This document shows, one piece after another, positions 1-64,000 of a stretch of DNA of 64,000 nucleotides. The position numbers and the translations under genes are program-made. A model generated the notes under the pieces. The model was not told where the DNA came from. It worked only from the letters and a program-made list of their open reading frames with translations, and made no database searches. Each line of letters opens with the position of its first letter. Within the stretch, counting starts at the first letter, position 1. This DNA is from Gemmatimonadota bacterium (GTDB lineage: Bacteria > Gemmatimonadota > Gemmatimonadetes > Gemmatimonadales > Gemmatimonadaceae), in contig CANHJV010000001.1 in NCBI GenBank assembly GCA_947461225.1, positions 16,962-80,961 of the forward strand, given 5' to 3'.

Positions 1-533
1 GCATAGAACGTGGGATCGACCGTGGCCGACAACCAGATGAATCGACACCCCACACGCTTGCCGAGCGCGAGACACAGTTCGAGTTCGGCGCTCGTCTGGT
101 GAATTTCATCGACGACCAGCGTGTCCGTGGGCTGGATGTCGCCGTCCTGAAACCAGCGTCGCGCGATGCCGGTCGTGATCACGACCACATTCCACGATGG
201 CGTCTCTGGCGTCGCTTCACGTTCGCGGTTTACCACGCCGGCCTTCAGCGCGGTCGTGCCGAGAATCGTTTCGGCGATCGGGCGGATCGCGAGCGTCTTG
301 CCGGTACCCGTGCCGGCCACGATGCCGAAGCCCTGACCACTCGACGCCAGACGTCGCAGATCGTCCCCCCGCGTCCGTTCGAGGAACGTGTCGAGGTGCA
401 GGCCGACGGCGAGTTCGATCGTCTCGCAGGCCGCGCGCGTCGGCGCAATGACGATGATGCGCCCGGTGGGCGGCTTGGCCGCGACAAAGGCGTCGCGGTC
501 GGGGGGTAGGTAACGATCACGGGGAGTGCGCAC
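1..533 (-). CDS. DExH-box SF2 helicase, N-terminal part (runs off the window edge)
   Basis: Not in the ORF track. My translation from GTG at 533 gives MRTPRDRYLPPDRDAFV...AGTGTGKT (Walker A)...LVVDEIHQ (motif II)...WLSAT (motif III), open to position 1. Confidence 0.85.
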   Translation of the reverse strand, partial: MRTPRDRYLPPDRDAFVAAKPPTGRIIVIAPTRAACETIELAVGLHLDTFLERTRGDDLRRLASSGQGFGIVAGTGTGKTLAIRPIAETILGTTALKAGVVNREREATPETPSWNVVVITTGIARRWFQDGDIQPTDTLVVDEIHQTSAELELCLALGKRVGCRFIWLSATVDPTFY

Positions 534-591
534 CCGTCCAATCTAGTGCGCCCTAGGGCCGTACGGATTCCGCGGCGCGGGAGCTCGCGCG

Positions 592-1563
592 CTACCGCTG
601 AATCAGCTTGACGCGCTGTCCGTTCTTGAAAATCTCGATCCGATCGGCGCGTCCGTCGCGATTCACGTCGGTCCACACCTGCAGCAACTCGTTGTTCTGG
701 TCGAGAAAGATGGCGCGCCACGGCACGCCGCCACGCCCTTGATCTGGCACGCGCACGGTAAACTCGTTGGTGCCGAGCCACTGCATGATGTCCGCGCTCG
801 GCCGCCCCTGCAGGACATCGAGCACCGAGCGCATGGGCGGAAGCACCTGCGGGTAGGCGCGTGAGGCAAACTCCGGCAGATCATCGCAGCGACCATCCTT
901 GTCGGTGTCGTTGCACACCGGCGGCCCATAGCGCTGGTCATCGCACCACCCGTCGCCATCGCGGTCGAGACAGGTGGCGGACCCGTATCCCGGGGGGCGG
1001 ACGCCCGGCGCCTGATTGAAGTAGCGCGGGTCGTTCACCGCGCCCGGCACCACGACCCCACCCGGTGTCACGTACCCGCCATATGACGCGGCGGGCCCCT
1101 GCGGTGATACCCCACCGCCCGGATACAACGAAGCCGGCGAGGAATTCGCCGGCTCATCTCCATGCAACTGCGCGTCCGTGATCTTCTTGGCTTCCCAGGC
1201 GTCCCGCGCCCGCGGATCCGCCGGCGAGAGATCTGGCGGAATCAGCGGAGCGCCCTTCTTGTCTATCGGCTTGGCAAAGCCCTTGATCGGTAACTCCGGT
1301 TTCTTCCCCTTCGCCGCGTCTTCCCCGTAGATCACACGGCCGTTCGCGGGCTTGTTGCGCACCGCGCTGGCGCAGTCGGTCGGGGCCGGCTGCTGCGCGG
1401 CCGGTACCCCGTCAACCCACACGCGGCACATGCCGGCGGGCGGACGATAGTCCTTCGGCACGTCGTTCTTATCGTTCTTCTCGCTTCGACCCTGCGCGTC
1501 GGCGCGCCCCGCACTGAGCGACAGGCTCAGTACGGCGGTCGTTGCAAGAATTCGCCAATTCAT
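592..1563 (-). CDS. Secreted hypothetical protein with a PPxGxCRxW motif and Cys-flanked DxDxDG loops
   Basis: Signal peptide MNWRILATTAVLSLSLSAGRADA; motifs PPAGMCRVW, CLDRDGDGWCDD, CNDTDKDGRCDD, DVNRDGRAD. Start could also be 1572 or 1602. Confidence 0.75.
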   Translation of the reverse strand: MNWRILATTAVLSLSLSAGRADAQGRSEKNDKNDVPKDYRPPAGMCRVWVDGVPAAQQPAPTDCASAVRNKPANGRVIYGEDAAKGKKPELPIKGFAKPIDKKGAPLIPPDLSPADPRARDAWEAKKITDAQLHGDEPANSSPASLYPGGGVSPQGPAASYGGYVTPGGVVVPGAVNDPRYFNQAPGVRPPGYGSATCLDRDGDGWCDDQRYGPPVCNDTDKDGRCDDLPEFASRAYPQVLPPMRSVLDVLQGRPSADIMQWLGTNEFTVRVPDQGRGGVPWRAIFLDQNNELLQVWTDVNRDGRADRIEIFKNGQRVKLIQR

Positions 1564-1642
1564 CGGAAACATCCCTTCCTCCTGCAGGACTTCGCGCGCC
1601 ATCCACCACGGAGAGCAAACGGACGTCCCGAGAGCTCTCTAA

Positions 1643-1658
1643 GGCAGGGTCCATGCCA
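1643..1658 (-). promoter_or_regulatory. Possible sigma-54 (-24/-12) promoter for the 592-1563 gene
   Basis: Minus strand reads TGGCATGGACCCTGCC: GG-N10-GC spacing, resembling TGGCACG-N4-TTGC, about 80 nt upstream of the ATG. Confidence 0.35.
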
Positions 1659-1790
1659 CGACGGACCCGTCCGTCGGCTGGCGCACTGCTGCGGTGTAAG
1701 TATCGGCACCACGGTACCCTACGGACAGGGGGAGGGTTCGTCAGGTAACAGACGGCGTCCGTACGAGGGGACACTCCCTGTCTTAAAAAC

Positions 1791-1850
1791 AGTAAGGGGT
1801 ACGGAGTAAGGGGTACGGGGTCAGGCACTCCCGACCCCGTACTCCCTACT
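1791..1850. repeat. Heptamer tandem repeat (RGTANGG)n followed by its inverted complement, forming a hairpin
   Basis: agtaagg ggtacgg agtaagg ggtacgg ggtcagg ... ccgaccc cgtactc cctact, immediately 3' of pfkA. Confidence 0.75.
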
Positions 1851-1856
1851 GCGCAG

Positions 1857-2936
1857 TTAATCCCCGAAGGAAATACCCATCATCCGCGCGGCCTGCACCA
1901 CGTCGTGCGCCGGATCGACGCGCTTCGTTTCCTTGAGCACGTCGTCAATGGGAATGGTGACGAGGTGCGGTGACTGCAGCGCCACCATATGTCCCCAGCG
2001 CTTGTCGGCGACGGCCTGCACGGCCGCCGCGCCGAAACGCGTGGCCAGGAGTCGGTCGTATCCGGTGGGCGATCCACCGCGCTGCAGGTGCCCGAGCACC
2101 ATGGAACGGGTTTCCTTGCCGGTGATGCGCTGAATGTCGTAGCCCATCCGTTCGGCGATGCCACCCAGGCGACGATCCTGTCCGGGCAACGACGCGCCGA
2201 TGATCGACTCCATCCCGCCCTTGGGCTTCGATCCTTCGGCCACCACCACGATGCTGAAGCGACGGCCTGCCGCATCACGGTCCATGATCTTCTCACAGAC
2301 TTTCTGCATGTCCCATTCGATTTCGGGAATCAGAATGACATCGGCCGTACCCGCGACACCGGCATGCAGCGCAATGAAGCCGGCGTCGCGTCCCATGACT
2401 TCCAGCACCATGACGCGATCGTGCGACTCGGCCGTCGTGTGCAGCTTGTCGATCGCTTCCATGGCCGTGTTGACGGCGGTATCGAAGCCGAACGTCGTCA
2501 CGGTACCGGGGACGTCGTTGTCGATCGTCTTGGGGACGCTGATCACGCGCACGCCTTTGGCGGCCAGTTGCGACGCGATCTTCAGCGAGCCATCGCCGCC
2601 GATCGAGATGATCGCTTCGATGCCGAGATTGCGGGCATTCTCCACGAGCTCGTCAGAGCGATCGACGTTCTTCCACGTGCCGTCGGGCTGAAGAATGGGA
2701 TACGCGAACGGGCTGGCACGATTGGTCGTCTTGATGATCGTGCCACCTTGATTGGCGATACCCCGAACGGTGTCCTCGGTGAGCGGGACGATTTCGTCCT
2801 CACCGAGGAGCCCGGCATAGCCGCGCTTGATGCCAAGCACGTCCCAGCCGCGGGTACGGGCGGAGAGCACCGCCGCCCGGATGACGGCATTGAGGCCCGG
2901 TGCGTCGCCGCCGCCGGTGGAAATCGCAATCCGCAT
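1857..2936 (-). CDS. pfkA: 6-phosphofructokinase (PfkA family, group III-like)
   Basis: Motifs TGGGDAPGLNA, GGDGS, PKTIDND, EVMGRDAG, LGHLQRGG. Confidence 0.95.
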   Translation of the reverse strand: MRIAISTGGGDAPGLNAVIRAAVLSARTRGWDVLGIKRGYAGLLGEDEIVPLTEDTVRGIANQGGTIIKTTNRASPFAYPILQPDGTWKNVDRSDELVENARNLGIEAIISIGGDGSLKIASQLAAKGVRVISVPKTIDNDVPGTVTTFGFDTAVNTAMEAIDKLHTTAESHDRVMVLEVMGRDAGFIALHAGVAGTADVILIPEIEWDMQKVCEKIMDRDAAGRRFSIVVVAEGSKPKGGMESIIGASLPGQDRRLGGIAERMGYDIQRITGKETRSMVLGHLQRGGSPTGYDRLLATRFGAAAVQAVADKRWGHMVALQSPHLVTIPIDDVLKETKRVDPAHDVVQAARMMGISFGD

Positions 2937-3241
2937 GTCAGAAGAGATGGATCGAGTGGTTGTGAGTGATCGCGGTAATCTATCGCGTCGTCACGGATTC
3001 AAGGTGTCGGGAACGCCGAGGCGCACATCTGGCCCCCGCACTGGCGGCCAGCGGTCGCACGACCGTGTCCTGAGTCGCCAGCGCGCCACGCCAATCGGCG
3101 GTGTGAGGATGATGGCCGCGATGTTCGGATGACACGGTTCGACGACGACGGACTGATCGTGTGATCCCACGCGGCGCGCGACTCATTCACGCATGCCAGA
3201 GTCGCCGCGCCCCATCCACGGCCCCTTCGCTCCGGTCACCG

Positions 3242-3697
3242 ATGCATCGTTCGCGCCATACCACGTACCTGCGCCGTCGCCGACGTGGCGCGACCCTGAT
3301 CGAACAGCTGTGGCTGCTCGTGTTGATGGGCGGAATCGCCGCGCTCGCGATGTCGTCCAGCAGCGCAGTGTTCGCCGCGCTCGACGTTGCGATGGCGGCC
3401 CAGGAAACCGTCGACCTGCTCGCGCTCGCGCGCGATCATGCGATCGCGACCGGAGAACGCACCGCCGTGCGCTTCGATGTGGCCGGAACGCGCGTCGTGG
3501 TGCATGTGGGGCCCGACACGATGGCGGTGGGCGACTTCCACGGCAGCGGGCTCACCCTCGAGGCCACGCGCGATTCGCTCAGCTACGCGCCGTCGGGGCT
3601 CGGCGTGGGTGCGGCCAATCTGCGACTCGTGCTCAAACGAAGCGCCCGAGCCGACACCATTACGGTGTCGCGTCTCGGGCGCGTGCAACGACGATAG
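3242..3697 (+). CDS. FimT/GspH-like minor pilin or pseudopilin
   Basis: Basic leader followed by class III signal G|ATLIE and a hydrophobic helix; C-terminal ITVSRLGRV. Confidence 0.8.
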   Translation: MHRSRHTTYLRRRRRGATLIEQLWLLVLMGGIAALAMSSSSAVFAALDVAMAAQETVDLLALARDHAIATGERTAVRFDVAGTRVVVHVGPDTMAVGDFHGSGLTLEATRDSLSYAPSGLGVGAANLRLVLKRSARADTITVSRLGRVQRR

Positions 3698-3735
3698 CCA
3701 CGGCGCGTGCAACGGCGATCGCCACGGCGGCAGGA

Positions 3736-4896
3736 TCAGGTGCCGAAGTCGAACCCCGGCACGCTGACGCGCGGAATTTCCTGTCCGATCGTGCGCTCGA
3801 TCGTGCGCACCATACCGATATCCTCGGCGGCCATGAACGTGTACGCATCGCCCGTACTGGCGGCGCGGCCCGTACGGCCGATCCGGTGCACGTAGTCTTC
3901 CGGCTGCTGCGGCACGTCGTAATTGATCACGTGCGTGATGCCAGAGATGTCGAGACCGCGCTGCGCAATATCCGTGGCCACCAGTACCCGCAGCTTGCCT
4001 GACTTGAAGTCTTCCAGCGCCGCCATGCGCTCGCGCTGCGACTTGTCAGCGTGCATGGCGCCCGCCTTCACACCGGCCTTCTCGAGATCCTGCACCACGC
4101 GATCGGCGCCACTCTTCGTGCGCGTGAACACGAGCACCGAATCATGCGCTTTCTTCGTGAGCAGATGCACCAGCAGGTCGTTCTTGAGATGACGCGGCAC
4201 CGGATACACCGCATGCGTCACCGTGGTCGCAGCCGACGAGCGCCGACCAACCTGCACCACGACGGGCTTGCGGAGATACTTGCGCGCGAGCGCCTCGACC
4301 TCGGGCGGCATCGTGGCGCTGAACAGCAGCGTCTGCCGGTAGCGCGGCACTTGCTCGACAATGCGATTGAGCTGCGGCGCGAAGCCCATGTCCAGCATAC
4401 GGTCCGCCTCGTCGAGCACCAGCGTCTCGAGATACGAGAAGTCGACGTTCCGCTTTTCGAGATGATCGAGGAGACGCCCCGGCGTGGCGACGACCACGTC
4501 GACGCCGGCGCGCAACGCGCGTTCTTGCGGCTCGTAACCCACACCGCCGAACACGGGGATGACATCGACGGGCGCGTACTTGGAATACTTGCGGACACTC
4601 TCCTCCACCTGGAGACAGAGCTCACGAGTGGGGGTGAGCACCAGCACGCGCGTACGGCGCGGCCCACCCAACAGTCGATGCACCATCGGCAGCGTGAAGC
4701 TGGCCGTCTTGCCGGTGCCCGTCTGGGCGAGGCCGATCAGGTCACGCCCCTTCAGCGCGAGCGGAATCGCATCGCGCTGAATAGGCGTAGGACGCTCATA
4801 GCCGGCATCAGAGAGCGCGGCGAGCAGGGGTTGGGCGAGGCCCAGATCGACGAACGTGGTATCGTCGATCAGCGTGTCAGGGTCGATTGCAGTCAT
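3736..4896 (-). CDS. rhlE: DEAD-box RNA helicase (RhlE-like)
   Basis: Q motif PTPIQ, AQTGTGKT, PTREL, DEAD, SAT, HRIGRTGRA. Confidence 0.9.
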   Translation of the reverse strand: MTAIDPDTLIDDTTFVDLGLAQPLLAALSDAGYERPTPIQRDAIPLALKGRDLIGLAQTGTGKTASFTLPMVHRLLGGPRRTRVLVLTPTRELCLQVEESVRKYSKYAPVDVIPVFGGVGYEPQERALRAGVDVVVATPGRLLDHLEKRNVDFSYLETLVLDEADRMLDMGFAPQLNRIVEQVPRYRQTLLFSATMPPEVEALARKYLRKPVVVQVGRRSSAATTVTHAVYPVPRHLKNDLLVHLLTKKAHDSVLVFTRTKSGADRVVQDLEKAGVKAGAMHADKSQRERMAALEDFKSGKLRVLVATDIAQRGLDISGITHVINYDVPQQPEDYVHRIGRTGRAASTGDAYTFMAAEDIGMVRTIERTIGQEIPRVSVPGFDFGT

Positions 4897-4937
4897 GTGT
4901 TGACCGGAAAGCTAATCGGTCAGGCCAATCGGGAAGC

Positions 4938-6128
4938 CTAGGCCAGCTCGATCTCTCGACCGCAGAGCTGGGCAATTAGGGCGAGCCGGAAGGTGACGTC
5001 GGCGGAAAAGGCCGCGTCGGCGGACTCTCCAAAGGTCGGATCGGAGAGCGGGAGGAGCGGCCACGACCAGACCGGCACGCGTTCCGGCATCACGACCGAG
5101 CGCGGCGGGGTCCACACGTGCTTGCGGTCGCGGTCATCGAGGAGGCGATCGAGCAGCTTGCACCAGCCATCGTGCTTCTTCAGATAGCCGAGCCGGGCCA
5201 TCACCTCGAGCCAGCCCAGCGACGAGGCCATGTCGGCATCCATGGCATTCCGGGTCGGTAGCAGATCCCCCAGCACCAGATGCGGCTGCTCGATGAGATG
5301 CGGCCCGACCTGCTGCACCGGCTGCTGGCGCGGCCACGGCTGCGTCAGATAGGTAAAGAGCCGGTCCATGAACTCGTAATGCTCACTGCGGAACTGCGGC
5401 ATGTAGCCCAGCATCACGAGCAGGTGGAACGACGGCGCCGTGACTTCGGCCGAGAGCACATGCTGGTTCCCCAAGCGAATCCACGGCTTCTGCGCCAACG
5501 GCGACTTGAGAAACGGCATCACCCGATCAACCATCCGACGGGCGGCGCCGCGAAGCCGCGGATCCGTCTCGTAGCCCGCCTGCGCCAACGCGGCGGCGGC
5601 GGCCTCGCGCAACAACAGTCGCCCGCGCTTGATCAGGTCGTCGTCCCACTCGCTGGGCATCATCTCGGCCAGAAACGACGGGTCGTCGTCTTCCGCGAGC
5701 AACCGGAACAGCAACCGCTTGGTCGAGCTGAGGGCCGGGCTTTCCGGGTCCCAGCCGAGCTCCAGCAGGCGGCGGTAGGCCGGAATCGTTCCGATCCCCT
5801 CGAGCGACAAGCCGGCAGGGACCGTCAGCATCCCCCCGGGCCACTGTCCGTCCCCGTCCTGCATCAGCAGGAGGTGCCATCCCTGCCGGCTGGCATAGGG
5901 AACGCCCGCCCAGCCCGGCTCAGCCGCGGCCTTCGGCCAAAAGGCCTTTGTGGCGCGGTACTGAACCGACGGTGACGCGGTGCGTAGCAGCCAACTCATC
6001 GGAACCGTCACCGGTCCCGGAAGAGGCGGTGGCACCGGCATCGGCTGGAACGGCGAGACGCGCGCGTCCGGCGCAGCCGGCGGCGAATCAGGCACTGGTA
6101 GCGGCGATATCGAGGGCGAAGGCGTCAC
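4938..6128 (-). CDS. Hypothetical protein (possible alpha/alpha-barrel, prenyltransferase-like)
   Basis: 396-aa ORF with natural composition; QxxDGxW and GYxxDPRL motifs. The fold is a weak inference. Confidence 0.7.
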   Translation of the reverse strand: MTPSPSISPLPVPDSPPAAPDARVSPFQPMPVPPPLPGPVTVPMSWLLRTASPSVQYRATKAFWPKAAAEPGWAGVPYASRQGWHLLLMQDGDGQWPGGMLTVPAGLSLEGIGTIPAYRRLLELGWDPESPALSSTKRLLFRLLAEDDDPSFLAEMMPSEWDDDLIKRGRLLLREAAAAALAQAGYETDPRLRGAARRMVDRVMPFLKSPLAQKPWIRLGNQHVLSAEVTAPSFHLLVMLGYMPQFRSEHYEFMDRLFTYLTQPWPRQQPVQQVGPHLIEQPHLVLGDLLPTRNAMDADMASSLGWLEVMARLGYLKKHDGWCKLLDRLLDDRDRKHVWTPPRSVVMPERVPVWSWPLLPLSDPTFGESADAAFSADVTFRLALIAQLCGREIELA

Positions 6129-6324
6129 GATTCTGCAATTCTACGCCTCAACGGGCGTTCCGCCAGAGGGTTTGGGACGAACGGCACTTTTTTGAAGACG
6201 GCCTCAAACCTTCATCCCCATTCTCTTAACGCTTCTATAAGCTGTCACGTCTACCTTATGAAGTACGTCAGCGGCGCGACCGCGCCGTGGACCCTGCTGA
6301 ACGACCCACCGAGACCCCCTTCTC

Positions 6325-6723
6325 ATGAAGAACACGATCCGCATGTTCGTTGCTGCGGCTGCCCTCGCGATCGCTGTGCCTGCTTACGCCCAGGGCGGTG
6401 GTGGCGGCGGCGGTGGTGGCATGCAGATGTCGCCCGCCGAGCGCATGGCTCGCCAGAAGGAACAGCTCTTCAAGGACATCACCCTGACGCCCGTGCAGTC
6501 GGCGAAGGTCGACACGATCATGATGCAGGCCGCCGCCAAGCAGCAGGAAGCGATGATGGCCGCGCGCAGCGGTGGTGGCGACATGGCCGCCATGCGCGAG
6601 TCGATGCAGAAGATGAACACCGAGCGCAACGACGCGCTGAAGGCCGCGCTGACCGACGAACAGAAGAAGAAGTTCGACGAGAACGTCGCGGCCATGCCGC
6701 AGGGTCGCCGCGGCGGCCTCTAA
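6325..6723 (+). CDS. Periplasmic Spy/CpxP-like (LTxxQ) protein
   Basis: Signal peptide ending AYA, Gly-rich linker, LTPVQ and LTDEQKKKF motifs, Met-rich helices. Confidence 0.8.
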   Translation: MKNTIRMFVAAAALAIAVPAYAQGGGGGGGGGMQMSPAERMARQKEQLFKDITLTPVQSAKVDTIMMQAAAKQQEAMMAARSGGGDMAAMRESMQKMNTERNDALKAALTDEQKKKFDENVAAMPQGRRGGL

Positions 6724-6746
6724 CCGACGTCGCGGGATGTGGGACC

Positions 6747-6781
6747 AAGCGGGGGGTGCCAGTCGGCACCCCCCGCTTTTT
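6747..6781 (+). terminator. Intrinsic terminator
   Basis: aagcggggggtgcc-agtc-ggcaccccccgctt stem running into a T-tract. Confidence 0.85.
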
Positions 6782-6877
6782 ATCGTCAGGCCACGGCATC
6801 GCTTGTTCCGCGGCACGGTGCCGCTGAGATTGACGACGGATCATGCTTGCTCTTTCCGCCTCCTGCACGCAGCGCTG

Positions 6878-7732
6878 ATGCGCGGCGAGTTCGTCGATCT
6901 GGGAGGCGTGCGCCTCTACTGCTACGCGTTCGGCGAACGCGGCGTCGGTGAGCCGATCGTGCTCATCCACGGCGCCTTCACTTCGTCGCACCTGTGGCAG
7001 GACGTCCTGCCGCGTTTGCCCAAGGGGCATCGCGTGCTGGTGCTCGATCTGCTCGGCCACGGCCGCAGCGACCCGCCGGGCACCCACGCCATGACCGTCG
7101 CGGGGCACGCCGCGCGGGTGGCGGCGCTGCTCGATGTACTCGGCGTCCGACGGGCCTCGCTGGTGGGACACGGCATGGGCGCCGCCATCGCGGCGGTGAT
7201 GGCGCAGGCGCACCCCGAGCGCGTGACACACCTGATGCTCGTGAATCCCACGATGATCGGCAATCAGCCCGGCGACGTGGCGTTGAGTCGGCGCGTTGGG
7301 CGGCTGGTACCACTCCTGCCGCTGTGGCGCCGCCTGGCTCCCGGCTGGCTCGCCTCGGCGCTCCACGCGGCCCTGCTGCCCTGCTACGCCCATCGCGACG
7401 TGGGCGCGCGGTCGCTCGATCTCTACCTGAAAAGTTTCCGGACTCGCGACGGACGTGCGTCGGCCTGCGCCCAATTGTCAGCCCTCGCCGCCTCGCGCGG
7501 TGATACGGCCGCCGCACTCGCGCCAGGGGCGATCAGCTGCCCCGTGCTGCTCGCCACCGCCGCGGCCGACCCGTTCGTTCCGACCGCCCGCGCCGTCGCC
7601 CTCGCGGCATTACTCCAGCTCGCGGCGCCGAACGGGATCGCGCTCCGCGAACTCCCCGGCGTGGCCCACGTCGCCCCCGAAGAAGCACCCGACCGACTCG
7701 GTGCCCTCGTGGCGGAACTCCTGACCCGCTGA
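6878..7732 (+). CDS. Alpha/beta-hydrolase fold protein with Gly at the nucleophile position
   Basis: LIHG, DLLGHGRS, elbow LVGHGMG, C-terminal GVAHVAPEEAP. Confidence 0.85.
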   Translation: MRGEFVDLGGVRLYCYAFGERGVGEPIVLIHGAFTSSHLWQDVLPRLPKGHRVLVLDLLGHGRSDPPGTHAMTVAGHAARVAALLDVLGVRRASLVGHGMGAAIAAVMAQAHPERVTHLMLVNPTMIGNQPGDVALSRRVGRLVPLLPLWRRLAPGWLASALHAALLPCYAHRDVGARSLDLYLKSFRTRDGRASACAQLSALAASRGDTAAALAPGAISCPVLLATAAADPFVPTARAVALAALLQLAAPNGIALRELPGVAHVAPEEAPDRLGALVAELLTR

Positions 7733-7780
7733 ATGGTCAGAGAGTGCGTCACGTCACTTCTCCCCCGCCTGTCCTTTCTC

Positions 7781-8083
7781 ATGATCGATCGCCTCGACAC
7801 AATGCGCGCCATGGCTGCCAAGCAGCCGACGAATCCACTCGCTCGCTTTGGTCTCGCCAACGAACTGCTCAAAGCCGGCCTGCTGGACGAAGCCGAAGTG
7901 GAGCTGGCCGCCTACCTGGCGCTGCACGATGACGAGGGCAATGGCTGGCTGCGCTACGCCGATACGCTGCACGCCCTTGGAAAACAGGACGCCGCCCGCG
8001 CGGCCTGCGATAAGGGCGTCGAGGCCGCCACGCGGCACGGACACGCGACGCTGGTCTCGGAATTCGAGGAGCGGGAGTACTGA
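7781..8083 (+). CDS. Small TPR-like protein
   Basis: PTNPLARFGLANELLKAG...GWLRYADTLHALG pattern of TPR helices. Confidence 0.75.
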   Translation: MIDRLDTMRAMAAKQPTNPLARFGLANELLKAGLLDEAEVELAAYLALHDDEGNGWLRYADTLHALGKQDAARAACDKGVEAATRHGHATLVSEFEEREY

Positions 8084-8131
8084 ACGGCGCGGAACGGCGC
8101 GGATTTCTGCGGATTGCTGAGGATGCAGGGA

Positions 8132-8335
8132 TCAGATGTTCAGCACGCTGATCTCTGCCCTTGTATAGCGGTCAGAATTCAGCACCAACAGTCCACAGTC
8201 GCGAGGCGTTTCGTTCAGTTTTCAGTCCGCACAATCCGTCCGACGGCACTCCATCAAACGCCTCGCGACTGCGGACTGTCGTTGCTCGACTCTGAACACT
8301 ATATGAAGTCTGACGCCCGAGTGCTGAACATCTGA
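8132..8335. repeat. 204-bp intergenic element with 15-bp perfect terminal inverted repeats (MITE/REP-like)
   Basis: tcagatgttcagcac (8132-8146) and gtgctgaacatctga (8321-8335); lies between convergent genes; lower GC than the flanks. Confidence 0.6.
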
Positions 8336-8358
8336 CCACTGGGCAGTTGCCGTTGCTG

Positions 8359-10725
8359 TTAGAGTTTCCGCATCTCGTCCGCCGCGCTGATCACGTATCC
8401 CAGATCTTTCGACAGCGCGCGCGCTTCCTGCGTGGCATTCGTGACGTCGCTGATCGCCGCGCCGACGCCCATGGTGCGCAGCTTCACGATATCGAGACGC
8501 AGTGAGCGCAGCGCCATCGACGCACTATCGAGCTGACGCTGCATCGTTTCGCGGCGCGCGATGAGTTCCTGCAACGACGACAACTGCCGCGTGAGTAACG
8601 TGAGACGGCGCTCGCGGTCGGGCGCCTGCTCGGGCTCGGCCTGCACCGATGCCACGCGCGCCTCGAGTTGCGTGAGCGCATCGGCCGGCAGATCGCGCTG
8701 CAGTCGTTCCAGACCGTTCGCGAGGGCAGCGACGCGCTCCAGCAGCGCGTCGGCGGTAGGCTCCACGTCGGGCACCAGCGCCTTGTCGGCGTCAGACAGC
8801 TTCGCCGTCACGTCCTTGATCGTGAGCCGATCGTCGACGGCGTTGCGCAGCAGGTCTCCGTACGCCGACGCCAGCAGTTGATCGCCGGCGATCAGGGCAA
8901 GTTGCTCGCGCATCTTCACATCGAACGGTCGGTCGTCAGACGCTGCGGCAATCGCCTGCCAACGGCCATTCCACGCATCACCCGCCGAAACGCCGAGCCG
9001 ACGCAAGCGCATGACGTCGCGCGCGAGCATCTGCGCGCTCGCGAACGCCGCCAGACCGGCGCCGACCATGGGCACGATCATCGGCGTGAGTTCCGCCGAC
9101 GCGCCGATCACGAGACTGCCGAGCGACACCGCCGCCGAGCCCATCAACCACTTCGCGTGCTTCACGAACGCCGTTGACGCCTCGGCGATCCGCGCCGGCT
9201 TGCTGCGCGGGTCGTCGTCACGCTTCGGCGCGGACTCGCCGCCGAAGATGCGCGCCAGCGTGATGCCACGACGGCGCAGTCGGATGTAGCGACCGAGCAG
9301 TCCCATGCCCATGCCCATCGCCGGGAAGATCGCCCACGGAAATCCAGGACTTGTCGTGGCGTTGATAACACCGAGGAACACGATCATGCCCGCCGTCGAG
9401 ATCATCTGCCCCTTGAAGCGCTCGATGACGTCTTCGTCACTACGCCACGCACTGGTCGCGTCACCGTACTGATCATTCCACTGCGACTGTACGTCGCGGC
9501 GCTGCTGCCGCACCGCCACCCGCCAATCCTGCAGGGCTTCCTTCGACGCACGATTCCATTCGCGCACCTGCTCGCGTGACGCGCCGGGGGGTAGTGGTGG
9601 CAGGGCCGGCATGGGCGGCAAGCCGCCGGGTGCGGGATACGCGCGCGGGGCGGGCGCGGGGGCCACCACGTTGCGCGGTGCCCAGTCTTCCGACCGCTGC
9701 CCGTACCGCGCATCGTCTCGATGTTCCGGTGCACGCGACCCCGCTGTCTCGTGATGGCTCACCGGCGGCGGCGGGTACAACGGAGCCGGCGCAAGCGGCG
9801 CGTACGCGCGGTGCGCGCCCGTGCGCAACGAGCCATCGCGCTGCACGATGCGCAACGCATCGCGCAGTTGCAGCGCATTGTCCCACCGATCTTGAGGCCG
9901 CTTGGCCAGACAACGCTCGAGAATGTCGACGAGCGTGTGCGGCGCATCGGGTCGCACGGCACGAATGGGCATCGGCGTTTCACTCACGTGCTTCATGAGC
10001 ATTGCCGGCGTGGTCGTCGCCTCGAATGGCAAGCGTCCGGCCAGCATGAGATAGCCCACGACCCCGAGCGAGTAGATGTCGCTGCGTCCGTCGATTTCGC
10101 GATCGCCGGTGGCCTGTTCGGGACTCATGAAGGCTGGTGTGCCCACCGCGATACCGGTCTGCGTGAGCCGTGATCCACTTTCGGCCGCGCGCGCGATGCC
10201 GAAGTCGGTCACCATCGCGCGGCCCGACTCCGCGTCGACCAACACGTTGTCGGGCTTCACGTCACGGTGTACGACGCCGCAGGCATGGGCGTAAGCGAGC
10301 GCGTCAGCCACCTGCTCCAGCAGGTGCGCGATCTCCTCGAACGTGGGCCGCGGCTCGCGGACGATACGCGCGGCGAGACTCTCTCCCTTCACCAACGCCA
10401 TAGCAAAGCAGACCAGCCCACCTTCTTCGTGCACGGCATAGATCGACACGATATGCGGGTGGTTGAGCCGCGCGGCGGTCTGCGCTTCGCGCACGAAGCG
10501 CTCGCGCACATCTCCACGAAACGCGAGTTCCGGAGGCAGCACTTTGAGCGCGACCGGCCGCTGCAGCCGCACGTCCTCGGCGGCGTACACCACCGCCATG
10601 CCGCCGCGACCGACTTCCTGTTGGATGAGGTACAGGTCACCGACCGCTGCCGTCACGCGGTCGCGCAGCAGATTCGACTCGGCCTGCGTTGCCGCCTTCC
10701 TGGCCGCCTGCTGACCGTCGGGCAT
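8359..10725 (-). CDS. Hanks-type Ser/Thr protein kinase with TM hairpins and a C-terminal coiled coil
   Basis: GRGGMAVVY, VALK, HRDVKPDN, DFG, GTPAFMSPE, DIYSLG; 2TM-like segment INATTSPGFPWAIFP plus a second hydrophobic pair. Confidence 0.92.
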   Translation of the reverse strand: MPDGQQAARKAATQAESNLLRDRVTAAVGDLYLIQQEVGRGGMAVVYAAEDVRLQRPVALKVLPPELAFRGDVRERFVREAQTAARLNHPHIVSIYAVHEEGGLVCFAMALVKGESLAARIVREPRPTFEEIAHLLEQVADALAYAHACGVVHRDVKPDNVLVDAESGRAMVTDFGIARAAESGSRLTQTGIAVGTPAFMSPEQATGDREIDGRSDIYSLGVVGYLMLAGRLPFEATTTPAMLMKHVSETPMPIRAVRPDAPHTLVDILERCLAKRPQDRWDNALQLRDALRIVQRDGSLRTGAHRAYAPLAPAPLYPPPPVSHHETAGSRAPEHRDDARYGQRSEDWAPRNVVAPAPAPRAYPAPGGLPPMPALPPLPPGASREQVREWNRASKEALQDWRVAVRQQRRDVQSQWNDQYGDATSAWRSDEDVIERFKGQMISTAGMIVFLGVINATTSPGFPWAIFPAMGMGMGLLGRYIRLRRRGITLARIFGGESAPKRDDDPRSKPARIAEASTAFVKHAKWLMGSAAVSLGSLVIGASAELTPMIVPMVGAGLAAFASAQMLARDVMRLRRLGVSAGDAWNGRWQAIAAASDDRPFDVKMREQLALIAGDQLLASAYGDLLRNAVDDRLTIKDVTAKLSDADKALVPDVEPTADALLERVAALANGLERLQRDLPADALTQLEARVASVQAEPEQAPDRERRLTLLTRQLSSLQELIARRETMQRQLDSASMALRSLRLDIVKLRTMGVGAAISDVTNATQEARALSKDLGYVISAADEMRKL

Positions 10726-10737
10726 CGTGAGGCTGGC

Positions 10738-12834
10738 TTACGCCAAACCGGAGCGCGAAGACGTCGCCTCGCGCACTTCGTTGGCCGATTGCACCGCGAT
10801 GTCGACATCGCGGGCCAACTGCATGGCCTGTTCCGCGACGAGCGTCACGCTCTGCACCGAGCTGTTGCCGGTACGCAGGCGCACGAGATCGAGGCGTACG
10901 TTCTCGAGGGCAATGCGGCAGCTCTCGAGCTGCGCCCGACGCAGTTCACGCTTGCCGAGGGCATCGGCCATCATGCGCCGGTCTCGACGCAACTGTGCCA
11001 GTCGCCGTACACGCCCTTCGCTGCGCTGCGTGTCGAGCGGATTGGCCTCGGCTTCGAGTGCGGCAATCTCGGTATCGATGCGTCGCATGGTGTCGGGGCC
11101 CTGCTCACGATCCACCCGCGCAATGTCGCGGGCGATGATCTCGACTTTGTTCACCAGATCCACGGCCGTGCGTGCGACATCAGGAATCCGACCGCGCTCG
11201 TCGGCCGGCAGCGTGCCGAGCAATCGGCCGATCTCTTCACGGTCGGCGCGCGCCGCTTTGACCAAACTCACGAAGTCCCCGAGTTCCTCGTCGCGGGCCG
11301 GCGCACTCGGCATCGCGACCGCCGAGCGCGGTGTCAGCGGCGCCGACGGCGTCGAGGACAGCACGCCATCGAGACGATTGCGTAAACGCCCCTGCGCCCG
11401 CAGCTCCTCGCGCTTTTTGCGGCTGAAGGTGGCCATCAGCTTGTCGCCGAGATCGGACAGCACTTCACCGAGCATGCGATGCTTCGGCTGCTTCAGCACG
11501 TCCGTCCAGTCGAACCCGTCGGCCCAGAGCTTCGCATACTTCCACGCGATATACACCGTCCAGAGCGTGGTGAGCCCCAGCATGTCGCCGCCCGTAAAGA
11601 TGCTGCCCACGAGGATCGCACCGTTCACGAACAGATAGGGGGCCAGCTTGCGACGGAACGCCACGACGGGCGGAGCGAACCAGCGCGCCTCATCTTCGGC
11701 CGTGGCCACGTACACATCGTCGCCGGAGGGCTGCGGCTGATACAGCGGATATGGCGCCGCGGATGGCATGGCCGCCGTCCGCGTCTGGTACGTAGGCGGC
11801 TGATACGCTGGCGGTGTGTAGGGGGCTGGCGTATACGGCGCGGATGGGCTTGGCGAGCCCAAACCTCCCAGCGGCATCCCACCGATCGGCGCGCCGTTGA
11901 AGCGTACGGGCGCACCGGTCGCCTGCTGCGTCGCCGCCAGATTGGTCGCAGGCGGCACGACACCGGTTTTCAACGCCGTGACCATCTCGCCGGCGCTCTG
12001 AAAACGGTGTTCTGGGCTCTTCTCCAAACACCGCATCACGATCTGCGAGAGATCGTCGGGGGTATCCGGGCGACGCAGCGACACCGCTACCGGCACCTCG
12101 GCGAGATGCTTGACCAGCAACGCCGGTGTGGTGCCACCGGTAAACGGAGGCTCGCCCGCCAACATCTGGTAGGCCACGATGCCGAGCGAATAGAGATCGC
12201 TGCGGGCATCGAGATCACGATCACCGGACGCCTGCTCCGGTGACATGTACGCCGGCGTGCCGATCGCCATGCCCGTGGCGGTCAGACGCGACGTTTCGCC
12301 GCTGTCGCTGGCGGCCCGCGCGATCCCGAAGTCGGTTACGAGCGCCCGACCATCGATACTGTCCAGCAGGATGTTGTCGGGCTTGATATCGCGGTGAATG
12401 ACGCCCCGCGCGTGGGCAAACGCGAGCGCATCGGCCACTTCGAGCAGCCAGCGGCGGACGTCCTCGATTGGCAGTGGCCCACGCTTCTGCAACTTGGTGG
12501 CGAGATTGTCGCCGTCGATGCAGGCCATCACGAAGAACACGAGGTTCCCGACTTCGTCGACCGAATAGATCGGGACGATATTCGGATGACTCAGCTGGGC
12601 GGCCGTCTCGGCTTCGCGCAGAAAGCGCGTGCGGATGTCACGCCGGAACGACAGCTCCGGCGGCAAAAGCTTGATCGCCACGAACCGTTTGAGGCGCTTG
12701 TCCTTCGCCCGATACACGATGCCCATGCCACCACGACCGATCTCCTGATCGAGTTCATAGGTAGCACTGAGCGCCTGCTCCACATGGGCGCGCAGTTCAG
12801 CATCTTCGGCGGATGGGACTACGGAATCGGGCAC
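10738..12834 (-). CDS. Hanks-type Ser/Thr protein kinase, paralog of the adjacent kinase
   Basis: GRGGMGIVY, VAIK, HRDIKPDN, DFG, GTPAYMSPE; TM hairpin and coiled-coil tail. Start GTG 12834 preferred (ORF track 12903). Confidence 0.92.
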   Translation of the reverse strand: MPDSVVPSAEDAELRAHVEQALSATYELDQEIGRGGMGIVYRAKDKRLKRFVAIKLLPPELSFRRDIRTRFLREAETAAQLSHPNIVPIYSVDEVGNLVFFVMACIDGDNLATKLQKRGPLPIEDVRRWLLEVADALAFAHARGVIHRDIKPDNILLDSIDGRALVTDFGIARAASDSGETSRLTATGMAIGTPAYMSPEQASGDRDLDARSDLYSLGIVAYQMLAGEPPFTGGTTPALLVKHLAEVPVAVSLRRPDTPDDLSQIVMRCLEKSPEHRFQSAGEMVTALKTGVVPPATNLAATQQATGAPVRFNGAPIGGMPLGGLGSPSPSAPYTPAPYTPPAYQPPTYQTRTAAMPSAAPYPLYQPQPSGDDVYVATAEDEARWFAPPVVAFRRKLAPYLFVNGAILVGSIFTGGDMLGLTTLWTVYIAWKYAKLWADGFDWTDVLKQPKHRMLGEVLSDLGDKLMATFSRKKREELRAQGRLRNRLDGVLSSTPSAPLTPRSAVAMPSAPARDEELGDFVSLVKAARADREEIGRLLGTLPADERGRIPDVARTAVDLVNKVEIIARDIARVDREQGPDTMRRIDTEIAALEAEANPLDTQRSEGRVRRLAQLRRDRRMMADALGKRELRRAQLESCRIALENVRLDLVRLRTGNSSVQSVTLVAEQAMQLARDVDIAVQSANEVREATSSRSGLA

Positions 12835-13179
12835 TCGCGTTGGAATCGGGGAGAGTCGGGCAGTCTGTCTAGTGTAGCACCGGAGAGAAACCGGCAACAG
12901 CATCCGTGAGGCGGTCAGTACACCGCCGTACGGTCCGAGCTCGTCGGGAGTTGCAACTGGTGCGCATTCATCCCTCCACCCGCCAGTCGGTCATCCTGAC
13001 CGCAGCGGCGCCGGCATTCCAGGTACCGACAATTCGGCGGGTCGCTGACCCACGGGTACCGTCATCGCGGCACAGATACCCGCGTCGGCTTGCGAAGACT
13101 GCCGCGATGGCGTAATCCACACGGTGCGAATCCTGCCCTTTGGCTGGCGGTATTCCTCTTCCAAACAGGATCGTACGTC

Positions 13180-15672
13180 ATGGGTCAGCGCCAAACGCTT
13201 CCTGTCCTGCCGTTGCGCGGGACGGTCATGTTCCCCGGCATCACCGCACCGATCGCGGCGGGCCGCCCCGGCACCTTGAGGGCCATTGAAACGGCGCTCA
13301 AGGGAGATCGGCTCGTCTTTGCCGTCGCCCAGCGCGACAACACCGAAGAGCCGACGTCGGACATTCTGTTCACGACGGGCGTCATCGCCCGCATTGGCCA
13401 GATCCAGCGCGGTCTGGGCGGTGTGCAGTTGCTCCTGCAAGGGGAGCAGCGCGCCACCGCGTTGCAGTACGCCGAAGTCGACGGATATCTCCAGGCGGTG
13501 ATCGTCCCCGCCGAGGAGATGATGCCACTCGACCTCAAAAACGCCGCGTTCGAAGCGCTCCATAAGGAGGCGCGCGAGCGTGCCGCCGAGTTGGGTGAAA
13601 AGCGCGGCCTGCCTGAGGAAGTGGTGCATCAGGTGCTCGACTCGGTCGACGATGCCGGCAAGTTCTCCGACCTCGTAGCCGGCTACATCGAACTCACGGT
13701 CCCCGAAAAACAGGGGCTGCTCGAGACGCTCTCGGTGGAAGAGCGCCTGCGCCGCGTGCTGGTGCATGTGCAGCGCCAGATCGGCTTGCTCGAAGCCCAG
13801 GAAGACATCAAGTCGCAAGTCCAGGAAGAACTGGGCGAGCGACAGCGCGAGATGTTCCTGCGCGAGCAACTGAAGGCCATTCAGAAGGAACTCGGCGATG
13901 ACGATCAGTCGAAAGAGATCACCGAGCTCCGCGAGAAGCTGACCAAGCTCGAGCTCCCGAAGGAAGCGCGCGCGGAATCGGAGCGTGAATTAGGCCGCCT
14001 CGAGCGCGCCGGTCGCGAGTCGATGGAGGCGCAGGTGATTCGCACCTATCTCGAGTGGATCGCCGAGCTGCCGTGGAGCCAGCGCTCGGATGATCACCTT
14101 GAGCTCGCCCGTGCCGGCGAAATTCTCGAGGAGGATCACTACGGCCTCAAGGACGTGAAGGATCGCGTGCTCGAGTTCCTGGCCGTGCGCCAGCTTCGCG
14201 CGCAGCAGATCGCGGCCGAGGTGGTCGCCTCGGGAGACGGCCCAAAGACGGACGCCAAGGAAGCCAAGGCCCGCGCCATGGCGAAGGGCCCGATCCTGCT
14301 CTTCAACGGACCGCCGGGTGTCGGCAAAACGAGTATCGCCAAGTCGATCGCGCGTGCGCTCGGCCGTGAATACGTGCGTGTGGCCCTCGGTGGCGCGCGC
14401 GACGAAGCGGACATCCGTGGCCACCGCCGTACCTATGTGGGCGCCATGCCCGGTCGCATCATTCAGGGCATGAAGCAGGCGGGCAGCAAGAACCCTGTGT
14501 TCCTGCTCGACGAAGTCGACAAGCTCGGCACGTCGTATCAGGGCGACCCCTCCAGCGCGCTGCTGGAAGTGCTCGATCCGGCGCAGAACGACTCGTTCAC
14601 CGACCACTATCTCGGCGTCCCGTTCGACCTGAGCGAAGTGCTGTTCATCGCCACGTCGAACTTCATCCAAAACATTCCCGGTCCGCTGCTGGACCGCATG
14701 GAAGTGGTGGACTTCAGCGGCTACACTGAGCGCGAGAAGTCGGAAATCGCGAAGACGTATCTCATTCCCCGTCAGCTCGAGGAATCGGGACTCGGACAGC
14801 GCGATCTCAAGTTCACCGACGACGCGGTGATGAAGGTGATCAGCGAATACACCCGCGAGAGCGGCGTGCGTCAGCTCGAGCGTCAGCTCGGCGCCGTGGC
14901 GCGCAAGGTGGCGCGGCGCGTCGCGATGGGTGACACGGCCACGATCAACGACAAGGTGATCAGCAGCGAGGAGGTGCGCGAACTGCTGGGCCGTCCCAAG
15001 GTCCATCCGGAGCGCGTGGCCGAGCACGATGAGGTGGGTATCACCACGGGCATGTACTACACACCGATGGGCGGCGACATCATGTTCGTGGAAGCGAGCA
15101 TCCGCCGAGGCTCGTCGGGGCCGGTGAAGAGCGACGACGGCGCCGAGGTGGTGCGCGTGGGGCCGATCTCGCTCATTCTGACCGGACAGCTGGGTGACGT
15201 GATGAAGGAGAGTGCCCGGGCGGCGCTCACCTACGCCACGAACAATGCGGCGTTGCTGGGTATTCCGGCCGATCGCGTGGCGTCGGCCAGTGAGGCGCAC
15301 ATTCACGTGCCGGCGGGTGCTATTCCGAAGGACGGCCCCAGTGCCGGTATCGCGATTGCACTCGCGCTTGTGAGCGAGATGTCAAACCGCAAGGTCCGAC
15401 GCGATGTCTCGATGACGGGTGAGATTACGCTACGCGGTCGGGTATTGCCGATCGGTGGCGTGAAGGAGAAGGTCCTCGGCGCTCATCGGGCCGGCATCAA
15501 GGAAGTGATCATCCCGAAGGCGAATGAAGCGGACCTCGAGGACGTGCCGGACGAAGTGCGCGAGCAGCTGATCTTCCACCCGGTCGAGACCATGCGCGAA
15601 GTGCTCGCCATTGCCCTGGTGGATCAGGGACGGCCGGCCCCGGTTGAGGTGGACGAACTGATTGGGGTGTAA
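13180..15672 (+). CDS. lon: ATP-dependent Lon protease
   Basis: LPVLPLR N-domain, GPPGVGKT, LLDEVDK, PKDGPSAG (catalytic Ser), GGVKEK (catalytic Lys). Confidence 0.97.
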   Translation: MGQRQTLPVLPLRGTVMFPGITAPIAAGRPGTLRAIETALKGDRLVFAVAQRDNTEEPTSDILFTTGVIARIGQIQRGLGGVQLLLQGEQRATALQYAEVDGYLQAVIVPAEEMMPLDLKNAAFEALHKEARERAAELGEKRGLPEEVVHQVLDSVDDAGKFSDLVAGYIELTVPEKQGLLETLSVEERLRRVLVHVQRQIGLLEAQEDIKSQVQEELGERQREMFLREQLKAIQKELGDDDQSKEITELREKLTKLELPKEARAESERELGRLERAGRESMEAQVIRTYLEWIAELPWSQRSDDHLELARAGEILEEDHYGLKDVKDRVLEFLAVRQLRAQQIAAEVVASGDGPKTDAKEAKARAMAKGPILLFNGPPGVGKTSIAKSIARALGREYVRVALGGARDEADIRGHRRTYVGAMPGRIIQGMKQAGSKNPVFLLDEVDKLGTSYQGDPSSALLEVLDPAQNDSFTDHYLGVPFDLSEVLFIATSNFIQNIPGPLLDRMEVVDFSGYTEREKSEIAKTYLIPRQLEESGLGQRDLKFTDDAVMKVISEYTRESGVRQLERQLGAVARKVARRVAMGDTATINDKVISSEEVRELLGRPKVHPERVAEHDEVGITTGMYYTPMGGDIMFVEASIRRGSSGPVKSDDGAEVVRVGPISLILTGQLGDVMKESARAALTYATNNAALLGIPADRVASASEAHIHVPAGAIPKDGPSAGIAIALALVSEMSNRKVRRDVSMTGEITLRGRVLPIGGVKEKVLGAHRAGIKEVIIPKANEADLEDVPDEVREQLIFHPVETMREVLAIALVDQGRPAPVEVDELIGV

Positions 15673-15678
15673 CGGCGA

Positions 15679-15713
15679 AGTACGGGGTAGGGGGTAGGGA
15701 GTCGGGAGTCGGG
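15679..15713 (+). repeat. Heptamer tandem repeat (RGTMNGG) x5, G-rich
   Basis: agtacgg ggtaggg ggtaggg agtcggg agtcggg just after the lon stop; same family as the 1791 and 47796 arrays. Confidence 0.7.
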
Positions 15714-15799
15714 GGCGGCGGGCTTTCAGAGGCCTGTCGCCCCCGTTCTACATCACATGACTTATTCCGCTTGCCCTCAGTCGGGCGCAAGTTGAAACC

Positions 15800-17470
15800 A
15801 TGACAACGCCCCAAGAGTCCACGCGCGGCTTCGTCCGTCTGGCCATCGAGGCGGACCACGATGCCATACATGCCCTGAATTACAGGACCTTCGTCGAAGA
15901 AATCCCCCAGCACGCGCCCAATGCCTCGCGGCGCCACGTGGATCGTTTTCACGACGAGAATGTGTATGCGGTCTATGAAGTGAACGGCCGCATCGTCGGC
16001 ATGGTGAGCGGACGCACGCAGCGCCCCTTCTCGCTCGACCAGAAGCTGGGCAGTGTCGACGACTATCTCCCGGCCGGGCGGACGCCGGTTGAAATCCGGC
16101 TGCTGGCAGTCGAGCCCGAGTTTCGCGCCAGCCGCGTGTTCGCGCAGCTCGTTGGATTCATTACGCGCCACCTCATGGCGCAAGGGTACGACCTCGGCAT
16201 CATGTCGGGCACCACCCGTCAGCTCCGATTGTACCGGCATCTTGGATTTCATGCCTTCGGCCCGCTCATCGGCACCGAGCAGGCGTCGTACCAGCCCATG
16301 TACATCACGGCCGAGGAGGTCCTCATGTGGCCCGACGCCATGAATGACGGGGTGGAAACCCTCAGTACGGGCGCCAACTTCCTGCCCGGTCCGGTGGGGA
16401 TCAGCGACGCGGTCCAGCAGGCGATGCAGCGTGGAGCCACCTCGCATCGGTCCGATGCATTCCACGCCCGGTATCGCGACGCGCAGCAGCGGCTGTGCGC
16501 ATTGGCCAACGCGCGGCACGCCACGATGCTGTTGGGTTCCGGCACGCTGGCCAACGATGTCGTGGCCGCGCAAATCGCGTTGCTCGACGCGCCCGGTGTG
16601 ATCGTGAGCAATGGCGAGTTCGGCGAGCGACTGATGGATCACGCCACGCGGATGCAGATTCACCACACCGTCGTGCGCGCCCCGTGGGGTGAGCGGCTCG
16701 ACTACGTGGCGGTCGCGCACGAGATGCAGCGGTCGGGAGCAGGCTGGCTGTGGGCCGTGCATGGCGAAACGTCCACCGGTGTGATGAACGACCTCGAGGC
16801 GCTCACCGCCATCGTGCACACGCATGGCGCAAAACTGGCCCTCGATGTGATCAGCAGCTTGGGCACCATGCCACTCTCGTTGCAGCACGTGTGGATGGCC
16901 AGTGCCGTGAGCGGTAAAGCACTCTCGGCGTTTCCCGGCGTCGCCATTGTGTTCCATCACGGCGACACCTGCTCGGCCAGCACGCGCATTCCGCGCTATC
17001 TCGATCTCGGCTTCGCCGTGGCGCAACACGGCGTCCCGTTCACCCATTCGTCAAACCTGCTCGACGCGCTCGGCACGTCGCTCGCGGAGATCGACTGGCC
17101 GGCGCGCTTCCGCCGCCTCGCCCTCGACGGCGCTTGGCTTCGCCGAGCGATGGAGTCGCGCGGTTGGCGCGTACTGGCCGACGCCCGTTTCGCCTCACCC
17201 GCCGTGCACACGATGATCCCGCCGGCCGGTGTGAGTGCACGCGCACTCGGCGAGCGACTCCGCGATGCCGGATGGCTGATCAGCTTCGAGAGCGGCTACC
17301 TATGCGAACGCAACTGGCTGCAGGTGTGTCTGATGGGGCACTACACGCCCGAGGCCCTGCGCGCCTTCCCGGCGGCGCTGGATCGGTGTGCCGATGGGGC
17401 GGCGGTGAAGCGGCCACCGCAGGCGGCGCCGCCGGGGGAGTTCTCGGTGGGGCGGGCAGCGACGGCTTGA
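15800..17470 (+). CDS. Fusion of a GNAT-type acyltransferase domain and a class V (fold-type I) PLP-dependent domain
   Basis: N-terminal LNYRTFVEEIPQH, EIRLLAV, LYRHLGF; C-terminal FLPGP, GSGT, NGEFGER, HGETSTG, LDVISSLG, SGK (PLP Lys). Confidence 0.88.
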   Translation: MTTPQESTRGFVRLAIEADHDAIHALNYRTFVEEIPQHAPNASRRHVDRFHDENVYAVYEVNGRIVGMVSGRTQRPFSLDQKLGSVDDYLPAGRTPVEIRLLAVEPEFRASRVFAQLVGFITRHLMAQGYDLGIMSGTTRQLRLYRHLGFHAFGPLIGTEQASYQPMYITAEEVLMWPDAMNDGVETLSTGANFLPGPVGISDAVQQAMQRGATSHRSDAFHARYRDAQQRLCALANARHATMLLGSGTLANDVVAAQIALLDAPGVIVSNGEFGERLMDHATRMQIHHTVVRAPWGERLDYVAVAHEMQRSGAGWLWAVHGETSTGVMNDLEALTAIVHTHGAKLALDVISSLGTMPLSLQHVWMASAVSGKALSAFPGVAIVFHHGDTCSASTRIPRYLDLGFAVAQHGVPFTHSSNLLDALGTSLAEIDWPARFRRLALDGAWLRRAMESRGWRVLADARFASPAVHTMIPPAGVSARALGERLRDAGWLISFESGYLCERNWLQVCLMGHYTPEALRAFPAALDRCADGAAVKRPPQAAPPGEFSVGRAATA

Positions 17471-17571
17471 ACGACCGCTGGAACGGAAACGGCGACAGCA
17501 ACGGCAACGGCCAGAACACGGATGACACCGATAGACGGAAACAACACAGATAAGCAAACTGCATTGAAATT

Positions 17572-18214
17572 GTGATCGCTGGTGAACGCGATCGGCACCA
17601 CGAGCACGTTCTTCTGTCCGCGCGGCTTACCGAGGCTGCAATCTCCGCGGGATACGCATCACCGCGGTCGATGACTTTGAGTGGCAACGAGAGCGCGCTG
17701 AAGAGCACCAAAATATCGTCGCGCTCGTGAGCGGCGTACTGCTCGAGCCCGTCGTCGAACAGGACCACTGCGGGTATTGCGTGAACGCCACCGCGCGCGT
17801 GATCCCGTCCGCCTTCTTCGTCTGCAGCGCGTCGTCGGCAAACGGCGGTGCGTAGCGGAACGACACGTAGAACCTGTGCGGCGCCGTGTCGGGTGACATT
17901 TCGTCGAGCCGCGCGCACATCGCGTCGCCCTGCGCCTTGGTCCACGCGAGGGCCGGCGACCCACCCCCGATCGCGTCGTACCACTTGCGCACCTTCAGCG
18001 CCCGCCGCGTGGCGATGAACTTGCCCAATACGTCCTGTCACGGAAGCTGAAGGATCTCCTTGTCGGCGAAGAGGCGCCGCAGGAACGGCTCCACGTCATC
18101 GAGCGTCGCCGGCCCCCCGAGGTTCATCATCACGATGCCGGTGCCACTACCAGCGCGAGCCTGCTCGTGCGCGCCCGACGGGCGACGGAACGGAAGAACA
18201 TCACAGGGCGTCAT
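17572..18214 (-). pseudogene. hemH: Ferrochelatase pseudogene (mitochondrial/FECH-like type)
   Basis: MMNLGGP...FLRRLFADKEILQLP*QDVLGKFIA...IGGGSP...FRY...AFTQYPQWSCSTTGSS, then a frameshifted LFSALSLP...RGDAYP piece, then VLVVPIAFTSDH. In-frame TGA at 18040-18038, two internal deletions, truncated C-terminus. Confidence 0.9.
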
Positions 18215-18325
18215 GCGCTGAAGTGTCGACCAACGCACCGCCAAATTCCATTGTGGTGAAATGTGTGGTTCACCCATCCGTAGCATTGCGGATCCACCCC
18301 AACCCACTCAACACTGTGAACTGCA

Positions 18326-18386
18326 GTTGCTCGACTCTGACCACGATAAGCAGTCTGACGCCAGTACTCTGACCACTGACCACTGA
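18326..18386. repeat. Dispersed repeat shared with 8281-8317, followed by ctgacca heptamers
   Basis: gttgctcgactctgaccacgataagcagtctgacgcc versus gttgctcgactctgaacactatatgaagtctgacgcc (33/37 identical by hand alignment). Confidence 0.7.
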
Positions 18387-18394
18387 ATCCGTGT

Positions 18395-20470
18395 TCAGTA
18401 CCCAATCGGTCCTAACCGGAACAAGCTCCACGGCCACACCGGCGCTCCCGGTTCCGTTCCCGCCATGAACCACTCCACATAACGTCGCTCTTCCGGCGTC
18501 CGACCATCCGACGGCTGTCCGCTGGCTCGATCGAGTTCCACCGGTACCACGCCGGGCGGCGGCGTCCACACGCCACTGGCACGATTGCCATACGCCGCGG
18601 CAATGATCTGCCCCGCAATCGGCGCCGCCAGCGTACCGCCCGCCGCCCCCGGCGCGATCATGGTCGGCTTGTCGAAGCCCAGCCAGACGCCGGTCACCAA
18701 CTCGGGCGTCATGCCCACGAACCACACATCGGTGTTGTCGTTGGTGGTGCCCGTTTTCCCCGCCACCGGGATGCGCGCCGGCACGATCTTGCGCAACGCC
18801 GTCGCGGTGCCGCGCGTGACCACATCCTGCAACATGTCGCGCATGATGAACGCTACGCGCGGGTCCATGGCCGATCGCGCCGGTGCTACCTGCGGCGTGA
18901 ACACCGTGCGCCCGGTGCGATCCTCGATGCGCTGCACGAAGCGAGGCTCCACGGCCACGCCGCCGTTGTCGAAACTCGCGTAGGCCGCCACGAAATCGAG
19001 CGGCTGCACGACGCTCGCCCCAAGCGCACTCGAGGGGTACGGCGAGATGGGCGAGCGCAGCCCCGCGCGGCGTGCCAGCGCGATCACCGAGTCCATGCCC
19101 ACCGAGAGCGCGAGCTGCACTGCGACCGGATTGCGCGACTTCGTGAGCGCCTCCCGCAACGTGAGCGCGCCCAGGAACGCGTTGTCGGCGTTGTCGGGGC
19201 TGTACGTCTGTCCATTGTCGAGCCGAATCCGCAGCGCGGTATCAGCCACCATGGCATTGGCCGTCAATCCCTGCGCAATGCTTTGCGCATACACGAACGC
19301 CTTGAAGCTCGAGCCGGGCTGCCGGTTGCCGTCGACGGCGCGGTTGAACGAACTCCGCGCGTAGTCGCGCCCTCCCACCAGCGCGCGCACATCGCCGGTG
19401 GTGGGATCGAGTACCACCGCCGCGCCTTCCAGGCACGCCTCGACCTTCGTCTTCTTGGCCACCGTGGCCGCCGTATCTCCGGCCACCCGCGCACAGCGCT
19501 GACCACGAAAACCCGGGCGCGTTTCGATCTCGTCGAGTCCACCGCTGAGCGCCTGCTGCGTGGCGCGCTGCAACGCGGCGTCGATCGTGGTGTGAATGCG
19601 ATATCCGCCCTGCATCACGGCAATACCGGCCCGCTCGGCCTGTATGCGCACCACGTCCACCACCCATGGCGCCGTACCCCGCGTGGTCGTCACGGTCCGC
19701 ACCGGCTCGCGCTGCGCCGCCGCCGACTGCGCGGCCGTGATGTACCCCTGCTCCGCCATCAGCGCGAGCACCGTGTTGCGCCGCGTGCGATTCCGATCGG
19801 GATAGCGGGCCGGATCGTACTGCACCGGGCTCTTGGGCATCGACGCCAGCGACGCCGCCTCGGCCAAGGTGAGATCGGCTGCGCCCTTCCCGAAGAACTG
19901 ACGCGCCGCCATCTCGATGCCGTAGGCACCGCGACCGAACGAAATCTGATTGAGGAACGCTTCGAGGATCTGCTCCTTGCTGTAGTGCCGCTCCATTTCG
20001 CGCGCCGCCTGCTGCTCACGCAACTTGCGCCCAGCCGACACATCACGACGATCGATCAAGTCGGGGTGCATGTTGCCCACCAGCAGCTGCGTGATCGTGC
20101 TCGCGCCGCGAAGATTGCCCTTCGTCACGGCGTCCTTGATGGCGCCAGCCACGCCGACCAGATCAACGCCGTCGTGCTGATAGAAGCGCTTGTCTTCGAC
20201 GGCCACGAACGCATGCCCGATATACTTCGGGAGGGAACGGAGCGCGATGTTGATACGCCGCTCCTTGCCCAGCTCGCCGATCAGCGCGCCGTCGCGCGCC
20301 AGCACGAGCGACGCCTGCGGCGGCGTGACGATTTGCCACGCTTCGCCGGTGGAGCCAGCCGCCCCCTGGGCCGCCATACCAGCAGGGAGGAGCGCCAGCA
20401 CGAGGGGCAGGCAGATCATGGACGCCGCGGCCAGGCGAGAACGACCGTATCGGGATTGCAGAGCGCGCAT
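18395..20470 (-). CDS. Class A penicillin-binding protein (PBP1A family)
   Basis: Transglycosylase EDKRFYQHDG, GASTITQ, RKLRE; transpeptidase SSFK, SRN, KTG. Start 20470 or 20491. Confidence 0.93.
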   Translation of the reverse strand: MRALQSRYGRSRLAAASMICLPLVLALLPAGMAAQGAAGSTGEAWQIVTPPQASLVLARDGALIGELGKERRINIALRSLPKYIGHAFVAVEDKRFYQHDGVDLVGVAGAIKDAVTKGNLRGASTITQLLVGNMHPDLIDRRDVSAGRKLREQQAAREMERHYSKEQILEAFLNQISFGRGAYGIEMAARQFFGKGAADLTLAEAASLASMPKSPVQYDPARYPDRNRTRRNTVLALMAEQGYITAAQSAAAQREPVRTVTTTRGTAPWVVDVVRIQAERAGIAVMQGGYRIHTTIDAALQRATQQALSGGLDEIETRPGFRGQRCARVAGDTAATVAKKTKVEACLEGAAVVLDPTTGDVRALVGGRDYARSSFNRAVDGNRQPGSSFKAFVYAQSIAQGLTANAMVADTALRIRLDNGQTYSPDNADNAFLGALTLREALTKSRNPVAVQLALSVGMDSVIALARRAGLRSPISPYPSSALGASVVQPLDFVAAYASFDNGGVAVEPRFVQRIEDRTGRTVFTPQVAPARSAMDPRVAFIMRDMLQDVVTRGTATALRKIVPARIPVAGKTGTTNDNTDVWFVGMTPELVTGVWLGFDKPTMIAPGAAGGTLAAPIAGQIIAAAYGNRASGVWTPPPGVVPVELDRASGQPSDGRTPEERRYVEWFMAGTEPGAPVWPWSLFRLGPIGY

Positions 20471-20575
20471 GGGGGAATTGTACACGCTCAACGATGAGCC
20501 GGTTCATCCCACCTCAACCGCCGAAAGGAGCGCCCGACCGTAGGCGATCCGAGCCGATCCTCCTAGTTTGCATGC

Positions 20576-22501
20576 ATGCCTGGTGATCCGATCCGTCCGC
20601 TAACGCTGGCCCTCTGCCAGTTCGCCCCCCGCAAGGGCGATGTCGCCGCCAACCTCGCCCGTATCGGGCGCCTGTGCGCGCAAGCCGCCACCCTCGACCC
20701 GCGCCCGCAGGTCGTGCATTTCCCCGAGACCGCCCTGTCGGGGTACTTCGTGGAAGGGGGCGTCCGTGAGGTGGCCTGCACGGCCGGTGCATTGGCTTAC
20801 GATCTCGACGACGCCTACCGCACCGCCTGCGCGGCAGCTGGGATCGACTGCGTGGCCATGGACCTCGTGATCGGCTTCTACGAGCGGTGGCGCGACACGC
20901 TGTACAACAGCGCCGCCTACCTCACCATCGGCCTCGACGACGGCCCGCCCGTGATCCGGCACGTGCACCGCAAGAACTACCTGCCCACCTACGGACTGTT
21001 CGACGAAGAGCGCTTCGTGGAACGCGGCACCGACATCCGCGCCTTCGAGACTCCGTGGGGCCGGGCGGCCATTCTGGTGTGCGAAGACGCCTGGCACTCG
21101 ATCAGTGGCACCATCGCCGCCCTCGACGGCGCCCAGGTGGTGTTCGTGTCGTCGGCCGCCCCCGCCCGCGGCATCTGGCCCCGTGACGACGGCATTGCCG
21201 GTCCGTACAGTGCCGCCCGCTGGGAGCGGCTCATCCGCGACATCGCGGAAGAACAGGGCGTCTACACCAGCTTCGTGAACCTGGTCGGTTCCGAAGGTGG
21301 CAAGCGCTTCTTCGGCACGTCGCACCTGGTTGGGCCGGGTGGCGACGTGCGCGGCCGCGCACCGGTATGGGACGAGTCGTTCGTGTCCCTCACGGTCGAT
21401 CTCGATGACCTCGTCCGCGCCCGCGCCGACGGGCCCCTGCTGAGCGACCTGCGCGTGGCGCTGCCGCACGTGCTCGACAACATCCGTCGGGTCCAGGATG
21501 GCGCACCGGTGTCGTTGTCGTACGACGGACCGGAGCCCGCCGCCGCCGATCTCGTGCGCGGCGCCCGAGGCTTCAGCACCGGGGAATTCGCCGTTCCCAC
21601 CGAAGCGCTGCAGCGCGCCAACTCGATCGTGCGCGCGATTCCCGAATCGCTGCCCGTGATCCGGCACGAGATGCGCGACCACGGCGGGCCGCCGCCGCTC
21701 GCCATCGACGCCGAGATGACGGAAGAATGGCTTACCGGATTCCTGCGCGAAGAGCTCACGCGCCGTGGCTTTGGGAAAGTCGTGATCGGCATATCGGGCG
21801 GCGTCGATTCCGCCGTCACCGCGTTCCTCGCGGTGCGCGCGCTCGGTCGCGAGAACGTCATCGGTATCCGCCTGCCGTACCGCACCTCGAGCGCAGAATC
21901 GCTCGACCACGCGCAGCTGGTGATCGACGCCCTCGGCATCGAGTCGCGTACCGTCGACATCAGCCCGGCCGTGGACGGCTACCTCACCGCCGAACCCGAC
22001 GCCGACGCCTCGCGTCGTGGCAACATCATGGCCCGCACGCGCATGATCGCGCTGTTCGACCTCTCGGCCCGCTATCGTGCCCTGCCGTTGGGCACCGGCA
22101 ACAAGACCGAACGCCTGTTCGGCTACTTCACCTGGCACGCCGACGACTCTCCGCCGATCAACCCCATCGGTGATCTCTACAAAACGCAGGTGTGGGCCCT
22201 CGCCCGGCACTTGGGCGTGCCCGACATCATCATCACCAAGCCGGCCACCGCCGATCTCATCGCCGGCCAGACCGACGAAGGCGATCTCGGTATCAGCTAC
22301 GCACGCGCCGACGAGATCCTGAACGGCATGCTGCACGGCTTCTCGCATGAGGCCCTGCGTGCGCGCGGCTTCCAGCGCGATGAACTCACGCTCGTGTCGA
22401 AGCGCCTCAACGGCACACACTGGAAGCGTCGTCCGCCCGCCACGGCACTGGTGAGCCAATCGGGCATCGGCGAATCGTATCTGCGACCGGTGGACTATTG
22501 A
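20576..22501 (+). CDS. nadE: Glutamine-dependent NAD+ synthetase
   Basis: Nitrilase-like triad (FPE, RKNYLP, CED) fused to a synthetase domain (SGGVDS, NIMARTRM, TGNKTE, DLYKTQV). Confidence 0.95.
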   Translation: MPGDPIRPLTLALCQFAPRKGDVAANLARIGRLCAQAATLDPRPQVVHFPETALSGYFVEGGVREVACTAGALAYDLDDAYRTACAAAGIDCVAMDLVIGFYERWRDTLYNSAAYLTIGLDDGPPVIRHVHRKNYLPTYGLFDEERFVERGTDIRAFETPWGRAAILVCEDAWHSISGTIAALDGAQVVFVSSAAPARGIWPRDDGIAGPYSAARWERLIRDIAEEQGVYTSFVNLVGSEGGKRFFGTSHLVGPGGDVRGRAPVWDESFVSLTVDLDDLVRARADGPLLSDLRVALPHVLDNIRRVQDGAPVSLSYDGPEPAAADLVRGARGFSTGEFAVPTEALQRANSIVRAIPESLPVIRHEMRDHGGPPPLAIDAEMTEEWLTGFLREELTRRGFGKVVIGISGGVDSAVTAFLAVRALGRENVIGIRLPYRTSSAESLDHAQLVIDALGIESRTVDISPAVDGYLTAEPDADASRRGNIMARTRMIALFDLSARYRALPLGTGNKTERLFGYFTWHADDSPPINPIGDLYKTQVWALARHLGVPDIIITKPATADLIAGQTDEGDLGISYARADEILNGMLHGFSHEALRARGFQRDELTLVSKRLNGTHWKRRPPATALVSQSGIGESYLRPVDY

Positions 22502-22518
22502 ACGCGCCAGCGTAGCGC

Positions 22519-23112
22519 ATGCTCGACGAGTTTCGCATCTACCTCGATCTCGGCGTTCGGCATATCGCCGATCTGGCCGGGTACGATCACATCCTGTTCG
22601 TTACGGCGCTCGCCATTCCCTTCGGGATCCGTGACTGGCGACGTCTGGCCATCCTCGTCACCGCGTTCACCGTGGGCCACAGCCTCACCCTGGCCCTCGC
22701 CACGCTGCGGCTAGTCTCGGTGTCGTCGCAGCTCGTGGAAACGCTGATCCCGGCCACCATTCTGGTGACGGCGCTCGGCGCGTACACCGCCGACACCCCG
22801 CGGCGCCCCGAGAACCCGGTCACGATCGCGCGCTACGGCATGGCGCTGTGCTTCGGTCTCATTCACGGACTGGGCTTCTCGACGTACCTCCGGGCGCTGC
22901 TCGGCGACGAAGAGAGCATCGCGGGTCCGCTGCTCGCGTTCAACATCGGACTCGAGCTCGGCCAGCTCGTCATTCTATGTGTCGTCCTCGCCATTGGCGC
23001 CGCGCTCGTCCCGGCGATACTTCCGCGTCGCCGGTGGGTACAAATTCTGGTGGGCGTGACCGGTGGTCTCGCGCTCATGCTGCTGGTCCAGCGCCTCGGC
23101 GACTGGTCGTGA
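22519..23112 (+). CDS. HupE/UreJ family membrane protein
   Basis: GVRHI...GYDHILF, TAFTVGHSLTL, FGLIHGLGF, FNIGLELGQ. Confidence 0.9.
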   Translation: MLDEFRIYLDLGVRHIADLAGYDHILFVTALAIPFGIRDWRRLAILVTAFTVGHSLTLALATLRLVSVSSQLVETLIPATILVTALGAYTADTPRRPENPVTIARYGMALCFGLIHGLGFSTYLRALLGDEESIAGPLLAFNIGLELGQLVILCVVLAIGAALVPAILPRRRWVQILVGVTGGLALMLLVQRLGDWS

Positions 23113-23135
23113 TCACCCATTTCACCGTTCATCGC

Positions 23136-25223
23136 ATGCGAACGTCTCTCCGCGCCTTTGCGGCTGCGCTCCTGCTCCTCCCGGCCGCGCTGCCTACCGT
23201 CTTGGAAGCGCAACAGTGGCTGAACGCCGAGCCGAACCCCAAGGTCAACAAGTCGTCGTTCCGCGCGCTCGACGAATGGCCGTCGCCGAACGATTTCCGT
23301 GATGCGTCCGGTTCGCCAGGACCGCGTTATTGGCAACAGCGAGTGGACTATGTGATCCGCACCACGCTCGACACCACGACGCACTCGGTGAAGGGCTCGG
23401 AGCGCATCACGTATCACAACAACTCGCCGCAGCCACTCGGCTACCTGTGGTTCCAGCTCGATCAGAACATCGAAGCAAAAACGAGCCGCGCCAACATGAC
23501 GAAGTCGGCGCTGCCGGCCACGATGTCACCGCAGGCCCGCCGCTTTTTGCTGCCAGAGGAAGAGCCGGTGGGCGGCTACGACATCACGCGCGTGGCGCTG
23601 ATGTCGGTGAACGGACAAACGGCGAAGCCGGCGCGGTACATCATCAACGGCACGCAGATGCGCGTGAACCTCGACACGCCGATCCCCACCGGTGGCAAGG
23701 CCGTGGTGGACATCGACTGGTCGTTCGTAGTGCCCGAGGGCGGCAACAACAACCGCGGCGTGCGTGAACTGGTAAAGGACGGTTGGATCTACGAGATCGC
23801 GCAGTGGTTCCCGCGTGCTGCCGTGTATGACGACGTGACCGGCTGGCAGAACGACCCGTTTCTCGGCCAGGGTGAGTTCTATCTCAATTTCGGCAACTAC
23901 GACGTCAGCATCACGGTGCCGCACGATCACATCGTGCGCTCCACGGGTACGCTGAAGAACCCGCTACAGGTGCTCACGCCCACGCAGCGCGCGCGCTTGG
24001 CGACGGCGATCGCCGGCGACACGTCGGTGTTTATCGTGCGCCCCAACGAAGTGGCCACGCCCGGTGCGCGTCCAGCTGGCACGGCCCCGATCACGTGGCG
24101 CTTTACCGCCGAGAACGTGCGCGACTTCGCGTGGGCCAGCAGCAAGACGTTCGTGTGGGACGCCGCCGGTTTCCGCTACGCGCCGGCCGGCCGCACGATC
24201 GAACTGCACTCGGTGTACCCGCGCGACGCGATGCCGTTGTGGAGCGACATCTCGACCAAGGCGATCGCGCAGACCATGCGCAGCTACGGCCGCCTGGCGT
24301 TCGAGTATCCATATGCGCAGGCGTCGAACGTGAACGGATCGGTGGGCGGCATGGAGTATCCCATGATCGCCTTCTGCGGCGGGCGCCCCGGCGCGGACGG
24401 GAAGTACACCAAGAATCAGGAATACGCGCTGGCCTCGGTCACCATTCACGAGGTCGGACACAACTGGTTTCCGATGATTGTCGCTACCGACGAGCGGAAG
24501 TGGACGTGGATGGACGAGGGACTGAACTCGTTCCTCGAGTACTACGGCTCGCTCGACTACGACAAGAACTGGCCGGCGGCGCGTCTGCGCGGGCCGGCGC
24601 CGAACATCGTGAACTACATGAAGGACGCCGACCAGGTGCCCCTCATGACCGAGTCGGACTTTGTGCATCGACAGTTCGGCAACAACGGCTACAGCAAGCC
24701 GGCCGCCGGCTTGGTCATGCTGCGCGAGAAGGTGCTGGGCCCCGAGCGCTTCGACCTGGCGTTTCAGGAGTACTCGAAGAAGTGGATGTTCAAGCATCCG
24801 CAGCCGGCCGACCTGTTCCGCACGTTGGCCAGCGGCGCGGGTGAGCGCCTCGATTACTTCTGGCGTGGGTGGTTCTACAGCACCTACAACAATGATCAGG
24901 CGATCACCAAGGTCGAGTCGCAGGATGCGCAGGCGTTCGCCGGCACGACCAAGCGTGGGAAGTTCTATCACCGCATTACCGCCGAGAACAAGGGCGGGCT
25001 CGTGTTGCCGCTGGAGCTCGAGATCGAGTTCACCGACGGCACCAAGGAGCGCGTGAAGATGCCGGCCGAAGTGTGGCGCAACAACGAGAAGTCCCACGAC
25101 TACGGCTTCTTCTCCGACAAGGAGATCGCCAAGGTCACGGCCGATCCCGATTCGGGATTTGCAGACGTGGATCGTACCAACAACACGTTCACGAAGGGCG
25201 CGAGCACGCGCCCGATTGGATGA
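23136..25223 (+). CDS. M1 family zinc metallopeptidase (secreted)
   Basis: Signal peptide; GPRYWQQ, GGMEYP, HEVGH...WMDEG. Alternative coupled start GTG 23109. Confidence 0.92.
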   Translation: MRTSLRAFAAALLLLPAALPTVLEAQQWLNAEPNPKVNKSSFRALDEWPSPNDFRDASGSPGPRYWQQRVDYVIRTTLDTTTHSVKGSERITYHNNSPQPLGYLWFQLDQNIEAKTSRANMTKSALPATMSPQARRFLLPEEEPVGGYDITRVALMSVNGQTAKPARYIINGTQMRVNLDTPIPTGGKAVVDIDWSFVVPEGGNNNRGVRELVKDGWIYEIAQWFPRAAVYDDVTGWQNDPFLGQGEFYLNFGNYDVSITVPHDHIVRSTGTLKNPLQVLTPTQRARLATAIAGDTSVFIVRPNEVATPGARPAGTAPITWRFTAENVRDFAWASSKTFVWDAAGFRYAPAGRTIELHSVYPRDAMPLWSDISTKAIAQTMRSYGRLAFEYPYAQASNVNGSVGGMEYPMIAFCGGRPGADGKYTKNQEYALASVTIHEVGHNWFPMIVATDERKWTWMDEGLNSFLEYYGSLDYDKNWPAARLRGPAPNIVNYMKDADQVPLMTESDFVHRQFGNNGYSKPAAGLVMLREKVLGPERFDLAFQEYSKKWMFKHPQPADLFRTLASGAGERLDYFWRGWFYSTYNNDQAITKVESQDAQAFAGTTKRGKFYHRITAENKGGLVLPLELEIEFTDGTKERVKMPAEVWRNNEKSHDYGFFSDKEIAKVTADPDSGFADVDRTNNTFTKGASTRPIG

Positions 25224-25744
25224 AACTCGCCACGCTGGCCTTGGCCGCCCTGTTGTTCGGTGGCGGCGACGCAGGTGACCGTGTGATGCACGACGTGCAC
25301 AGCACGCACACGCGCGCCGTCGTCGAGGGCGGCACGGTGATGTGGAAGGTGCGGCTGTTCAGCGATGATCTGGAAAAGGGGTTGCGCGCCTATGCGCGTC
25401 GCCCCGCCTTCGCGCTGGACCGTGACCCCAAAGCCGACTCGCTCTTCACCGCGTACTTCAACGCCACGGTGAGCGTATCGGCCGACGGCCGCGCGCTCAA
25501 GGCGCAGCTGGTGCAGCAGGGCGTGGACACAGATCCGGTGGGCGGCACCGTGCACTGGTATTTGCTGCAGTTCGACGCCGGGCGTGCACCGGCCATGCTT
25601 GCTATTCGCAACACGCTGTTGGCCGAACTCTTTTCGAATCAGGCCAACATCGTGGTGCTGTTGTCGATGCCAGGCGAGAAGCGCCATTCGCTGTACTTCG
25701 GCGATGGCGACATGCTGGCGCAGACCGTCAACCTGCGGCGCTAG
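25220..25744 (+). CDS. DUF6702-like secreted protein
   Basis: ATG overlaps the M1 stop; signal peptide then HDVHST...FSDDLE...NTLLAELFSNQAN. Confidence 0.75.
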   Translation: MKLATLALAALLFGGGDAGDRVMHDVHSTHTRAVVEGGTVMWKVRLFSDDLEKGLRAYARRPAFALDRDPKADSLFTAYFNATVSVSADGRALKAQLVQQGVDTDPVGGTVHWYLLQFDAGRAPAMLAIRNTLLAELFSNQANIVVLLSMPGEKRHSLYFGDGDMLAQTVNLRR

Positions 25745-25751
25745 ACGTCCG

Positions 25752-26540
25752 TTACCGGTCCGCCCACATCGCGTCCGGGTCGGCCGCCGCCAAGGCTACG
25801 CAGAACGTCGCAATCCGCTCCACGGCCTGCGCCACGAACGCGGCGCCCTTCTCCGCGGTCGCCGCGCGCGGGTCGCCCACGCCGGTATCGGCGGTCACCT
25901 GCGTCCAGCGACGCGGCATCCACGCCCAGCCGCTGCGTACGCCGTCGAACACGCTGGGCTTGGCGTGCCCATCGCCCCACGTGCTGCGATCGGGCACGAC
26001 CAAGTGCGGCGCCACGTGCATGATCGCCGCAGTCTCGAGTTCGCCAGCGTGATCGCCCGCGCTCTCGAACACACCATGATCGCCGGCCTGCCACCAATTC
26101 ACGATCGCGAGCACGATCGTTGTGCTGGGCTGTAGCTCCCGCACCAGCGCGCGGAGTTCATTGCCGCCGTGCGCGTTGAGTAACACCAGCGCCCGCACGC
26201 CATGCGGCTCGAGGCTCGTCACCACATCACGCAACAGCGCCAGCTGCGTGCTCGGCATCATGTTGATCGTGAAGCGCAGGTCGAGCTGCTTGGTGTTCAC
26301 GCCGAATGGCACTGCCGGTAACGCCGCCACACGTACGCTCTGGGCGGCGCACGAGGCCGCCACGCGAGCCGCGACCTCACGCCCCATGATGGTGTCGGTG
26401 CCATACGGCAAATGCGTGTTGTGCGGCTCAGTGGCCCCGAAGGGCAGCAGCGCCACCGGCCACTCGCCGTCACGCATGGTCGGCCACGTCTGCTCTTCCA
26501 GCACACCGGCGCGCGGTGCGTATGCGTCGGACGTACTCAC
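25752..26540 (-). CDS. Creatininase family amidohydrolase
   Basis: GATEPHNTHLPYGTD, NAHGGN, DHAGELET. Confidence 0.92.
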   Translation of the reverse strand: MSTSDAYAPRAGVLEEQTWPTMRDGEWPVALLPFGATEPHNTHLPYGTDTIMGREVAARVAASCAAQSVRVAALPAVPFGVNTKQLDLRFTINMMPSTQLALLRDVVTSLEPHGVRALVLLNAHGGNELRALVRELQPSTTIVLAIVNWWQAGDHGVFESAGDHAGELETAAIMHVAPHLVVPDRSTWGDGHAKPSVFDGVRSGWAWMPRRWTQVTADTGVGDPRAATAEKGAAFVAQAVERIATFCVALAAADPDAMWADR

Positions 26541-26543
26541 GAA

Positions 26544-27404
26544 TCAGCGCCCCTGCCCGAACGTATCACACGAGCGCGGATCGCCCGAGTTTATGCCCTT
26601 ACGGAACCACGCCTTCCGGTCGGCACTCGACCCGTGCGTGAACGATTCCGGGTTCACCCGACCCGTCGACATCTGCTGCAGGCGATCATCACCAACCGCC
26701 GCGGCCGCGCCGAGTCCTTCGTCGAGGTCACCGGGTTCGATGATGCCCTCGCGTGCCGCGAAATGCGCCCACACGCCGGCATAGCAATCGGCCTGCAGCT
26801 CCATGGCCACCGACAGCTGATTGCCCGCCGCCGGATTGCGCTGCACGGCGCTGCGCATGGCCTTCTCGGTACCCGTGAGATGCTGCACGTGGTGCCCGAT
26901 CTCGTGCGCCAACACATACGCCTGCGCAAAATCACCGGGCGCGCCGAACTGACGATCGAGCTGATCGAAGAAGGAGAGATTCACGTACACGCGCTGATCG
27001 CCGGGGCAGTAGAACGGCCCCGACGCCGCACTGGCGTCGCCGCACGCCGACTGCACCCCATCGCGGAACAGCACCAACCGCGCGTCCTGGTATCCCGGCA
27101 CCAGCGTGTGCCACGACGCCTGCGCCGTGTCGAGCACGAACGACACGAACTGCACCATCTGCTCCTCGGCAGCGTCGGCCACCGGCGCCTGCTGCGCGGC
27201 CGGTGCCATGGCATCACCCGGCACCCCGCCAGTGAACTCGGTGAGCAGATCGCGTTTGAAGATCAGGCTCAGCACCAACAAGATCACGGTGCCGCCGAGG
27301 CCCAGCTTCACGCCGCCGCCTCCGCCGCCGCGGAATCCTCCGCCGCCACTCGCGCCACGACGATCTTCGAGATTGTCACTCCGGCCACCCGGGGTCCAAC
27401 GCAT
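26544..27404 (-). CDS. Neutral zinc metallopeptidase (YpfJ family)
   Basis: SDNLEDRR, GPFYCPGD, AHEIGHHVQ, ELQADC, FTHGSS. Confidence 0.93.
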   Translation of the reverse strand: MRWTPGGRSDNLEDRRGASGGGGFRGGGGGGVKLGLGGTVILLVLSLIFKRDLLTEFTGGVPGDAMAPAAQQAPVADAAEEQMVQFVSFVLDTAQASWHTLVPGYQDARLVLFRDGVQSACGDASAASGPFYCPGDQRVYVNLSFFDQLDRQFGAPGDFAQAYVLAHEIGHHVQHLTGTEKAMRSAVQRNPAAGNQLSVAMELQADCYAGVWAHFAAREGIIEPGDLDEGLGAAAAVGDDRLQQMSTGRVNPESFTHGSSADRKAWFRKGINSGDPRSCDTFGQGR

Positions 27405-27420
27405 CTGTCGTTCTCCGCGA

Positions 27421-29427
27421 TTACGGCGCCGAAGTCGGCTTCACCGGTAAAAAGTCCTGATCATCCGCCCCGACCGTGCGCAGCCACACCAGCACCTCGG
27501 CAATGCGCTCTGGTCCGAAAATACCCCGCTGTCCCTGTAACCGGCGCACCTGTCGGAGCTCGCGCCCGTTTTGACTCCACGTCGAACTGTAACTGCCAAA
27601 GAAGCTCGTAGCGGACACGTTGGCCGGGAGTTCAACGGTCCAGCCCGGCGGCAACGTCACGATCCACTCGGTGACATTGGCCATCGGGGCCAGAATCTGG
27701 CCGGCGTCGATCGGCAACTGCCGCGCGCCGCGACTTTCGAGTTCCCTGAGTGCCGCGCGGACGCTCCGTGCCGGTCCGCGCACCACCGACGGTATGGCGA
27801 GGAGTTTGGTCGTTCCGATCGTGCGGATCAGCGCATCAGACGACACCGTATACGAGAGCTGCGCGGGCGCCGAAAGATCGCGACCGTTGAAGAGCACCAG
27901 CGAGTCTATCCTCGCGGTACCGGAGCGCTCGGAACCGAAGAGGCGCTGCGTGATCGATCGCGAGAACGCGGCGCGCCGCGTGGAGTCGAGTGGCGTGCTC
28001 AGCCCCATGCGCATGGCGTACGTGGGCGACCCTTGCGCACGCTCAACGGCGCGGCCGGTCGCCCGACCGTCTGCACCTAACAGCATCGTGAGCTGCAACG
28101 ACGACACGTTCTGCTCCGTGGGTCGCACGGGCAGCGTAATCCGCTGCGCCGCGCCGTCCTCGCCAACAATGATCGCGAAACTTCCTTGATACGCATCAGG
28201 CAACTCACCATACGGAATCGACTCGGCCGTGAGGTCGGTGTACACCCAACCCGCGCCGTCGCGCACGGCGGCGATGGCGTGATTGAACTGGAACACCGTT
28301 GGCACGTTGGGATCGGGACGCGGCGAGAGCGACAGCAACACGGTGTTCGCCGCGATGCGATACCGGCGCAGTGCGGCCACGAACAGCGTCGCCTTGTCCT
28401 TGCAGTCGCCGAGCGAGGTCGCGAGCACGTCATCTGGCGTGCGCGGCTGGTAGCTGCCCATGCCGAGGGCCACCGAGAGATACCGGATGTCCTGCGCCAC
28501 GAACCGATGCACCGCACGAACGGTGTCGAGCATCGTGCGCGCACCGCTCGCGCGCACGAGCGAATCGACGCGCGTGGCGGCGGTGGCACTCAACGCGTAG
28601 CGATCTTTCGACAGGCCGTGATACCACCTCGCGATCTCGGTCCACGTGCTCCGTGGCGCCACGGTGATCGTTTGCACCACGCCATTCGAATCGGCCGCGA
28701 ACGGCTCGCCGCGGATGCCCGGCAGATCGCTGGCCGCCCACGTGTAGCGCCGACGCCCGTTCGCAATGTCATCGCGACGCGGCACGGTGAGGTTGCGTTC
28801 CACGATGGTGGGCGCGTATCCCTCGGGCACGTCGAGCTCGATCAACGAGCGCCGGATGGCCACCGGCCCGTTCAGGCCGGCGCGAAAGAGAAAGTCACCC
28901 ACGCGCGGCGAGGCCGATTCCTTTACTGACCACGCGATGTCGACCACCGTCCCCGCCGTCACGCCCGCCAACGACAACCGGCGCACGCGCTGATCCTGAT
29001 AGATCGGATTCGCCATCGCCGCCGGCACGTCGGCATCCTGCAGCTGCGCCGGTTTGTTGGCGACGACCACACCCGTGGTGCGCAGCACGCGCACCCACTC
29101 GATGGTCAATGTCTGATGGGACGACGCGAACGCGAAGGCCTGCTCGGCCAGGCCGCGCGCGGCGCTCTCGTCGACCACCTGGACCGCCCGTCGGTTGCGC
29201 TGCTGCCAGCGTCCGTCGGCCTCCACGCGAAAACTGGATTCCTGCAACAGCACCACGAGGGGCTGCCCGACCGCGCGCGCCGGATCGACCGCCAGTCGCA
29301 GCACCGAATCGGAGGGCACGAGCGGAAGCGGCGAGGTTGACGCCGACGTCTGTGCCCACGCCGTGCGCGTGCACAACACCGCCAAGGCGCTTAGCGCCAG
29401 AGTCCGAAGCATTGGGAATGGTCGCAC
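27421..29427 (-). CDS. DUF3857 + transglutaminase-like secreted protein
   Basis: Signal peptide; IRY, GDCKDKA, FNHAI, YTDLT (Cys-His-Asp triad). Confidence 0.88.
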   Translation of the reverse strand: MRPFPMLRTLALSALAVLCTRTAWAQTSASTSPLPLVPSDSVLRLAVDPARAVGQPLVVLLQESSFRVEADGRWQQRNRRAVQVVDESAARGLAEQAFAFASSHQTLTIEWVRVLRTTGVVVANKPAQLQDADVPAAMANPIYQDQRVRRLSLAGVTAGTVVDIAWSVKESASPRVGDFLFRAGLNGPVAIRRSLIELDVPEGYAPTIVERNLTVPRRDDIANGRRRYTWAASDLPGIRGEPFAADSNGVVQTITVAPRSTWTEIARWYHGLSKDRYALSATAATRVDSLVRASGARTMLDTVRAVHRFVAQDIRYLSVALGMGSYQPRTPDDVLATSLGDCKDKATLFVAALRRYRIAANTVLLSLSPRPDPNVPTVFQFNHAIAAVRDGAGWVYTDLTAESIPYGELPDAYQGSFAIIVGEDGAAQRITLPVRPTEQNVSSLQLTMLLGADGRATGRAVERAQGSPTYAMRMGLSTPLDSTRRAAFSRSITQRLFGSERSGTARIDSLVLFNGRDLSAPAQLSYTVSSDALIRTIGTTKLLAIPSVVRGPARSVRAALRELESRGARQLPIDAGQILAPMANVTEWIVTLPPGWTVELPANVSATSFFGSYSSTWSQNGRELRQVRRLQGQRGIFGPERIAEVLVWLRTVGADDQDFLPVKPTSAP

Positions 29428-29466
29428 GCCCGCGTCGCTGGCGCGAGTGCGCTCGAGCGTCTGGTC

Positions 29467-29970
29467 CTACGCCGCCATGAGATCCGCCCGCGCGAACGCC
29501 AGACTCACCGCACGTCGAGCGCCACGCTTGAGTGCGCGATGCACCGACCGCGCGTAGCGCACAAAGTTCGCCCCCGCCCACGGATGTCGCGCAAAGAAGT
29601 CGAACGGCAGCATGTCGCACTTGAGGCGATTACAGGGGCCACAAGCGGTCACGAGGTTGCCCGGGTCGTGCGCCCCGCCCCGTGCGAGGGGCACGACGTG
29701 GTCGAGCGTGGCGCTGCGATGATCGAGACGCGCCGCGCAGTATACGCACCGCTGACCGCAGTCGCGCAACGCCGTGCGCCGCATGGCTTGCTTGGCGGCC
29801 ACGTGCGCGGCGATCCGTGGCCGAAGTGACGACGCCCCGGCGGAGGCGGTAAGCCTCGCGACGGGGCGCGGAGAACGGTCGGTGCGAACGAGCCGGCGCG
29901 ATGAGGGCCGGGTGCGTGCCGACGGCTGGGCCGAAGGGCATGGGCAGGAACTACCGCGACTGGAACGCAT
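29467..29970 (-). CDS. HNH endonuclease
   Basis: CVYC...TLDHVVP...GG...NLVTACGPCNRLK; AGGAGG precedes the ATGs at 29973 and 29970. Confidence 0.85.
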   Translation of the reverse strand: MRSSRGSSCPCPSAQPSARTRPSSRRLVRTDRSPRPVARLTASAGASSLRPRIAAHVAAKQAMRRTALRDCGQRCVYCAARLDHRSATLDHVVPLARGGAHDPGNLVTACGPCNRLKCDMLPFDFFARHPWAGANFVRYARSVHRALKRGARRAVSLAFARADLMAA

Positions 29971-30107
29971 CATCCTCCTGGAAAACCGGGTGGACACGCA
30001 CACCAAAGCTGGAGCGATCGCTGCTACGATCCGTCTGACCTCGCGAGGATACGATCACGTTCCTGCTCCCGTCAAGCCGAAAGCCGAACCGTTACCTCGT
30101 ATCCGAC

Positions 30108-30593
30108 TTACCCCTTCATGCCGCTGTTGGTGAGCGGATCGCGCAGCATGCTGCCGATGCGGGCGGCCATGCCGTCGAGCTGCTGGCGGTTCGGCATCTG
30201 GGATCCCGGAAACGGCAGCGGCACATCAAACCCGTCGCCCTCGCGGCGCGGGATCAGGTGGATGTGGTAATGCATCACGTTCTGGCCGGCGGCCGCGCCG
30301 GAGTTCACCACGATGTTCATGTCGGTCGCGCCCGACGCCGTTTGCACGCGCGGGATCAGCCGTGCCGCCACCATGTACAGGTGGGCACCGACGTCCTTCG
30401 GGATATCCTGCAGCACTTCGTAGTGCTCACGCGGGACGACCAGCACATGACCGGGGTTGACCGGTTGAATATCGAGGAAGGCGATGGCGACCGAATCCTC
30501 GTAGCAGATCGACACTTCGCCGGCACCGCGAATCAGGTCGCAGAACGTGCAGTGGCCGCTGGACGGCGTCATCGGAGCTGTAGGAGCATGCAT
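30108..30593 (-). CDS. HIT family hydrolase
   Basis: CTFC, FLDIQP, GHVLVVP, AGQ, HYHIHLIP. Confidence 0.95.
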   Translation of the reverse strand: MHAPTAPMTPSSGHCTFCDLIRGAGEVSICYEDSVAIAFLDIQPVNPGHVLVVPREHYEVLQDIPKDVGAHLYMVAARLIPRVQTASGATDMNIVVNSGAAAGQNVMHYHIHLIPRREGDGFDVPLPFPGSQMPNRQQLDGMAARIGSMLRDPLTNSGMKG

Positions 30594-30747
30594 AGGATTT
30601 CACCAAAGAGTGGAGATCGTCTTGCCAACCTGACGCCAAAACCATCGTCCGGCAAGCATGGCATGATCCCGGCCGGAGAAAGTCCTTTCCGCTCGCGAAC
30701 GCGCTAAGTTGCAGCGTTGTCTGTCTCCAGCCCTCCAGATCACTTCG

Positions 30748-32874
30748 ATGGCCACTTCGACCCGCCCGAGCCGCCCCCGCAAGGGAGCTGCCGCCGAGAC
30801 CGCGCTCACGCGTGAGCAGATGGTACACGCCTACCGCGTGATGTACACGTCGCGCCGGTTGGACGACAAAGAGATTCAGCTCAAGCGCCAGAACAAGATC
30901 TTCTTCCAGATCTCAGGCGCCGGCCATGAAGCCGTGCTCGCTGCGGCCGGTCTGGTGCTGCGTCCGTCGCACGACTGGTTCTACTTGTATTACCGCGACC
31001 GGGCACTCTGCCTGCAGCTTGGCATGACGCCGGCCGAAATGCTGTACAGTGCCGTCGGCGCCGCGATCGACCCGAACTCGGGTGGTCGTCAGATGCCGAG
31101 CCACTGGGGCAGCAAGGCGCTCCACATCGCGTCGGTGTCCTCGCCGACCGGTACGCAGTTCCTGCAGGCGGTCGGCAACGCCGAAGCCACGCTGCGCGCT
31201 TCCCAGGGCGGGATCGCCGACGGCTTTCCCGGCGACGAAGTCACCCTCGTCACCACCGGCGACGGCACGACGAGCGAAGGCGAGTTCTGGGAGTCGCTGA
31301 ATACAGCGTGCAACCTCAAGCTCCCGATCGTCTATCTCGTGGAGGACAACGGCTACGCGATCTCCGTGCCGGTCGAGGTAAACACCGCCGGCGGATCGAT
31401 CTCCAAGCTCGTGGCGTCGTTTCCCGGCCTGTACATCGAGGAAGTCGATGGCTGCGACTTCCACGCCTCGTATGCGGCGATGGAGCGCGCGGTGGCGTAC
31501 GCGCGCGAACGGAAGGGGCCGGCCTTCGTGCACGCGAAGGTGATCCGCCCGTATTCGCATTCGCTCTCCGACGACGAGGTGTTCTACCGTCCGCAGGACG
31601 AGCGGGACGTCGACGCGGCGCGCGATCCGCTCCGCACGTTCCCGGCCTATCTCGTGGCCGAGGGGCTCGCCACGGAGGCCGAACTCGAGGCGCTGCGCGA
31701 GGAGGTCGACGCGCTGATTCTCGAGGCCACCGACGACGCGCTGGCGCAGCCGCAGCCGGCGGCCGACATGGTCACCTACGGCGTATACGCGCCAGATGTC
31801 GACCCGACGGCGGAACCCTTCGATACCGAGGACGATCCGCAGTTCACCGGCGAGCCCACCACCATGGTGGATCTGCTCAATGCCTGCATGCGCGACGAGA
31901 TGGCGCGCGACGAACGCATCCTGGTGTTCGGCGAAGACGTGGCCGACGTCTCTCGCGAAGAGCACCTGGGCAAGGTCAAGGGCAAGGGCGGTGTGTTCAA
32001 GGTGACCCACGGCCTGCAGACCAGGTTCGGTGGCGGCCGCGTATACAACTCGCCGCTGGCCGAGGCCAACATCATTGGTCGCGCCATCGGACTGGCCCAC
32101 CGCGGGTACAAGCCGGTCGTCGAGATCCAGTTCTTCGACTATATCTGGCCGGCGTTCATGCAGATCCGCGACGAACTCGCCACGATGCGTTGGCGCTCCA
32201 ACAATTCGTTCACCGCGCCGGTCGTGATCCGTACCACGTACGGCGGCTACATCCGCGGTGGCCCCTACCACTCGCAAACGGGCGCGTCGCTGTTCACGCA
32301 CACCCCCGGTCTGCGCGTGGTGTGCCCCAGCAACGCGCTCGACGCGAATGGGCTGCTGCGCACCGCCATCCGCAGCGACGACCCGGTGCTCTTCCTCGAA
32401 CACAAGCACCTGTATCGCCAGACGTACAATAAAGGCCGCTATCCGGGCCCCAACTTCATGATCCCGTTCGGCAAGGCGAACATTCTGCGCGCAGGCACCG
32501 ATGTCACGCTGGTGACCTACGGCGCCACTGTGCAGCGCGCCCTCGTGGCGGCGAATCAGATCGCCGAGGAAGGGGGACCCAGCGTGGAGGTGATCGACCT
32601 GCGCACGCTCTCGCCGTGGGACGAGGAGGCCGTGTTCTCCAGTGTGAAGAAGACCGGCCGGGTCATTGTGGCCACCGAGGATTCGCGCTCGTGGGGCTAC
32701 GGCGCCGAGATCGCCGCGCGCATCGCGGATGAATGCTTCGCGTGGCTCGATGCGCCCGTGAAGCGCGTGGCCAGCCGAGATGTCTTTGTGGGATACGCGC
32801 CGTCGCTGGAAGATGCGACGCTGCCTCAAGTGGACACCTTCCGTACCGCGTACCTCGAGATCGTGCAGTACTGA
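30748..32874 (+). CDS. 2-oxoacid (probably branched-chain) dehydrogenase E1, fused alpha/beta subunits
   Basis: YYRD, GRQMPSH, TPP motif GDG...EDN, HSLSDD; beta half FGEDV, NSPLAE, EIQFFDY, EHK. Confidence 0.93.
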
Positions 32875-32904
32875 TCCCCGCGAACCGGCAGGGACCGCAT
32901 CGCA

Positions 32905-32945
32905 CAGCACCCCGGCGTCGCCACAGAGGCAGCGCCGGGGTGTTG
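32905..32945 (+). terminator. GC-rich hairpin after the E1 gene (possible terminator or stabiliser)
   Basis: cagcaccccggcg...cgccggggtgttg; no clear U-tract. Confidence 0.45.
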
Positions 32946-33072
32946 CGTTGCGGGGCCTTCAACGGCGGCGCGTCCGGAGCCGGCCTCCATCCGCCCCCGC
33001 GCCACTCCGCACTATGGCGCTCGTCGGCCCCGGCCATAGCTTCCTCGCTGTCCCCTCACATCCGGAGTTTCG

Positions 33073-36015
33073 ATGTTCGCTCTCCCGAGGCGCTCCCTCG
33101 CCATCGGTGCGCTGGTGCTCGCCGCCCCCGCCGCGCTCGTCGCCCAGCCGGCCGCGGGCCCCGCCCGCCCCGGCGCCCCCCGCGCCATCACGCCGACTGA
33201 TATTTCGGCCTGGAAGTCCATCCGCGGCCCGTCGCTGTCCAACGACGGGGCGTGGTTCGCCTACACGGTCGCGCCGAACGAAGGCGACGCTGAGGTGGTG
33301 ATCCGCCAGACGGCATCGGGTGGTAAAGAGCATCGCTTCCCGATCGGCGAAGCGCCGGCGGCAGCGGGCGGACCCGGCGGCGGGGGCAATGCCGCCCTCC
33401 AGCTCTCCGGCGACGGCAAGTGGGCCGCCATGCTGGTGTATCCCAAGGCGGCCGATCAGAAGCGCATGCGCCGCGAGCGTCGCGCCGTGCAGTCGAAGCT
33501 CCGGCTGGTGAATCTCGCCACCGGCGAGGCACGCGAGTTCGACAAGATCCGACGCTTCTCGTTCGGTGGTGACGCGCCGAAGTGGGTCGCGATGCAGGCC
33601 TATGCGCCCGAAGCGAACGGCGGCGGTGGTGGCGGTGGCGGCGGTGGCGGTTTGCCGGGCCCCGGCGCGCCGGGCATGGGCGGGAACCCGCTCGGCGGCG
33701 GCGCGGGCCGCGTGGACGGCACCGACCTGTTGCTCCACGAGTTGGGCACCAACGCGAGCTTCAACGTGGGCAACGTGGGCGACTTCGCCTTTGACGACAA
33801 CGGCCGGTGGCTCAGCTACACCATCGATGCGCGCGATCAGCTTGGCAACGGCGTGCAGCTGCGCGATCTCGCGACCGGCACGGTGAAGTCGATCGACGCC
33901 GGCAAGGCGCTGTATCGTCGCCTCGCGTGGACCGACAGTTTTCCCGCGTTTGCGTATCTCAAGGGCACGATCGACAGCGCCGCCACCGACACCACGTGGT
34001 CGGCCGCCGCCGTATCCCGCGTAGGTACGCCTACGCAGCAGATGATTGCCGTGGGTACCAGCGGTTCCGCTGCCCTGCCCAACGGCATGGAAGTGAGCCC
34101 CGAGCGCACGCCGCGCTGGCTGGAGCAGATGGACGGCCTCGCGATCGGCCTCCGCGTGGCCACGCCGCCGGTGCCCAAGAGCGAGCAGCTCGACGACGAC
34201 GATCGTCCGTCGCTCATTCTCTGGCACAGCAAGGACGCGCGCCTGCAGTCGATGCAGATCGTGCAGGAGAACGCCGACAAGAGCTTCTCATTCCTCGCGA
34301 CGTACCTGCCGGCCACGCAGAAGGTGGTACAGCTCACCGATGACGTGGTCCGCACCGGCACGCTCGGCGCGCGCGATCGCTACGTGCTCGGCACCGACAA
34401 TCAGGCGTACGAGCGCCAGAGCAGCACCGACGGCATCCAGCGCCGCGATCTGTATCTCATCGACGCCCGCACCGGCACGCGCACGCTGGTAAAGAAGGAG
34501 CTGCGTGGCACGTCCACGCTGTCGCCCGACGGCAAGTCGGTGCTCTTCTGGGATGACGGCAACTTCCACGCGTACGACGTGGCCACGAAAGCCATCGCGA
34601 ACGTGACGGCGGGCGCACCGGTGTCGTTCATCGACACCGAAGACGATCACAACGTGGACCGCCCCAGCACGAACATCGTGGGCTGGAGCAAGGATGGACG
34701 CTTCGCGCTCATCAGCGACAACTACGACGTGTGGCGCATCGGCATGGCGGGCAAGAGCTGGGCGAATCTCACGGTGAACGGTCGCGCCACGCGCACACGC
34801 TATACCCGCGTGATCAACACCGACCCGCGCGAGCGCAACATCGACCTCGCCAAGCCGGTGTACATGGCCGCGCAGCAGGCGCTCACCAAGAAGGAAGCGA
34901 TCGTGCGTATCGATCCGGCCAAGGCGGGCGCGGTGGCGATCACCGGCTGGCGCGATGCGCGTCATGCGCCGATGAAGGCGCGCGACGCCGAGGTGTGGGT
35001 GTCGTCGATTCAGACGTCCACGCGGTTCCCCGATTACTGGCGCGTGAGTTTCGGCAACGGCGCGATTGCCGACTCGGTGCGCTTGTCGGATGCGAACCCG
35101 AACCTGAACGGCGTGGCGTGGTCGGCCGGCTCGCGCATTGTGAACTACGTGACCGAAAAGGGCGACTCGCTGCAGGGCGCGCTCTATCTCCCCGCGGGCT
35201 ACGAAGAAGGCAAGAAGTATCCGACGCTGGTGTTCATTTACGAGCTGCAGTCGGACAACCTGAATAGCTTCTACTCGCCGAACTTCTCGAGCTCGCCGAA
35301 CGCCCTGATCGGCGTGCACAACTCGCGCGGCTATGCGGTGTTCCTGCCGGACATCGTGTACAAGCTCAACGATCCGGGCATGAGCGCGGTGTGGAGCGTG
35401 GTGCCGGCGGTGAAGGCGGCCATCAAGACGGGTGTCGTGGACTCGGCCAACGTGGGCTTGCACGGTCACTCGTGGGGCGGTTACCAGACGGCGTTCCTGA
35501 TCGGCCAGACCAACATCTTCAAGAGCGCCGTGGCCGGCGCACCGCTCACCGACATGGTGAGCATGTACAGCTCGGTGTACTGGAACTCCGGCAGCACGAA
35601 CCAGGGCATCTTCCAGAGCTCGCAGGGTCGCTTCAAGGGCAACTTCCTGGAGAACAAGGACGCCTACGAGCGCAATTCGCCCAACCGCTTCGCCGACAAG
35701 GTGAAGACGCCGCTCATCATTCTGCACGATGACAAGGACGGCGCGGTCGATTTCAATCAGGGCATCACGTTCTACAACACGCTGCGTCAGCTCGACAAGG
35801 ACGTGATCCTGCTGGAGTACGTGGGCGAGAATCACGGCCTCGCGCAGCTCAAGAACCGCAAGGACTACGATCTGCGGCTCATGGAGTACTGGGACAGCTA
35901 CCTGAAGGGGGAGAAAGCCCCGGAGTGGCTGGCCAAGGGCATCCCGCGCCTCAAGCTGGAAGAGCATCTGCGCGAGCAGAAGAAGAAGCTCGAGGGGAAG
36001 AAGATCGCGATGTAA
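33073..36015 (+). CDS. S9 family (prolyl oligopeptidase/DPP-like) secreted peptidase
   Basis: Signal peptide, beta-propeller region, GHSWGG (Ser), DGAV (Asp), ENHG (His). Confidence 0.93.
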   Translation: MFALPRRSLAIGALVLAAPAALVAQPAAGPARPGAPRAITPTDISAWKSIRGPSLSNDGAWFAYTVAPNEGDAEVVIRQTASGGKEHRFPIGEAPAAAGGPGGGGNAALQLSGDGKWAAMLVYPKAADQKRMRRERRAVQSKLRLVNLATGEAREFDKIRRFSFGGDAPKWVAMQAYAPEANGGGGGGGGGGGLPGPGAPGMGGNPLGGGAGRVDGTDLLLHELGTNASFNVGNVGDFAFDDNGRWLSYTIDARDQLGNGVQLRDLATGTVKSIDAGKALYRRLAWTDSFPAFAYLKGTIDSAATDTTWSAAAVSRVGTPTQQMIAVGTSGSAALPNGMEVSPERTPRWLEQMDGLAIGLRVATPPVPKSEQLDDDDRPSLILWHSKDARLQSMQIVQENADKSFSFLATYLPATQKVVQLTDDVVRTGTLGARDRYVLGTDNQAYERQSSTDGIQRRDLYLIDARTGTRTLVKKELRGTSTLSPDGKSVLFWDDGNFHAYDVATKAIANVTAGAPVSFIDTEDDHNVDRPSTNIVGWSKDGRFALISDNYDVWRIGMAGKSWANLTVNGRATRTRYTRVINTDPRERNIDLAKPVYMAAQQALTKKEAIVRIDPAKAGAVAITGWRDARHAPMKARDAEVWVSSIQTSTRFPDYWRVSFGNGAIADSVRLSDANPNLNGVAWSAGSRIVNYVTEKGDSLQGALYLPAGYEEGKKYPTLVFIYELQSDNLNSFYSPNFSSSPNALIGVHNSRGYAVFLPDIVYKLNDPGMSAVWSVVPAVKAAIKTGVVDSANVGLHGHSWGGYQTAFLIGQTNIFKSAVAGAPLTDMVSMYSSVYWNSGSTNQGIFQSSQGRFKGNFLENKDAYERNSPNRFADKVKTPLIILHDDKDGAVDFNQGITFYNTLRQLDKDVILLEYVGENHGLAQLKNRKDYDLRLMEYWDSYLKGEKAPEWLAKGIPRLKLEEHLREQKKKLEGKKIAM

Positions 36016-36409
36016 CCAGACCGATCGGCGCTCCTTCACGTAGCGTCCGATCAGGTCGAATCGGCTGCGGGCAGCGGGTCACCCTGCCAACCGTCCGCCC
36101 GCAGCCTAATGGACACGGGCCGCGAGCTGATCGCCCGCGGCCGACGCCGACCTGGTCGTGCTCGATGCCGCTACCGCGTCCGTGACGTGCTGGCGCGTGG
36201 AGGTTGGCACATTCCGGGCGGAATGACCGTTCGCCGTGGCACCTTCGAGACAGCGTAACGCCGTTCTCCTGACGCGCCGGAATCGGGGTGTGAAATTCGG
36301 CGCAAGATGATGTTTGTGTAAGGAAACAAGTATTGACTTAATCGCCCTTTGGCTGGAACTTGGGTCTCCGGCTGTTGTTCGTGACAGCAGGCAACTGTTT
36401 CAAGACATA

Positions 36410-36621
36410 GGCATTTGGTCAACGACCCCGACACTGGGGTCGGCGCTAAGAGGGAACCCGGTGCGATTCCGGGGCGGCCCCGCCGCTGTGAGGGATGACG
36501 AAGGAGCTGCACGCCACTGGGTACTCATGTCTGGGTACACGGGAAGGCCGCTCCAGAGGATGAATCCCGAGCCAGAAGACCTACCAGATTGCCGGAGTCC
36601 GCGCGCACCCTCGAGGGAGGG
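36410..36621 (+). ncRNA. Cobalamin (AdoCbl) riboswitch
   Basis: Conserved blocks AAGAGGGAA-CCCGGTGCGATTCCGGG-GCGGCCCCGCCGCTGTGA, GCCACTG...GGGAAGG, B12 box GAGCCAGAAGACCTACC. ggcatttggt pairs with accagattgcc; P13-like hairpin ccct-cgaggg-aggg. Confidence 0.93.
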
Positions 36622-36672
36622 CACGCCGGGGATTGCTGCGTGCCATTCGCTTGAGTGGCGCCAGCTCCGCTG

Positions 36673-36708
36673 GGCTCCTTGCTGCGCATCGCAAGGAGCC
36701 TGTTTTGT
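36673..36708 (+). terminator. Terminator-like hairpin in the riboswitch expression platform
   Basis: ggctccttgc-tgcgcatc-gcaaggagcc followed by tgttttgt. Confidence 0.6.
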
Positions 36709-36789
36709 CCCCCGGCGTCCGCCGAGGGACGAAAGCGCAGGTCCTCGGGGGTGTGCATTTAATCGCTGGTTCACCCGAAGGAGGCTCAG

Positions 36790-39210
36790 TTGGCCACGTC
36801 CGTCGCCCCCCGCAGTTCCGAGATCCGAGCCAGCTACGACGCCGTCGGGATGAAGGCAGTCACCGAGGTCGTCAACCGTGACGGCCGGTCATCCGCGTGG
36901 GATCCGGAGCGTATCACTCGTGCGATCGCGCTCGCGTTTTACGCGTCGCGTCACGACGATGCGCCCAATCCGCTGCACGATGACGCCGCCCACCGCTTCG
37001 GCCTCGGCTTCACCGACTTTGCCGACGTCTGCGCGATCACGCAGCTGGTGGTGAACACCGTCGAGCGTCGGGCCCAGGATCATGTCCCCACGGTCGAAGA
37101 GATCCAGGACATCGTCGAAATGATGATCGCCGCCCGCGGTCATTGGGACATCGCCAAGCGCTACGTGCTGTATCGCGCCGCCCGCGCCCAGCATCGCATC
37201 AACGTGCACGCCGAGAACGGCTTGCAGGACTACATCTTCCTCTCGCGCTACTCGCGCTACCGGGAAGATCTCGGTCGCCGCGAAACGCCGTCGGAAGCGT
37301 TCACACGCGTGATGGACATGCACCGCGACCACTTCGCCGACCGGGTCGACCTTCCGGTCGCCGGTTTCGGTGGACGCACCATGCGGGCCCTCATGGCGGA
37401 AACGGAGGCTGCGCTGCAGCGTCGCGCGATCCTGCCCTCCATGCGCTCCCTGCAGTTCGGCGGCCGGGCCATCGAAGCGAACAACGCGCGCATGTTCAAC
37501 TGCGCCTTCACGCACATGGACCGGCTCGACGCGTTCAAGGAATCCTTCTTCCTGCTCATGTCGGGCACGGGCGTCGGCTTCAGCGTGCAGAAGCAGCACG
37601 TGGCACAGCTCCCCACCTTCCCGCTCCGGGCGGCGGAGAACGAGCTGCCCGTGGTGCACCACCTGGTGCCCGATACGCTCGAAGGGTGGGCGGATGCCCT
37701 CGACGCCCTGATCCGCTCGTACCTCGACGGCACCAAGGTCGAGTTCAACTTCAGCGCCGTTCGCTCGCGTGGCCAGCCGTTGCGCACCTCTGGGGGGCGC
37801 GCGCCGGGTCACTTGCCGCTCAAGAAGGCGCTGTTGGCGGCCGAACGGATGCTCGAGCAGGTGCCGGGCCGCGCGCTCCGTCCGATCGAAGTGTACGACA
37901 TCATGATGCACGTGGCGGTCGCCGTGCTCTCCGGCGGCATCCGTCGCTCGGCCACCATCTGCCTGTTCTCGTCGGACGACGACGAAATGGCGGCGGCCAA
38001 GACGGGCAACTGGTTCGAGACCAACCCGCAGCGCGGTAAGTCGAACAACTCCGCCGTGCTCGTGCGCGAGACGGTGCAGCCGTCCGACTTCTCGAAGCTG
38101 TTCGAGTTCCAGAAGGAGTTCGGTGAACCCGGCTTCTACTTCGTGGACGACGCCGAGTATGGCGCCAATCCGTGCGTGGAAATCGGCCTCGCGCCGTACA
38201 TGATCGTGGACGAAGCGGCGCAGGCGAAGCTCGCGAAGTACGGCCGTCCCGATGTCGCGATCGGCTCGCGCGTGTCGGGCTGGCAGATGTGCAACCTGAC
38301 CACGATCAACGCCGGCGCCTGCGACAGCGAAGAGTCGTTCCTGGCGTGCTGCCGCGCGGCGGCGTTGCTGGGCACGATGCAGGCGGCCTACACCAACATT
38401 CCGTACCTCGGTGCCGCCACGCGTGTGATCAACGAGCGTGAGTCGCTGCTGGGTGTCTCCATCTGCGGCATTCTCGATCGTCCGTCGCTGCTGCTCAATC
38501 CGTCGGTGCTGGAGCGTGGCGCCAAGGAATGCCTCGATACCAACGCGGCGATCGCCGAACATCTTGGCATCGAGCCGGCCGCGCGTATCACGTGCGTGAA
38601 GCCGGAAGGCACCGCCAGCCTCGTGCTGGGCGCGGGCTCGGGCATCCATCCGCACCATGCGCGTCACTACTTCCGTCGCGTGCAGGCCGCGCGCACGGAG
38701 CCGTTGTACCAGTGGTTCAAGCTGCACAATCCGCACATGACCGAAACGTCGGTGTGGGATCCCGAGACGACTGACGTGATCACCTTCCCGGTGAGCGCCG
38801 AGCCCGACGCGATCCTGCGCGAAGATGTGGGCGCCGTGCAGTTCCTCGAGTACGTGCGTCTGGTGCAGGAGCACTGGGTCCGCGCCGGTCGTCGTCACGA
38901 GCAGTACAACCCGGGCCTGCACCACAACGTCTCCAACACCGTCACCGTGAAGGACGACGAGTGGGAAGCCGTGCAGCAGTTCATCTGGGACAATAAGGAA
39001 TACTTCGCCGGCATCTCGCTGCTGCGCGAAACGGGTGACAAGATTTACGCGCAGGCGCCGCGCGAGGAAGTCACGACCGAGTCCGACATGATCCGCTGGA
39101 ACGCGCTGTCGTATCGCGAGGTCGACTACACCATGCTGCTGGAAGGCGTGGACATGACCACGCTCGCCGACACGGTGGCGTGTGCGGGTGGGGCGTGCGA
39201 GATCATTTAG
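36790..39210 (+). CDS. nrdJ: Ribonucleotide reductase, class II monomeric RTPR-like, with N-terminal ATP-cone
   Basis: AAGGAGG RBS then TTG start; ATP-cone (VVNRDG...VEEIQDIVE...AKRYVLYR); PSMRSLQFGG, NCAF, GTGVGFS, GGIRRSA, NPCVE, CNL, TCVKPEGT, YAQAPREE, C-terminal CAGGAC. No YY dyad and no adjacent nrdB. Confidence 0.85.
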   Translation: MATSVAPRSSEIRASYDAVGMKAVTEVVNRDGRSSAWDPERITRAIALAFYASRHDDAPNPLHDDAAHRFGLGFTDFADVCAITQLVVNTVERRAQDHVPTVEEIQDIVEMMIAARGHWDIAKRYVLYRAARAQHRINVHAENGLQDYIFLSRYSRYREDLGRRETPSEAFTRVMDMHRDHFADRVDLPVAGFGGRTMRALMAETEAALQRRAILPSMRSLQFGGRAIEANNARMFNCAFTHMDRLDAFKESFFLLMSGTGVGFSVQKQHVAQLPTFPLRAAENELPVVHHLVPDTLEGWADALDALIRSYLDGTKVEFNFSAVRSRGQPLRTSGGRAPGHLPLKKALLAAERMLEQVPGRALRPIEVYDIMMHVAVAVLSGGIRRSATICLFSSDDDEMAAAKTGNWFETNPQRGKSNNSAVLVRETVQPSDFSKLFEFQKEFGEPGFYFVDDAEYGANPCVEIGLAPYMIVDEAAQAKLAKYGRPDVAIGSRVSGWQMCNLTTINAGACDSEESFLACCRAAALLGTMQAAYTNIPYLGAATRVINERESLLGVSICGILDRPSLLLNPSVLERGAKECLDTNAAIAEHLGIEPAARITCVKPEGTASLVLGAGSGIHPHHARHYFRRVQAARTEPLYQWFKLHNPHMTETSVWDPETTDVITFPVSAEPDAILREDVGAVQFLEYVRLVQEHWVRAGRRHEQYNPGLHHNVSNTVTVKDDEWEAVQQFIWDNKEYFAGISLLRETGDKIYAQAPREEVTTESDMIRWNALSYREVDYTMLLEGVDMTTLADTVACAGGACEII

Positions 39211-39237
39211 GCGAGTGCTGGTGAACTGACCGAACCA

Positions 39238-39347
39238 AACACCCTAGGAAACAGGAAGGAGGGTATCAGGACGGAGGAAGCAGGTGAACCGCGCGTGGTT
39301 CCTGCTTCCTGCCCCCTGATACCCTCCTTCCTGCTTCCTAGGGTGTT
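39238..39347 (+). repeat. ~110-bp palindromic element, copy 1
   Basis: aacaccctagg...gggtatcagg...ggaagcagg-tgaaccgcgcgtggtt-cctgcttcc...cctgataccc...cctagggtgtt. Confidence 0.9.
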
Positions 39348-39371
39348 GGCTTTTCTGTTCAGTTACCCAGC

Positions 39372-39863
39372 CTAGTGCTTCATCCCCGCGCCCGCGCACC
39401 CTTCCAGCACGTCGAAGCGGTCGTGCAGCCCTTTGAGACCCGCCTTGAGTTCAGCATCGGCGGCCTTGGCCACAACCATGGCGGCCACCTTCTCGGTCTC
39501 TGCCGGCAACTCCGCCTGGGCCTTCAGCAGTTCCGGCTTCTGGCACGCCATCGGCGACTTCGACGCCGCCACGAGCTTCGCCGACGCCACCATGTCGGCG
39601 GCCTTGGCGCGGATTGGCGCCAGATCGTTCTGGTCCTTGGCCGGGTGCCAGGTAGCCATCATCAGCATGTGGTACGCGTCGAGCTCCTTCCAGCTCTCAG
39701 CCTTGGCGGCGCCGTGGTCCATCTTGCTGTGGTCCATTTTGGAATGGTCCATCGCCGGAGCGGGCGGCTTGGCAGGGGGCTTTTCCTGGGCGGACAGCGG
39801 AGCGGCGATCAGGGCGGCGCTTGTCGCGAACAGCGCGGCCAAACGGGTCGGCGTCATGGTCAT
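39372..39863 (-). CDS. Secreted helical protein with an MDHSKMDHSKMDH metal-binding-type motif
   Basis: Signal peptide ending PLSA; MDH repeats; YHMLMMATWH, LHDRF; one Cys pair. Confidence 0.75.
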   Translation of the reverse strand: MTMTPTRLAALFATSAALIAAPLSAQEKPPAKPPAPAMDHSKMDHSKMDHGAAKAESWKELDAYHMLMMATWHPAKDQNDLAPIRAKAADMVASAKLVAASKSPMACQKPELLKAQAELPAETEKVAAMVVAKAADAELKAGLKGLHDRFDVLEGCAGAGMKH

Positions 39864-40065
39864 GTCAGGGCGGGATAAGGGTCGAAACGTAGGACGAAGG
39901 GCCATCGGACTCCGGTGATACCGCAAAGTTCGTCATTCGGGCCATTTCGGACAATCATTTGCCCAACGCCTCACCCTGCCCCATCGTATGCCTGTTGGCT
40001 CCCCTCGCGGGAAAATCCGGCAGCCGGGTCCGGCTGTCCCAGTATCCTCCCCACCCGTCCCTCGC

Positions 40066-42864
40066 ATGATCAGCCTGCGTCGTGCCACCCGGCTTTCCAC
40101 CGCGATGTTGTTCGCGGCGGCCCTGCCGACCACGCTCTCGGCTCAGCCGCGCCTCACGTCACCCAAGGAATTCTTCGGGCATGACATCGGCGCCGACTAC
40201 GAGCTGCCCAACTACACCAAACTGCACGCCTTCTTTGCGACCATCGCGAAGCAGAGCGACCGCGTGATCCTCGACACGATCGGCATGACCGAAGAGGGAC
40301 GCCCGCAGATCATGGCGATCGTCTCCTCGCCCGCGAACCTGAAGAATCTGGCGCGCTACAAGGAGATCTCGAACCGGCTGGCCAACGCCGAGGGGCTCGA
40401 CTCCGCCGAAGCGGCCAAGCTGGCGAAGGAAGGCAAGGTGGTGTTCTGGATCGATGGTGGCCTGCATGCGACCGAAGTGCTCGGCGCTCAGCAGCTCATG
40501 GAGTCGTTCTACCAGCTCACCAGCCGCACCGATGACGAGACGATGCGGATCCTGAACGACTGCATCATTCTCATGGCGCATGCGAATCCGGACGGCATGG
40601 AGCTCGTAGCCAACTGGTACATGCAGGAACCCGACAAGCTGCGCCGCAACACGAACATCCCGCGCCTGTACGAGAAGTACGCCGGTCACGACAACAACCG
40701 TGACGCGTACATGAATGCGCTGGCCGAGACGCGCAACATGTCGCAGCAGCTGTTCGTGGAATGGAATCCGCAGATCATGTACAACCACCACCAGACGGGC
40801 CCCACGGGCACGGTCATGGCGGCACCGCCGTATCGGGATCCCGCCAACTACTGGTTCCACCCGGCCATGATCACGGGTCTCGATCTCGTGGGCGCCGCGC
40901 TGAATCATCGGTTCGTGCTCGAGCACAAGCCCGGCCTCACCTTCCGCGCCGGCTCGAACTACAGCACGTGGTGGAACGGGGGCATGCGCACCGTCGGCTA
41001 CTTCCACAACCAGATCGGCATCCTCACCGAGACGATCGGCAATCCGACGCCCATTCGTGTGTCGCTCGTACCCGACCGCCAGGTACGCTCGGCCGGTCTG
41101 CCGTTGCCGATTGCGCCGCAGGAATGGCATTTCCGTCAGTCCATCGATTACTCGGTGTCGGCGAACTACGCGTTCCTCGACCTCGCGTCGCGCTATCGCG
41201 AAACGTTCCTGTTCAATCGCTGGGTGATGGGCAACGACCAGATCAAGAACGGCTCGAAGGACAACTGGACGATTTCGCCCAAGCGCGTGGACGCGATGAT
41301 CGCGCAGATCACGAAGGACCGCGCTGCAGCGGCCCCTGAAGCGAATCGCGCCGGTGGCCCGCGTGGCACCGGTACCGCGCCGAACATTGGCAGCGCGGTC
41401 ACCAACGATCGCTACATGGCCGAACTCAAGAAGCCGGAAAACCGTGACCCGCGCGCGTATGTGTTGAGCAGCGCGCAGAACGACTTCCCGACGGCCACCA
41501 AGTTCATCAAGGCGCTGCAGTACTCGGGCATCCAGGTGCACCGCGCCACCGGTTCGTTCAACGCCAACGGCAAGTCGTTCCCGGCCGGCTCGTGGGTCGT
41601 GATGACGAACCAGGCGTTCCGTTCGCACGTGCTCGACATGTTCGAGCCGCAGGATCACCCGAATGACTTCCGCTATCCGGGTGGCCCGCCCATTCCGCCG
41701 TACGACAATGCCGGCTGGACGCTCGCGTTCCAGATGGGCATCCAGTTCGAACGCGTGCTCGACGGACTCACGGGCCCGTTCGAGAAGGTGAACGGCATCA
41801 CCGCGATGCCGATGGGCATGGTCGCGAAGGGTAAGGCCGGATACTTCGTGCGGCCGGAAGTGAACGACGCGTCGACGGTGGCCAATCGCCTCGCCGCGGT
41901 GAAGGTGAAGGCGTCACGCATTCCCACGGCGTTCACCGATGGGGGCACGACGTGGCCGGCCGGCTCGTGGTTCATTCCCGCCGGCGGTGCGGCCGATAAG
42001 GTCGTGACGCAGGCCGCGAAGGATCTCGGCGTGAACTTCGCCGCCGCGAACAGCAAGCCGGGCTCGGCCCAGCCGGTGCAGCCGCTCCGCATCGCGCTCA
42101 TCGATCGCTACGGCGGCAACATGCCGACGGGCTGGACGCGTCTGCTGCTGGAGAAGTTCGAGTTTGCCTTCACGACGATCTATCCGCAGGATGTCGACGC
42201 CGGCAATCTCAAAGCGAAGTACGATGTGATCGTGGTCACCGACGGTATGTTCTCCGAAGCGGGCGCCGGCCGCGGCTTCGGTGGCTCGCCCGACACCACC
42301 CTCATCGCGGCGGAGTTCCGCCGCACGATCGGCCGCGTCAGCCCCGAGAAGTCGGTGCCGGCGCTCAAGACCTTCGTGGAGGCCGGTGGCCGCATCGTCG
42401 CGATCGGGTCGTCGATCGGCCTTGGTAAGGCGATGGGTCTGCCGATCGAGAATTACATGACCGAAGCGAACGGCCGCCCGTACGCGGGCGAGAAGTACTA
42501 CATCCCCGGCTCGCTGCTCGAAGTGGCTATCGACACGTCGACCACGATCGCCACGGGCATGAACCCGCGCCCGAGCGTGATGTTCGACAACAGCCCGGTG
42601 ATGAAGCTGGGCCCCGATGCCGCGGCCAAGGGTGTGCGTGTGCTCGCCACGTTCGACACCGACAAGCCGCTCACCAGCGGCTGGGCGTGGGGACAGGAGC
42701 TGCTCAAGGGCGGCGTCGCGATGGCCGAAGCCAAGATGGGCAAGGGCACGATGTGGCTCTTCGGACCGGAAATTCTGTTCCGCACGCAGCCGCACGGGAC
42801 GTACAAGCTGTTCCTGAACGCGCTCGATGGCGGATTCCAGCGCCCGACCAAGCCGCTGCAGTAG
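40066..42864 (+). CDS. M14 zinc carboxypeptidase-like secreted protein
   Basis: Signal peptide; HATE (HxxE), NPDG, DNNRD, NHHQ; C-terminal glutamine-amidotransferase-like region. Confidence 0.88.
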   Translation: MISLRRATRLSTAMLFAAALPTTLSAQPRLTSPKEFFGHDIGADYELPNYTKLHAFFATIAKQSDRVILDTIGMTEEGRPQIMAIVSSPANLKNLARYKEISNRLANAEGLDSAEAAKLAKEGKVVFWIDGGLHATEVLGAQQLMESFYQLTSRTDDETMRILNDCIILMAHANPDGMELVANWYMQEPDKLRRNTNIPRLYEKYAGHDNNRDAYMNALAETRNMSQQLFVEWNPQIMYNHHQTGPTGTVMAAPPYRDPANYWFHPAMITGLDLVGAALNHRFVLEHKPGLTFRAGSNYSTWWNGGMRTVGYFHNQIGILTETIGNPTPIRVSLVPDRQVRSAGLPLPIAPQEWHFRQSIDYSVSANYAFLDLASRYRETFLFNRWVMGNDQIKNGSKDNWTISPKRVDAMIAQITKDRAAAAPEANRAGGPRGTGTAPNIGSAVTNDRYMAELKKPENRDPRAYVLSSAQNDFPTATKFIKALQYSGIQVHRATGSFNANGKSFPAGSWVVMTNQAFRSHVLDMFEPQDHPNDFRYPGGPPIPPYDNAGWTLAFQMGIQFERVLDGLTGPFEKVNGITAMPMGMVAKGKAGYFVRPEVNDASTVANRLAAVKVKASRIPTAFTDGGTTWPAGSWFIPAGGAADKVVTQAAKDLGVNFAAANSKPGSAQPVQPLRIALIDRYGGNMPTGWTRLLLEKFEFAFTTIYPQDVDAGNLKAKYDVIVVTDGMFSEAGAGRGFGGSPDTTLIAAEFRRTIGRVSPEKSVPALKTFVEAGGRIVAIGSSIGLGKAMGLPIENYMTEANGRPYAGEKYYIPGSLLEVAIDTSTTIATGMNPRPSVMFDNSPVMKLGPDAAAKGVRVLATFDTDKPLTSGWAWGQELLKGGVAMAEAKMGKGTMWLFGPEILFRTQPHGTYKLFLNALDGGFQRPTKPLQ

Positions 42865-42882
42865 TTCACACCGCGGTTGAGG

Positions 42883-42920
42883 ACGGCCCCTGCGTGTTTC
42901 GCGCAGGGGCCGTTGTGTTT
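42883..42920 (+). terminator. Probable intrinsic terminator
   Basis: acggcccctgcg-tgtttcg-cgcaggggccgt followed by tgtgttt. Confidence 0.6.
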
Positions 42921-42938
42921 GGTGGGGTATATTTCATC

Positions 42939-43640
42939 ATGCCCATCGACCTCAAGCGTGCCACGACCGGACTGGTGCGTGCCGCTGGCATCGCGGTGCC
43001 GCTGATCGCCGGCATTACGATCGGCCAGCTGGCCACGCCATATCTGCCGGGATTCTCCACGTGGGTGCAGACACTTGGCGTGTGGGCACCGCTCGCCTTT
43101 CTGGCCGCGTATGTCGGCGTGGTGCTCTTGATGCTCCCGGCCTTCCTGCTCACGATGGCCGCCGGCGCCGTCTTTGGCGTGGTCAACGGCAGCCTGCTGG
43201 TCTTGACCGGCGCGACGATCGGCGGCACGCTGGCGTTCCTGCTGGGACGCACGGTGCTTCGTGCCAGCGTGGCCCGACGGGTAGCCGCGCACCCTACGCT
43301 GTCCGCGGTCGATCGCGTGATCGGCGACGACGGGCTTCGCTTGATGTTCCTGCTGCGCCTCTCGCCGGCGATCCCGTTCGTTTTGTCGAACTACGCACTT
43401 GGTGTCACCCGGGTTCGCACACGCCACTTCGTAATGGCGATGCCGGGGATGCTGCCGATCATCGCCTCGTACGCCGCGTTCGGCGCAGCGGGCGTGCAGG
43501 CGGCGAACGGCAAAGGCGCACTGCCGATGCCGGTGCTCGTGCTGGGTGTCGTGGCCACCGTGGTCCTGGGACTGCTCTTCGCGAGGATGACCCAGCGCGC
43601 GATCCGCGACGCGGAAGCCCGGCCCGTAGCCCACAGGTAG
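42939..43640 (+). CDS. TVP38/TMEM64 (VTT/DedA superfamily) membrane protein
   Basis: LTMAAGAVFG, GATIGGTLAFLLGR, LLRLSPAIPFVLSNY. Confidence 0.9.
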   Translation: MPIDLKRATTGLVRAAGIAVPLIAGITIGQLATPYLPGFSTWVQTLGVWAPLAFLAAYVGVVLLMLPAFLLTMAAGAVFGVVNGSLLVLTGATIGGTLAFLLGRTVLRASVARRVAAHPTLSAVDRVIGDDGLRLMFLLRLSPAIPFVLSNYALGVTRVRTRHFVMAMPGMLPIIASYAAFGAAGVQAANGKGALPMPVLVLGVVATVVLGLLFARMTQRAIRDAEARPVAHR

Positions 43641-43718
43641 CCAGCGAGGTGGGTGTCCGGAGCGTAAGCTGAGGGGAGTTCACATGCCGCCCCGTTCGCC
43701 TTCCTCTCGACGCCGCCT

Positions 43719-45188
43719 ATGCCTGCCCCATCGTTCCGCGTTCGTTGCCGTGCCGTGACGACGATCCTGCTGTTGTCCGCGATTACCGTTGGCTGCACCA
43801 GCACGACCGGTGCCGCGAGCGGCGCAGGTACGTCCGCCGCGACCGCGAGTGCGCGCGGAACCCCATCGGTGGGTCCGCGCACCGGCTCGGTGATGGTGGT
43901 GGGCGGCGGTCAGATGGGCCCTGAGGTGTACGCGAAGTTCATCGAACTCGCCGGCGGGCCCGATGCGCTGATCGTCGACGTGCCCACGGCCGGTGGCGAT
44001 TCCATCGACACCGCGGAAAGTGGACGGGGACTGAAGAGTGCCGGCGCACGCAACGTGGTGGTGTACCACACCACGAGTCGCACGGTCGCCGACGCGGACA
44101 GCTTTGTCGCGAAGATCGCGAATGCGCGTGGCGTGTGGTTCGACGGCGGTCGCCAATTTCGGTTGGTCAATTCGTACGCCGGCACGAAGTCGGAACGCGC
44201 GTTTCAGGCGGTCCTCGATCGCGGCGGCGTGGTGGGTGGCTCGTCGGCCGGCGCGTCGATCCTGGGCGACTATCTCGTGCGCGGCGCGCCGTCGAACGAC
44301 AATCGCCTGTTCAATCATCCGCAGTATCTGAAGGGCTTCGCGTATCTGCGCGGCGTCGCCATCGACCAGCATGTCGTCGCACGCGATCGACTCCCGGATC
44401 TGCACGACTCACTCACCTCCCGTCGCCCCGACCTGCTCGGCATTTCGGAAGACGAAGGCACGGTGTGGGTGGTGCGCGGTGACAGCGCCGAGATTATCGG
44501 GCGCAACAAGGCGTTCGTGTACAACGGCCGCGACGCCAATGACGCGGGCAGGCCATTCCTCACGCTGCGCCCCGGTGACCGCTACAATCTGGCCACGCGT
44601 CGGGTCGTATCTCGCGCGATCGACGCCACGCCGCTCACACAGAAGTTCGTGGACAACGTGTTCGCCTCGTACGGCCAATCGGCCAGCGGCGGGGCCGCCG
44701 TACTGGTGGCGCAGGATGGCAAGGTGCTGGTGAACCGCACGTACGGCATCGGCGTACAGGGCCGTTTTACGCCGGAAACCGGTGCGCCGCACTTTGCGCT
44801 CGCTGGATTGTCGGCGGTGTTGAACGCCGCGCTTGCCCCCGACAGCACGGGTCGCGTCACGGCGGCATCGGTGCGCCGCGTCACGGGGATGGGCGGCACG
44901 CAGCGACTGGCCTACGACAGCACCAAGAGACTGTGGACCGGCAACGTGGACGATCTCTATCGGTTCGATCGGGCGCGTACCGTGCAAAACACGGAGCCGA
45001 AGGGATTGTGGCTCGAGGTCACGCGCGGCGACGCCATGCAGGTCGTGTACGGCCTGAGCGAAGGACGACGCTCGGCGTGGGTGCGATATCCGGGGCGCAA
45101 GACGACGATCATCATTCTCACCAACGACGATCGCTTCGACGCGAAGTCGGCCGCCGAGCAGATCGCCGACCGGCTGCTCACGCGATGA
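43719..45188 (+). CDS. Cyanophycinase-like S51 peptidase lipoprotein with a degenerate beta-lactamase-like C-domain
   Basis: Lipobox-like ITVGC; GGG, PTAG, FDGGRQ, GSSAGA (Ser), IDQH...RDR, SEDEG; C-terminal GAAVLVAQDGK...NVDDLYRF...IIILTN. Confidence 0.85.
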   Translation: MPAPSFRVRCRAVTTILLLSAITVGCTSTTGAASGAGTSAATASARGTPSVGPRTGSVMVVGGGQMGPEVYAKFIELAGGPDALIVDVPTAGGDSIDTAESGRGLKSAGARNVVVYHTTSRTVADADSFVAKIANARGVWFDGGRQFRLVNSYAGTKSERAFQAVLDRGGVVGGSSAGASILGDYLVRGAPSNDNRLFNHPQYLKGFAYLRGVAIDQHVVARDRLPDLHDSLTSRRPDLLGISEDEGTVWVVRGDSAEIIGRNKAFVYNGRDANDAGRPFLTLRPGDRYNLATRRVVSRAIDATPLTQKFVDNVFASYGQSASGGAAVLVAQDGKVLVNRTYGIGVQGRFTPETGAPHFALAGLSAVLNAALAPDSTGRVTAASVRRVTGMGGTQRLAYDSTKRLWTGNVDDLYRFDRARTVQNTEPKGLWLEVTRGDAMQVVYGLSEGRRSAWVRYPGRKTTIIILTNDDRFDAKSAAEQIADRLLTR

Positions 45189-46165
45189 ATCGTCGTGCGA
45201 GGATCGCCACCGGTCTGACTGCGCTGTTCACCAGCGCGTCTCTCGGGGCACAACCCGCGCGTGCGCCGTTCGACGTGCCCGCGTGGGCGTTTCCGACGTC
45301 GCCGGCGCCAAGCCCGGCGCCCAAGCCTGACAGCGTGGTGCGGCATCGCGTGCCGAACTCCGCGCGGAGCTATACCATGCGGCAGGTCGGGAACGGGTTC
45401 GACATTCCCGACTGGTTTCCGGCATCGCATCCACCCATGCCGTCATCGGTGCAGTATGGTGTCGCCCCGAATGCCCGGGCCTGCGGGTACTGTCATCTGC
45501 CAGACGGCCAGGGGCGCCCGGAGAATGGCACGCTGGCGGGATTGCCGGCCGATTACATCATCCGGCAGGTGGCGGCGTTCAAGAACGGCACACGATTGTC
45601 GGCGAACCCGGTGATGAGCACGAACAGCATGCACACCCTGGCGAAGTGGGTGGCCGACTCCGACGTCGTGTCGGCGGCGCGCTACTTCGAGAAGCTCGCG
45701 CTCACGCGTCGCAATCGCGTGGTCGAAGTCACGCAGGTACCGAAGACCCGCATCGAGGTGATGCTGTATGCGTACGCCGACACGGGCACCGAACCGATTG
45801 ACGGCCGCTTGATCGAAGTGCCCGAAACGTTCGCGCGCCATGAGCTGCGCGATCCGGGCGTCGCGTACATCACGTATGTCCCCGTTGGGAGCATCGCGCG
45901 CGGACGCCGGATCGCCACCCGCGGCCCGGCCGGCCCGGCGACGTCGTGCGTGGCATGTCACGGCGCAGACTTGCTGGGTAAGGATGCCGTGCCACCGATC
46001 GCCGGGCGCGCGCCGTCGAACATTCTGCGCCAGTTGATCAACTTCCGCACCGGCGCCCGACACGACTCCGCCAGCGTGACGATGGCGCCCGTGGTGGAGA
46101 GGCTGACCGTGAGCGACATGGTCGCCCTGGCGGCCTATGTCGGATCGCGCGCGCCGAAACGCTGA
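45185..46165 (+). CDS. Dihaem c-type cytochrome (c4/c553-like)
   Basis: Signal peptide; CGYCH and CVACH haem motifs, each followed by LAG/IAG...RQ..F..G.R...M. ATG overlaps the upstream stop. Confidence 0.92.
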   Translation: MNRRARIATGLTALFTSASLGAQPARAPFDVPAWAFPTSPAPSPAPKPDSVVRHRVPNSARSYTMRQVGNGFDIPDWFPASHPPMPSSVQYGVAPNARACGYCHLPDGQGRPENGTLAGLPADYIIRQVAAFKNGTRLSANPVMSTNSMHTLAKWVADSDVVSAARYFEKLALTRRNRVVEVTQVPKTRIEVMLYAYADTGTEPIDGRLIEVPETFARHELRDPGVAYITYVPVGSIARGRRIATRGPAGPATSCVACHGADLLGKDAVPPIAGRAPSNILRQLINFRTGARHDSASVTMAPVVERLTVSDMVALAAYVGSRAPKR

Positions 46166-46189
46166 CGCGCCGTCGTTGACGCGCGATCG

Positions 46190-46474
46190 CTACTTCTTCT
46201 CGATCGCGTCCCGTACGTCGAGCAGGATCTCGAAGTAGAGCTGTTCACGACGATAGGCGAAGTCGAGGGATGCCATGGCAGCGGGATCGGCCGTTTCCTT
46301 GGCGCGATCGAACGCTTCGCGGTACATCTCTTCGAGATTGGTCAGGATCCGTTCACGGGAACGCGACATACGCAGGCCCTCGAGGGCTTTGTGGGTAAGG
46401 CGGGGCGGGACGTCATCGGGCGTAGCCGTGGCCTCCTCGGTGTCGAGGAACCTGGTCAGCTGATCAAAGATCAT
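46190..46474 (-). CDS. Small hypothetical helical protein
   Basis: 94 aa, MIFDQLTRFL...EILLDVRDAIEKK, with typical codon usage. Confidence 0.7.
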   Translation of the reverse strand: MIFDQLTRFLDTEEATATPDDVPPRLTHKALEGLRMSRSRERILTNLEEMYREAFDRAKETADPAAMASLDFAYRREQLYFEILLDVRDAIEKK

Positions 46475-46528
46475 CCGACGACCGCGATCCGGGAGATTCA
46501 CAGGGGGAGTGATGACAGGCAGAACCGG

Positions 46529-46975
46529 GTGAACCGCTTCGAGATCTTCGCGCGCGACGAGTACCGCTGCGTGTATTGCGGACTCGTGCAGGAACCGGAC
46601 GCTCTCAGCGTGGACCACGTCCAACCGCGGATGCGCGGTGGCGACGGGTCACAGGGCAACGTAGTGACCGCCTGTAGGGGCTGCAACACACGCAAGGCTG
46701 GCCACTCCCTCCCCCGCTTCCTTACCGAGCATCCCGAGGCCCGGCGGAACTTCTTCCAGTTCGCGCGGTATGTCCATGCGAGACATCTGAAAGCGGTGGC
46801 CGAGGAGCTTGCGCGCCGGGGCGTGGTGGTGGCCTCAACGGAGCTCGTGGAGGGGATCCGGGGGCTGCGCAGCTCCGAGGCCATCGCTAACGTCGTGCAG
46901 CGGCGCGACGCGTCCTCCGAGACTAGGCAGGACAGCCCGTCAGGATCCGGGAGCGAACGGGAGATCGATGAATAA
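46529..46975 (+). CDS. HNH endonuclease
   Basis: IFARDEYRCVYC...SVDHVQP...GG...NVVTACRGCNTRK; overlaps the htpX start. Confidence 0.85.
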   Translation: MNRFEIFARDEYRCVYCGLVQEPDALSVDHVQPRMRGGDGSQGNVVTACRGCNTRKAGHSLPRFLTEHPEARRNFFQFARYVHARHLKAVAEELARRGVVVASTELVEGIRGLRSSEAIANVVQRRDASSETRQDSPSGSGSEREIDE

Positions 46976-47807
46976 CGTCAAGGTGTTCGTATTGATGGCG
47001 GGGCTCACGGCCCTCGTGGTCGCCATCGGGCAATCACTCGGCGGCGGCACGGGCGCGAGCATCGCCCTGCTCATGTCCGCCGCGATGAACCTCTTCATGT
47101 ATTGGGGCTCATCCACGATGGTGCTGCGCTCGTATGGCGCGCAGGTCGTGACGGCCGCTGAGGCGCCGGAGCTGTATGAGATGGTCGACCGGCTTCGTCA
47201 ACGGGCCGGCCTGCCGATGCCGACCGTCGCGATTGCGCCGCAGGAGCAGGCGAATGCCTTCGCGACGGGCCGCAATCCGGAGCATGCGGTCGTGTGTGTG
47301 ACGCAGGGGATCATGCGCGCGCTCTCGAAGGACGAGCTGGAAGGGGTCATCGCGCACGAACTGGCGCACATCAAGAACCACGACATGCTGCTGCAAACGA
47401 TGGCGGCCACGATGGCGGGCGCGATCAGCAATCTGGCGCAGTTCGCGTTCTTCTTCGGCGGACGCGGCGACGACGAGGACAGCAATCCCATCGCCGGTAT
47501 CGTGATGCTGATCGTCGCCCCGATCGCCGCGATGCTGATTCAGTTCGCGATCAGCCGTCAGCGCGAGTTCAAGGCGGATGCGGTGGGCGCCGAGATCAGC
47601 GGCCGGCCGCTGTCGCTGGCCAGCGCGTTGATGAAGCTGGAGACTGGTGCGCGACGCATCCCGATGCACGTGTCGCCGAGCGCAGCCCCCCTGGCGATCG
47701 TGAACCCGTTGGCCGCCTTCAGCATGCGCGGCGCGAGCACATTGTTCAGTACGCACCCGCCGACACAGGAGCGGGTTGAGGCGTTACAACAGCTAAGTAT
47801 GGGGTAA
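46968..47807 (+). CDS. htpX: Zinc metalloprotease HtpX (M48)
   Basis: NAFATGRNP, AHELAH, ISRQREFKAD, STHPP. Confidence 0.95.
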   Translation: MNNVKVFVLMAGLTALVVAIGQSLGGGTGASIALLMSAAMNLFMYWGSSTMVLRSYGAQVVTAAEAPELYEMVDRLRQRAGLPMPTVAIAPQEQANAFATGRNPEHAVVCVTQGIMRALSKDELEGVIAHELAHIKNHDMLLQTMAATMAGAISNLAQFAFFFGGRGDDEDSNPIAGIVMLIVAPIAAMLIQFAISRQREFKADAVGAEISGRPLSLASALMKLETGARRIPMHVSPSAAPLAIVNPLAAFSMRGASTLFSTHPPTQERVEALQQLSMG

Positions 47808-47876
47808 GGAGTAGGGAGTAGGGGGTACGCTACTCCCTACCCCGTACTCCGTACTCCCTACTTTGTCCTCCCTACT
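47796..47876. repeat. Heptamer repeat hairpin (RGTANGG)n/(CCNTACY)n between convergent genes
   Basis: agtatgg ggtaagg agtaggg agtaggg ggtacg ctactc cctaccc cgtactc cgtactc cctact. Confidence 0.75.
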
Positions 47877-48210
47877 TCGCTGTTAGCCGATGGAACACCG
47901 CGTCCTCGACCACGCGGCCTTCCTTCAAGTGCTCGAGGACGATGCGCTCCAGCAGGGCGAAGGTCACGCCGGCGTACCACACGCCCTCGGGGTAGACCAC
48001 GACGATCGGGCCACCGGTGCACACGCCCAGGCAGGGCGCCTCACTGCGCTTCACGCGCGTGGCGCCGAAGAGCAGTCCTTCGCGTTGCAGCAGCGACGCC
48101 AAGCGCGCATAGATCGCGCGACCCGCGCGATTCTCGCCGCAGAAGTTGCCGGTACAGACCAGCACGTGCCGGGCGTACGACTCCATGTCGGGTAAGCGGC
48201 TGCTTTGCAT
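47872..48210 (-). CDS. Thioredoxin-like [2Fe-2S] ferredoxin
   Basis: HVLVCTGNFC...CLGVCTGGP..VVYPEGVWY. Confidence 0.92.
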   Translation of the reverse strand: MQSSRLPDMESYARHVLVCTGNFCGENRAGRAIYARLASLLQREGLLFGATRVKRSEAPCLGVCTGGPIVVVYPEGVWYAGVTFALLERIVLEHLKEGRVVEDAVFHRLTAK

Positions 48211-48233
48211 CGCCCTAACCTATTCGGTGCGCA

Positions 48234-49337
48234 TCAGCCCCGCAGGAAGGCCATGACGAACTCGCCGACGATCAGCACGACAATGGCGATTTCCAGCGTC
48301 TCGCTGCGCAGCGCCTGCGCCTCGCTGTTCAGCATAGCGTAGGTCTCCCGAAGGATGGCCAGCTTGCGATCAATCCCCGCCCGCCACGCCCGGCCCCGAA
48401 ACAATTCCAGTGCGGCGGAGTACACGCGGGCGAGATACACATCGTCGGTGACCTTGAGCGCGTTCTCGACGCGCTCCACCAATTCGGTAGAATCGGCCAC
48501 CTGCGCCTGCAGTCGTGACAGCAGCGCCGCGAAGCGACGGCCGGGAAACACCGATCGACGGGCGCGCGCCGCTTCGATCGCATCGTAGAGCCGAGGGAGT
48601 TCGGCATCGAGTTGCGCATCGTAGTAACGCAGTTCGAGCAGCTGCGCATTGGCGAACTCGAGGATGTACTGCAGGTCGGTATCCTCCTCACGGGGCTCCA
48701 CGACAAGGGCGTTCTCCCAAGTCAGGAGGGCCAGATCGTCGCCGTAGTAGGTGAACCGATGCGGCAGCAGCTCACGGCGCGCTTCCGCGCTCAGCGGGCG
48801 CGTTTCGTTCAGGAGCAGCGGCACCACATCCAATGCGGCCAGCGCGGCCGCCGCCAGCGGCGTACCACTCTCGTCCGTGAGATGCGTGATGCGGAAGACG
48901 GTGTAATCCTCGTGCACGCCGGCCACCGCCGGACGCTCGATCGCCGGCCGCATGCGCTCGCAGAGCCGCTCCAGCTGCGCGTGCACCAGCGCCGTAATGC
49001 CGGCGTGGTGCTCGAGCCGTCGGCCAAACGTCGTGAACTGCTCCCAATCGCAGGCGGCCGGCGGGCGGACCCGCACGCGCAGCGACACGACGCCGAAATC
49101 GAAGATCCGTGCCGAGAGCTCGACGTCATGGGCCGTCTCGTCGACCACGAGGACCTCGCCGCCCAGCCAGACCGTAATCGGGGGATTGTTGATCTGGAGC
49201 GCCTGCCCCTCGCCACGGATGGGCCGGACGCGCTCCGGGGCGCTGGCGGCAAGCAGGTCGAGCGCACGGTCGAGATCGATGGCGTATCCCACGTCGAACA
49301 GTCGATACGCAATGGCGGATCCGATGACGGAGAGCAT
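48234..49337 (-). CDS. Hypothetical membrane protein (RMD1/CorA-like C-terminus)
   Basis: YRLFDVG, IFDFGVVS, LEFANAQLLELRYYD, DVYLARVY, terminal TM LEIAIVVLIVGE. Confidence 0.8.
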   Translation of the reverse strand: MLSVIGSAIAYRLFDVGYAIDLDRALDLLAASAPERVRPIRGEGQALQINNPPITVWLGGEVLVVDETAHDVELSARIFDFGVVSLRVRVRPPAACDWEQFTTFGRRLEHHAGITALVHAQLERLCERMRPAIERPAVAGVHEDYTVFRITHLTDESGTPLAAAALAALDVVPLLLNETRPLSAEARRELLPHRFTYYGDDLALLTWENALVVEPREEDTDLQYILEFANAQLLELRYYDAQLDAELPRLYDAIEAARARRSVFPGRRFAALLSRLQAQVADSTELVERVENALKVTDDVYLARVYSAALELFRGRAWRAGIDRKLAILRETYAMLNSEAQALRSETLEIAIVVLIVGEFVMAFLRG

Positions 49338-49411
49338 GTTGCAATGTACTGCGCCACGGCCGGCCGCAAGCGCCCCTCGCGACCCTGGGCCCTGGTCACT
49401 AGCCTCCATGC

Positions 49412-50317
49412 ATGTCTCCAATTTCCGCACTGCCCGACACGCCGGATCCGCGTATTGCCGCCAAAGGCTACGTGCACCCGGAACGCCTCGTCAGCACCGA
49501 CTGGCTGGCGTCGCACCTCGATCACCCGTCGCTGCGCCTCCTCGAGTGCAACGAGGACGTGCTCCTGTACGGCGTCGAGCACATTGCCGGCGCGCAAAAG
49601 TTGGATTGGCATATCGACTTGAACGATCAGGTTGAGCGCGACTACATCGCGCGCGCGGCCTTCGAGTCACTGCTGCGCGCCAAAGGCATCGATAACAGCA
49701 CGACGGTCGTGTTCTATGGCGACAAGAACAACTGGTGGGCCACCTATGCGTTCTGGGTGTTCCAGCTGTTCGGCTTCGACAACGCCGTCGTGCTCGATGG
49801 TGGTCGCGCCAAGTGGCTGTCTGAAGACCGGCCGACCACGACCGACGTGCCGTCGTTTCCGGCCAGCGCGTATACCGCACGCGAGCGCAACGATGGGTCG
49901 ATCCGCGCCTTCATCGACGACACGCGCGCGCACATGCAGGCGGGCAAGCCGATGGTGGATGTGCGTTCGCCGCAGGAGTACACGGGCGAGCGGCTGCACA
50001 TGCCCGACTACCCTCAGGAAGGCACGTTGCGCGGCGGACATATTCCGGGCGCCCGCAGCATGCCGTGGGCCCGAGCGGCGGCGGCCGATGGCTCCTTCAA
50101 AACGGCCATCGAGCTGCGCACCATTTACGAGGGTGAGCTCGGACTTGCGCCGGGCGACGACGTGGTGACCTATTGCCGCATCGGCGAGCGTTCCTCGCAC
50201 ACGTGGTTCGTGCTGACGTATCTGTTGGGCTTCGAGAAGGTTCGCAACTATGACGGGTCGTGGACGGAATGGGGCAATGCCGTCCGCGCACCTATTCGCC
50301 AGGGAGGAGAGCCGTGA
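49412..50317 (+). CDS. Thiosulfate/3-mercaptopyruvate sulfurtransferase (tandem rhodanese)
   Basis: [31 protein letters not shown]. Confidence 0.95.
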
Positions 50318-50784
50318 TGAGCGCAGAGCAACTGAAGGACACCACCGCGATGCCGGTCGTCGGCAAGCCGCCGGCCACGGTGCAGATCACATGGGCTGGC
50401 GACCACCAGTTCGACGGCGTGCGCCTTGCGGGCGGTCCCGCCATTCACATGGACGCCAGCGGCAAGACCGGCCCATCGCCGATCGACACGCTGCTCTGCG
50501 CACTGGCGGGATGCACGGGCGTCGACGTCGTCGACATTTTGGAGAAGCGTCGCACGCCGATGAGTGCGATGTCCGTCGACGTCGTTGGTGAGCGCTTTGC
50601 CGGTACACCCGGCCGCATCACGAAGATCGAGCTGGTGTACCGCATCATCGGCGCCGATGTGGAACGCGTGCACGCCGAACGGGCGATCGAGCTGGCCGTC
50701 ACCAAATACTGCTCGGTGCGTGATTCGCTGGATCCGACCATGCCGATCACGTGGAAATTGGAGTTGAACGGGTCGTACGAGTGA
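50317..50784 (+). CDS. OsmC/YhfA family protein
   Basis: GPSP..TLLCALAGCTGVDV...TKYCSV; start overlaps the upstream stop. Confidence 0.9.
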   Translation: MSAEQLKDTTAMPVVGKPPATVQITWAGDHQFDGVRLAGGPAIHMDASGKTGPSPIDTLLCALAGCTGVDVVDILEKRRTPMSAMSVDVVGERFAGTPGRITKIELVYRIIGADVERVHAERAIELAVTKYCSVRDSLDPTMPITWKLELNGSYE

Positions 50785-50814
50785 CGGTGCGACGCCGATA
50801 GGGTGAAAACTGCA

Positions 50815-50923
50815 AACTCCCTAGGGAACAGGGGGAGGGTATCAGGGAAGAGGAAGCAGGTGAACCGCGCGTGGTTCCTGCTTCCTGCCCCCTGAAACCC
50901 TCCCCCCTGTTCCCTAGGGAGTT
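50815..50923 (+). repeat. ~110-bp palindromic element, copy 2
   Basis: aactccctaggg...ggaagcagg-tgaaccgcgcgtggtt-cctgcttcc...ccctagggagtt. Confidence 0.9.
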
Positions 50924-50937
50924 CTCAGTTGCGATCC

Positions 50938-52254
50938 CTACTTTATCACCCACACCCGCTCATTCACCGGATACAACCACTCCACACCGCGCTCGGTGAC
51001 AATAGCGTTGTCCTCGAGCGGGATGCGCACTTTCGCACCGCCCCAATCCGGGTTCGGCGTCCACGCGAACAGCTCGATCGAAAACGGATTGTACGGTTTG
51101 ATCGCGAAGGTCATCTGTCGCGGATTGAAGGTCGCGATCGACGGGCCGGCGCCGTGGCCGCGATCGCCCACGGAGTGGCACCCGAACATGACCTCCACCT
51201 GTCCGTCGTTCGTGACTTCGTTGAATGCGCCCTGCATGCGGAAGCCGGATTTCGTAATCTCGGTCTTCAGCTGCTCCACCATGTCGCCGGCGGTGGGGCC
51301 GGGGCGAATCGTACGGCGAATCACGTCGCGCACCTTCAACGCATTGTCGAACGCGGTTTGGATACCCTTGGGCACCGCCGTCTCACCGGGCTTGAGCACA
51401 TACGCCATGCGCTTCACGTCGGTCCACACGTTGAGGTAGCCCACGCCCCAATCGATGATCAGCAGGTCGCCGCGCTGAATGATACGATCCGTACTCGTGG
51501 CTTCGATCCCCTTCGGGCCGGTGATGTACACCGACGGCATGTCGAATGACGATCCCAGCGCGCGCTGCTGCAGCTGATCCATCATCCACCACGCCACATC
51601 CTCCAGCGTGGTCACGCCCGGCGTGATGACCTCGTTGCTCAACGCGCGTTGCGCAATGCGCCGTGAGATCTCGCCGGCTTCACCAAGTGCCACGATCTGC
51701 GATGCCGTGAAGCCAGAGCGATAGTCGCTCACCACTTTCTCGGCCGACACCACGCGCGACGCGAACTCCGGGCCGATCTCCTTGACCAGGCGATCATACG
51801 ACGTCTTCGAGAGTCCGTCGGCGGCGCCGACTTCTTCCGACATGTTGAGCGCGATTTTCTTCGGGTTCCGCTCGGCGATAAACGCCTTGAGCGGCGCGAA
51901 GCCACGCACGATGTCGTACACCTTGCACTGCTCGAGCAGGTAGCCGCTCACGCCGATCGCGGCGCGTTCGATGCGATCACCACCACGATCGGTGAAGATG
52001 TAGTAGCCCACGCTGCCCACATAGCCGCGCCCCAGATCCTCGTACATGGGATCGAACTGATTCTCCTTCTGCATCACGATCCACATGTCGACGCCATTCT
52101 CGCGCATCGCACGCGGGAGAATTTTCTCGAACTTGTCTTTGCGGATCTGGCACTGACGCTCCCAGCGCACACGCGCCGGTTCGGCGGGGGCTTGGGCAGA
52201 GAGGGCGGAGGCGCTCAGGGCGAGCGCGGCGGCGATGCGGCGGAGTGAAGGCAT
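50938..52254 (-). CDS. M24 family (Xaa-Pro) metallopeptidase, secreted
   Basis: Signal peptide; metal ligands IDWG...WTD, HSVG, SIE, LEDN. Confidence 0.88.
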   Translation of the reverse strand: MPSLRRIAAALALSASALSAQAPAEPARVRWERQCQIRKDKFEKILPRAMRENGVDMWIVMQKENQFDPMYEDLGRGYVGSVGYYIFTDRGGDRIERAAIGVSGYLLEQCKVYDIVRGFAPLKAFIAERNPKKIALNMSEEVGAADGLSKTSYDRLVKEIGPEFASRVVSAEKVVSDYRSGFTASQIVALGEAGEISRRIAQRALSNEVITPGVTTLEDVAWWMMDQLQQRALGSSFDMPSVYITGPKGIEATSTDRIIQRGDLLIIDWGVGYLNVWTDVKRMAYVLKPGETAVPKGIQTAFDNALKVRDVIRRTIRPGPTAGDMVEQLKTEITKSGFRMQGAFNEVTNDGQVEVMFGCHSVGDRGHGAGPSIATFNPRQMTFAIKPYNPFSIELFAWTPNPDWGGAKVRIPLEDNAIVTERGVEWLYPVNERVWVIK

Positions 52255-52301
52255 GAAGGCGGGTTGGGGTGCGGTAGTATGCCGCTCAATCCGTAAACAG
52301 C

Positions 52302-52413
52302 CAACACCCTAGGAAGCAGGAGGGAGGGTATCAGGGGGCAGGGGGCAGGCACCACGCGCGGTTCACCTGCTTCCTCTTTCCTGAGACCCTCCCTCCTGCT
52401 TCCTAGGGTGTTG
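52302..52413 (-). repeat. ~110-bp palindromic element, copy 3 (inverted relative to copies 1 and 2)
   Basis: caacaccctagg...gcagg-caccacgcgcggttca-cctgcttcc...cctagggtgttg; the centre is the reverse complement of the other copies. Confidence 0.9.
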
Positions 52414-52425
52414 CAGTTCCGGCTG

Positions 52426-53163
52426 TTACCGCTCGTACCGCGGCACCGCGACCTGTTCTCCGTGCACCTGCGGCACCGGAATCGGCTCAACCGCGCCGAC
52501 ACCAAGGCTCTTGCCCTTGTCGGACATCACGCGCGTGAGAAAGCGCTGTCCCTCGCCGATCCGTTCGACCTCGATGGCGATCGACTCCACGGCTTGCCCC
52601 ATGGCCTCGAGGCGGTCGGTGACGTCCTGCGGGATTGGGGCCACCGTCGTGGCGCCCTTTCGCCAAATGCGCCGCGCATAGGCGACCGCAATCGGCATGA
52701 GCACGAAGATCGTGAACACGATGGGTACCGCCAGAATCTCTTCCGGTGGACCGTTGCGCTCTTCTCGCGGTTCGACGGTCGCACCGGGAAGTGCGGCGGC
52801 CTGTGCCACGGCGGCGTCGGCTTGCGCGATCTGTTGGTCGACCGAGCTGAGGCGTGCGTCGATCTCCTTGATGCGCGCCTCGGCGCCCGCACGATCGGCG
52901 GGCGAGAGATTTTGCTCGTTTTGCAGCTCATTCCGGAGCTCCTGGCGCTGGTCCTGGAGCCGATCCTGTTGATTGCGCAGCTCTCGCCGCTGGGCGAGCG
53001 CCCCCTGATACACCTCGGTCGGCGCGCCCGTGATCTGACCGGTCGCCGTCTGCACCACAAACGGGGCTGGCGGGGGAGCCGGGAGGACGGGAATTTCCTG
53101 CATGGGGACGACGGGCATTTCCTGCATGAGGTCGGCGATTGAAGTGCGTGCGGAACGTTCCAC
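52426..53163 (-). CDS. Hypothetical coiled-coil + single-TM protein
   Basis: Gln/Glu coiled coil, TM ILAVPIVFTIFVLMPIAVAY, C-terminal AVESIAIEVERIGEGQRF. Start uncertain (53163, 53127 or 53103). Confidence 0.75.
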   Translation of the reverse strand: MERSARTSIADLMQEMPVVPMQEIPVLPAPPPAPFVVQTATGQITGAPTEVYQGALAQRRELRNQQDRLQDQRQELRNELQNEQNLSPADRAGAEARIKEIDARLSSVDQQIAQADAAVAQAAALPGATVEPREERNGPPEEILAVPIVFTIFVLMPIAVAYARRIWRKGATTVAPIPQDVTDRLEAMGQAVESIAIEVERIGEGQRFLTRVMSDKGKSLGVGAVEPIPVPQVHGEQVAVPRYER

Positions 53164-53499
53164 GTGGAATCAGACTCCCGAGCGGTTGTACGCCACGTTC
53201 GCGTTCCGGTTTCATGCACCACGATCCTCGCCTCTCGTGGTGCCGTACGCCTCGTGGTGCCGTGCGGGCGGACAGCGGTCGAAGAAAGATCCACTAACGA
53301 TATTTGGTTCTCATTAGTCAACAAACTACGCCCAAACCGCCGGCAGCGCTTGACCTGACCCCCCAAAACGGCGATTCATTCAGGCTCGCCGAAACAGGCG
53401 ACCGCATCGCGTGAGTGAGCCTTCTGGGCTTTCCCTGTCGATCGGACCCCATTTAAGAACGCGCTCCCGCCGGAAATGGTGGCGCATGCTGGAGTTACC

Positions 53500-53742
53500 A
53501 TGAAGGAAGGCATTCATCCGCCGTACCATTCGGTGGTGTTCAAGGATTCGTCCACGGGCGCGACGATCATCACGCGCTCCACGATGACGAGCGAGCAGAA
53601 GATCAAGATGGAAGACGGGAACGAATATCCCCTGATCCTGCTCGAAATCACCGCCGATTCGCATCCGTTCTACACGGGCACGCAGCGCCTCATCGACACG
53701 CAGGGTCGCGTCGACAAGTTCAAGAAGCGCTACGGCCGCTAA
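53500..53742 (+). CDS. rpmE2: 50S ribosomal protein L31 type B (no Zn-binding Cys)
   Basis: GGAG RBS; MKEGIHP...SHPFYTG...[10 protein letters not shown]; 80 aa with no Cys. Confidence 0.95.
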
Positions 53743-53763
53743 GGTCTGCGATGTGGTACGGAG

Positions 53764-53794
53764 AAGCCCGCGAGCACTGCTCGCGGGCTTTTTT
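53764..53794 (+). terminator. Intrinsic terminator
   Basis: aagcccgcgagc-act-gctcgcgggctt followed by tttt. Confidence 0.9.
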
Positions 53795-53817
53795 CGTACG
53801 TGTGACCGAACGGTCGC

Positions 53818-54642
53818 CTACTCGCCCGGCGGCTCGGTGCCCGTCATCCACGCGGTGGCCCCCAGGACCACGGCCGCCAGCAGGACTTCGCGCAGCACCA
53901 CCGTTCGCGACGGGGTCTGGCCCGCCGCGATTCGCCGTCGCTGCGTGAAGCCCATGGCCATCACGGCCATCGCCAGCGCGACCTTGAGTAGCAGCAGCTT
54001 TCCGTAATCACTCGCCAGGATGGCCATGGGTGCGCTGCCGCCGACCCGACGCCACGTGCTGCCCACGCCCGACAGCAGCACCACGGGCGCCATCACGGTC
54101 GCCGTGCGGCTGAAGGCGCGCCATACCGTGGCGGACGGCACGGCATCGCCCGCACCGGCCAGCAGCATCAGCACCAGCCCGCCGATCCACGCCCCAACGC
54201 CCACCACGTGCAGCGCGTCGAATACGCGCGACGCGAATGGCCACTGGTCATCGGCGGCCGCGTGTCCCAACCCGCCCATCGCGACCGCGAGGCCCAACGC
54301 CGCCAGCAGCAACCACGATCGCGTGCGCGGCATGGGCAGCAGGATCGCCGACAGCACGCACGACATCGCCAACGGCACCCATCCGCGCCCCCACGTGGTG
54401 TCGCGCAACAGCCCCGGCAACTCGGCCATGGTGAGTTCGAGCGCCTGCTGCTGCAGCAACAACAGCGCGAGCGGCGCCACTACCAGCGCGAGCGCCGCCA
54501 ACCAGAGCGACACGCGCACCGCCCGAGGATCGGTGGGCGCATCGTTCACCTCGCGGGCGAATACCGTGAGCGTGCCGCGACCGATCGCCAGCGCCGCCCC
54601 GCCATACAGCAGCAGGCGAATCAGCGGTGCGGCAACGTCCAC
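53818..54642 (-). CDS. CopD family membrane protein
   Basis: TTWGR, GHAAAD, HVVGVGAWIGGL, FSR, YGKLLLLK. Confidence 0.88.
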   Translation of the reverse strand: MDVAAPLIRLLLYGGAALAIGRGTLTVFAREVNDAPTDPRAVRVSLWLAALALVVAPLALLLLQQQALELTMAELPGLLRDTTWGRGWVPLAMSCVLSAILLPMPRTRSWLLLAALGLAVAMGGLGHAAADDQWPFASRVFDALHVVGVGAWIGGLVLMLLAGAGDAVPSATVWRAFSRTATVMAPVVLLSGVGSTWRRVGGSAPMAILASDYGKLLLLKVALAMAVMAMGFTQRRRIAAGQTPSRTVVLREVLLAAVVLGATAWMTGTEPPGE

Positions 54643-54654
54643 GTGTCGAGCGAG

Positions 54655-55047
54655 TTACTTGGCCGCGCCGACGCGGAACCCGAAGGTCCCCTTCACCACA
54701 TGCCCATCCTTCGACATGGTGCGCCACGACACGACGTAACCGCCGGCACTCAGCGCCGTCGTCACGTCGGCACGCAACACCTTGGGCGCGGTCGGTTCGC
54801 GACGCAGCGCACCAAGTGCGACCGGTGCCCCGCCCTGCTTGGCCAGCGTGAGCTTGGCCCCGGTGAGTTCGACGGCTTCACTGAGTTCGACCGTGATCTT
54901 CTCGGGCGACGTCGCCAGCACCGTGTCGGCGGCTGGGAACGAGCGCACCAACTTGAGATGTCGCATCACGGTACCCGACGCGAGCGCGGGAAGACCGAGG
55001 GCGAGCGCGGCGACGACCACAGTGGGCTGGAAGAGCGAGCGAGACAT
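54655..55047 (-). CDS. CopC family periplasmic metal-binding protein
   Basis: Signal peptide then HLKLVRSFPAA...YVVSWRTMSKDGH..KG..F. Confidence 0.9.
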   Translation of the reverse strand: MSRSLFQPTVVVAALALGLPALASGTVMRHLKLVRSFPAADTVLATSPEKITVELSEAVELTGAKLTLAKQGGAPVALGALRREPTAPKVLRADVTTALSAGGYVVSWRTMSKDGHVVKGTFGFRVGAAK

Positions 55048-55144
55048 CACGACGGAAGCTCCGGAAGCGGGAAGGACGGGACAGACAAATCTGCTACACC
55101 GGAGCGCGCGGAGAAATGCCAGCGGCCGAGACGGAGGCCCGCGC

Positions 55145-56074
55145 CTACTCCAGCCCCGCGATCCGCGCTTCGAGATCGTCGAGGGACATCCCAACGCCGA
55201 TGAACAAGGCGGTCGCTTCGGCATCGGCGTGCGGAGACGACTCGTCAAGCTGCACTTTCTTTCGCCCCGGCACCCGATTCCACACGAACATGTCCGCCGG
55301 CTGATCGGCAAAGCGCACGAGTCCCTTGGCGCGCACGACCGCCGACGGCAGCGCCTGCACGAAGGCCAGGAACCGCGCCCGCTCGACCAACCGGGGCAGC
55401 GGCAAGGCCACGCTGCCAAAGGGATGCGTATGTCCGTGCGCGTGCCGGTGCACGGCAGCAACGCCCTGCGTGGCGCGCCGCTCCGTGTGGCGCAGCGACT
55501 CCGCCAGCGACTGCAGCGTGTCGGCGAATGCCGCCGGCGTGGTGAAGGCGGCGCGGGCGTTCACCGACGCCACTCCCTGCTCCACGGCGCGGCGTCGATC
55601 GGCCGACAGGCGGTCGGTCCAATTGAGATGCACGTGCGTGGCCGTCGTGATTTGCGCCGCTTCGAGCGTGTTGTTCCACCACCGCTTCTGCCAGCGCGCG
55701 GCGTCGATCACCGTGAGCTGCAACGGCAGCGTGAACTGCGTGAGCGTGGTGTCGGTGGTGAGATAACCCAGCAGCTCGTCGGTTTCGGTGGCGCCGTTCG
55801 CTTCGATCAGCATCACGCTGCCGGGATCGTTCGGCACCGCCTGCAAGGTATCGAGGAGTTCCCGCAGTGAACCACAGCAGACGCACTCGCCGTTCAACGG
55901 CGTGACCAGCGCATCGAGCTCGCCCAACCGTGCCGCGTCGATCTTCGCATTCTCGAAATCATTGAGCACGATGCGTACGCGCACCCCGCGTTCGAGCAGC
56001 TGCGGAATGAGCGTGGTGAGAAAACGCGTTTTCCCAGCGCCAAGGAACCCGGCCATCAGCACGAGCGGGATCAT
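55145..56074 (-). CDS. COG0523/CobW-family G3E GTPase metallochaperone
   Basis: GFLGAGKT, GECVCC, EANG, His-rich HRHAHGHTH, CobW_C-like RAKG. Confidence 0.9.
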   Translation of the reverse strand: MIPLVLMAGFLGAGKTRFLTTLIPQLLERGVRVRIVLNDFENAKIDAARLGELDALVTPLNGECVCCGSLRELLDTLQAVPNDPGSVMLIEANGATETDELLGYLTTDTTLTQFTLPLQLTVIDAARWQKRWWNNTLEAAQITTATHVHLNWTDRLSADRRRAVEQGVASVNARAAFTTPAAFADTLQSLAESLRHTERRATQGVAAVHRHAHGHTHPFGSVALPLPRLVERARFLAFVQALPSAVVRAKGLVRFADQPADMFVWNRVPGRKKVQLDESSPHADAEATALFIGVGMSLDDLEARIAGLE

Positions 56075-56093
56075 GCGCGCGAACCGTGGGACA

Positions 56094-57968
56094 TCATGCC
56101 GGCGTCATCTGGAGTTCGCCGAGAAACCCACGGGCCCCACGACGAAGCACCGAGGCGGCATACAACGCGGCGAGCGTGATCGCCGAGAACAGTTCCAGCG
56201 GCGACGTGCGCTCGAGTGACGATTGCGACAGCGTCGGCATCGACGCGGCGGGCAGCACCGCGTTCACGAGCAGGCCGACCGCAATGGCCGCCACGACCAT
56301 CGCCGCCGCGAACGCGTACGCGAAACGCGCGCCGTGCAATCGCGAGAGGATCCCGATGGTGGCCATGTTCGTGGCCGGTCCGGTGATGAGCAGCGCGAGT
56401 CCGGCGCCCGGTGACACGCCGGCGGCGACCAGCACCGCCACCAACGGCGTGGACGCCGACGCACACACGTACAGCGGCAGGCCAATGGCGGCGAAGAGCA
56501 GCACATCCACACCCATGGGCAGACGCGTCATCCACGAGCCCTCCATGAGGGGACCCAACAGCGCGGCGATGATGAGCCCCACCAGAATCCATGGCGCCGT
56601 GTGATCGACCATGTCCCCGAAGCCGCTGCGCATGGCCGTCTGCAAGCGGCGGCTCAGTGTCGGTGCGGCCACGTCGGCCACGTCGGCCACGGCGAGCGGT
56701 AGCGCGCGTGAGGCCGCGCGCGATGGTGCGAAACGCGCCATGACTAACGCGACAACCAGCGCAACCATGGCTGCGGCGGCCACACGCACGACCGTGAACG
56801 GCGCGCCAAGCAGCGGCACCGACATCAGCACGGCATCGATCCCGAGTTCCGGCGTGGCGATGAGAAACGCCACCGCGGCGGCCGTGGAAACGCCCTGCTG
56901 CACCAGTCCCTCGTACAGGGGGACCACGCCGCACGAACAGATCGGCAGCGGCAGTCCGAGCGCCATGCCCGAGAGCCCCTGCCGCACACTCGAGCCGCGA
57001 TTCAGCCACACGAGTTTTCCCGGTGCCACGAAGGCATGCACCAGACCGGCCATCAGGTACGCCACCAGCAACGCCGGCGCGCTCTCGAGAGCCAGCCCCT
57101 GAAAGCTTGTCCACACAGCATACAGCGGTGCGTCGCCGTGACCGTTCTGACTCAGATGCAGCACGACCAGCAACGCGATGCCGAGCAGCGCACCGATGCC
57201 GTTGGGGAGTCGCGTGGCGGCGTCAAGACGGATCTCATCGTGCTCGGCATCGATCGGATCCGGCGCCCGATGCGCGTGCGCGTGGTCGTGCGCGTGATCG
57301 TGCGCATGGGAGTGCGCATGGGAGTGCCCGTGATCGTGCGCGTGGGAGTGGCTGTGGCCATGCTCGTCATCATGGGAATGCGCGGGGTGCGCGATCACGT
57401 GCAACAACGAGCCGCCAACCACCGCTTCAAACCAGACGCCGGCGCGATCGGGCAGCACGGCAAAGATCGTGGGCTCGGCGAAATAGCCGACGACGGTGGT
57501 GACGGCCATCAGGAACAGCACGAACCAGGTGACGCCGCGTGGCCGGTCGCTCAGCACCCACCACACCATGAGACTGACGGGGAGCTGGTGGAGCACCACA
57601 CCGTAGCCAATGAGGCTCGACGGATTCGCGGCTGACTGCGCCAGCGCACTGCCGTCGAGGGCCGAGTGAATGGCGACACCGACGAGGGCCAGCAGCAGGA
57701 CCGCGGTGTGCGTTTGCCGCACGCCGAAGCGGAACAGCCGCTCCGCCAGATTCGGCAGCGTGAAGCCGGCCAGCATGAACAGCCCGGCCCACAGGTCGCG
57801 ATGCTCGAGGGCATGCGGAATCACGTCCAGCAGGACCAACCCACCGATGGTGACCAGCACGAACCCATCGATGAAGGCCAGCATCTGGGGCCGAGCCTTG
57901 GCCGCCCGCGCGACGAGGGGCCCGGTGCCGAGGCCCGCCATGCTGGCGAGGAGCATGGCGTGGTTCAT
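56094..57968 (-). CDS. Fused permease: ZIP-like domain + His-rich linker + DUF318/ArsP-like domain
   Basis: N-terminal HSALDG, LHQLP, GGSLLH; (HX)n linker; C-terminal LPICSCGVVP, TPELG, PLYVCASASTP, GPATN. Confidence 0.85.
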   Translation of the reverse strand: MNHAMLLASMAGLGTGPLVARAAKARPQMLAFIDGFVLVTIGGLVLLDVIPHALEHRDLWAGLFMLAGFTLPNLAERLFRFGVRQTHTAVLLLALVGVAIHSALDGSALAQSAANPSSLIGYGVVLHQLPVSLMVWWVLSDRPRGVTWFVLFLMAVTTVVGYFAEPTIFAVLPDRAGVWFEAVVGGSLLHVIAHPAHSHDDEHGHSHSHAHDHGHSHAHSHAHDHAHDHAHAHRAPDPIDAEHDEIRLDAATRLPNGIGALLGIALLVVLHLSQNGHGDAPLYAVWTSFQGLALESAPALLVAYLMAGLVHAFVAPGKLVWLNRGSSVRQGLSGMALGLPLPICSCGVVPLYEGLVQQGVSTAAAVAFLIATPELGIDAVLMSVPLLGAPFTVVRVAAAAMVALVVALVMARFAPSRAASRALPLAVADVADVAAPTLSRRLQTAMRSGFGDMVDHTAPWILVGLIIAALLGPLMEGSWMTRLPMGVDVLLFAAIGLPLYVCASASTPLVAVLVAAGVSPGAGLALLITGPATNMATIGILSRLHGARFAYAFAAAMVVAAIAVGLLVNAVLPAASMPTLSQSSLERTSPLELFSAITLAALYAASVLRRGARGFLGELQMTPA

Positions 57969-58035
57969 GACGAATGCGCGTAGCGGCCGTGTGCTCCGAC
58001 CATCGACCGTATGAGCGACATGCCGAAAGATAGTG

Positions 58036-58056
58036 TTATTGCGAAGCCGCTATCAA
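58036..58056 (-). promoter_or_regulatory. Possible Fur-family (Zur/Fur/Nur) operator
   Basis: Minus strand TTGATAGCGGCTTCGCAATAA, an imperfect dyad in an AT-richer patch about 70 nt upstream of the permease start. Confidence 0.3.
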
Positions 58057-58691
58057 GTGGATCTTCCGGCTGACGGAACGAGATCGACGTTGGCTCGCCT
58101 GTCGGCCCGCCCCCAAACCCAACCGCCAACCACCACCCCCAGCACCGCCGCCACCACCGTGTCGCTCAGGAAATGGCCCATCGCCAGCACCCGCGTGGCG
58201 GCACAACCGGCGGCCAAGGCGTACCACAGCCAGCGTGCCCGCGGATACAGGTGCGCCAGCACCGCCGCCCCCGCGAAGGCGACCAGGACATGACTGCTCG
58301 GCATGCCCATCCCACGATTCGACAGCGGCCCGTCGACGAAGGGACGGAACGCGTATTCGAAGACGTCGGGATTTGGGCGCAACCGACGGATGGAAAGCTT
58401 CAGCCCTTCGGCGAGGGCGCCGCCAAGTGCCGGACCCAGCACGAGGGCCCCTGCGTATGCGGCGCGACGCGGATGGTCTCGCTGCTGCAACCAAAAACCG
58501 AGGGCGATCACCCCCCAGGTGGGGAGATATCCCATGGAACGCAGCAGGCGTCCCCAATCCTTGTCGTTCACGGTGAGCAGCCGCGCGGAGCGCCACGCGG
58601 TGCCATCGAGCAGGTGGGCACACGCGATGGCCACGACGGCGATGAGCACGAACTGGATCCAACGGGATCGCGTGGAATTGGCGGACGTCAT
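58053..58691 (-). CDS. PAP2 family phosphatase
   Basis: K-x6-RP (KLSIRRLRP), MPSSH, TRVLAMGHFLSD. Confidence 0.9.
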   Translation of the reverse strand: MTSANSTRSRWIQFVLIAVVAIACAHLLDGTAWRSARLLTVNDKDWGRLLRSMGYLPTWGVIALGFWLQQRDHPRRAAYAGALVLGPALGGALAEGLKLSIRRLRPNPDVFEYAFRPFVDGPLSNRGMGMPSSHVLVAFAGAAVLAHLYPRARWLWYALAAGCAATRVLAMGHFLSDTVVAAVLGVVVGGWVWGRADRRANVDLVPSAGRST

Positions 58692-58753
58692 GAACGGGAA
58701 ATCAACGCCGCGCCAGCCCTGCACGCCACTCGGTCCCCAGGCATATTTGAGTG

Positions 58754-59128
58754 ATGGAACGCAACACGAAACAGCGCGATGCGATCCGGCAGGTTTTCGA
58801 GGTCACGCCCCGTCCGTTGGGGCCCACCGAAGTGCTCGAAGCCGGTCGGGAGCAGATGGCGACGCTCGGCATCGCGACGGTCTATCGCACGATCAATGCG
58901 CTGGTGGAAACCGGCTGGTTGGTTCCGGTGGAACTCCCGGGCGAAGCGCCGCGCTACGAGCGGGCCGGCATCGAACATCATCATCACTTTCGCTGCCGTA
59001 GCTGCGCCCGCGTGTTCGAAATCCATGGATGCCCCGGCGATTTGCGCGAACTTACGCCCGAAGGCTTCCGGCTGGAGTCGCACGACGTCACGCTGTACGG
59101 ACAGTGCGCACGATGCGCCGCCGCGTGA
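58754..59128 (+). CDS. Fur-family transcriptional regulator (Zur-like)
   Basis: RNTKQR, GIATVYR, HHHHFRCRSC, YGQCARC. Confidence 0.93.
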   Translation: MERNTKQRDAIRQVFEVTPRPLGPTEVLEAGREQMATLGIATVYRTINALVETGWLVPVELPGEAPRYERAGIEHHHHFRCRSCARVFEIHGCPGDLRELTPEGFRLESHDVTLYGQCARCAAA

Positions 59129-59709
59129 CGCTCGCTGGCGTGATGCGTCGCGGCGCATTGCTGGCGGGTGCCGTGCTGCTGACCGCGTGCGATCTGTTCG
59201 GTGGCTTCAAGGGCATGGCGATCGATCCGCCGCGCGACATGCCGTCGTTCGTCTTCACGCGCGCCAACGGCTCGACGTTCAGCACGGCGCCGGAGCCGGG
59301 CCGTCCGACGGTGCTGTTCTTCGGCTATACGCACTGCCCCGATGTGTGCCCGACCACGCTGGCCGACTGGAAACGCGTACGCGCCGCGTTGGGCGACGAC
59401 GCGAAGTCGGTCCGCTTCGTGTTCGTCACGGTCGATCCCGATCGGGACACCCCGGCGGTCGCCGAGCGGTACGCGAAGATGTACGACCCGTCGTTTATCG
59501 GCGTGTCCGGCGATGCCATCACGACATCGCGCATGATGGACGCGTTTGGCGTGGCCGCGGCCCCCGAGCCCGGCACGAGCGCGACCGGGTATCTCGTCAG
59601 TCATTCGTCACAGGTCTTTCTGGTGGATTCGCACGGTAAGCTGGTGGCGCTGTACCCGTTTGGAACGGGATGGGACGCTTTGGCGGCCGATCTCGAGCGG
59701 TTGTTATGA
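59125..59709 (+). CDS. SCO1/SenC copper chaperone lipoprotein
   Basis: Lipobox LTAC; FFGYTHCPDVCP, TVDPDRD, VSHS. The GTG overlaps the Fur-family stop (alternative starts 59113 or 59143). Confidence 0.93.
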   Translation: MTLAGVMRRGALLAGAVLLTACDLFGGFKGMAIDPPRDMPSFVFTRANGSTFSTAPEPGRPTVLFFGYTHCPDVCPTTLADWKRVRAALGDDAKSVRFVFVTVDPDRDTPAVAERYAKMYDPSFIGVSGDAITTSRMMDAFGVAAAPEPGTSATGYLVSHSSQVFLVDSHGKLVALYPFGTGWDALAADLERLL

Positions 59710-60161
59710 GCTTGCGCGTCCCTTCGGCATCACGCCTCGTTTTCCTTGCCACCGCCAGCGTCGTTGCGATGGCGTGCGATACCCGTTCCGCCCCGTCAGT
59801 TCCGCGTATCGAGGTGCGTCACAGCTGGGCGCGCATCGCAGATTCCGGTGCAACGAGCGGCGCCTACCTGGAGATCGCCAACAACGACACCGTGGCGATC
59901 ACGCTGGTTGGCGTCACGACCAACGACGCCGGCGCGGCCGAAGTGCATGAGACCATGCAGCACGACGGCATGGCCCACATGATGCCGCGTACCGAGGTGC
60001 GCATTCCGGCCGGTGACGTGCTGACGATGGCGCCGGGTGGACTGCACGTGATGCTGGTCGACGTGCGCCGTGCGTTCGTCATCGGCGACAGTGTCCGTCT
60101 GCGGTTGCGATTCAGCGACAGCACGACCGTGGACGTCACGGCACCGGTGCAGACACCGTGA
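59706..60161 (+). CDS. PCu(A)C copper chaperone
   Basis: WAR, GAY, EVHETM....MAHM, PGGLHVML. Confidence 0.92.
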   Translation: MSLRVPSASRLVFLATASVVAMACDTRSAPSVPRIEVRHSWARIADSGATSGAYLEIANNDTVAITLVGVTTNDAGAAEVHETMQHDGMAHMMPRTEVRIPAGDVLTMAPGGLHVMLVDVRRAFVIGDSVRLRLRFSDSTTVDVTAPVQTP

Positions 60162-60508
60162 CCGCCCCGCGCCTCGCGATGCTCTTCGCCATTGTGGCGG
60201 TGAGCGCAGGACTCGCCTGGTTCAGCTGGCCGCGTCCGGATACCCTGATCCGCGTGACGCGCGGCGGCGTGGCGCTCGTGACCGATGCCTACGGCCGGAC
60301 GTCGCCGCTCGGCGATACCGTGTTCGTGGGTGGCGGCGGCGCCCGACGCACGATCCGCGTGGTCAACGAGGATACGGTCAAGCACCAGCTGGCGATGTTC
60401 AACATCCCGGCGGGCGAGCAGACCGAGTACACCGTGCCACCTGGCACCTTTGGTGGCGTCTGCTCGGCACATCCGACCAGCAAGCACCTCACGTTCGTGA
60501 TCCGGTGA
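60158..60508 (+). CDS. Small cupredoxin-like membrane-anchored protein
   Basis: N-terminal TM; NEDTVKH and C-terminal CSAHP; overlaps both neighbours. Confidence 0.65.
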   Translation: MTAPRLAMLFAIVAVSAGLAWFSWPRPDTLIRVTRGGVALVTDAYGRTSPLGDTVFVGGGGARRTIRVVNEDTVKHQLAMFNIPAGEQTEYTVPPGTFGGVCSAHPTSKHLTFVIR

Positions 60509-61734
60509 GCAGCCTCATGGTCGACCCCTGGGTGTCAGCGAACACCACCGAAACGCGCGGCATGGATGCCGCGCTCGACGAGGAGTTGCAGGCGCTCGAG
60601 AGCGCCGGCCTGCGTCGCACCCTACGGCAAGTGCATCAGCGACGCGCCGGCACCGTGTTGCTCAACGGCGAGCGCGTGGCCGACTTCGCGTCGAACGACT
60701 ATCTCGGACTCGCCGCCGATCCGCGGCTGTCGCGCGCGGCCAGCGCGGTGCTGCAGGCCGAAGGCGTCGGGGCCGGCGCCGCGCGGCTCATCTCGGGGAA
60801 TCATCCGATCCACGAGGTCCTCGAACGCGCCTTGGCGCACTTCAAGGGCTGCGAGCACGCGCTACTGTTTCCGTCGGGCTACATGGCCAACGTCGGTGCT
60901 ATTCCGGCCCTGGTCGGCCCCGGCGATGTGATTTATTCCGACGCGCTCAGTCACGCGTCGCTGATCGACGGCTGTCGGCTGTCAAAAGCGACGATCCGCG
61001 TGTTCCCGCACGCCGACATCGAGGCGCTGGCCGCCATGCTCGAGGCCGACCGCCATACGTTCCGTCGGGCGTTGATCGTGGTGGAAGGGATCTTCTCGAT
61101 GGACGGCGATCTCTTTCCGCTCGATCAGCTGGTGCCACTGGCGCGTCGGTACGACGCGTGGACGTACGTGGACGACGCACACGGTACGGGTGTGCTTGGC
61201 GCCTCGGGCGCCGGTTCCGTCGAGCACTTCGGCGTGACGGGACAGATCGACGTGATCGTAGGCACGCTGGGCAAGGCGATGGGCACATCGGGTGCGTATG
61301 TGGCCGGTTCGCAGGTGCTGGTGGATTATCTCACCAGCCGCGCGCGATCATTCATCTACACCACCGGTGCGCCCGCCGCCATCTCGGCAGCGACACTGGA
61401 GGCGCTGCGCATCGTGCAGGAGGAATCATGGCGTCGTAACGCCGTGCGCGAACGGGCCACGCGTCTGCGCGAGCGCCTGCGTGCCGCCGGCCGAGCGGCA
61501 CCCGGCATGAGCGACGGACACATCATTCCGGTGTTGATCGGCGATCCGATGCACACCATGCGAATCGTGGCTGATCTGCGTCGGCGCGGCTTTCTGGTAG
61601 GCGGCGTGCGGCCCCCGACCGTGCCGGACGGCACGTCGCGACTGCGAATCTCGGTGTCGGCCGTACACCCCATAGAAATGGTGGACGCCCTCGCCGCCAA
61701 CCTCATTGATGCCATGCGCGGGATGCCAGTATGA
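60505..61734 (+). CDS. bioF: 8-amino-7-oxononanoate synthase
   Basis: FASNDYLGL, SGYMAN, HASLIDG, FSMDGD, DDAHG, TLGKA, RPPTVP. Start 60505 or 60517. Confidence 0.93.
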   Translation: MSSLMVDPWVSANTTETRGMDAALDEELQALESAGLRRTLRQVHQRRAGTVLLNGERVADFASNDYLGLAADPRLSRAASAVLQAEGVGAGAARLISGNHPIHEVLERALAHFKGCEHALLFPSGYMANVGAIPALVGPGDVIYSDALSHASLIDGCRLSKATIRVFPHADIEALAAMLEADRHTFRRALIVVEGIFSMDGDLFPLDQLVPLARRYDAWTYVDDAHGTGVLGASGAGSVEHFGVTGQIDVIVGTLGKAMGTSGAYVAGSQVLVDYLTSRARSFIYTTGAPAAISAATLEALRIVQEESWRRNAVRERATRLRERLRAAGRAAPGMSDGHIIPVLIGDPMHTMRIVADLRRRGFLVGGVRPPTVPDGTSRLRISVSAVHPIEMVDALAANLIDAMRGMPV

Positions 61735-63149
61735 GTGCGCCATACGATGACGATGGCTTCGACCTCGAGGAGAACTCCGTCGACGATCTCGACGGGTTCG
61801 GCGATGGCATCGACCGCGACGACGACGATGTGCCGATGCAGAGCAATGCCGAGCTGGTGCTGCTGCACGACGCGGCGCACGTGTGGCACCCGTACACCCA
61901 GCATCATCAGGCGCCGCTCCCGGTGCCGATCGTGCGGGCCAAGGGCGCCTGGCTGTACGACGCGAATGAGCGTCCGATCCTCGATGCGATCTCGTCGTGG
62001 TGGGTGACCACGCACGGGCACTGTCAGGACGACATCATCGACGCGATCACCGAACAGGCCAAGCGCCTTGATCAGGTGATCTTCGCGGGCTTCACGCACG
62101 AGCCGGCGGCCGCGCTGGCGGCGGAACTCGTGCAACGGCTACCGCGCGGCCTCTCGAAGATCTTCTTCTCCGACGACGGGTCCACCGCGGTCGAAGTCGC
62201 GATCAAGCTGTCCCTGCAGTCCTTCGCCAATCGTGGCACGCCGCGTCGCCTGATCGCGGCGCTGAACAACGCGTACCACGGCGACACGTTCGGCGCGATG
62301 GCGGCGAGTGGACGCGGGGTGTTCACGCAGATGTACGAACCGCTGCTGTTTGAGGTGGCGCGCCTACCCGATCCCACCGAGGGGGATACGATCGCGGCGC
62401 TCGATGCCTTGATCGCCGAGCGTGGTTCCGAACTGGCGGCGGTGATCGTGGAGCCGCTCGTGCTCGGCGCCAGCGGCATGCGCGTGTGGGACGAGCAGGT
62501 GCTGCAGGACATTCGTGAGCGCACGGCAGCGGCCGGCGTGCACCTGATCGCCGATGAAGTGCTCACTGGCTTTGGACGCACCGGTCCCTTGTTCGCGTGT
62601 GAACGCGCCGACGTACGCCCCGACCTGCTGTGCATGTCGAAGGGGCTCACCGGCGGTGTGTTGCCGCTCGGCGCGACCGCGGCCACCGAAGACATCTTCG
62701 ACGCGTTCCGCAGTGCAGACCGCGCGAAGACGTTCTTTCATGGCCACTCATACACGGCGAATCCCATCGCCTGCGCCGCGGCGCTCGCGTCGCTCGAACT
62801 GTTCGACGACGACAGCGAAGACGATCGCGTGCGCATTGAAGTGGCCCACGCCCGTCATCTCGACGCGCTCCGTCGCGTGAAGGGGGTGCGCACGGTGCGG
62901 CAGATCGGCACGATCGCGGCGGTCGAGCTGGACGCGCCCGCCGGCTATCTCAGTGACATCGGCCGCGAGCTCGCGGCGTATGCGCTGCAGGAAGGCGTGT
63001 TGCTGCGACCGCTTGGCAATGTGGCGTACTGCCTGCCGCCGTACTGCATCACCGACGAGGAGCTCGATCTCGTGTATGGCGTGATGCACCGTTTCCTTGG
63101 CGGTGCGCGGGCGGAGATGCTGACCACAGGTGGCCCGGTCGATGACTAG
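61731..63149 (+). CDS. bioA: Adenosylmethionine-8-amino-7-oxononanoate transaminase
   Basis: VWHPYTQ, SSWW, YHGDT, DEVLTGFGRTG, SKGLTGG, FFHGHSYTANP. Confidence 0.95.
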   Translation: MSAPYDDDGFDLEENSVDDLDGFGDGIDRDDDDVPMQSNAELVLLHDAAHVWHPYTQHHQAPLPVPIVRAKGAWLYDANERPILDAISSWWVTTHGHCQDDIIDAITEQAKRLDQVIFAGFTHEPAAALAAELVQRLPRGLSKIFFSDDGSTAVEVAIKLSLQSFANRGTPRRLIAALNNAYHGDTFGAMAASGRGVFTQMYEPLLFEVARLPDPTEGDTIAALDALIAERGSELAAVIVEPLVLGASGMRVWDEQVLQDIRERTAAAGVHLIADEVLTGFGRTGPLFACERADVRPDLLCMSKGLTGGVLPLGATAATEDIFDAFRSADRAKTFFHGHSYTANPIACAAALASLELFDDDSEDDRVRIEVAHARHLDALRRVKGVRTVRQIGTIAAVELDAPAGYLSDIGRELAAYALQEGVLLRPLGNVAYCLPPYCITDEELDLVYGVMHRFLGGARAEMLTTGGPVDD

Positions 63150-63864
63150 TCTGATTCGTTACGGCATCACCGGCACCGACACCGGTATCGGCAAGACGGT
63201 GGTGTCGTGCGCACTGGCGGCACGGGCGCGCCAACTCGGACACCGCGTGGCCGGGATGAAGCCGATTGAGAGTGGGGTCGTGGAGCGCCCCGTGTCCGAC
63301 AGCGGGCTGGCCTCCGACGCCGACCGATTGCGTGCGGCCTGTGGGTCGACGCTGCCGCTCTCGGTGGTGCGCCCGTACGTGCTCGAGGAGCCGCTGGCGC
63401 CCATGATCGCGGCAGCCCGTGCCAACGTGATGATCGACAGCGCCGTCCTCGACTCAGCGCTCGTGCAGGTCGAGCAGGACGCCGATGTGGTGCTGGTGGA
63501 AGGCGCCGGCGGCTTGCTGGTGCCGATTGATCGCCACACGTCGTACCTCGACCTGTTCGCGCGGTGGCAGCTGCCGCTGGTACTGGTGGCCGGCAATAAG
63601 TTGGGTGTGTTGAATCATGTGTTGCTGACCGTCCGTGCGACCGAGGCGGCTGGCGTTCCGGTGCGGGCGATCGTCCTCACCTCACTCTCCGACCGTGACG
63701 CCACCATCGCCGAGGCCACTAACTTCGATGCGCTGGTTACGCTGCTGCCGACGTATTTGATCCTGCGGTTCCCGTGGGTTGACCGTCCCGATGATCTCGA
63801 TGCACTCGCGGCGGCCGCCGAAGTCGGCGGTCTCGATGTGCTGCTCTCCCCTTCTTCTCCATGA
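63142..63864 (+). CDS. bioD: Dethiobiotin synthase
   Basis: TGTDTGIGKT, KPIESG, VEGAGG, LGVLNH. Confidence 0.95.
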   Translation: MTSLIRYGITGTDTGIGKTVVSCALAARARQLGHRVAGMKPIESGVVERPVSDSGLASDADRLRAACGSTLPLSVVRPYVLEEPLAPMIAAARANVMIDSAVLDSALVQVEQDADVVLVEGAGGLLVPIDRHTSYLDLFARWQLPLVLVAGNKLGVLNHVLLTVRATEAAGVPVRAIVLTSLSDRDATIAEATNFDALVTLLPTYLILRFPWVDRPDDLDALAAAAEVGGLDVLLSPSSP

Positions 63865-64000
63865 TCTCCATGTCGTCCGGATTCTCTGACTGGCAACTCC
63901 TCGCCGACCGCGCCTTGGCGGGTGAGGTCATCACGCGTGAACAGGCGCATGCCGTGTTGTCCGCGCCTGATGATCAGCTGCTCGACCAGCTGGCGGCGGC
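63861..64000 (+). CDS. bioB: Probable biotin synthase, N-terminal fragment (runs off the window)
   Basis: ATG overlaps the bioD stop; DWQLLADRALAGEVITREQAHAVLSAPDDQLL resembles BioB N-termini; bio operon context. Confidence 0.65.
   Translation, partial: MISMSSGFSDWQLLADRALAGEVITREQAHAVLSAPDDQLLDQLAA

Follow-up and report, generated by a model that had tools for sequence, protein, structure and literature searches.

A cobalamin riboswitch before a second, stand-alone B12-type ribonucleotide reductase gene in freshwater Gemmatimonas

Cobalamin riboswitches on ribonucleotide reductase (RNR) genes are a textbook case of a cofactor repressing a cofactor-independent substitute. Such a riboswitch was reportedly described by Borovok et al. 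in 2006 on nrdABS, a B12-independent RNR operon of Streptomyces coelicolor. The B12-independent nrdAB and nrdDG operons of Propionibacterium acnes also carry cobalamin riboswitches, and repression is how the nrdAB and nrdDG riboswitches known to date act (PMC3848588). We analysed a 64,000-nt stretch of DNA, here called the window, from a Gemmatimonadota bacterium (Gemmatimonadaceae; GCA_947461225.1, CANHJV010000001.1, positions 16,962 to 80,961, forward strand), whose assembly is a MAG of 88.7% completeness. The locus studied resembles the S. coelicolor and P. acnes cases in that an AdoCbl-type RF00174 aptamer lies in the 5' leader of an RNR gene and a canonical NrdJ without a riboswitch is also present, whereas the controlled gene, which is RTPR-like, is of class II (B12-type), not of class I or III. 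A riboswitch before a second, stand-alone B12-type RNR in freshwater Gemmatimonas breaks the rule that only B12-independent substitutes are controlled in this way, and both the controlled enzyme and the other RNR of the cell belong to the cofactor-dependent class. The paradox is real, because the enzyme appears to be of the monomeric class II type and stands alone, and the riboswitch truly belongs to the gene. No earlier description of this arrangement was found in the literature searched. We prefer the explanation, with a probability of roughly one half, that the leader is an OFF switch inducing a probably still B12-dependent accessory RNR at low B12, so that the enzyme is probably made when B12 runs short.

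The riboswitch leader and its gene

The scan with RF00174 matched the full model (positions 1-189 of 189) at 109.8 bits (E 1.3e-26; gathering score 31.5), bearing out the original prediction of a canonical cobalamin riboswitch, and the orthologous leaders scored 113-117 bits. The B12 box GAGCCAGAAGACC (36569-36581) and the GCCACUG core fit the RF00174 consensus and are invariant in 34 leaders. The aptamer has a P6 extension and is class I, AdoCbl-type in appearance; the leader is predicted to work as an adenosylcobalamin riboswitch, in both ligand binding and effect on expression.

Whether riboswitch and enzyme clade are conserved as a pair could be answered positively, as the leader accompanies the gene in about 45 species-level Gemmatimonas-type genomes. 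The riboswitch is kept upstream of every orthologue of at least 76% identity that has enough upstream DNA, whereas none of the gene copies with 68% identity or less has it; in one lineage (L015) the riboswitch is decayed and the gene behind it intact. Metatranscriptome contigs from three of four freshwater studies span the leader and the CDS; only this bridging was used, since word shares and contig depths are unable to rank expression or to reveal termination. Because of the joint conservation and the bridging RNA contigs, the riboswitch really belongs to the RTPR-like gene. The platform core occurs in one copy per genome, always at the RNR locus, and was found before no other gene.

A terminator scan called a 12-pair stem with a TTTTGT tail, folding at -21.3 kcal/mol (z -3.8). 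A comparison of 34 related leaders shows changes on both sides in 6 of the 10 core pairs, with 95.6% of cells paired; the terminator-like hairpin that had been read at 36673-36708 is thus well founded, its U-tract being weak in one clade (UUUCGUGUU). The predicted ribosome-binding site and TTG start also held, the start being backed by orthologues with an in-frame stop immediately upstream (L018, L019, L012 and L013).

Table 1. Features of the leader and gene, in window positions
Feature	Position	Strand	Basis or remark
Cobalamin riboswitch aptamer	36399..36602	+	RF00174 full-model match; upstream conservation in orthologues
Aptamer P1	36410-36419 paired with 36583-36593	+	
Aptamer L5, CCCCG	36478-36482	+	
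Strand a, GGAGUCC	36594..36600	+	Adjoins P1 3' strand; candidate anti-terminator 5' strand
Hairpin H13a (GCG-CA-CCCUC-GAGG-GAGGG-CA-CGC)	36603..36626	+	Invariant block in alignment A1
Block 1	36603-36616	+	5' part of H13a; 5' strand of long-range helix A
Strand c, CGGGG	36627..36631	+	L13-like putative kissing partner of L5; contiguous with H13a
Variable hairpin V1	36635..36664	+	Sequence differs by clade, pairing kept (alignment A1, per-sequence folds)
Strand e, CUCCG (CCCCG in another clade)	36665..36669	+	L5 look-alike; can pair with c, extend V1
Intrinsic terminator T	36671..36708	+	Stem 36671-36702, core arms 36673-36682/36691-36700, then T-rich tail
Variable hairpin region V2	36709..36742	+	Sequence not conserved (alignment A1)
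Block 2, CCUCGGGGGUGUGC	36743..36756	+	3' strand of 14-bp helix A with block 1; alternatively anti-SD strand
Shine-Dalgarno (SD), GAAGGAGG	36777..36784	+	Read from sequence; SD kept 5-9 nt before start in orthologues
RTPR-like RNR gene, 806 aa	36790..39210	+	ATP-cone and monomeric class II-type catalytic part
ATP-cone, residues 26-133	36865..37188	+	PF03477 56.2 bits, cut-off 25.8

The enzyme and the reductases of the genus

Judged by its sequence and structure model, the protein combines an N-terminal ATP-cone with a monomeric class II (RTPR/NrdJm-like) reductase and looks like an ordinary member of that family. The three motifs cited in the original prediction as hallmarks of monomeric RTPR (TCVKPEGT, GISLL...YAQAP and the C-terminal CAGGAC) are all present, and the L. 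leichmannii enzyme (1L1L) is the closest solved structure by both sequence and fold. Among solved structures it is the sole match to the catalytic part and ranks first, both by sequence (E 1.6e-25) and in a Foldseek search with the AF2 model (pLDDT 85.3; E 1.1e-30, TM 0.61/0.68; next best E 4e-17, TM at most 0.54), so that the fold is nearer to RTPR than to class I, dimeric class II or class III. By far the best catalytic-domain model is that of AdoCbl RTPR, TIGR02505 (223.4 bits, E 4.6e-66), but its equivalog cut-off of 340 bits is missed, and the protein does not count as an equivalog of the Lactobacillus-type enzyme. For the long loop-1 insertion with which monomeric enzymes mimic the dimer interface, PF21995 (RNR-II insertion domain) reached 22.9 bits at residues 289-353, under its cut-off of 27. 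The key residues are C238, N460/C462/E464 (NPCVE), C501 (CNL) and C798/C803 (CAGGAC), and NPCVE 460-464, C238, C501 and CAGGAC 798-803, which supply the thiyl-radical finger loop, the active-site cysteine pair and the C-terminal redox cysteines, are invariant across 25 diverse relatives. Like L. leichmannii RTPR, the protein has the finger-loop N-x-C-x-E, the redox cysteines and a C-terminal C-x4-C tail; unlike it, it shares only about 20% identity, falls below the TIGR02505 cut-off and has an extra N-terminal ATP-cone. Class I models match the ATP-cone only, and the class I YY dyad is indeed absent, with no YY pair anywhere in the 806 residues. The protein does not group with NrdA, and no nrdB partner tracks the gene, in keeping with its assignment outside class I.

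The enzyme family comprises 1,801 clusters at 50% identity (E at most 1e-30), and the monomeric class II family is treated as B12-dependent in the literature (PMC10547690, PMC6459318). Virioplankton and phage NrdJm/RTPR proteins (PMC10547690, PMC6459318) share 45-50% identity with the protein over the catalytic part, and some of them also have an ATP-cone and lie in phage-like gene contexts. The phage copies have no room for a riboswitch and no trace of one, in contrast to the Gemmatimonas copy, a chromosomal accessory gene with a dedicated leader; the distant ATP-cone relatives, being phage-borne and without a riboswitch, were discarded as independent riboswitch cases. By its family membership, the Gemmatimonas RTPR-like enzyme probably depends on AdoCbl. 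Because the riboswitch-linked enzymes retain 251 of the 255 positions that are invariant in riboswitch-free relatives, including relatives in which the enzyme is the sole RNR found (the four changes being conservative), nothing suggests a changed cofactor in the riboswitch-linked clade.

The gene is flanked by S9 and M14 peptidase genes, and the original reading that it has no nrdB or nrdG neighbour was upheld; PF00268 and PF13597 had no match in the whole MAG (88.7% complete). Weak R2-like (PF00268) ORFs occur together with the RTPR-like gene in 8 genomes, R2-like ORFs alone in 5 and the RTPR-like gene alone in 10, so that they do not track it and were ruled out as a hidden partner. These results show that the enzyme needs no partner gene and stands alone.

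Of the 41 genomes of the genus, 37 have canonical NrdJ; among the 18 with the RTPR-like gene, 17 do. A second RNR is optional, being either class I nrdAB (3 genomes) or the RTPR-like gene (18 genomes), never both; the core RNR of the genus is thus shown to be the canonical dimeric NrdJ, with the RTPR-like gene as an optional second RNR. The three true nrdAB genomes, each 99% complete and without the RTPR-like gene, have RF00174 (124-131 bits) directly upstream of nrdA, as in S. coelicolor and P. acnes. In G101, G102 and G110, and effectively in G103, the RTPR-like enzyme is the sole RNR found, and there it has no riboswitch. The genome of the window has a PduO-type adenosyltransferase and riboswitch-controlled btuF/btuC-like genes, with no matches for CbiC, CbiB, CobS or MetE, and the MAG (88.7% complete) looks like that of a B12 auxotroph and importer. 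In Verrucomicrobiota that have class I nrdAB alongside the enzyme, neither gene is preceded by a riboswitch. A B12 riboswitch on the nrdAB of Verrucomicrobiota/Pontiellaceae that also carry the enzyme would have implied that the enzyme is the B12-dependent partner; none was found, and this line was dropped. B12 auxotrophy of Chloracidobacterium was likewise set aside as evidence for cofactor use, being not decisive given its additional NrdAB and its MetH dependence.

Leader architecture and the sense of regulation

Kissing-loop cobalamin riboswitches include those of E. coli btuB, env8 and Thermoanaerobacter tengcongensis. Like these, and like the btuF-type leader of its own genome, the RNR leader has an L5 of CCCCG and a complementary G-rich strand after the aptamer. 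L5 and strand c are complementary in 34 of 34 leaders, and since both are invariant no covariation signal is possible. The btuF-type leader also shares the CCCUCGAGGG block, a strand 3' of P1 complementing its own terminator 5' arm, and a strong terminator. There, the G-run able to kiss L5 is itself the anti-terminator strand, a plain OFF design, whereas the RNR leader has a putative kissing strand, c, distinct from its anti-terminator strand a and provided with a decoy, e; a second layer consists of block 1, block 2 and the SD. The logic is therefore not one-to-one, and the btuF-type riboswitch was rejected as a calibration; so was the Gemmatimonas nrdAB riboswitch, whose platform is different, being short (about 130 nt), SD-masking in look and without a terminator, versus about 190 nt with a terminator and an SD-masking chain in the RTPR-like leaders.

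Strand a and the terminator 5' arm (GGGCUCC, 36672-36678) are predicted to form helix X, which 24 of the 34 leaders show in the MFE of their pre-terminator prefix and which has 92% of cells paired, with almost no covariation. In 16 of the 34 leaders, as well as in the L016 clade, the extended anti-terminator also uses the final 2-3 nt of the P1 3' strand. Strand e has 87% of cells paired and is part of a three-way-junction MFE, and the foot base pair of H13a shows a G-C to A-U compensation in five sequences. Helix A, with 89% of cells paired, one-sided changes and a compensating indel, appears in the full-length MFE of every sequence printed. The probability of the SD pairing with block 2 was 0.70, versus 0.34 for shuffled block 2, and was higher in 30 of 34. 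The long-range helix that had been proposed between 36623-31 and 36710-18 was given up, as it falls in the variable V2 and is not conserved, the conserved pairing being that of block 1 with block 2. A local P13 hairpin around c (GGCACGC/GCGUGCC) is present in the window and not conserved in other clades, and pairing of the terminator 5' arm with the aptamer GAAGGAGC showed no covariation; both were rejected.

In the OFF-switch explanation, strand c would be held by its look-alike partner e at low B12, while strand a, adjoining P1, would pair with the terminator 5' arm, and the polymerase would read through. In the full-length mRNA, block 1 and block 2 would then form helix A, and the enzyme would be made because helix A keeps block 2 off the SD. 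At high B12, the loaded aptamer would take c by L5-c kissing, stacked on H13a; P1 would be locked, helix X disfavoured and the terminator formed, and in escaping transcripts block 1 would be locked in H13a, leaving block 2 to mask the SD. The enzyme would serve as a low-B12 reserve, either as extra reductase capacity or through tighter binding of scarce AdoCbl than NrdJ achieves, a benefit that we put forward as pure inference, and it may fill the role that riboswitch-controlled class I nrdAB has in sister species.

Besides the secure link between leader and gene, the accessory-RNR pattern, the auxotroph-like gene content of the genome, the unchanged enzyme and the repression by known nrdAB and nrdDG riboswitches speak for this explanation. 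The architecture, too, is of the OFF type: the terminator stands clear of the aptamer, about 80 nt further on, strand a (anti-terminator) and block 1 (anti-anti-SD) are the elements next to the aptamer, and the extended anti-terminator can borrow from P1. The conserved element e would, on the pairings predicted, have a role only in the OFF model. Several findings speak against this explanation. When c was blocked to imitate the bound state, the predicted anti-terminator probability did not fall and often rose; helix X, H13a, the c:e pairing and the kissing pair are invariant in sequence and show almost no covariation; and with helix X alone, the terminator 3' arm still has a toehold of 4 nt. 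No documented precedent for B12 repressing a B12-requiring enzyme was found in the literature searched. The bound-state thermodynamic mimic and full-leader modelling of SD accessibility were abandoned as tests of the logic, as they were noisy and did not discriminate. Of the two ways out originally suggested, the comparative evidence makes a low-B12 back-up somewhat more likely than a rare ON switch, and structure modelling favours neither.

If the leader is an OFF switch, there would be B12-dependent RNR isozymes adapted to a shortage of the cofactor, by greater affinity or additional capacity. This would offer an explanation for the two class II reductases of many bacteria and would be relevant to the way in which B12-auxotrophic bacteria in freshwater manage on a very low B12 supply. 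The system is testable, consisting of a single gene and a compact leader with clear mutational targets (c, e, a, block 1 and block 2). Sister species offer natural controls, namely nrdAB behind a riboswitch, riboswitch-free copies and the decayed riboswitch of L015, and cultured Gemmatimonas relatives exist.

Alternative readings

A natural cis-acting ON switch, by which the enzyme is made only when AdoCbl is available, would make direct biochemical sense for an AdoCbl enzyme and would be a rare natural cobalamin activator, although we consider it rather unlikely. Without B12, the 3' part of c (GG and AU) would pair with a and extend H13a, hiding the anti-terminator strand and block 1, so that the terminator forms and block 2 masks the SD; with AdoCbl, L5 would capture c, strand a would be freed and helix X would block the terminator. 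In accordance with this logic, and against the OFF switch, the last two Gs of c and the near-invariant AU are predicted to pair with strand a before the terminator 5' arm is made, c pairing with a (mean 0.42-0.46, equal to two of the five nt of c) versus e (0.09). This AU follows GGGG and is nearly invariant though it lies outside the CGGGG:CCCCG kiss, and blocking c raised the anti-terminator probability in many leaders, for example from 0.40 to 0.97, from 0.07 to 1.00 and from 0.14 to 0.83. However, the a:c pairing has only 4-5 bp including a G-U, fails by sequence in three leaders (L037, L081 and L058), and should be displaced fast because the terminator 5' arm has a free toehold on a. The conserved e would oppose the model by freeing a in the unbound state, and a kiss stacked on H13a should stabilise H13a and lock block 1, so that translation would be repressed while transcription is activated, which is incoherent. 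In typical ON switches, moreover, the terminator overlaps the aptamer, and here it does not. As for physiology, the other RNR of the cell also requires B12, and withholding the RTPR-like enzyme at low B12 would save little; in sister species, the corresponding gene set, riboswitch-controlled nrdAB, belongs to the repressed type, and it is in the Verrucomicrobiota with both enzymes, where an ON switch would be most useful, that neither gene has a riboswitch.

The textbook logic would be fully restored by an OFF switch on a truly B12-independent back-up that replaces NrdJ in the absence of B12, as nrdAB does in sister species, and makes its radical without adenosylcobalamin or uses another corrinoid; this is very unlikely. 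The distribution, mutually exclusive with riboswitch-controlled nrdAB in the genus, would suit it, and the shortfall in TIGR02505 score (223 vs 340 bits) and the low identity to the one solved RTPR mean that homology leaves the cofactor unproven. On the other hand, the near-complete retention of the family-invariant positions argues against a functional shift, and such a change would have to hold for the whole family, B12-dependent according to the literature. No conserved neighbour gene able to supply a radical was found, the weak R2-like ORFs do not track the enzyme, and we saw no NrdG-type activase context, the active-site Cys/Asn/Glu and the redox cysteines being the ordinary class I/II set. 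Another radical source, offered at first as a form of the back-up, thereby gains no support, and we regard it as highly improbable that the ATP-cone NrdJm-like clade needs no adenosylcobalamin and starts its thiyl radical by an undescribed route behind a textbook-like riboswitch, which would mean new RNR chemistry and a new kind of reductase hidden inside class II.

Least probable of all is a decoupled riboswitch with little B12 effect, through a separate promoter downstream of the terminator or as a decaying relic leader. In its favour, about 80 nt of leader follow the terminator, and the L015 lineage combines a decayed riboswitch with an intact gene. Against it, no sigma-70-like promoter was found in 36200-36900 (the terminator-to-start interval included), with a consensus that may not fit the phylum, and the RNA contigs of three studies join aptamer to CDS. 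Purifying selection clearly acts on aptamer, platform blocks and terminator across about 45 genomes, and changes within the terminator keep its structure. Block 2 also pairs with block 1 over the terminator, which binds the part of the leader further downstream to the riboswitch.

A cobalamin riboswitch and a class II-type reductase

A scan of the 64-kb window against Rfam returned the cobalamin family RF00174 as the sole match, covering the full model with a score of 109.8 bits, the gathering score being 31.5. This bears out the canonical cobalamin riboswitch of the original prediction, and the terminator-like hairpin followed by a ribosome-binding site and a TTG codon was likewise recovered (see the table). 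The terminator showed a folding energy of -21.3 kcal/mol (z -3.8), and it covaried, both sides having changed at 6 of 10 pairs in an alignment of 34 leaders (A1). The TTG start is fixed by several orthologues with an in-frame stop right before the equivalent codon. An independent promoter between terminator and start codon had been named as evidence against riboswitch control; no sigma-70-like promoter was found in 36200-36900, judged by a consensus that this phylum may not share.

The 5' flank of P1 was nearly invariant in the 34 leaders, though it lies outside the aptamer helices. A GAC within it could pair, without covariation, with the GUC of strand a, and RNA contigs from two studies start nearby, at 36385 and 36398. 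This flank may be a transcription start region or an unrecognised pairing.

Features of the riboswitch leader, the RTPR-like gene and its product, and stretched NrdJ matches in relatives (leader parts in order past the aptamer, from A1)
Feature	Position	Strand	Remark
RF00174 match	36399-36602	+	aptamer
P1 5' flank	36402-36411		AAGACAUAGG
L5	36478-36482		CCCCG, invariant
Strand a	36594-36600	+	GGAGUCC, abuts P1
Hairpin H13a	36603-36626	+	5' part is block 1
Strand c	36627-36631	+	CGGGG, complements L5
V1	between c and e	+	variable hairpin
Strand e	36665-36669	+	L5 look-alike, able to pair with c
Terminator hairpin	36671-36708	+	12 pairs and T-rich tail, between aptamer and start codon
V2	between terminator and block 2	+	variable region
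Block 2	36743-36756	+	conserved, followed by the Shine-Dalgarno sequence
Shine-Dalgarno (SD)	36777-36784	+	GAAGGAGG, 5' of the TTG
RTPR-like gene	36790-39210	+	TTG to stop, 806 aa
ATP-cone	residues 26-133		PF03477, 56 bits
Finger loop NPCVE	residues 460-464		invariant across diverse relatives
C238, C501	residues 238, 501		invariant across diverse relatives
CAGGAC	C-terminal		invariant across diverse relatives
Stretched NrdJ	G097:C35:885-3419
Stretched NrdJ	G090:C87:10449-12983
Stretched NrdJ	G095:C115:14455-16983
Stretched NrdJ	G074:C48:886-3414
Stretched NrdJ	G094:C790:981-3509
Stretched NrdJ	G096:C316:1211-3748

The catalytic part of the product, referred to here as the RTPR-like enzyme, matched the model of the AdoCbl-dependent RTPR, TIGR02505, with 223 bits (E 4.6e-66), under the 340-bit equivalog cut-off. 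Models of class I, dimeric class II and class III enzymes scored far more poorly and covered only the ATP-cone or short stretches. The protein does not group with class I NrdA. The RTPR of L. leichmannii (1L1L) was the only solved structure matched by sequence (E 1.6e-25), and it also ranked first in Foldseek (E 1.1e-30, TM 0.61/0.68) with an AlphaFold2 model of pLDDT 85.3, with class I and Thermotoga NrdJ structures far behind (E 4e-17 or worse). As claimed from the sequence, the enzyme is of the monomeric class II type and has no YY dyad. Its catalytic part belongs to a very large family, for which clustering at 50% identity gave 1,801 clusters with E of 1e-30 or better; many members are 45-50% identical to it, and several of those inspected lie in phage-like contexts. 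This agrees with the radiation of monomeric class II enzymes (NrdJm/RTPR) known from virioplankton (PMC10547690, PMC6459318). The simplest classification of the protein, which should work in the same way, is a monomeric class II RNR with an ATP-cone, and it presumably uses adenosylcobalamin.

Among the relatives, ATP-cone RTPR-like genes of 45-50% identity (L125-L131, proteins P0126-P0271) had phage-like neighbours, namely RuvC, GP88, T4-type RNA ligase, UDG and LAGLIDADG. Many members of the family have 1000-1800 aa and 2-5 matched stretches, as would be seen in phage RNRs that contain inteins.

Reductase repertoire and riboswitch linkage in the genus

The source is a Gemmatimonas MAG (3.7 Mb, 264 contigs, 88.7% complete). 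When its other RNRs were listed, as the original prediction had proposed, a canonical NrdJ of 875 aa (NF006417, 1133 bits, TSCPD domain) was found on a separate contig with no riboswitch within reach; neither NrdB nor NrdD was matched in the 88.7%-complete MAG, and the original prediction had noted no nrdB neighbour. CbiC, CbiB/CobD, CobS and MetE were not found in this assembly, which encodes a PduO-type adenosyltransferase, five B12-binding-domain proteins (one MetH-sized) and a second cobalamin riboswitch 5' of btuF/btuC-like genes. Subject to genome incompleteness, the organism appears to be auxotrophic for B12, importing corrinoid and adenosylating it, and to rely on B12 anyway. Near-identical cobalamin riboswitches (63-65 bits) lie at two contig ends, L004:131-363 on C251 and L003:18-250, minus strand, on C45. 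One precedes the btuF/btuC-like genes, whose first product has a lipoprotein-like signal peptide, and the other is cut off by the contig end. The pair may represent either a duplicated uptake locus or a single locus that the assembly has split.

Joint conservation of riboswitch and enzyme clade was surveyed at 78 loci encoding relatives in species-representative genomes, using nhmmer and an Rfam check. All orthologues of at least 76% identity with enough upstream DNA, in about 45 genomes, carried the aptamer and a homologous leader of ~190 nt, with the exception of L015. Aptamer and leader were absent from the ~60%-identity copies in other Gemmatimonadaceae and from the Verrucomicrobiota and Pontiellaceae copies. 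The platform core occurred once per genome, at the RTPR-like locus only, in 30 of the 61 genus genomes searched. The riboswitch is tied to the RTPR-like gene. In lake and river metatranscriptomes, contigs from three of four studies, of a relative ~93% identical to the window, span the aptamer and coding region (36324-39026, 36385-37345 and 36434-38193), indicating that read-through transcripts exist in nature. RNA contigs of this close relative match the window to ~39211, immediately after the stop codon, where unrelated sequence takes over, so the region right 3' of the gene differs between close relatives.

In the canonical picture, cobalamin riboswitches control nrdAB and nrdDG, not nrdJ (PMC3848588). 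We found no report of one on a class II RNR in the literature searched, the coverage of which was incomplete. A known riboswitch class is here joined to a known enzyme family in a regulatory pairing that was not expected, and the two-layer platform is unusual.

In a census of 41 genus genomes, canonical NrdJ was present in 37; of the 18 with the RTPR-like gene, 17 had it. True class I nrdAB occurred in three genomes, each 99% complete, with RF00174 (124-131 bits) directly upstream of nrdA in all three and the RTPR-like gene absent from all three. NrdJ is thus the core enzyme of the genus, and the second RNR, which is optional and may be of class I or RTPR-like, is the one under a B12 riboswitch. 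No riboswitch accompanied the RTPR-like enzyme where it was the only RNR found (G101, G102, G110 and, bar a weak R2-like match, G103), and likewise none where it occurred alongside class I or class III enzymes. At 255 positions with a conservation of 97% or more among 59 cluster representatives that lack the riboswitch, the 61 riboswitch-clade representatives differed at only four (D to N, L to M, I to L and L to V); judged by these residues, the riboswitch-linked enzymes are not a divergent subtype. No neighbouring gene was conserved across lineages.

Weak PF00268 matches of 50-72 bits, in frames of 460-670 aa, were seen in G072, G074, G077, G082, G085, G088, G090, G091, G093, G094, G095, G097 and G100 (examples L085 and L086). 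They look like R2-like or ligand-binding-oxidase-type ferritin proteins rather than RNR beta subunits, and did not track the RTPR-like gene. The barrel match of canonical NrdJ was stretched over ~2.5 kb in six genomes of the genus, within stop-free frames of 1220-1310 aa, which suggests that the core NrdJ has acquired an intein or another large insert in these lineages.

Leader pairings and the direction of the switch

Block 1 and block 2 form a long-range helix of 14 bp (helix A), with 89% of cells paired in the raw alignment. Its changes are one-sided, and an A to C change in block 1 coincides with a G inserted in block 2. Helix A, worth ~14-23 kcal/mol, appeared in each full-length minimum-energy fold inspected. 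Outside helix A, block 2 is the predicted partner of the SD, with a mean probability of 0.70 as compared with 0.34 when block 2 is shuffled; the unshuffled block gave the higher value in 30 of the 34 leaders, and blocking block 2 raised the modelled SD accessibility from 0.18 to 0.34. In transcripts ending before the terminator 3' arm, strand a paired with the terminator 5' arm (helix X) in 24 of the 34 leaders, closing a tight three-way junction with H13a and c:e/V1. In 16 of the 34, the two final nucleotides of the P1 3' strand lengthen helix X, and in the L016 clade the anti-terminator includes the terminal GCC of P1. Helix X, H13a and c:e were 87-92% paired, but this rests on sequence invariance, with compensation at one pair only.

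The favoured reading, with a probability of about 0.5, is that B12 represses the gene, an accessory and probably B12-dependent reductase being induced at B12 scarcity. Stacking of an L5-c kissing helix on H13a would keep block 1 locked, so that the SD would be masked; such masking is coherent only if transcription is also repressed, which points to an OFF switch. The layout is of the usual repressing kind, with the terminator far from the aptamer and not overlapping it. The strands adjoining the aptamer are the predicted anti-terminator strand and a putative anti-anti-SD strand, the extended anti-terminator would compete with the P1 end, and strand e, a candidate decoy, would have a role in the OFF model only. 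Comparative biology tips the balance on direction: at roughly even odds, a low-B12 RTPR-like reductase would replace the class I nrdAB of sister species, the simplest account fitting all the evidence. Possible benefits of a B12-type enzyme at low B12 include a higher cofactor affinity, more apo-enzyme capturing scarce AdoCbl, the use of NTP substrates, or ATP-cone control absent from canonical NrdJ.

The original prediction had offered an ON switch or a low-B12 back-up, and it is the back-up that we favour. Activation by B12 seems about half as probable. It draws on the ensemble before the terminator 5' arm exists, in which the last two Gs of c and a near-invariant AU pair with strand a, and on the finding that, in many leaders, the anti-terminator is predicted to be more probable when c is blocked as a mimic of the kiss; the masking of the SD that the same kiss would cause points the other way. 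A truly B12-independent RTPR-like enzyme is improbable and has no positive support, and a decoupled or relic switch is less probable still.

Calibration of the direction on other switches failed. The nrdAB platform of the genus is different and short; the btuF-type switch shares a block, but there the kissing G-run itself is the anti-terminator strand; and no other gene shares the platform.

The exceptional locus L015, from a Gemmatimonadales MAG with an orthologue of 84% identity, carries a decayed switch at 2560-3010. The aptamer retains its 5' half, and its B12 box has degenerated. A deletion reaches from the P1 3' strand to V2 and takes in block 1, c, V1 and the terminator, leaving block 2, the SD and an intact gene. 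Either control has been lost naturally at this locus or the assembly is at fault.
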